Of a DNA stretch of 24,000 nt, positions 1 to 24,000 are shown one piece after another (within the stretch, counting starts at the first letter, position 1; every line of letters begins with the position of its first letter). Under the pieces are notes generated by a model. The model made no database searches and was not told where the DNA came from. It saw only the letters and a list, made by a program, of their open reading frames with translations. The stretch covers positions 698,182-722,181 of the forward strand of contig NZ_JAHLME010000002.1 in NCBI RefSeq assembly GCF_018919395.1, read 5' to 3'. The position numbers and the translations under genes were made by a program. The DNA comes from Geomonas azotofigens. Lineage in GTDB: Bacteria; Desulfobacterota; Desulfuromonadia; Geobacterales; Geobacteraceae.

Positions 1-1
1 T

Positions 2-487
2 ACGGGCACGCATGACGCTCATGACAGCGGCGACCGGTTCCTGCATAAGCGCAACCTTACCGAGACCTGCCATACTTGCGGCCTGCATGGTAGCGTTCTT
101 CTGCATCTGGTTAAACGCCGCAGGAACGGTAATGACGGTTCCGGTATCAGGATCATTCCTGATTTCTTCAGGCATATAGCCGAACAGAAACTTCAACACC
201 TCTGCTGAACATTCCTCAGGGGTCTTGGTCAGGTTTACCGCTGTAAGCCGCACGGGCGTGCTCGTCCCCATGAGCCGTTTGAACAGCATTGCTGAATTAT
301 CCGGGCTGTGCGGAGCCGAATCATATGCTCGCTTTCCCACATATTTGTTGCCGCGACGGTCGATATATATCGCCGATGGGGTCACATCATTCTGCTCGGG
401 GCTCTTCCAAATGCGAGTTTCGGAACCGTCATAGGAACAGATCGCACTGTTTGTTGTACCTAGGTCAATGCCGACGAAATTTTTCAT
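2..487 (-). CDS. Hsp70-family ATPase (DnaK/HscC-like), N-terminal 162 codons; gene continues beyond the window start
   Basis: Absent from the ORF track because there is no stop in the window. My reverse-strand translation from the ATG at 487-485 reads MKNFVGIDLGTTNSAICSYDGSETRIWKSPEQNDVTPSAIYIDRRGNKYVGKRAYD...VITVPAAFNQMQKNATMQAASMAGLGKVALMQEPVAA. It contains the Hsp70 phosphate-1 motif GIDLGTTNS and the VITVPAxF / EPxAA motifs. The frame stays open to position 2. Confidence 0.85.
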   Translation of the reverse strand, partial: MKNFVGIDLGTTNSAICSYDGSETRIWKSPEQNDVTPSAIYIDRRGNKYVGKRAYDSAPHSPDNSAMLFKRLMGTSTPVRLTAVNLTKTPEECSAEVLKFLFGYMPEEIRNDPDTGTVITVPAAFNQMQKNATMQAASMAGLGKVALMQEPVAAVMSVMRAR

Positions 488-864
488 AGTTCCACCTTCC
501 TCAAAGTCACGGTTCCTGTCTTAACCAAACCTTCTTTTCCCATAATGATCGGCTCGAGCATCTGGTCGACCATCAAGGCATCGTTCCCATCGAACTCTTC
601 GATGTTCAGCGGGGTAGCAGCAATGCCGGGATCGAAGGGATGTCCCTCGACATTTACGATTCGTAGATCCGCTTGTTCAAGGGCCTCCTCGACCTTTTTG
701 ATGAACCAGCGGAACTGGCTTTTGTACCGGCTCTGCTCCCCGGCATCAAGTTTCAGCAGCAGACGGTCAAACACCCGGCCAAAGCGCCAAGACTCAATGG
801 CCATACTGAGTATGACATCCCGCATAGACTCGATGTTCGTGGTAATTTGTTCAGAGTCCGTCAT
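484..864 (-). CDS. GrpE-like nucleotide exchange factor candidate, translationally coupled to the Hsp70 gene
   Basis: ORF track 484..876. I prefer the internal ATG at 864 (MTDSEQ) because GGAGA lies 5 nt upstream, whereas the ATG at 876 has no SD. The C-terminal part GHPFDPGIAATPLNIEEFDGNDALMVDQMLEPIIMGKEGLVKTGTVTLRK follows the GrpE beta-domain pattern (G-x-x-FDP ... L-x-K/R-x-x-V). The stop TGA overlaps the Hsp70 ATG (ATGA at 484-487). Confidence 0.55.
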   Translation of the reverse strand: MTDSEQITTNIESMRDVILSMAIESWRFGRVFDRLLLKLDAGEQSRYKSQFRWFIKKVEEALEQADLRIVNVEGHPFDPGIAATPLNIEEFDGNDALMVDQMLEPIIMGKEGLVKTGTVTLRKVEL

Positions 865-1082
865 TTTTATCTCCATTTTCTGAAAACATACCGCACGTGA
901 GGTTCGTCAAACCTGGCTTAATCGATTGGGTCAAGTAAATCCACTGCAGTCGGCGGTATCGTAGCCATCCAGACGGCTGTGTAGACGGACCGCCTGACGA
1001 AGACCGTCCTCATAAGCCAAAGAGTTTTAGACAGAAGAGGCCACGCGGCCCACGTTAATGAGGGTCACACGAACCAGAATAC

Positions 1083-1114
1083 AAAAAGGCCGCCTGCAAA
1101 CAAGCGACCTTTTT
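1083..1114 (-). terminator. Rho-independent terminator candidate downstream of the YidB-like gene
   Basis: The minus strand reads AAAAAGGUCGC-uuguuugcag-GCGGCCUUUUU. This is a 6-bp GC-rich stem with one G-U pair (valid only on the minus strand) followed by a U run. Confidence 0.45.
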
Positions 1115-1398
1115 ACATACAGTTAATATAAATAGATTCACATACAGCCACAGCCTCACTCCCTTTGCACCATTTTGCCCCTTTTTGTACACCTTAAGGG
1201 CTCCAGATGTCAACCCATCCATAGCCGGTAACTAATAAATTTTTACCAATACCACTCCGACAAAATTCAAGAAACAGCGATGGCACCGACTCCTTCTGAA
1301 ACTTATGTGCCTCAACACACGAAAGCAAAGGGAGACGATCCACACGTCGCCTCCCTTCTATCCCTTGACTTACACCCAAGACAAGGGCAGTCGGCTCG

Positions 1399-1809
1399 TT
1401 ATGATAACTTGCTCTTTAAAAACTCCAGTCCCTTATCCAGAAATCCTCCTTCGGGAACGACGCCATCAGGCGTAATTTTATCTACAATATCTGGCAACTG
1501 CTCTGAAAGCATGGCTGTCACTTCTTCAGTTGACATCCCTGCCTTGGCTGCTAAATTCTGGATTCTTTCGCTCCCTAACCCTTCTTCAATTTGTTCGGGA
1601 GAAATTGGCGTATTCTGCCCTGTTCCGATCCATGAAGAAATGGTGTCTCCGAGTCCCTTCTGCTGGAACGATTGGACCAGCCCGCTTAATCCGCCCCCTT
1701 CTTTATCTGTGAGAATATCCATAACCCCCTTGAGGAGCCCCGAGCTCTCTCCACCGGATTCGCTTGACTTGCCAAGAACCTTGCCTACGACGTCGTCAAA
1801 TATTCCCAT
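1399..1809 (-). CDS. YidB-like protein (DUF937 family)
   Basis: 136-aa ORF with the Gly-rich motif GLSGLVQSFQQKGLGDTISSWIGTGQNTPISPEQIEEGLGSERIQNLAAKAGMS...LPDIVDKITPDG, typical of the YidB/DUF937 family. ATG start. Confidence 0.8.
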   Translation of the reverse strand: MGIFDDVVGKVLGKSSESGGESSGLLKGVMDILTDKEGGGLSGLVQSFQQKGLGDTISSWIGTGQNTPISPEQIEEGLGSERIQNLAAKAGMSTEEVTAMLSEQLPDIVDKITPDGVVPEGGFLDKGLEFLKSKLS

Positions 1810-1853
1810 GGCAACCTCCTTGTTCGCGGCTACATGTGATTAATTCACTGCAG

Positions 1854-2471
1854 CTACTTCCCCCCCTGCTTGGACTCCCGGTAACCCGCTTTAATTGCCT
1901 CTGACTCCGTCATGTAGGTCCCCTGTTTAGTTTTGCCGTACCATGTGCTACCGGATTTGTGATATATTTTCGAATCCGGATTCACCCAGACCATGCCGCT
2001 GCCTGCTGGAGGCTGAACCTGTTTTACAGCTTTTGCCGCTGCCGGGTTAGCAGGTACGGATGCCTTGGGGACCGAGACTTTCGGTACCACAACCGGTGCC
2101 GCCACAGGAGTCGTGCCAACTGCCACAAAGGGCTGTATCTTTTCAATGACCTTGGAGGACAGTCCAGCTTTGGAGAGATCGGCTGCCGAGGTATACGGCC
2201 TGCCATCGATGATTTTTTTAGCCGTTACTGCGCCGACACCAGGCAGTTTCTCTAACTCCGCCTGCGAAGCACTGTTGATATCAACCTTGGCTCCTAAAAC
2301 CGCGGGTTTCGTAGAGGTCTTTGTCTTTGCCGCCGTTTTTGCCTTATCCACGGCCTTTGCCTTATCCACGGTCTTGATGGCGTCGTCGGCACTGGCGCCC
2401 ACCAGGGAAACCCCAATGGCGAGCAGCACAGCAGCTGCGAACAACACCCCATTCAGCAGAAAACGCCTCAT
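1854..2471 (-). CDS. Secreted ComEA-like helix-hairpin-helix DNA-binding protein with a C-terminal YHxxG...EAxxAGYR module
   Basis: Signal-peptide-like N-terminus MRRFLLNGVLFAAAVLLAIGVSLVGASA. HhH segment DINSASQAELEKLPGVGAVTAKKIIDGRPY. SD AAGGAGG lies upstream of the ATG. Confidence 0.7.
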   Translation of the reverse strand: MRRFLLNGVLFAAAVLLAIGVSLVGASADDAIKTVDKAKAVDKAKTAAKTKTSTKPAVLGAKVDINSASQAELEKLPGVGAVTAKKIIDGRPYTSAADLSKAGLSSKVIEKIQPFVAVGTTPVAAPVVVPKVSVPKASVPANPAAAKAVKQVQPPAGSGMVWVNPDSKIYHKSGSTWYGKTKQGTYMTESEAIKAGYRESKQGGK

Positions 2472-2535
2472 GTCACACCTCCTTCATGCTTAAGCCAGAT
2501 GAACCTGCCTGAAGTCAAATCTTGCCCGTGACGAG

Positions 2536-2814
2536 TCACTTCTTTTTTCCCGCCTTGGCAGCAGCCTTGACATCGATTGTGGTGGCTTTCATGGTGTACA
2601 TGACAGTGACCTTGCTTCCAACCTGCAGATTGCCGGTCACCTTGGCATCCTTGTCCCGGGCGATTTCCCACTTTTCTTTACCCTTCTGGACCACGATCAT
2701 GTCATCTTTCACCTCTAGCACCGGACCGGTTACTTGGTAGGTCTTGGTCGTGCCAGCGAACACCGTTACAGCGGTAAGCAGAGCTACTCCTATCAACGCG
2801 GCGATCAGTCTCAT
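2536..2814 (-). CDS. Small secreted protein, function unknown
   Basis: ORF track 2536..2820. The second ATG (2814, MRLIAALIGVALL...) is 6 nt from AAGGAGG. It has a signal peptide and a Lys-rich C-terminus. Confidence 0.6.
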   Translation of the reverse strand: MRLIAALIGVALLTAVTVFAGTTKTYQVTGPVLEVKDDMIVVQKGKEKWEIARDKDAKVTGNLQVGSKVTVMYTMKATTIDVKAAAKAGKKK

Positions 2815-3039
2815 GTCCATCCTCCTTAGGGTAATAAGTTAAAAACAACTTTAAAAATTACCAGCCAACAGGTGTAAGTCAAGCTCTTACCATCCCATTG
2901 ATGGGGTTGCAAATTACTCGCTCCGCCGTACACTTTCCTAGTTAATTCGCAGTTAAGGAGTTTATGTTTAGCGGCAAAGGCCTCAGTAGCCTGGCAGCCT
3001 GTGGACCAAACGCTGGCAATCACCTTAGCGGAGGTACGT

Positions 3040-3870
3040 ATGGATAACATGAGTCAATACCGGCAGCTTGCAGTCACTTATGCCACCGAATTCGGGACCA
3101 AGGTCATCGCCGTAATTATTTTCTGGTTGGTTGGCCGCTGGTTGATTGGACTAGTGGGGCGCATGCTTCAGGGAGTTTTGGAGAAGCAAAAAGTCGATGC
3201 TACCCTAATGCGCTACATCGGCAATTTCGTGGCCGTCACGCTGAACATCATCTTAGTTGTCGCCATACTTGGTTACTGCGGAATCCAGACCACCACCTTT
3301 GCGGCGTTGGTGGCTGGTATAGGTATCGCGATCGGCGCTGCTTGGGGTGGGCTACTCTCGAACCTTGCAGCAGGGATCTTTCTCGTAGTGTTGCATCCAT
3401 TCAAAGTCGGTGATTTCGTAACTGCTGGCGGGGTGACTGGCACAGTTAAAGAGATCGGACTTTTCGTTACCGCCATCAACACCCCAGACAATGTCTTGAC
3501 TATGGTTGGCAATGGCAAAGTTTTCAGCGACAACATCCAGAACTACACCGCAAATCCGTTTAGGAGGGTTGAATTGAAATGCCAACTGGCCGGCAGTACC
3601 GATCACGTTGCAGCCATGCAGCTACTACGGAACAAACTAGCAACAGTTCCCAACGTGTTATCGCAACCGCCGGTGGAGGTCGAAATTTTGGAGTTCACCT
3701 TGATTGGACCCGTGTTGGCAGTTCGACCATTCTGCCACAACGACAATTACTGGCAGGTTTATTTCGACGGCAACCGTACTATCCGTGAGAGCCTTTCTGC
3801 AGCCGGGTTCCCTGCTCCAATGCCAGCACAGATGGTGCTAGTGAATTCAATAAACAGCCCAACGACATAA
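3040..3870 (+). CDS. MscS-family small-conductance mechanosensitive channel
   Basis: ORF track 3001..3870. The ATG at 3040 is preceded by GGAGG. There are three N-terminal TM segments, then the MscS core ...GIGIAIGAAWGGLLSNLAAGIFLVVLHPFKVGDFVTAGGVTGTVKEIGLFVTAINTPDNVLTMVGNGKVFSDNIQNYT. Confidence 0.85.
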   Translation: MDNMSQYRQLAVTYATEFGTKVIAVIIFWLVGRWLIGLVGRMLQGVLEKQKVDATLMRYIGNFVAVTLNIILVVAILGYCGIQTTTFAALVAGIGIAIGAAWGGLLSNLAAGIFLVVLHPFKVGDFVTAGGVTGTVKEIGLFVTAINTPDNVLTMVGNGKVFSDNIQNYTANPFRRVELKCQLAGSTDHVAAMQLLRNKLATVPNVLSQPPVEVEILEFTLIGPVLAVRPFCHNDNYWQVYFDGNRTIRESLSAAGFPAPMPAQMVLVNSINSPTT

Positions 3871-4162
3871 ACAAGCAGGAGACCAACCTCGACACAAAGG
3901 ATACTTACGATAAGTGCTGAATAGTAATGGCTGGAGGTGGACCGCTTTGGGAGTGGATCTATAACACAGTGACCTCACATTTAGAGGCAAGGGGGGGCAG
4001 AAAGGTATGCTCTTCCACCTTGGGGGAGGGGCAGCAGATTAACCAGCACGGGGATGGCCCTCTGAAACAACCCTTCATTTTCAAGAGAAACCTTGTATCC
4101 AGCTCGTGAAGGAGCATCCATCAAAGGCTTGATACATGTACGAGGTGACGAAACTGAAAATA

Positions 4163-4188
4163 GATAAGGCCGCAAAAGCGGCCTTATC
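4163..4188 (-). terminator. Rho-independent terminator candidate for the K/A-rich protein gene
   Basis: 11-bp perfect stem GATAAGGCCGC-aaaa-GCGGCCTTATC. On the minus strand it is followed by the T-rich run tattttcagttt, 47 nt downstream of the stop at 4235. Confidence 0.55.
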
Positions 4189-4234
4189 GAGAATTCACGC
4201 GGTTAATTTTTGTAGAGTAGCCCCACTCGTTTAA

Positions 4235-4642
4235 TTATTTAACCACCGGCACTGTCGCATCTTTTACAGCGTTCGCATCAGCCTTAGCTTTTTCCTTTAC
4301 TCCTTTTGCATCAGCTTTGGCCTTGGCTTTTGCGTCTTTTGCCTCTTTGGTTTTCGCTTCTTTGGCTTCTTTAGCCTTTGCAACTGCATCAGCTTTTGCC
4401 TTTGCTTTTGCAGATTTTACCTCATCAGCCTTGGCTTTTGCATCAGCTTTTGCCTTCCCTTTAGCTACTTTCGCATCGTTAGCTTTTGCGGTAGCTGCAT
4501 CTGCACCTTTCTGCACATCGCCAGCAGCCTTGTTTACAGCAGCAGGTACATAAGACGGATTGGTAGCTTCAGCAGCGAACGCTACAGCAGTAAAGGACAC
4601 GGCTACCAGGGTGGCAACTATTGCAGACAGGACTTTCTTCAT
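4235..4642 (-). CDS. Secreted Lys/Ala-rich low-complexity repeat protein
   Basis: ORF track 4235..4651 (GTG). The ATG at 4642 (MKKVLSAIVATLVAVSFTAVAFA) lies 8 nt after GGAGG. The mature part is dominated by AKAKADAKAKADEVKSAKAKAKADAVAKAKEAKEAKTKEAKDAKAKAKADAKG. Confidence 0.65.
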   Translation of the reverse strand: MKKVLSAIVATLVAVSFTAVAFAAEATNPSYVPAAVNKAAGDVQKGADAATAKANDAKVAKGKAKADAKAKADEVKSAKAKAKADAVAKAKEAKEAKTKEAKDAKAKAKADAKGVKEKAKADANAVKDATVPVVK

Positions 4643-4850
4643 GGGTAACACCTCCAGATGATTTTGCGAACGTATTTAACGCTGTAGCCAAATATCATAA
4701 TACTCGCAATTTGCTAAACCGCTAATACTCATTCTGACTTTACTCAGCCAACCTAGGATACATGTAGTACCGAGTACACTACCTTCTGCAAAATGTCATT
4801 CTTCATCTACTGAAACTTTTTTTGACATCAAAAACAATAGCCGCACCTAA

Positions 4851-5105
4851 TTAATCTTCATGGCGATCATGTTTCTTATGTTTTTTATGCTTTTTGTGAC
4901 CTTTATGTTTGCCATTATCTGAGTGCTCAGTAACCACTTTTTCTTTTACAATCACGCGGTCTCGCTCAACAACTCTTACAGGTTGAGGTTGAGGAGAGCC
5001 CACCTGTACTTGTACCCCAGGAGTACTGACGCCAACATTGACACCAGCAATAGCAAAACTTGCGGTTGCTCCAACCAGGACAATGCCACCAATCATTTTT
5101 TTCAA
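4851..5105 (-). CDS. Small secreted protein with a His/Lys-rich C-terminal tail
   Basis: TTG start with GGAGA 7 nt upstream. Signal peptide MKKMIGGIVLVGATASFAIA. Tail HSDNGKHKGHKKHKKHKKHDRHED. Confidence 0.55.
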   Translation of the reverse strand: MKKMIGGIVLVGATASFAIAGVNVGVSTPGVQVQVGSPQPQPVRVVERDRVIVKEKVVTEHSDNGKHKGHKKHKKHKKHDRHED

Positions 5106-5156
5106 CGTAGGTTCTCCTTGTGACTATCGTTAAAATGTTGCACTCGCGTAAGAGTC

Positions 5157-5843
5157 TTAATTGTTACCACTGTTCTCAGCCCGAGCCTTCTCGTTAGGAG
5201 TAATCTCTAGTTGCACACGGCGGTTTAATGCGCGATTCGCATCAGTGTCGTTGGGTACTGCGGGGCGGCTTGAGCCATACCCTATCGCAGTCATTCGAGC
5301 ACTGGGCACTCCGTTTGAGACTAAAAAGTCACGAACCTGATCTGCCCGCCTTTGACTCAAAGGCTGGTTGATGGCGTCGGTCCCGCTAGAATCAGTATGC
5401 CCCTGGATAATTATGGTGGTTTCTGACTTCGCCAAGGTAGCCGCAGCCTTGGCCAGCGAGTCTTTAGCTGCCGGTTTGAGGTCAGCCTTGCCTGTATCAA
5501 ACAATATCCCCGACGGCAGCGCTACAAACACCTTGTCCCCGTCCCTTACTACCTCGGCTTCAGGCATACTCTTTTTCAGTGCAGCCGCCTGCCGGTCCAT
5601 GTAGTTGCCGATACCGCCTCCGACGACCGCGCCGGTAAGGCCACCGATTGCTGCATTCCGTCCTCGATGTGACTTCCCACCAACCAGTGCCCCCACACCC
5701 GCACCAAGTGCAGCGCCACCGAGCGATCCGATAGCGGTCTTCTGCCACTCGGTGCTACCGTCAGGGTTTGTCGCGCAACCACTAGCCAAAATTGCAACGA
5801 GGGCGCACCCAATGATGATTCTGCCTAACGCCTTTGTTTTCAT
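5157..5843 (-). CDS. OmpA-family lipoprotein (glycine-zipper region plus OmpA C-terminal peptidoglycan-binding domain)
   Basis: ORF track 5157..5921. The ATG at 5843 gives MKTKALGRIIIGCALVAILASGC with lipobox LASGC. The OmpA_C motifs are GHTDSSGTDAINQPLSQRRADQVRDFLVSNGV...NRRVQLEI. Confidence 0.85.
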   Translation of the reverse strand: MKTKALGRIIIGCALVAILASGCATNPDGSTEWQKTAIGSLGGAALGAGVGALVGGKSHRGRNAAIGGLTGAVVGGGIGNYMDRQAAALKKSMPEAEVVRDGDKVFVALPSGILFDTGKADLKPAAKDSLAKAAATLAKSETTIIIQGHTDSSGTDAINQPLSQRRADQVRDFLVSNGVPSARMTAIGYGSSRPAVPNDTDANRALNRRVQLEITPNEKARAENSGNN

Positions 5844-5931
5844 GCTCTTTCTCCTTCGGGTTACATTAGTATGCAGATGCAAGAGGCTTGTTATCGCTAG
5901 TATCAGAACATAATTGCACATTTACATTCAA

Positions 5932-6336
5932 TTAACGGTTACCCTTTAGTAAATCCCTGATTTCAGCAAGCAGAATCTCTTCTCGTGTTGGTGCAGGTGG
6001 CACCTCTGGTGCCGCTGCTTCTTTTTTCTTCATTGTATTTATCGCCTTGACTGCCGCGAAAATTGCAAACGCGATTATGGTAAAGTCTATGAGGGTTTGT
6101 ATAAACTTGCCATAACTGATCAGCACAGGAGGCTTTTTGTCAACCCCCTCCTTCACAATGATGGCCAGTTGGGAAAAATCAACTCCCCCCAGCATGACTC
6201 CGATTGGTGGCATAATAACGTCACCGACAAAGGACGACACTATTTTGGCAAATGCTGCACCAATGATGATACCCACCGCCATATCGACAACGTTACCTTT
6301 TACAGCAAACTCCTTAAATTCTTTGACAATGCTCAT
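5932..6336 (-). CDS. mscL: Large-conductance mechanosensitive channel MscL
   Basis: 134 aa. [46 protein letters not shown] is the canonical MscL N-terminus and TM1. Confidence 0.95.
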
Positions 6337-6518
6337 GTTGATGTCCTCCGTGAGGATTACGAGTTAGGCCCCACCCGCCAGAGCGGCCAGATGGGGATTG
6401 GTGTACGACGTCGTAGTTGTCATAGCTCCTGTCAAGGAGATGAAGGGGGCAGCATAGGATTTGTCGACCCCACGGGAACAGTATCCCTGTTTTCGTTTTG
6501 ATTTCTGGCAAGCTGCAT

Positions 6519-7211
6519 CTACTCATTGCTGGATCCGAGAAAGCGGTAAATCGCACCACCAGCTACCGCCCCGACAATTGGGGCAATCCAAAAGAGCCAC
6601 AGTTGCGAAATGGCCCATCCTCCGACGAATATAGCAACCCCCGTGCTGCGTGCTGGGTTTACCGATGTGTTGGTGATTGGAATGCTGATGAGGTGGATCA
6701 AGGTAAGCCCCAAGCCGATGGCAATCGGCGCAAATCCCTGTGGTGCACGTTTGTCAGTTGCTCCCATGATGATAAACAGGAACATCATGGTCATGACAAT
6801 CTCTGTGATGAGTCCAGCGAACATCGAATACCCGCCGGGGGAATGCTCCCCATAGCCATTTGAAGCGAAGCCCGCAGCAACATCAAACCCCATTTTTCCG
6901 CTCGCAATCAGGAAAAGTACTGCCGCACCAGCGATCCCCCCGAGCACCTGAACAATGATGTACGGCACAAGGTCTTTAGCAGGGAAACGTCCGCCTGCAA
7001 AGAGACCGATGGAAACCGCCGGGTTCAGATGGCAGCCCGAAATATGTCCAATAGCGAATGCCATCGTGAGGACCGTCAAACCGAAAGCCAGAGCGACGCC
7101 ATGTAACCCAATCCCAACATTCGGCAAAGCAGCCGCGAGTACCGCACTACCACAGCCACCAAGAACCAACCAGAATGTACCGATGAACTCAGCGCAGAGT
7201 CTCTTTGACAT
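6519..7211 (-). CDS. aqpZ: Aquaporin Z
   Basis: ORF track 6519..7319 (TTG extension). The ATG at 7211 gives [27 protein letters not shown]. It has two NPA boxes (HLNPAVS, SVNPARS). GGAGAA lies upstream. Confidence 0.92.
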
Positions 7212-7325
7212 TGTGATTCTCCTTCCAGGTAAGAGTGCGATGAAACATGAGAAATCATAGCAAAACACCCTCCTAGAAAAAACTCCAAAAGGGTGTTTGC
7301 TTGTTAGCGTCGGTAGCAATGATTA

Positions 7326-8621
7326 CTAATTGTTGTTGCAGGTGAAGTTGGATTCAATACGACGATTCTGTGCTTTCCCTGCTTTGGTCTTGTTGCTGGC
7401 GATGGGCTTTGTAGGACCATATCCAACAGCTTTGATTCGCTCAGGAACGATCCCGAATTCTTTGACAAGATAATTACGTATCGTATCTGCGCGTCGCTGA
7501 GAGAGTTTCATGTTAAGTGCTTTGGGGCCAACATTGTCAGTGTGTCCCTCAATCACCCCCGTGGCTTTGGGAAACTCGTTCAAAAAGTCAGCCAGAGTTT
7601 TCAATTCATTGCGATACTGGGGCTTGAGATCGGCCTTGTTAGTATCGAACTGGACGTTTATGACTGCAGGGCTGCACAGTTTAGGAGCGGGAGCAGGAGC
7701 TACCACTACTGGAGCGGGTGCGATTACCGCAACTCTTGCTGCGCTCTTAGCAGTGCCGCCAGCGCCATTGCAAGTCAGGGTGTACGCAGCATTGTCAGTG
7801 GGGGCAATCGTCATAGTGCCCTGAGGCTGAACAGAGCCAATTTCAGGCTGAATTTCGCAGTTGGTAGCATTGTTCGAACTCCACGTCAAGGTCGCTGTTT
7901 CACCTTTGGTGATCGAGTTCGGGGCAACCGTCATATTGACAGAAGGAGCCGGAGGCACCGGCACTGGGACAGGAGCAACTACCGGAGCCGGAACTGGCTT
8001 TTGCACAGGAGCAGGCTCAACAACCGGTTCGGGCACAGGGGCCGGAGCCGCCACTGGTGCAGAAGCGGTCTTGCCCCCAAACAAGAAGGTCAGACCCGCT
8101 GTGTATTCCCAGTTGTACTTGGGACTGTCAGGGCTCTCCAGTAAGAACAGCTGACGAGCATCAGCGCGCAGAGCTACCGAGTCGGTCACAAAGTACTTGA
8201 CCCCACCGCCGGCATTGATAGTCGCATCGGTGGTTCTGTCGCTGATTTTAAGCCCTTCACGGCCGTGCCCATAGGTAATTCCCCCGCCGCCCACGGCAAG
8301 GTACGGTACCAGCGGCCCTTCAGGGAGGAAGTTGTAGAGGATGTCCAAGCGATAGGACAGTGCGTTGACACTCCTGTCATTGCGCGTTCCTTCGGTCGCA
8401 AGGTAATCAGCGACGGCTTCGACCCCCCAGTTCTTTGTCAGGTCGTACCCCAGACGCAGCCCGAAGACAGGGGCGGTTTTCAGGTGCTGCTCACCATCAA
8501 AGGTGTAACCACCGGCAAACGGAGAAATAGAGAACGCCCCCTCTCGCTCTCCAGCGATTGCGGCAGTCGCCACAGTCAGCACTGCAGCGCAGGCAAACAT
8601 CGATGAAACAATCTTTTTCAT
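7326..8621 (-). CDS. OmpA-family outer membrane protein: N-terminal beta-barrel, Pro-rich linkers, inserted Ig-like domain, OmpA C-terminal domain
   Basis: ORF track 7326..8639. The ATG at 8621 (MKKIVSSMFACAAVLTVATAAIA) follows GGAGGG. Barrel-like repeats end in TFLFGG. The C-terminus is GHTDNVGPKALNMKLSQRRADTIRNYLV...NRRIE. Confidence 0.85.
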   Translation of the reverse strand: MKKIVSSMFACAAVLTVATAAIAGEREGAFSISPFAGGYTFDGEQHLKTAPVFGLRLGYDLTKNWGVEAVADYLATEGTRNDRSVNALSYRLDILYNFLPEGPLVPYLAVGGGGITYGHGREGLKISDRTTDATINAGGGVKYFVTDSVALRADARQLFLLESPDSPKYNWEYTAGLTFLFGGKTASAPVAAPAPVPEPVVEPAPVQKPVPAPVVAPVPVPVPPAPSVNMTVAPNSITKGETATLTWSSNNATNCEIQPEIGSVQPQGTMTIAPTDNAAYTLTCNGAGGTAKSAARVAVIAPAPVVVAPAPAPKLCSPAVINVQFDTNKADLKPQYRNELKTLADFLNEFPKATGVIEGHTDNVGPKALNMKLSQRRADTIRNYLVKEFGIVPERIKAVGYGPTKPIASNKTKAGKAQNRRIESNFTCNNN

Positions 8622-8758
8622 ACACCCTCCTTTGAACAAATTAGAGACCTACAAGCTCAAACGCCATGCGGCGTCGAACATCACCTAAAGACCATAACAA
8701 ACCTCCGCCCCAAAAGCAACTTCCATTAATGCACAACTATGTGTGGCCCATTTTGTCT

Positions 8759-8890
8759 ATCGGAATCCAATTTCAACCCACCATCGACAATTATGAGACC
8801 TACCCGCAATCTAGTAACGGAAAAATATTTCACAGAGTGTGGGCAACCCGGAACGCCAATACTGTGTTAAAATTCGAAGCCGACCCACAA
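8759..8890 (+). repeat. Copy A of a diverged ~130-nt direct repeat
   Basis: ATCGGAATCCAATTTCAACCCACCATCGAC...TTTCACAGAGTGTGGGCAACCC...GTTAAAATTCGAAGCCGACCCACAA aligns colinearly with 10050-10182 at roughly 75% identity by eye. The best-conserved blocks are at the head and the tail. Confidence 0.8.
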
Positions 8891-9540
8891 GCTGAAGGGG
8901 GCGAAGACTTTGGATGCTAAGCTATAGCAAGGGTTGGGCTTGAGGTAGTCGGTGATGATGTCGCTTACGAACATGTACTTGAGCTTGATGGCGCTTGGCC
9001 TACTTCTACTGGTCCAAACAATGTGTCGATGGTCATAGTGCTTCCTCCAATGTTTTTAATGTTTAATACTGACGACGTGAAATACTGACCTTAGATGTCT
9101 ACTTTTCACCATGTGATTCGAGCAACTCCACCTCCATATGTTTGCTCCAGATATATAGCGTAACCAGAAAGCGAATTCAAGTCACAAGAGATAAATTTTA
9201 GACGTAATTACAGTAAGTTAGAAAGATGCGCAGAAAACGTGCAAGTTGCAAAAGTACCTATTTTTGCGACACAACCAAAACATTTATCCACAGATTATTG
9301 GGATTTTTCCACAGGCACAGTTGAAAGGTGTTGCAATTGTCACGTTACAATACAATAATTAGATTGAAGACAATGTGATAGTACCAGCGGTGGATCGCCT
9401 GCTCAATGCAACAAAGCAGAAGGCAAGTGAATGCTTTGAAGCAAGAAGATGATGGGGGCAATTGTCTACAGCTTTATGCACCGGCTGCTGATATACATAC
9501 AACACAAATTTTGAGCGTTTAACTCAACAACGAGGCTCTT

Positions 9541-9915
9541 ATGAAACAGGACGAATCTGCCGGACCTAAAACGATACTTCTTGTTGATGACGAGGCCCAA
9601 ATGAGGTCCTTGCTCTATACCCTCCTTACTAATTATGGTTACAACGTCATACAGGCGGTTGATGGACAGGATGCGCTAGATAAGTTCGAGCTAAACCAGC
9701 AGTGTATCAATTTGGTTGTAACTGACATCGTCATGCCTAGAATGGATGGTATCTCTAGCTTTAAAGAAATGAGCAAGAGAAATGCATCAGTTCGCGTACT
9801 TTATATGAGCGGATATATTCCAGAGCGGCCACTTCCGGAAGGCGTTAGTATCCTCCTAAAGCCATTCTCTCCTCTAGACTTTCTTCAAGCGGTTCACTCC
9901 ATCCTTGGCGACTAG
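9541..9915 (+). CDS. Stand-alone response-regulator receiver (CheY-like) protein
   Basis: 124 aa. ILLVDDEAQMR...LVVTDIVMPRMDG...YMSGY...LLKPF carries the DD / D / K receiver signature. GAGG lies 5 nt upstream. GC content is lower than in the neighbouring genes. Confidence 0.85.
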   Translation: MKQDESAGPKTILLVDDEAQMRSLLYTLLTNYGYNVIQAVDGQDALDKFELNQQCINLVVTDIVMPRMDGISSFKEMSKRNASVRVLYMSGYIPERPLPEGVSILLKPFSPLDFLQAVHSILGD

Positions 9916-9966
9916 ACCAAATTTCATTTTTTCACCTCAGGTGCTCAATCAGCTTCATGGTTGTAA

Positions 9967-9990
9967 ATCGGATTCCAATTTTAACTCACC
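9967..9990 (+). repeat. Extra 24-nt copy of the repeat head (ATCGGATTCCAATTTTAACTCACC)
   Basis: Matches the first 24 nt of copy A (8759-8782) with 3 mismatches, and of copy B (10050-10073). It is followed directly by the ORF-fragment duplicate. Confidence 0.7.
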
Positions 9991-10007
9991 TTCCTCCTGC
10001 CGGGTGC

Positions 10008-10041
10008 TCGGCGGGGGAAGATTTGCCTTTTTCCTGCTCAG
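10008..10041 (+). repeat. 34-nt exact duplicate of an internal segment of the 11565..11936 gene
   Basis: TCGGCGGGGGAAGATTTGCCTTTTTCCTGCTCAG is identical at 10008-10041 and 11747-11780, in the same orientation. Weaker similarity extends about 25 nt upstream in both copies. Confidence 0.9.
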
Positions 10042-10049
10042 GCGTGTCG

Positions 10050-10182
10050 ATCGGCACCCAACTTTAACCCACCATCGGCATCTTGAGACCCACCCCCTCA
10101 ATCTGTAAAGCCTCAATATTTCACAGGGGGTGGGTCACCCTTGGACGCCGATACTGGGTTAAAATTCGAAGCCGATCCACAA
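10050..10182 (+). repeat. Copy B of the diverged ~130-nt direct repeat (contains a 12-bp perfect stem at 10087-10098 / 10125-10136)
   Basis: Colinear with 8759-8890. GACCCACCCCCT pairs perfectly with AGGGGGTGGGTC. Confidence 0.8.
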
Positions 10183-10207
10183 CAACCGTCGACGGGAGTC
10201 CACCAAG

Positions 10208-10591
10208 CTATAACTGCCTATCATCAGGAGTCAAATCTTGATACATTCCCGAGACATCCACCTGAGCAGCAACACCATTTACCCTGCACCAAGCTCCCCA
10301 CACGTAGTCGCCGTCAGCGTCATACCCCGACCTGCCCGTGAGTACGTACACCCTCCCAGATCTCGTCACACATTTCCTCGTCTCGGGATCATAGGAAACG
10401 ATGGCGGTGCTCACCCGGCCCTCAAAATCATACCGGTTGTAGCCAACGATGTGGCGTTCTCCTGCACAGGGCCCTTCAAGCACCTCGAGAATCCGCCAGC
10501 GCTCTATGACGACCTCAGGCTGCTCTGCCACAGAAGGGGTTTTCCAGAATCCGCCGATGATGAGCATTTCGCTCTCCGTTTTTTTTGTCAT
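10208..10591 (-). CDS. Hypothetical protein (127 aa), last gene of the four-gene operon
   Basis: The ATG overlaps the upstream stop (ATGA at 10588-10591) and AAGGAGA lies upstream. I recognise no family. Confidence 0.6.
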   Translation of the reverse strand: MTKKTESEMLIIGGFWKTPSVAEQPEVVIERWRILEVLEGPCAGERHIVGYNRYDFEGRVSTAIVSYDPETRKCVTRSGRVYVLTGRSGYDADGDYVWGAWCRVNGVAAQVDVSGMYQDLTPDDRQL

Positions 10592-11082
10592 ATTCCTTTC
10601 TCCTTATCAGCCGTAACATCGACTCCCATGTCGTGAGCAAAAACATAAAACATCCGAACTGCCAGCAGCCTCTCCAGGTAGCGCTGCTGCATAACGCGCG
10701 CTTCTCGAAGCCAGCTAAGTACTTTGTGGTTTCGACTGCTGCCCTTTAGCATTTCCTTTTCCAGCTTGAACATGTGACCAAAGGCTGGATTCAGGGCCGA
10801 ACCGTAGAAAACATCTACATCCAGTTGCCTTGCTGGTAACGCCATATGCCGGTCCTCCGACCAATGATCCAACAGCAGCTTCGCCGAGGCGGTGAAGACA
10901 TAGCTAGGGATGTGGCGGTGCCGGAACTCCCACTCGCTCACCCGAGTCTCAGGAACAGGGGAATAAGGGACCCCCTGGGAGTAAATGGCGATCTGTTCAC
11001 CCATTTGCTTCATGGTGAGATCCAAGGTCTGCCTGATTCTCCTGATATCAACCGGAACAATCTGCTTTTGCCTGTCATTCAT
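10588..11082 (-). CDS. HTH (XRE-like) domain protein with an uncharacterised C-terminal domain
   Basis: Strong SD AAGGAGG 5 nt upstream. The N-terminal IRRIRQTLDLTMKQMGEQIA...VSEWE pattern is typical of Cro/C1-type HTH domains. Confidence 0.6.
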   Translation of the reverse strand: MNDRQKQIVPVDIRRIRQTLDLTMKQMGEQIAIYSQGVPYSPVPETRVSEWEFRHRHIPSYVFTASAKLLLDHWSEDRHMALPARQLDVDVFYGSALNPAFGHMFKLEKEMLKGSSRNHKVLSWLREARVMQQRYLERLLAVRMFYVFAHDMGVDVTADKEKGI

Positions 11083-11100
11083 GGTTTACCTCCTTTTTTT

Positions 11101-11568
11101 TCATACTCCGGACCAGTATTTCCTGAGATCTTCAAGCCGTGTTGCACGCGCCACATACTCCTGGGTCAACTCGAGCCTCCGCACTGCGTAAAGAAGCCCA
11201 TTACACTCCCCTGCAAGCGCACGGAGCCTCACGTGGAGTTCCCTGTGCAGCCTTGGAGGCAGGGCTACAAGGTTCGAAGGATCGTTGTCATCTTTCCGCT
11301 CGTTTACGTGGTGGACAAACCATCCCTTCGGGACTTTTTTCCCGTTGACCATTTCCCACACTATGATGTGCTCCATTCGCCGGATCACGGATTTTCCAAC
11401 CGGAAGAAGCCGCTCTATGTACCCACTCGAAGTTACGATCGCCCGTGCTTTTTGAAACCAAGCCGGATCGCTGCTGTCTATGGCGAGTTCGGCGACACGC
11501 ACAGGCGCCACAACCTGTTTACCCTTGCCAGAGTGATGCTTGTTTCCAGCCACAGCCAGGTCCGTCAT
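11101..11568 (-). CDS. HNH endonuclease
   Basis: EHIIVWEMVNGKKVPKGWFVHHVNERKDDNDPSNLVALPPRLHRELH gives an H-N-H arrangement as in phage-type HNH_3 nucleases. The start overlaps the upstream stop (ATGA at 11565-11568). Confidence 0.8.
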   Translation of the reverse strand: MTDLAVAGNKHHSGKGKQVVAPVRVAELAIDSSDPAWFQKARAIVTSSGYIERLLPVGKSVIRRMEHIIVWEMVNGKKVPKGWFVHHVNERKDDNDPSNLVALPPRLHRELHVRLRALAGECNGLLYAVRRLELTQEYVARATRLEDLRKYWSGV

Positions 11569-11936
11569 GCCAGTCCCCCCATCGCTCCGTAAAGCATCTT
11601 TGCTTCCACGAACGCCCTGCTGTTCAAAAACCGATACCCACCAAAGTCGAACAGCGGCACATCGGGCACTCCCTGGACGCGATCGTGCACCATCTGGATT
11701 TTGACCCGGAACTCCATGAAAAAAGCAACCACCTCCCGCCGGGAATTCGGCGGGGGAAGATTTGCCTTTTTCCTGCTCAGCCGCAAGCCCTGCTCTGCGA
11801 CTTCGAGAAAATCACGCGTCTGTTCTGTTGCCAGATTGTGCAGGACATCGGCGACCTCCGGATCAAGCTGGTCCAAGGTCATCCCAACGTTCTGCCCTAC
11901 CCATTGCCGAACATCCTTTTTCCCTCTCATGTTCAT
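11565..11936 (-). CDS. Hypothetical protein, first gene of the four-gene operon
   Basis: ORF track 11565..11966 (GTG). The ATG at 11936 (MNMRGKKD...) lies 4 nt after GGGAGGG. It contains the 34-nt segment duplicated at 10008-10041. Confidence 0.55.
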   Translation of the reverse strand: MNMRGKKDVRQWVGQNVGMTLDQLDPEVADVLHNLATEQTRDFLEVAEQGLRLSRKKANLPPPNSRREVVAFFMEFRVKIQMVHDRVQGVPDVPLFDFGGYRFLNSRAFVEAKMLYGAMGGLA

Positions 11937-12001
11937 GGTTCCCTCCCATGCGTTAAGTTCGTTCACAGAAGATCAACCCCCGTCAACTGTTCACAAATGC
12001 C

Positions 12002-12030
12002 ATTATATCACGTCGCGCGCGCGAACTCAA
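12002..12030 (-). promoter_or_regulatory. Sigma70-type promoter candidate for the four-gene operon
   Basis: The minus strand reads TTGAGT (12030-12025), a 17-nt spacer, then TATAAT (12007-12002). It is overlapped and flanked by repeated GCGCGAAC (12019, 12045) and GTTCAC (11961, 11989, 12037) motifs. Confidence 0.45.
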
Positions 12031-12058
12031 CAAAAAGTTCACGTGCGCGAACATCTTC

Positions 12059-12087
12059 TTGATACTCATCCACCGCTATGCTAAAAA
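12059..12087 (+). promoter_or_regulatory. Promoter candidate for the XRE gene (would give a leaderless or near-leaderless mRNA)
   Basis: TTGATA (12059-12064), a 17-nt spacer, then TAAAAA (12082-12087). The ATG at 12094 lies 7 nt downstream and has no convincing SD. Confidence 0.3.
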
Positions 12088-12093
12088 TGGGGC

Positions 12094-12450
12094 ATGGAAA
12101 AGATCATCGACCAGCAGATGTTTATCGACCGCTTGCGCGATCACATGGTATCTAAAGGATTCAGCCAGGCAGCCCTTGCCAGGGCCGCGGAACTCTCCCC
12201 ATCTGTCCTCAGCATGTACTTTTCCGGCACCCGAACCCCAAATAGGGAGGCGCTCATGCGCCTTGCCAAGGCGCTTGATTGCTCAGTCGACTATCTTGTG
12301 GGGCGCAAATCGAGGTCCGAAATCGAAGACCTGGTTCAACAGGAAAAGATTCAAGAACTTATCGCAGAGTTCAGCGCCCTTTCCGCACATGACCAAAACC
12401 GCATCATGGATATGATTCGCCTGCTGCGTGCCGGCACCACATCTGAATAG
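12094..12450 (+). CDS. XRE-family (Cro/C1-type) HTH transcriptional regulator
   Basis: 118 aa. FIDRLRDHMVSKGFSQAALARAAELSPSVLSMYFSGTRTPNREALMRLAKALDCSVDYLVG is a canonical HTH_3 domain. It is divergent from the operon. Confidence 0.85.
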   Translation: MEKIIDQQMFIDRLRDHMVSKGFSQAALARAAELSPSVLSMYFSGTRTPNREALMRLAKALDCSVDYLVGRKSRSEIEDLVQQEKIQELIAEFSALSAHDQNRIMDMIRLLRAGTTSE

Positions 12451-12477
12451 CTCCCCTTCCGCCGTCCCTTCATGCAC

Positions 12478-12531
12478 AATAAAAAACGGGGCTCGCCCGC
12501 CACTGCGTTGCAGTGACAGACGAGCCCCGTT
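12478..12531 (-). terminator. Rho-independent terminator of the recombinase-like gene (may also stop the convergent XRE gene)
   Basis: 11-bp outer stem AACGGGGCTCG / CGAGCCCCGTT with an inner stem CACTGC / GCAGTG. On the minus strand it is followed by TTTTTTATT. Confidence 0.65.
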
Positions 12532-12565
12532 CACTTTGTGATGGCTCCGTTGCTGGATAGATTGC

Positions 12566-13393
12566 CTAGCGGCAGTAGTGGGAAATGACATCGATTCTGC
12601 CGTGCCCGAGATCCCTGGCAATGGCCTCGCGGTCAACGCCAGCCGCTTTCAAAGCCTGAGCGTACCCATGCCTGGCAAGGTGCGCATTCGCACCATTCTC
12701 TTTCGTGGCACCCGCGCGATGCAGGGCATTACGCTGAAAGTCATAGGCCTGCTTGAGGGTCATGCTGGCGGGGATCAAGGATTTTGCTCCTGTTTCGGCC
12801 AAATGTTGCTTAAGAGTTGCCAAGGCAGCGCCTTTTTCAGGTGTATCGACTGTAAGGCTTCGAGGCCGACCACCCTTTGTACCTTCAATCTTGAGCAAAG
12901 TCCTGCCACGAGTATCGGTAAAGGTGATTTTGGTGAGAAGACTTTCCTTCACCCGGGTGCCAAAGGAAGCACGAAGGTCACTTGCGATTCCCAGCCACTC
13001 CGCCTTTTCATACAGAGCCTGGCGTACCTCCAGCATCTTTTCAACGTTCGGATCTTTCGGCTGAAGGCGAGTACCGGCTCTGGAACCTCCCAATGCTCCG
13101 TTGTCTCGGGGGACGATATTAGCCTTCCCGATAGCACCGGCGAGCGTTCTCATTGCCGTAGCGTACCCGCTGATAGTTGATGGAGACAAGCCTTCAGACT
13201 TGAGCTTTTCAAATAGGTCGTTCACGAACTTGCCACCAACCTGGTCCATATGCTGGTAGCCCTTTTGGGCGGCAAATTCTGCGATACGATTAAGATTTCC
13301 GAGAAGTTTTTCCCGGGTCAATGACGCGCCATTCCAATTTTTCCCTATCACGTTCCGTGCTTCCTGTTGCAGTTTCTCTGTGTGCGTTCCCAT
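12566..13393 (-). CDS. Short tyrosine-recombinase-like protein (integrase-domain protein)
   Basis: 275 aa with GGGAGG 7 nt upstream. Candidate catalytic pattern: R in FGTRVKESL, K in EGTKGGRPR, HLARH (H-x-x-R) and GHGRIDVISHY (H...Y). The family assignment comes from motif spacing only. Confidence 0.6.
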   Translation of the reverse strand: MGTHTEKLQQEARNVIGKNWNGASLTREKLLGNLNRIAEFAAQKGYQHMDQVGGKFVNDLFEKLKSEGLSPSTISGYATAMRTLAGAIGKANIVPRDNGALGGSRAGTRLQPKDPNVEKMLEVRQALYEKAEWLGIASDLRASFGTRVKESLLTKITFTDTRGRTLLKIEGTKGGRPRSLTVDTPEKGAALATLKQHLAETGAKSLIPASMTLKQAYDFQRNALHRAGATKENGANAHLARHGYAQALKAAGVDREAIARDLGHGRIDVISHYCR

Positions 13394-13415
13394 AAATTGA
13401 CCTCCCGTAAGTGAT

Positions 13416-13467
13416 GTGCTGCGGCATGCGTTCCTGATTTGGCAATCAGGAGCGCATGCCGCAGCAC
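13416..13467. repeat. 52-nt near-perfect inverted repeat (24-bp arms, 4-nt spacer)
   Basis: GTGCTGCGGCATGCGTTCCTGATT-tggc-AATCAGGAGCGCATGCCGCAGCAC. It has 23 Watson-Crick pairs plus one T-G pair (13431/13452) and starts 23 nt upstream of the recombinase-like ATG. Confidence 0.9.
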
Positions 13468-13701
13468 ACCGCCTAGCCCCAGCAGATGCTGTTGAGTGTA
13501 GGTGTCTGTGGTCTTCAGTTTAGAAAACCACCGAATGCGGGCCATAGTGGTCCGCATCGCCACAGGTTTTAGCCTCGTCTCGTAAGGCGAGGATCCCCAT
13601 CAGGGGCATTCCTGCGTGACATTTGCCGCCCCGATCGCGATCGGGACAGGCTGGGGATGAGTCATATGGAAACGCGCGTTGCGCGGAATTGTAGGAGTGC
13701 A

Positions 13702-13720
13702 AGGTGGCGGGGGAATCGAA
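13702..13720 (-). other. Degenerate tRNA-fMet 3'-end-like sequence (candidate relic att)
   Basis: Plus-strand AGGTGGCGGGGGAATCGAA compared with the tRNA TGGTTGCGGGG(ACAG)GATTTGAA gives 9/11 plus 6/8 matches with a 4-nt gap, in the same orientation as the tRNA. Confidence 0.3.
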
Positions 13721-13860
13721 ATTGAGAATTTCGAAGCGCCGAATCTCTTCGAGATTCGGCGCTAACGTGTCGGCAGCATTAAGGAATTGCCTGCCGTCTC
13801 TTTCTCAACGCTTCGCTTATGAGTAAAGAGACGGCAGGTCCCTCTATTGCGCGTCAACGC

Positions 13861-13887
13861 AGGTTGTGGTGGCAGGATAGACGAACC
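13861..13887 (-). other. Degenerate tRNA-fMet 3'-end-like sequence (candidate relic att)
   Basis: Plus-strand AGGTTGTGGTGGCAGGATAGACGAACC compared with the tRNA TGGTTGCGGGGACAGGATTTGAACC gives 14/18 plus 5/7 matches with a 2-nt insertion, in the same orientation as the tRNA. Confidence 0.4.
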
Positions 13888-14132
13888 GCAGAAGAACCTG
13901 CGGTCCGGCAAGCTATCGCTTGCATCAGTGGAGAGCATCAAGAAAGCATTTTGATGCCAAAGTGGAGATCATGAAGAGTGCGGTTGAATCCGGCGTGGCA
14001 TCATCTACTTAATGTATGCGAAAGCAGATTCTTGAGGGAGGTAGCCCTCCGGTACTCTTTCTGCCAGAGGGCCTTCTTGTAGGAATTATGAGGACCACTG
14101 CGATCCCAGCAGCGACTGTCCCTTCACGGGGA

Positions 14133-14906
14133 TCACGGTATTTCTGCCGCTTGGTTTTTCACCAGTCGCTTTACCTTATTATAGTGGCAAGTGAATTTTC
14201 CCACCTGTTTGTCAATGTGCAGGTGGCCGAAATGCCAACTTCCAAAGGTCAGTTGCTCGTATATCTTTTGCAACATATCCTCTGTGGGGTCAGGAATACG
14301 TCCCGATTTAAGAAAGCCCGGGCGCAGACTGGCCGGACATGTGTGGGTTATCACATGATCGACAACCCAGCCTGCCCTGTCCAGGTTGCGGCAGGCATTG
14401 TCATAATCATCTTGCGTAGGCAATTCTTCCGGCCACCAATTCACCCCCTCTTTTCGGGGCGGCAGGTAGTCATACCCACCCTCCCAGCCAAGTGAAGGTA
14501 TCTTGGCGCCGAACCGGTCTTGGCTGATTGCTCCACCGAAGGCAAGGAATGTCTCACCTTCGATTTGAAAGACCTCTCCGCGTTTGAGATAGAATACGTT
14601 CTTACGGATTTGGTAGGCGCGTCCACCGTACAGATCCACCAGAGGAAACTCTCCGCCAAACAGCCTTGCGAAGTTTTCATGATTCCCATCCACGGCCAGC
14701 CAGGTAACTCGCTGCCGAAGCCGTGACTCAAGAAAATAATCCTCCTGGCGCCTGTGGTTCTGGTTCAGGTGGTAATCGTGGTACCAGACTCCACCGAAAT
14801 CGCCACAGCACAGCACGATATCGCCTTTTTTCGCAGGTTTAAAATTGGCAGACGACACATGCCAAGAGGTTTCGCCGCCGTGCAAGTCGCCGGTAACATA
14901 GATCAT
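14133..14906 (-). CDS. Calcineurin-like metallophosphoesterase (phage Ser/Thr-phosphatase-like)
   Basis: ORF track 14133..14951 (TTG). The ATG at 14906 gives MIYVTGDLHGG. Motifs are GDLHG, GDFGG, DGNHEN, THTCP and GHLH. Confidence 0.85.
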   Translation of the reverse strand: MIYVTGDLHGGETSWHVSSANFKPAKKGDIVLCCGDFGGVWYHDYHLNQNHRRQEDYFLESRLRQRVTWLAVDGNHENFARLFGGEFPLVDLYGGRAYQIRKNVFYLKRGEVFQIEGETFLAFGGAISQDRFGAKIPSLGWEGGYDYLPPRKEGVNWWPEELPTQDDYDNACRNLDRAGWVVDHVITHTCPASLRPGFLKSGRIPDPTEDMLQKIYEQLTFGSWHFGHLHIDKQVGKFTCHYNKVKRLVKNQAAEIP

Positions 14907-15188
14907 GATTGGCTCGTCATTTAAAAAGTGCTGGTCCACGGCGCATAACAAGCAGCTATCGCGAACGCGCCCTCAAAGAAACAAAATCATCGCCACGTGT
15001 TCCCCAAAAGATGCTTTGGCGGAGTGCATCTTTCACCTGGCTCCGGCTGGGGAATTGTTGCCGGGAGCTGAAAATCCGTATCGGAAATAAAAATCTATCA
15101 AAAGAACAGCTTAAATTTCTCAAACCTCTACTACATTTAGCCCTTCCAAGAAGGGCCGAAGAATCCCGGCATATTCCCCATGCCCGGA

Positions 15189-15446
15189 CTATACAATCTC
15201 GACAGTGTCACAGACCCTCTGAATAACGAAGGCTGTGAATTCTTTTCCAAGCCCGGTTTCAGGCTGATTCATCAGAGCATGCCTGAACGACTGATTGGTA
15301 AACCCCAAAGGGATCGCTGCTCCGGATATAGTTGCGTGGAGACCATCTGGGCCGTACGACCCTTTACTTTCGCCGCAGAAACAAGAGCGTTCTTGCCTAC
15401 GTAATGCCACAACGTCGCCACACCTAATGCAATAGATAAGCTTCAT
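15189..15446 (-). CDS. Small zinc-ribbon-like protein, paralog 1
   Basis: MKLIYCIRCGDVVALRRQERSCFCGESKGSY has a CxxC...CxC pattern. AAGGAGG lies upstream. It is clearly homologous to the adjacent 15517..15813 product. Confidence 0.6.
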   Translation of the reverse strand: MKLIYCIRCGDVVALRRQERSCFCGESKGSYGPDGLHATISGAAIPLGFTNQSFRHALMNQPETGLGKEFTAFVIQRVCDTVEIV

Positions 15447-15516
15447 CGCACTACCTCCTTAGAGAACTGCCCCGCCCCTCTCCCCCTAAATACCACCGTT
15501 AGCCGTGTCTCTCGGC

Positions 15517-15813
15517 TCAAAGCCCCTTATTGACGACGGTATGGGGGTTGCCTTCGCCATCATGCGGCCTAACCCAGCAGTCTACCTGGCAAGCTTGCTC
15601 ATACCCTTCGGTGGTTTGTTCATGTAGACAACCCATTCTGCCAATCGCTTTGAAAAGCGAGACATTATCGATGGCTATAGAGAATCCTCGTCCGTTGACC
15701 TCTGCATTCCTTTCGTCGAGGTAGCGGCCTTTAACGCGACCACACCGACAAGAACGCACGTTGAGCGAGAGACTAAATATATCGCTGCACTCGGTACAAA
15801 AGACTAGTTTCAT
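15517..15813 (-). CDS. Small zinc-ribbon-like protein, paralog 2
   Basis: MKLVFCTECSDIFSLSLNVRSCRCGRVKGRY has the same Cys spacing and conserved MKL, RSC.CG, KG.Y, G and N.S positions as paralog 1. Confidence 0.6.
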   Translation of the reverse strand: MKLVFCTECSDIFSLSLNVRSCRCGRVKGRYLDERNAEVNGRGFSIAIDNVSLFKAIGRMGCLHEQTTEGYEQACQVDCWVRPHDGEGNPHTVVNKGL

Positions 15814-15938
15814 GTTGCCATCATCCTTTCATGGCAGCGCAAACTGCGCCTGCGTTAACCACGCAGTAAAACCATAGCTCAACCACAATCCTAATTGCAA
15901 CACTTTTTTGCTACTAAATATTTTTTTAGGCGCGAGTA

Positions 15939-15952
15939 TACCAAATTTGGTA
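15939..15952. promoter_or_regulatory. Operator-like perfect palindrome TACCAAATTTGGTA
   Basis: 14-bp perfect palindrome in the AT-rich divergent intergenic region. A related site TACCATTTTTGGTG lies at 16016-16029. Confidence 0.3.
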
Positions 15953-16015
15953 CATACTTTACACTGAGACATCTGTCACATTTTATATAGTAAAAATGAG
16001 GATGATTTTTTTTGA

Positions 16016-16029
16016 TACCATTTTTGGTG
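16016..16029. promoter_or_regulatory. Second TACCA-N5-TGGT(G) operator-like site
   Basis: TACCATTTTTGGTG lies 77 bp from the first site. GCTACTAAATA direct repeats occur at 15910-15920 and 16082-16092. Confidence 0.3.
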
Positions 16030-16140
16030 TTTTTACAATAACAAAAAAATTAAATCATTGCTGGCCTGCACAATAACAGTAGCTACTAAATAAACGATGC
16101 GCAGCTGAAAGCTCGAGCAGCACATCAATGGAGAACAGTC

Positions 16141-16365
16141 ATGAAAAACAATACCGACACCCACAAGGTCCGGCCGGGGGAACCAATATTTATAACTCCT
16201 GAAGAACTTGCACATCGCTGGCACTGTGCCCGAACCAGCGTGGACAGGATCGCAAGACGCGAAAACCTTTCCAGAGTCTGCCTCGGAACCGGGAAAAACG
16301 GCATGGTGCGCTTCCTTCTCAAAGAGATCATGGAGTATGAGGCCTCGAGAACGGTTCGAGTCTGA
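16141..16365 (+). CDS. Excisionase/AlpA-like HTH DNA-binding protein
   Basis: 74 aa with GGAGA 6 nt upstream. FITPEELAHRWHCARTSVDRIARRENL resembles excisionase-family (MerR-like) HTH domains. The gene is convergent with the integrase gene. Confidence 0.65.
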   Translation: MKNNTDTHKVRPGEPIFITPEELAHRWHCARTSVDRIARRENLSRVCLGTGKNGMVRFLLKEIMEYEASRTVRV

Positions 16366-16395
16366 ATCCATGGCAAATGCACCAGCATGTAGCAA

Positions 16396-16431
16396 GGTGG
16401 CAGACGAGACATACTCGACCTGCCTGCCACC
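16396..16431. terminator. Hairpin between the convergent xis-like and int genes
   Basis: GGTGGCAG...CTGCCACC (8 bp) with an inner CGAG/CTCG stem. There are no strong U runs, so function as a terminator is uncertain. Confidence 0.35.
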
Positions 16432-16454
16432 ATGCCTATTTGCTTGTTGTTGTA

Positions 16455-17684
16455 CTACCTGTTATTGACCACCAGTTTCAAAGTAGCTCTTCGCGTTGCC
16501 GGCTCCGCGCCATCATCGCCCTTTGCAGAATCGAGCACAGCCAGGCCCTGCTCTACCGGAAATTCGACGCTTTCCATAAGTGATTCCGGCATGAGGGCCG
16601 CGTAATGCTTTCTGCACATTTCCGGGGAATTACCCATTAGCGTCGACACCTTATACAAACTTTCACCCTTCATCGCCAACTGACTGCCAAAGGTGTGGCG
16701 ATAATCCAAACAGGACCAGGACAGACCATGCTTCGAGTTACTCTCCCGCAGGAGTTCAGAAAAGTTGTCAGGATCCCACTGCCCACCCTTGGGAGCACAA
16801 AAGAACCAGATCCCCGGCTTCCTTACCTCGAGGTAGGAGTCCAGATGCTCCCTGAGGGCTTTACTTATGGGCACCGGGCGGTCCTCGCCGGTTTTGGGCA
16901 TCCACGTTTTGCCATCGATCGTCTTCCCTCGCACCATGATGACTCCGTGGTTGCCCATGCTCCACTCAAAGTCATCAGGAGTCAGCCACAGGGCCTCTTC
17001 CCGGCGAAGACCAGCGTAGATGAAAACGGCAACCATCGTCTGAAGTTGGGTATCGTTTGCGAGCACGTCAAGCTGAGTGCGGATATCCTTAAGCTTGAGA
17101 AAGGTGATCATGCTTTTGGGTACCTTGTAGCACTTGACGTCAGCTACCGGGTTTTTCCCGCCAGGAAAGCGCACCCCACCTTCCCGCTGAGCCCAGTTGC
17201 ACAAAGTGACTATGGTCTGACGATAGTGGTTGGCCGTTCTCGGAGAGACGCGCTTGTCCTTGATGAGCTCGGAAAGAAATGTGGACAGGACTTCGGCGCT
17301 GAGATGCTCGATGTGGGAGATGGAGATGATAGAGGCAGAGCCGGCACTCGGACGCTTCACGGCCTTTTGCGCGATGGCCTGGTTGCGAACCTGCAACGCT
17401 TCGCATACCGGACCGAAGGCACCGCGCAGGTAGGTGTTTATCTTAGGGATGTTCTTGTCCCTGCTGTGCCCGCTTTTGTACTTGATGTACTTCTCGAGGA
17501 TGTCGCCGATGGGGGTTTTGGTGGTAAGGGGAATCTCCTCTTCGCGGAACTGAGCCGACTCGATCTGGCGCAGTTTCTCCTTCGCGACCTGGAGGGACTC
17601 CGTGTGCAGGTTCACCCTCTTCTGTTTGCCGTTGTCGTAATACTGGGCGTAGTAGGCCCTGCCCCGCTTCTTCAGACTTGCCAT
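16455..17684 (-). CDS. Tyrosine-type site-specific integrase
   Basis: ORF track 16455..17792. The ATG at 17684 (MASLKKRGRAYYAQY) follows GGAGGA. Catalytic pattern: AGLRREE (R), PKTGEDRPVP, DYRHTF (H-x-x-R) and LMGNSPEMCRKHY (Y). Confidence 0.9.
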   Translation of the reverse strand: MASLKKRGRAYYAQYYDNGKQKRVNLHTESLQVAKEKLRQIESAQFREEEIPLTTKTPIGDILEKYIKYKSGHSRDKNIPKINTYLRGAFGPVCEALQVRNQAIAQKAVKRPSAGSASIISISHIEHLSAEVLSTFLSELIKDKRVSPRTANHYRQTIVTLCNWAQREGGVRFPGGKNPVADVKCYKVPKSMITFLKLKDIRTQLDVLANDTQLQTMVAVFIYAGLRREEALWLTPDDFEWSMGNHGVIMVRGKTIDGKTWMPKTGEDRPVPISKALREHLDSYLEVRKPGIWFFCAPKGGQWDPDNFSELLRESNSKHGLSWSCLDYRHTFGSQLAMKGESLYKVSTLMGNSPEMCRKHYAALMPESLMESVEFPVEQGLAVLDSAKGDDGAEPATRRATLKLVVNNR

Positions 17685-17764
17685 AAAAAAATCCTCCGCA
17701 AGTCCTATTGTGCAGGCCAGAAACCCCTTTCCCGCGGACGGGGTACAAAAAAGGGTACAGGCAT

Positions 17765-17798
17765 GAAAAAAGGGACTTGCAACGATGTGCAAGTCCCT
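17765..17798 (-). terminator. Rho-independent terminator just downstream of the tRNA
   Basis: The minus strand reads AGGGACTTGCA-catcgt-TGCAAGTCCCT followed by TTTTTT. Confidence 0.7.
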
Positions 17799-17808
17799 GA
17801 TTTTCTTT

Positions 17809-17885
<77 letters not shown>

Positions 17886-17902
17886 TCATGAACAACTCAA
17901 AC

Positions 17903-17931
17903 TTTATACTACACGGCTTCCGACAAGTCAA
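17903..17931 (-). promoter_or_regulatory. Sigma70 promoter candidate for tRNA-fMet
   Basis: The minus strand reads TTGACT (17931-17926), a 17-nt spacer, then TATAAA (17908-17903), about 18 nt upstream of the tRNA 5' end. Confidence 0.6.
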
Positions 17932-18029
17932 TGTAAACATTTGAGGAAAGCTAACAGGGATAAAGGGGATAAAAGGGATAACTGCAAAATCCCTTTGAGT
18001 GGTAGATCCCTTGCATCCTTCATCCTTGT

Positions 18030-18776
18030 TTACTTCTTGCCGCAAAGCCTCTGACGCACTACCTCGAAGAGGAAAATCCCGCCGGCAACGGAGGCATTCA
18101 GGGAGTTGACGCCTCCTTGCAGCGGGATGCTGACCACTTCGTCACATCCTTTTCTGACCAGGGGGCGGATCCCCTCCCCTTCCCCACCTATGACCAGGGC
18201 AACGCGGCCGGTGAAGTCCTGCTGGTAAAGGGTGCTCCTGGCTGAGCCGTCGGCGCCATAGATCCAGAAACCTGCTTTCTTCAAAGTTTCCAACGCCTGC
18301 GAGATGTTGGTGACCTGCGCCACGGCAATCGTCTCGGTGGCTCCGGCGGACGATTTCTCGACTACGGCGGTGACGCCCGCGGCACGGTCCCTGGGGATAA
18401 CGACGGCGTGGGCGCCGGCACAGGCGGCACTGCGGATCAGGGCGCCCAGGTTGTGCGGGTCCTGTACGCTGTCGAGAACCAGGATGAGACCGCTCGGGTC
18501 GCCTTCCAGCCCTTGAAGCACGTCATCGAGATCGGCGTAGGGGAAGGGTTCGACTTTTAAGGCAACACCCTGGTGGTGCTCGGTGCCGCACAGGCGGCTC
18601 AGGTCGCCCTTCTCGCGCTGGCGCACCGGGATCTTCTTCTCCGCGGCAAGTTTCAGCAGCTTCTCCAGGCGCTTGTCGGCACTGGTTCCGGCTACGAAGA
18701 GTTCGAATATCTTCCGCGAGCCCCTGAGAGCTTCCATTACCGGGTTCAGGCCATAGATGATTTCTTCTTTTGACAT
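18030..18776 (-). CDS. rlmB: TrmH/SpoU-family 23S rRNA 2'-O-methyltransferase, RlmB-like
   Basis: ORF track 18030..18824. The ATG at 18776 gives MSKEEIIYGLNPVMEAL. The SpoU motifs are LDSVQDPHNLGALIRSA and GGEGEGIR...IPLQGGVNSLNASVAGGI. Confidence 0.8.
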   Translation of the reverse strand: MSKEEIIYGLNPVMEALRGSRKIFELFVAGTSADKRLEKLLKLAAEKKIPVRQREKGDLSRLCGTEHHQGVALKVEPFPYADLDDVLQGLEGDPSGLILVLDSVQDPHNLGALIRSAACAGAHAVVIPRDRAAGVTAVVEKSSAGATETIAVAQVTNISQALETLKKAGFWIYGADGSARSTLYQQDFTGRVALVIGGEGEGIRPLVRKGCDEVVSIPLQGGVNSLNASVAGGIFLFEVVRQRLCGKK

Positions 18777-18953
18777 ATGTGTCCTCAAAAAGGTGGAGCT
18801 TCCGGACGTGAGTTTTCTGCTCACGGGAAGCTCCCTCGATGTTGCAATGTATCAGCGCAATGCGTAAGGGGGGCGAATGATTATTCGCCCCTACAGGTGG
18901 ACGGCTGCCACCCTGCCAACCTCCCCTCTTCGGGAGGAGGAGTGGATCTGGGG

Positions 18954-19676
18954 CTAGCCGGCGATGATTTCGTCTACGATCTTCTGGGCGGCTTCGACCG
19001 GGCTTTCCGCAACGGCGATGGGACGGCCGATGACGAGGTAGTCGGAACCTGCCTTGACGGCTTCGGCCGGGGTCATGATGCGCTTTTGATCGTCGGCGGA
19101 GGCAAAGCTCGGACGGACGCCGGGGGTGACAACCAGGAAATCGCTGCCGCAGGCTTCCCTGATCAGGCCGACTTCCTGCGGGGAGGCGACCACGCCGTCA
19201 ACGCCGGCACTCTTGGCCAGTTTCGCCAGTTTCACTACCATTTCCGGGACCGGGAGGTCGATGCCGATGCCGCGCAGGGTCTCCTCGTTGGAGGAGGTAA
19301 GCACCGTGATGGCGAGGACCTTGGGACGCGGGGTGCATCCGCTGAAGTTCTTGTCGAGCATTTCCATGGTCTTGTTCATCATCTCGTAGCCGCCCATGGC
19401 GTGCAGGTCGCAGAGCTGAACGCCGAGATTGGCGGCCTCGAGGGCGGCCATGGCAACGGTGTTGGGGATGTCGTGGTACTTCAGGTCGAGGAATACCTCG
19501 CCGCCGCACTTCTGGATCATGCGGACCGCGGCGGGGCCGCAGGCGGTGTAGAGCTGCTTGCCGACCTTGAACATGCCGACGTGCTGGGAAAGGAGCTCCG
19601 CCCAGTACTGGACGTCGCTGAACTCCTTCACGTCCATGGCAAAGATGATCTTCTTGATTGCTTCTTCTCTGGTCAT
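18954..19676 (-). CDS. pyrF: Orotidine-5'-phosphate decarboxylase
   Basis: ORF track 18954..19742. The ATG at 19676 gives MTREEAIKKIIFAMDV. It has DLKYHDIPNTV and a C-terminal VIGRPI motif. Confidence 0.92.
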   Translation of the reverse strand: MTREEAIKKIIFAMDVKEFSDVQYWAELLSQHVGMFKVGKQLYTACGPAAVRMIQKCGGEVFLDLKYHDIPNTVAMAALEAANLGVQLCDLHAMGGYEMMNKTMEMLDKNFSGCTPRPKVLAITVLTSSNEETLRGIGIDLPVPEMVVKLAKLAKSAGVDGVVASPQEVGLIREACGSDFLVVTPGVRPSFASADDQKRIMTPAEAVKAGSDYLVIGRPIAVAESPVEAAQKIVDEIIAG

Positions 19677-19702
19677 AATCGAAATCCTTAAAGTCAAAAC
19701 CG

Positions 19703-19823
19703 TTAGCCACGGAGAAAATCTGAGAACTTCCGAGATAACCAAAAAGAGAAAAACGTCAAACGGGTTACACCCAATGCTGTTGTTTCGTTCTCTCCGATTT
19801 TCTCAGATTTTCTCCGTGGCCAA
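19703..19823. repeat. Palindromic intergenic element, copy 1 (between proS and pyrF)
   Basis: The 21-nt arms GCCACGGAGAAAATCTGAGAA (19706-19726) and TTCTCAGATTTTCTCCGTGGC (19800-19820) are perfect inverted repeats. The element has the same arms and similar internal ends as 21606-21718. Confidence 0.9.
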
Positions 19824-19837
19824 TGGTGTTTTTTGGT

Positions 19838-21559
<1,722 letters not shown>

Positions 21560-21605
21560 TCGTTCGACCTCTAAGTGAATTTAAAAGCAAAAGAAAACAA
21601 GACCT

Positions 21606-21718
21606 TTGGCCACGGAGAAAATCTGAGAACTTCTGAGAAAACCAAAAACATAAGACGGGTTTCCCCCCCAAAAGTCTTTTGCTTCTCTCAGATTTCCTCA
21701 GATTTTCTCCGTGGCCAA
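21606..21718. repeat. Palindromic intergenic element, copy 2 (between ispG and proS)
   Basis: GCCACGGAGAAAATCTGAGAA (21609-21629) and TCCTCAGATTTTCTCCGTGGC (21695-21715). It shares CTTCYGAGAWAACCAAAAA after the left arm with copy 1. Confidence 0.9.
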
Positions 21719-21723
21719 TGGTT

Positions 21724-22770
21724 TTAAGGTTTTAACACTTCCTCTATCAACGCGTCGGCGAGCTTGTCCTGGGGGACTTTGCGCAGGATCTCGCCGTGCT
21801 TGAACAGCAACCCCTCTCCCCTGCCGCCGGCAATGCCGAAGTCGGCCTCGCGCGCCTCGCCGGGCCCGTTCACGGAACATCCCATGACGGCCACGGTGAT
21901 GTTCTTGTCCAAGTGCGCCAGGCGACGCTCGACTTCCTCGGCCACCGGGATCAAATCGATCTGGCACCTGCCGCAGGTCGGGCAGGAGACAAAGTTGATG
22001 CCGCGCTGCCGAAGCCCCAGCGACTTCAATATGTCGTAGGCCACGCGCACCTCGTGCACCGGATCGCCGGTGAGCGATACGCGCATGGTGTCGCCGATCC
22101 CCTGGTGCAGCAGGATGCCGAGGCCGACGGAAGACTTGATGGTGCCGGAGAAGATGGTGCCGGCCTCGGTGACGCCGATGTGCAGCGGGTAGTCGACCGC
22201 CTCGGAGAGGAGCCGGTACGCCTCCAGGGTCCGCAGCACGTCGGAGACCTTAATGGAGATCTTGATTTCCTGGTAGTTGAGCTCTTCCAGGATCCTCACG
22301 TGCCCCAGGGCGGATTCGACCATCGCCTCGGGTGTGGGGTGCCCGTACTTGACCAGGAGTTCCTTCTCCAGTGACCCGCCGTTCACGCCGATCCGGATCG
22401 GGATCTGCCGCTCGGCGGCAGCCTTCACCACCTCGGCCACCTTCCAGCGCTCGCCGATGTTGCCGGGGTTCAGGCGCAGGCCGTCGACGCCGGATTCCAG
22501 CGCCTGCAGGGCCAGCTTATAGTCGAAGTGGATGTCGGCGATGAGCGGGATGGCGCTGCCTGCCTTGATGGCGGCCAGGGCCTTGGCGGCGTCCAGGTCG
22601 GGTACCGCGCAGCGCACGATCTCGCAGCCGCCCTCGGCCAGGCGGCCGATCTGCTCGAGGGTCGCGGCCACGTTTCTCGTGTCGGTGGAACACATGGACT
22701 GTACGGAGCAGGGAGCGCCGCCACCGATCGGCACGTTGCCTATCTTTATCTGCCGGGTGAGCTTTTTCAT
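21724..22770 (-). CDS. ispG: 4-hydroxy-3-methylbut-2-en-1-yl diphosphate synthase (IspG/GcpE)
   Basis: 348 aa. MKKLTRQIKIGNVPIGGGAPCSVQSMCSTDTRNVAATLEQI plus the C-terminal Cys cluster FVSCPTCGRC...MGCSVNGPGE. Confidence 0.95.
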   Translation of the reverse strand: MKKLTRQIKIGNVPIGGGAPCSVQSMCSTDTRNVAATLEQIGRLAEGGCEIVRCAVPDLDAAKALAAIKAGSAIPLIADIHFDYKLALQALESGVDGLRLNPGNIGERWKVAEVVKAAAERQIPIRIGVNGGSLEKELLVKYGHPTPEAMVESALGHVRILEELNYQEIKISIKVSDVLRTLEAYRLLSEAVDYPLHIGVTEAGTIFSGTIKSSVGLGILLHQGIGDTMRVSLTGDPVHEVRVAYDILKSLGLRQRGINFVSCPTCGRCQIDLIPVAEEVERRLAHLDKNITVAVMGCSVNGPGEAREADFGIAGGRGEGLLFKHGEILRKVPQDKLADALIEEVLKP

Positions 22771-22928
22771 AGCGGGACATAGTAGCTAAATCTATGGGGA
22801 AAAGCAAGGAGGATCACCCCCCACCGTCACTGCGGCAGGCAGCGGCGATTGGCAAATTCCTGCGCCACTAATTAGCGGGAGGACTATACTGTGCCTATTG
22901 GAGGTAAAAGAGACAGGAGGTACCCGTC

Positions 22929-23582
22929 ATGAGTAAACTGGATCTGCTCAATCCAACCAACAGCACGGTCATCTTCATCGACTTTCAGCCCCAGATGACT
23001 TTCGGCGTTGCCAGTATCGACCGACAAACCCTTTTCAACAACGTGATCCTCTTGGCTAAGGCCGCCAGGATCTTTCGCGTCCCCACCATCCTCACCACCG
23101 TCGAAACCAAGAGTTTCTCCGGTAACATGTGGCCCCAGCTCCTGGACATCTTCCCTGATAACGACATCATCGAACGCAGCTCCATGAACTCCTGGGACGA
23201 TCCGAAGTTCGTCGAGGCGGTGCAGGCCACGGGGCGCACCAAGCTGATCATGGCCGCGCTCTGGACCGAGGTCTGCCTGGCCTTCCCCGCCCTGGAGGCC
23301 ATGAAGGCCGGCTTCGAGGTGTACGCGGTGGAAGACGCTTCGGGTGGCACCAGCGTCGCGGCGCACAACGCGGCCATGCGCCGCATCGAACAGGCCGGGG
23401 CGGTGCCTATGACGTCGCTGCAGGTGATGCTGGAGTACCAGAGAACCTGGGCCCGCAAGGAAACCTACGACGACGTGATCGCCGTGGTGAAGGAGCATTG
23501 CGGCGCCTACGGGCAGGGGGTCGAGTACGCCTATACCATGGTGCATGGGGCGCCGGCCAGCAGGCACAACAGCGGCCTGTAG
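22929..23582 (+). CDS. Isochorismatase-family cysteine hydrolase (YcaC-like)
   Basis: 217 aa with AGGAGG 8 nt upstream. VIFIDFQPQM...KLIMAALWTEVCLAFPALEA gives the catalytic D/K/C layout. Confidence 0.85.
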   Translation: MSKLDLLNPTNSTVIFIDFQPQMTFGVASIDRQTLFNNVILLAKAARIFRVPTILTTVETKSFSGNMWPQLLDIFPDNDIIERSSMNSWDDPKFVEAVQATGRTKLIMAALWTEVCLAFPALEAMKAGFEVYAVEDASGGTSVAAHNAAMRRIEQAGAVPMTSLQVMLEYQRTWARKETYDDVIAVVKEHCGAYGQGVEYAYTMVHGAPASRHNSGL

Positions 23583-23677
23583 GGGGTTAGCTGTGGCAGC
23601 TTCCCCCTCCCTAACCCGCCCCCTCCAGGGGAGGGGACTTCGCAGCATGGTTGCCATACATCGGGCTGTACGTTCGG

Positions 23678-23712
23678 CAGGCAGGGGCTCAGTCCCCTGC
23701 CTGTGTCTTTTT
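23678..23712 (+). terminator. Rho-independent terminator after the hydrolase gene
   Basis: CAGGCAGGGG-ctcagt-CCCCTGCCTG (10 bp) followed by TGTCTTTTT. Confidence 0.65.
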
Positions 23713-23726
23713 GGGGAGGCACAACA

Positions 23727-24000
23727 ATGAAGGGACCAGACCTGATTATACATAACGGCAGGATCAGCACACTGGACCAGGAAAGGCCGGAGGCTGCCGC
23801 CATCGCGATCAAGGACGGCAAGGTAGAGGCTCTCGGCGGTGCAGAGCTGACCACAACAGCGGACGACCACACCCAGGTTATCGACGCGAAGGGTCGCCGG
23901 GTGATCCCGGGGCTGAACGACTCGCACATACACGTGATCCGGGGAGGGCTGAACTTCAACATGGAACTGCGCTGGGACGGGGTGCCGTCGCTCGCGCTGG
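23727..24000 (+). CDS. Amidohydrolase-family protein, N-terminal 91 codons (runs off the window end)
   Basis: Absent from the ORF track because there is no stop. The ATG at 23727 follows GGGGAGG. The translation is MKGPDLIIHNGRISTLDQERPEAAAIAIKDGKVEALGG...VIDAKGRRVIPGLNDSHIHVIRGG, and the metal-binding DSHIH motif is typical of Amidohydro_3. Confidence 0.75.
   Translation, partial: MKGPDLIIHNGRISTLDQERPEAAAIAIKDGKVEALGGAELTTTADDHTQVIDAKGRRVIPGLNDSHIHVIRGGLNFNMELRWDGVPSLAL

Follow-up and report, generated by a model that had tools for sequence, protein, structure and literature searches.

Among the relaxases of bacterial chromosomes, the MOB_M class is the most common, and 96% of its members adjoin an integrase; a dedicated MOB_M profile with a cut-off of 84 separates these relaxases from ordinary recombinases (bioRxiv 10.64898/2026.01.13.699239). 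The signature used for the MpsA-like relaxases is PF12835 (PMC10484663). In SGI1, the origin of transfer was mapped to positions 18016-18140, upstream of mpsA, and a minimal oriT of 125 bp was defined (PMC6414798); as calculated from the coordinates in PMC6414798 and PMC9299015, its distance upstream of the start of mpsA is roughly 290-410 bp. Between oriT and mpsA lies the core of sgm-sRNA, an RNA indispensable for transfer; it derives from a transcript that includes the ORF upstream, and its end is marked by a hairpin beside the mpsA start. This RNA acts in trans, and the expression of MpsAB is independent of it (PMC9299015). The oriT of MobK is within the 456-bp gap preceding mobK, which contains several inverted and direct repeats (PMC8152469).

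A comparable arrangement is found in the stretch of 24,000 nucleotides analysed here (the window), in which the gap at 13394-14132 separates two genes of the minus strand. Our preferred reading, which we hold to be moderately probable, is that the gap forms the non-coding half of a mobilization module carried by a small integrative mobilizable island, and that it is made up of candidate oriT hairpins and a structured RNA. The genes and the island end that frame it are as follows.

12566..13393, minus strand: putative MOB_M / MpsA-type atypical relaxase gene, 275 aa, tyrosine-recombinase-fold, PF12835
14133..14951, minus strand: metallophosphoesterase (calcineurin-like) cargo gene, with PF00149 and phrog_1649 matches
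16455..17792, minus strand: island integrase gene, abutting the 3' end of tRNA-Met, 3 kb from the relaxase-like gene
17809..17885, minus strand: tRNA-Met, the only Rfam match of the window at the gathering score
16455..17885, minus strand: integrase and tRNA-Met end of the island, one end of the ~7.6-kb integrative element

With tRNA-Met as its insertion site, the island covers about 10.1-17.8 kb of the window (about 7.6 kb); to the left of about 10 kb, host genes are found again. A search for att repeats of the tRNA 3' end revealed none when as many as 3 mismatches in 25 nt were allowed. The same small island is present in Citrifermentans bremense, and the combination of the relaxase-like gene with a separate integrase nearby recurs in loci L009, L010 and L027. 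No secretion-system or coupling-protein genes are present in the island, and we know of no helper conjugative element for its hosts. The metallophosphoesterase gene, which lies upstream of the gap and is co-directional with the relaxase-like gene, varies between islands, being missing or swapped in L010, L011 and L027, and is outside the conserved module. A cos/pac site associated with the HNH gene was considered and rejected, as this gene is not conserved alongside the module. A filamentous-phage intergenic region or RS1-like satellite, which the RstR-like repressor suggests, was rejected in the absence of Zot, coat or Rep genes.

The protein encoded downstream of the gap matches PF12835 (Integrase_1) with a modest 32.9 bits, above the gathering score of 23 (E = 7e-8), and PF00589 nearly as well, with 27.1 bits; its homologues carry PF12835 in precomputed annotation. 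Residues R147, K173, H238, R241, H264 and Y273 are invariant or nearly so in 30 close and 22 distant sequences. In the AF2 model (pLDDT 89.9) both domains match Cre, XerH, XerA and lambda Int: the catalytic domain follows, as a fusion, an N-terminal four-helix domain that aligns with the core-binding domains of Cre and XerH, and the fold is indistinguishable from the one that true recombinases have. The protein is no orthologue of IntI or Xer, as its NCBIfam scores are far below the cut-offs; the integron-integrase model gave 20 bits against a cut-off of 265. Homologues of 25-33% identity are encoded on 145 plasmids, several of them only about 5 kb in size (Acinetobacter, Francisella). The Francisella and Shinella plasmid homologues are preceded by long ORF-free regions, and in the Shinella case long hairpins are visibly abundant. 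No plausible small ORF that could encode an MpsB-like partner follows the relaxase-like gene, and a small downstream ORF is present beside some plasmid homologues. A profile search for SGI1 MpsA yielded no recognisable SGI1 protein among the best 120 matches. By its Pfam signature and its tyrosine-recombinase fold, the protein is a putative MOB_M / MpsA-type relaxase, which by analogy would nick DNA.

An earlier note on this DNA, made from the sequence alone, had described the gap as an ORF-free region dense in hairpins. Every stem that it listed was found at, or a few bases from, the positions given there, including the palindrome CCCGATCGCGATCGGG and the stems with the arms GCGCCGAATCTC/GAGATTCGGCGC and CCTGCCGTCTCTTT/AAAGAGACGGCAGG; its direct repeat at 13927 and 13961 was found as well (17 nt, 88%). 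The minimum free energy (MFE) of 13394-14132 proved far lower than that of dinucleotide shuffles, with z = -12.98 for the plus strand and -13.60 for the minus strand. The claim that this density of stems is unique among the intergenic regions of the window holds in essence: in a GC-corrected (GC-regressed) sliding MFE scan, 13301-14100 provided 10 of the 25 top 200-nt windows, including the first, and an intergenic hairpin at about 21600-21715 was comparably extreme in the same scan. The gap is in effect free of ORFs, as the only two, of 71 and 60 aa on the minus strand, cross hairpins. Its homologues differ by indels of 1, 5 and 8 nt, which argue against a coding role; a small protein gene was rejected on the same grounds, since the indels are not multiples of three.

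The gap matched none of the classical RNA families, in agreement with the earlier note. No family of Rfam 15 matched it at the gathering score or at E <= 10, and the only matches found below threshold were generic ones of microRNA models on the long hairpins. Comparisons of the gap by blastn with phage and plasmid collections gave no match, and viral and metagenome contigs did not contain the exact invariant 24-mer. Neither a consensus promoter nor a terminator was found in a scan of the minus strand of the gap. Intrinsic terminators were rejected, as there are no U-tracts, and a candidate sigma-70 promoter between hairpins H_B and H_C described below (TTCTCA ... TACAAT/CAAAAT) is unconvincing, with a spacing that varies from 12 to 29 nt across the alignments.

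The conserved core of the gap comprises 13394-13846, with MFE z-scores of -9.9 (plus) and -11.7 (minus). An alignment of 10 homologous loci from Geobacteraceae or metagenomes showed that 118 predicted pairs are 95.8% paired, and that 45 of them are supported by compensatory changes. Shuffled controls gave 23.7 +/- 2.7 such pairs, with none of 500 reaching 45, and slid controls gave 9-16; the covariation score was 0.357 as compared with 0.06-0.08 in the controls. Compensatory pairs were also detected in more distant sub-families (21 of 111, 15 of 84, 9 of 127 and 4 of 110). The structure of the gap is real and conserved, and selection for base-pairing acts strongly on it. The remaining part of the gap evolves faster.

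13847..14132, minus strand: distal fast-evolving part, with hairpins at 13885-13904, 13935-13957 and others, and the direct repeat AGTGGAGAGCATCAAGA / AGTGGAGATCATGAAGA

This distal part aligns only with its nearest relatives (L001, L009 and partly L031), between which some compensatory changes are seen. It could represent either a 3' UTR belonging to the phosphoesterase gene or the 5' portion of a primary transcript.

The conserved core appears to be bipartite, with both of its parts on the minus strand: a 5' part with two hairpins that is a candidate oriT, and an RNA-like 3' part. The 5' part contains the following elements.

13791..13837, minus strand: hairpin H_A, with the invariant core GTCTCTT / AAGAGAC, the best candidate for oriT / protein recognition
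13736..13762, minus strand: hairpin H_B, a nearly perfect inverted repeat of 12 bp, closed by a GNA triloop (CTC-GAA-GAG)

H_A was found in all 24 related loci, in which the identity of the encoded protein ranges from 31 to 96%, at a distance of 278-550 nt upstream of the ATG (-439 here), and marks the 5' limit of the family-wide conservation. Its arms CCGTCTCTTT / AAAGAGACGG pair perfectly; five base pairs of the outer stem covary, making use of all four Watson-Crick pair types, and the loop varies from 13 to 50 nt, often with a GCGNAGC mini-hairpin. No second copy of H_A is present within the window. H_B, at about -350 from the ATG, is a short relative of H_A, with compensatory changes from AA/TT to GG/CC, and takes the form GTCTC-GAA-GAGAC in the L010 group. 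Outside the Geobacterales-like clade, the homologues encoded on plasmids have no GTCTCTT hairpin. When viral contigs were scanned for the H_A pattern, at least 120 loci matched, and among the matches listed none encodes a relative of the protein; by a rough estimate, a palindromic pattern of 16 bases would occur by chance alone on a similar scale.

These properties are consistent with H_A and H_B being candidate protein-recognised hairpins of an origin of transfer. An oriT, which the earlier note had mentioned as one of several options, fits the context: the neighbouring gene carries PF12835, the signature used for MpsA-type relaxases, and the SGI1 and pIGRK oriTs are located upstream of mpsA and in the gap preceding mobK, respectively. 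As in those MOB_M oriTs, the inverted-repeat cluster of H_A and H_B is non-coding and lies a few hundred bp upstream of the relaxase-like gene. A point against this reading is that H_A and the gene are as much as 280-550 nt apart. Several other DNA sites were considered and rejected. An invertible promoter of the FimB/E type does not agree with loops of 3-50 nt and the lack of repeats flanking a promoter-sized segment, and the weak long-range repeats are not conserved. A target of a telomere resolvase does not agree with the asymmetric centre of the 24-bp palindrome and a small, Cre/Xer-like protein. Finally, the variable spacer of 13-50 bp is incompatible with a tyrosine-recombinase core site, and thus with a multimer-resolution site.

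The conserved structured domain of the 3' part sits between H_B (13736) and the ATG (13393). Its elements, listed towards the ATG, are as follows.

13673..13685, minus strand: small G+C hairpin H_C (CGCGC-loop-GCGCG), kept in 10/10 close loci
13477..13656, minus strand: multi-helix domain of about 190 nt, supported by covariation and described by covariance model R1
13650-13656 with 13477-13483, minus strand: closing helix CCCCAGC/GCUGGGG of the multi-helix domain, which encloses the other helices
13626-13649, minus strand: enclosed helix H_D
13618-13621 / 13503-13506, minus strand: enclosed helix 8
13611-13616 / 13561-13566, minus strand: enclosed helix 9
13605-13627, minus strand: invariant 23-mer GGCAAAUGUCACGCAGGAAUGCC, within the multi-helix domain
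13595-13605, minus strand: enclosed helix H_E
13574-13591, minus strand: enclosed helix H_F
13532-13559, minus strand: enclosed helix H_G
13508-13531, minus strand: enclosed helix 13
13491..13498, minus strand: single-stranded invariant motif CACTCAAC, family consensus CACTYAMC
13413..13470, minus strand: 23-24-bp hairpin directly upstream of the ribosome-binding site, 7 nt from the Shine-Dalgarno (SD) sequence
13401..13406, minus strand: Shine-Dalgarno GGGAGG of the relaxase-like gene, invariant in the alignments

The invariant core of this RNA-like family reads GGCAAAU...CACUCAAC. Covariance model R1 of the 3' domain found full-length sense-strand matches in loci outside its building set, namely L027 (99.6 bits), L014 (41 bits), L022 (26.7 bits) and L036 (23.4 bits), and in the alignment fitted to R1 compensatory changes were present in 49 of 55 pairs, those of the closing helix included. 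The minus strand of the multi-helix domain has UNCG tetraloops. The arms of the 24-bp hairpin (13408-13439 / 13444-13475) match at 88% over 32 nt; 13 of its 23 pairs show compensatory changes, and 97% of the cells are paired. H_C shows one-sided changes only. The loose pattern C[AT]CT[CT]A[AC]C, which covers the single-stranded motif, was matched in 22 of 25 related loci, while L004 and L005 have the related motif CGCTTAAC in place of CACTCAAC. In distant loci the motif is located 30-60 nt upstream of the ATG; its position at -105 here results from the insertion of the 24-bp hairpin between the motif and the ATG. A guide pairing of CACTCAAC with the H_A loop was rejected, as it amounts to a 6-bp match in the window without covariation.

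As to the strand on which the structure acts, the earlier note had pointed to three G-T positions on the plus strand and had read them as a hint at a structured plus-sense RNA that would be antisense to both neighbouring genes. The three positions are real; the overall asymmetry, though, favours the opposite strand. The conserved structure in the window contains 9 minus-strand G-U pairs as compared with 3 plus-strand ones, and among homologues there are 36 minus-strand and 15 plus-strand G-U positions (p = 0.005, for the pairs common to the folds of both strands) and, in a structure folded without G-U, 54 and 20 G-U cells, respectively. Moreover, 18 GNA, UNCG or GNRA loops are on the minus strand and only 2 on the plus strand; the minus-strand tally includes 11 GNA triloops and 6 UNCG tetraloops. 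A plus-strand RNA could also claim the A-C mismatch conserved in H_G (10/10 sequences), which, like another one in H_F, is a G-U on the opposite strand, as well as the positive GC skew of the gap and its lower absolute MFE on the plus strand (-346 versus -325 kcal/mol); the last, however, would be expected from the higher G+U content of that strand. Because of the G-U asymmetry, the loop motifs and the slightly better z-score of the core on the minus strand, the strand preference of the structure is for the minus strand, the sense strand of both flanking genes. These same data contradict the antisense RNA, which we regard as very improbable.

The asymmetry is not distributed evenly. The pairs of H_A and H_B are symmetric, with 2.6% of G-U and 1.7% of A-C, while the helices downstream of H_B (alignment columns 274-570, that is the multi-helix domain, H_C and the 24-bp hairpin) have 8.9% of G-U and 0.7% of A-C. 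Thus, the 3' part displays a 13:1 G-U asymmetry, as in a sense-strand RNA. Together with the loop asymmetry and the complexity of the fold, this suggests that a minus-strand RNA is produced from the 3' part.

The same observations bear on the idea that the gap acts at the DNA level only, with the whole 450-740 bp being an extended origin used in single-stranded form, that is an oriT with a single-strand initiation or promoter element comparable to plasmid ssi/Frpo or the f1 intergenic region, and with no functional RNA. The stems are long, mostly perfect in their Watson-Crick pairing and fold well on both strands, and the oriTs of the MOB_M relaxase class are located in the upstream gap. GNA triloops, including GCGNAGC, are classic stable mini-hairpins of DNA, and 11 such triloops lie on the minus strand. 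Additionally, G-T is the best-tolerated mismatch in DNA, so the G-U asymmetry alone is no proof of RNA. However, the nested long-range helices, which span 55-180 nt and show compensatory changes, and the closed multi-way junction would not be expected in transiently single-stranded transfer DNA, and the G-U excess is limited to the downstream domain. The special stability of UNCG tetraloops applies to RNA, and six of them lie on this same strand. Moreover, the minimal oriT of SGI1 is only 125 bp, and the segment adjoining it works as RNA. A purely DNA-level function thus seems improbable to us.

The position of the 3' part raises another alternative, namely that the structure is a purely cis-acting 5' leader of the gene of a genuine site-specific recombinase, unrelated to conjugation. 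In such a case, a regulatory RNA (ligand- or protein-sensing, autoregulatory, or acting on translation or stability) would control a second recombinase of the island, and H_A would be an operator or an RNA-protein binding hairpin. The structure appears to be on the strand of the gene and reaches the conserved ribosome-binding site, with the 24-bp hairpin 7 nt upstream of it. RNAalifold also predicted a weak long-range pairing of the SD sequence with the invariant UUCUC at 13724-13728, a possible anti-SD. The protein, with its complete Cre/Xer-like two-domain fold, all catalytic residues and a PF00589 score close to that of PF12835, would suit a recombinase as well. Yet the anti-SD helix has one-sided changes only and no compensatory ones, no ligand-binding family matched the gap, and the near-perfect, strand-symmetric H_A and H_B, with their invariant core, resemble DNA recognition sites. 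In addition, an integrase is already present at the tRNA end of the island, the PF12835 family recurs on tiny plasmids, and the corresponding RNA of SGI1 acts in trans and is dispensable for MpsAB expression. We therefore consider a leader of this kind unlikely.

According to the mobilization reading that we prefer, H_A and H_B would serve as the oriT, and the 3' part of about 330-400 nt, with the domain at 13477-13656, the motif CACUCAAC and the 24-bp hairpin abutting the ribosome-binding site, would act as RNA. By analogy with sgm-sRNA of SGI1, this RNA would derive from a transcript running in the direction of the flanking genes. Both the RNA and the relaxase would be needed for transfer, most plausibly through the binding of the RNA to the relaxase or relaxosome, and the RNA might additionally gate the translation of the relaxase. 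The role of the RNA in transfer is suggested here by the parallel with SGI1.

Only three MOB_M relaxases have been studied, and sgm-sRNA of SGI1 is the one RNA known to be required. The family described here adds at least 24 loci in a distant phylum, with an invariant candidate recognition hairpin, a strongly covarying RNA-like domain that has a defined secondary structure and is absent from Rfam, and a compact element of 7.6 kb; it makes the generality of RNA in the MOB_M machinery testable, and supplies a structure-based search model for related elements. A bolder extension, which we put forward tentatively and with rather low confidence, is that MOB_M relaxases generally work as ribonucleoproteins, with the covarying minus-strand RNA as an obligate partner. 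If so, the role of the RNA would be to place the enzyme on its hairpin oriT or to activate it there, or else to link it with a foreign secretion system; sgm-sRNA of SGI1 would be one instance of a widespread and ancient RNA-dependent DNA transfer, and the RNA described here, with its expandable helices, would be the first phylogenetically resolved structure of its family. Even if the gap were a leader or an oriT only, it would be a well-supported new structured element of Geobacteraceae islands.

Among known structured elements, GOLLD, ROOL, HEARO/omega RNA and the group I/II introns resemble the gap in size, multi-helix architecture, location in mobile elements and the proximity of a gene for a nucleic-acid enzyme, but their Rfam 15 models do not match it at E <= 10. 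Integron attC and CTX-phi attP are similar to H_A in having conserved arms, a terminal loop of variable length and an adjacent protein of the tyrosine-recombinase fold, and in both, as here, the strand matters. Unlike attC, H_A lacks R/L boxes (GTTRRRY) as well as obvious extrahelical bases, and occurs once per element with no cassette array. The bridge RNA, or seekRNA, of IS110-family mobile elements is comparable as a conserved structured non-coding RNA that directly precedes the gene for a DNA-rearranging enzyme and is read from the strand of that gene. However, the IS110 enzyme is a recombinase with a DEDD/RuvC-like and a Tnp domain, whereas the protein here has the tyrosine-recombinase fold, and the IS110 bridge RNAs are about 180 nt long with two internal loops that vary with target and donor, whereas the single-stranded motifs here are invariant and no covarying complementarity between loops and DNA was found.

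MobK of pIGRK and TcpM of pCW3, the other characterised MOB_M relaxases, share the tyrosine-recombinase catalytic domain with the protein described here, and the oriT of pIGRK is located in the intergenic region directly preceding mobK, comparable to the candidate in the gap here. In contrast to the protein of this island, MobK and TcpM have no core-binding domain; they are plasmid-borne, and no RNA component has been reported for them.

The closest parallel is offered by SGI1 (Kiss et al. 2019, PMC6414798; Nagy et al. 2021, PMC9299015), which also encodes a tyrosine-recombinase-like protein with PF12835. SGI1 belongs to Gammaproteobacteria and the island described here to Geobacteraceae, a different phylum; SGI1 has a separate mpsB, whereas here the core-binding domain is fused and mpsB is missing, and traG/traN/traH, sgaCD and rep genes, which SGI1 carries, are not present. 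The likeness to oriT_SGI1 and sgm-sRNA is positional only, as the sequences are clearly different going by the published descriptions: oriT_SGI1 is described as an AT tract, a 7-bp GC-rich IR1 and imperfect IR2 and IR3, in place of the GTCTCTT/AAGAGAC hairpin found here. The structured part here is also larger and far more strongly paired, with the 24-bp hairpin and the closed multi-helix domain of ~190 nt. Nevertheless, both are integrative islands with a separate integrase, each has a cluster of inverted repeats a few hundred bp ahead of the relaxase or relaxase-like gene, and the hairpin at 13413..13470 is the positional counterpart of the stem-loop beside the mpsA start. The order of elements is the same in the two: a co-directional upstream ORF, the inverted-repeat cluster, a structured sequence of a few hundred nt (here probably on the strand of the gene), a hairpin at the start codon, and the relaxase or relaxase-like gene.

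Judged from the source names of homologues (Geomonas, Citrifermentans), the window is part of a Geobacteraceae chromosome. Host genes (OmpA, aquaporin and MscL across the left 9 kb; SpoU methylase and others at the right end) surround an island of about 7.6 kb with a lower G+C content, which extends from about 10.1 kb to a tRNA-Met gene (17809-17885). In C. bremense, this small island is found at the same location, about 1.5137-1.5208 Mb of AP023213.1. Genes for a secretion system or a coupling protein were not found in the island, whose features, moving inward from the tRNA end, are as follows:

16455-17792, minus strand: integrase gene, the island gene nearest the tRNA end
16141-16365, plus strand: 74-aa ORF near the integrase gene, taken from its sequence to encode an excisionase-like DNA-binding protein
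inward of the integrase gene, minus strand: small Cys-rich ORFs
14133-14951, minus strand: metallophosphoesterase gene
13394-14132: hairpin-dense non-coding gap
12566-13393, minus strand: tyrosine-recombinase-like gene (275 aa)
12094-12450, plus strand: RstR/cI-like repressor gene, just past the recombinase-like gene
beyond the recombinase-like gene, minus strand, in this order: 133-aa ORF, HNH endonuclease gene, two unknown ORFs

Two small island ORFs, 15517-15813 (98 aa) and 15189-15446 (85 aa), are paralogous; both products start with MKL..C..C, contain a second Cys pair and, by sequence, look like zinc ribbons, and no family match was found for either. At the distal end of the island, a directly repeated stretch of about 140 bp (8754-8890 and 10045-10182; 75-85% identity) flanks a 1.3-kb segment with a response-regulator gene (9541-9915), which may reflect a duplicated attachment region or a second small element accreted in tandem. 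A 52-nt repeat of 90% identity, which contains a G+C-rich hairpin, has one copy near the island boundary (9993-10044) and the other (11732-11783) within the island ORF 11565-11966. In the host part, degenerate tandem repeats with periods of 24-54 nt (4274-4510) lie within the minus-strand ORF 4235-4651, whose product looks like a low-complexity repeat protein.

All the stems that the earlier note had listed in the gap were recovered by the reading of 13200-14400 and with a repeat finder, as was the direct repeat at 13927 and 13961, which is 17 nt long. When compared with dinucleotide shuffles, the 739-nt gap had a folding-energy z-score of -12.98 for the plus strand and -13.60 for the minus strand. 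When the entire window was scanned by sliding MFE with correction for GC, 10 of the top 25 positions by structure, rank 1 among them, fell to windows within 13301-14100. This essentially bears out the description of the gap as the intergenic region densest in stems; one further hairpin between genes, near 21600-21715, reaches a similar level. This second hairpin, about 110 nt long and with a perfect 22-bp outer stem (z = -6.7 versus shuffles), is located between the convergent ORFs 19823-21574 (plus) and 21724-22770 (minus), and is the sole other spot in the window so structured. In agreement with the description of the gap as ORF-free, just two short minus-strand ORFs traverse it. The indels among its homologues are of 1, 5 and 8 nt, and therefore the gap is not coding. 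Its lack of resemblance to known RNA families was confirmed with Rfam 15, which at E <= 10 returned for the gap only generic microRNA-model matches to long hairpins. Clearly, the structure of the gap is real and not an artefact.

The recombinase-like protein has graded relatives, from 96% down to 31% identity, and 24 loci with sufficient upstream sequence were compared. The upstream non-coding region was the sole feature constantly linked to the recombinase-like gene in these loci; the phosphoesterase, HNH and repressor genes were present or absent depending on the locus. In one metagenomic locus (L011, 3086-8314) the structured region and the gene adjoin a type I-C CRISPR-Cas operon (Cas7, Csd1, Cas5d) in place of the usual island cargo. 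With more distant relatives, conservation extends from a hairpin at 13791-13837 (H_A) through to the start codon, and the distal part (13847-14132) is conserved in the nearest relatives only.

Ten sequences were aligned from H_A to the ATG, and RNAalifold predicted 118 pairs in this alignment, with compensatory double changes in 45. In an independent count, 95.8% of the cells were paired, as compared with 85.8% after shuffling and 41-46% when the partners were slid by 1-3 columns. The 45 pairs with compensatory changes compare with 23.7 +/- 2.7 in the shuffled alignments (0/500 reached 45) and 9-16 in the slid ones, and the covariation score of 0.357 with 0.166 and 0.06-0.08, respectively. The 24-bp hairpin (13413-13470) by itself contains 13 covarying pairs. 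The fold predicted for the adjacent multi-helix domain (13477-13656) contains nested long-range helices. It is closed by CCCCAGC/GCUGGGG (13650-13656 with 13477-13483) and includes helix 8 (13618-13621/13503-13506) and helix 9 (13611-13616/13561-13566); compensatory changes are present in helices 8 and 9. A covariance model built from this roughly 190-nt domain gave full-length matches in loci outside its building set (L014, 41 bits; L036, 23.4; L022, 26.7, with a protein identity of 40%; and L027), every time on the strand of the gene. In the alignment derived with this model, and hence fitted to it, 49/55 pairs covary, including 6/7 in the closing helix. In more distant sub-families the helices differ, yet they covary within locus pairs (21/111, 15/84, 9/127 and 4/110). 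We are nearly certain that the single-strand structure of the region is under selection.

The earlier note had read three plus-strand G-T positions as a hint of a plus-sense RNA antisense to both flanking genes. These positions exist, but the conserved structure in the window has 9 minus-strand G-U pairs versus 3. Among pairs that the two strands, folded independently, had in common, G-U occurred at 36 positions for the minus strand and 15 for the plus strand (binomial p = 0.005). The respective numbers were 54 and 20 cells in a structure folded with G-U forbidden, and 41 and 29 positions in the plus-strand-derived fold. The lopsidedness of terminal-loop motifs was even greater, with 11 GNA triloops, 6 UNCG tetraloops and 1 GNRA loop on the minus strand and 2 motifs altogether on the plus strand, and the z-score of the conserved core (13394-13846) was -11.7 for the minus versus -9.9 for the plus strand. 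Therefore, the functional strand is very probably the minus strand, which is the sense strand of the two flanking genes, and a plus-strand antisense RNA is most improbable.

H_A was present upstream of the ATG in 24/24 loci, at a distance of 278-550 nt and with the same core, GTCTCTT / AAGAGAC, throughout. All four types of Watson-Crick pair occur among its five outer pairs; the loop is of 13-50 nt and, by a count of loop sequences, contains a GCGNAGC mini-hairpin in about half of the loci. A second hairpin, H_B (13736-13762), is a shorter relative of H_A (GTCTC-GAA-GAGAC in the L010 group of loci). It appears to be a shortened paralogue, as the two, and L010 5640-5670, have in common the core (G/A)TCTC ... 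GAGA(C/T). The 3' arm of H_A is nearly repeated in locus L019 by GTGAGAAAAGAGACAG, the 5' arm of the second hairpin there. This kinship and the arm repeat suggest two binding sites for one protein. The motif CACTCAAC (consensus CACTYAMC) occurs in nearly all loci, 30-60 nt before the ATG in distant ones and at -105 in the sub-family of the window, because the 24-bp hairpin is inserted there. In L002 and L019 GGCAAAKTCACTCAMC is contiguous, whereas in the sub-family of the window its two halves are split by the helix-8 domain, as is typically seen with RNA cores that can be expanded.

H_A and H_B are almost perfectly Watson-Crick paired and strand-symmetric (G-U 2.6%, A-C 1.7%), and bear DNA-type GNA loops. 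In the helices downstream of them, G-U amounts to 8.9% versus 0.7% for A-C, and UNCG loops occur. From this we infer that DNA-level inverted repeats are followed by a sense-strand RNA domain. The downstream domain probably acts as RNA; that H_A and H_B form an oriT is a more tentative proposal, to which we give slightly less than an even chance. An extended origin acting wholly as DNA seems improbable; the confinement of the G-U excess to the downstream domain speaks against it.

The 275-aa protein matches Pfam PF12835 (Integrase_1) with 32.9 bits versus a gathering score of 23, retains the catalytic set R-K-H-R-H-Y, and is modelled (pLDDT 89.9) as a complete two-domain fold similar to Cre, XerH and lambda Int. 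PF12835 is the signature of Bioteau et al. for MpsA-like relaxases (PMC10484663). The MOB_M class includes MpsA of Salmonella genomic island 1 (SGI1), MobK of pIGRK and TcpM of pCW3; it is the commonest relaxase class in chromosomes, where 96% adjoin an integrase (bioRxiv 10.64898/2026.01.13.699239, 2026 preprint). By tblastn, relatives of 25-33% identity were found on 145 plasmids; several of these (Acinetobacter, Francisella) measure no more than about 5 kb and are classed by MOB-suite as non-mobilizable. PF12835 homologues are encoded by plasmids of Francisella (pFPJ_1, 4.9 kb), Shinella and Pseudolysobacter, all typed non-mobilizable. Upstream of the gene, an ORF-free stretch measures 755 bp in Francisella and 1096 bp in Shinella, the latter with several long perfect hairpins; none of the three plasmids contains the GTCTCTT hairpin. 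A small ORF overlapping the gene downstream in the Shinella and Pseudolysobacter plasmids could be an MpsB counterpart. A leader that regulates a true recombinase gene only in cis would be compatible with the complete recombinase fold and with a structure reaching the ribosome-binding site; the recurrence of the PF12835 family on tiny plasmids speaks against it, and we regard it as unlikely.

We favor, with moderate confidence, a reading of the gap as the non-coding half of a mobilization module of the MOB_M type, in which H_A/H_B would be the candidate origin of transfer and the minus-strand domain downstream an sgm-sRNA-like structured RNA. An RNA requirement, seen once (SGI1), may then be general to tyrosine-recombinase-type relaxases, and the family of the window offers a covariation-supported structure for testing it. 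A search of the literature revealed no sgm-like RNA described from any element other than SGI1.

In SGI1, the minimal oriT is a 125-bp segment with several inverted repeats (SGI1 positions 18016-18140; PMC6414798), roughly 290-410 bp upstream of mpsA as calculated from these positions and the mobSGI1 coordinates of PMC9299015. The sgm-sRNA core of about 280 nt lies between oriT and mpsA, derives from a transcript starting upstream of the preceding ORF, ends near a stem-loop beside the mpsA start, and is indispensable for transfer; as to how it acts, the authors propose that it may help to assemble the relaxosome (PMC9299015). By our reading of the coordinates in PMC9299015, its direction is the same as that of mpsA. 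The window differs in that it has no separate MpsB, because the core-binding domain is fused to the catalytic protein. Moreover, its island is without the SGI1 accessory genes, its signature hairpin is not that of SGI1, and its structured part is much larger and more tightly paired. Nevertheless, the order of parts (a co-directional upstream ORF, H_A/H_B, a structured and probably sense-strand domain, a hairpin at the start, and the gene) and their distances are the same as in SGI1, a likeness of position as judged from the published descriptions of SGI1.
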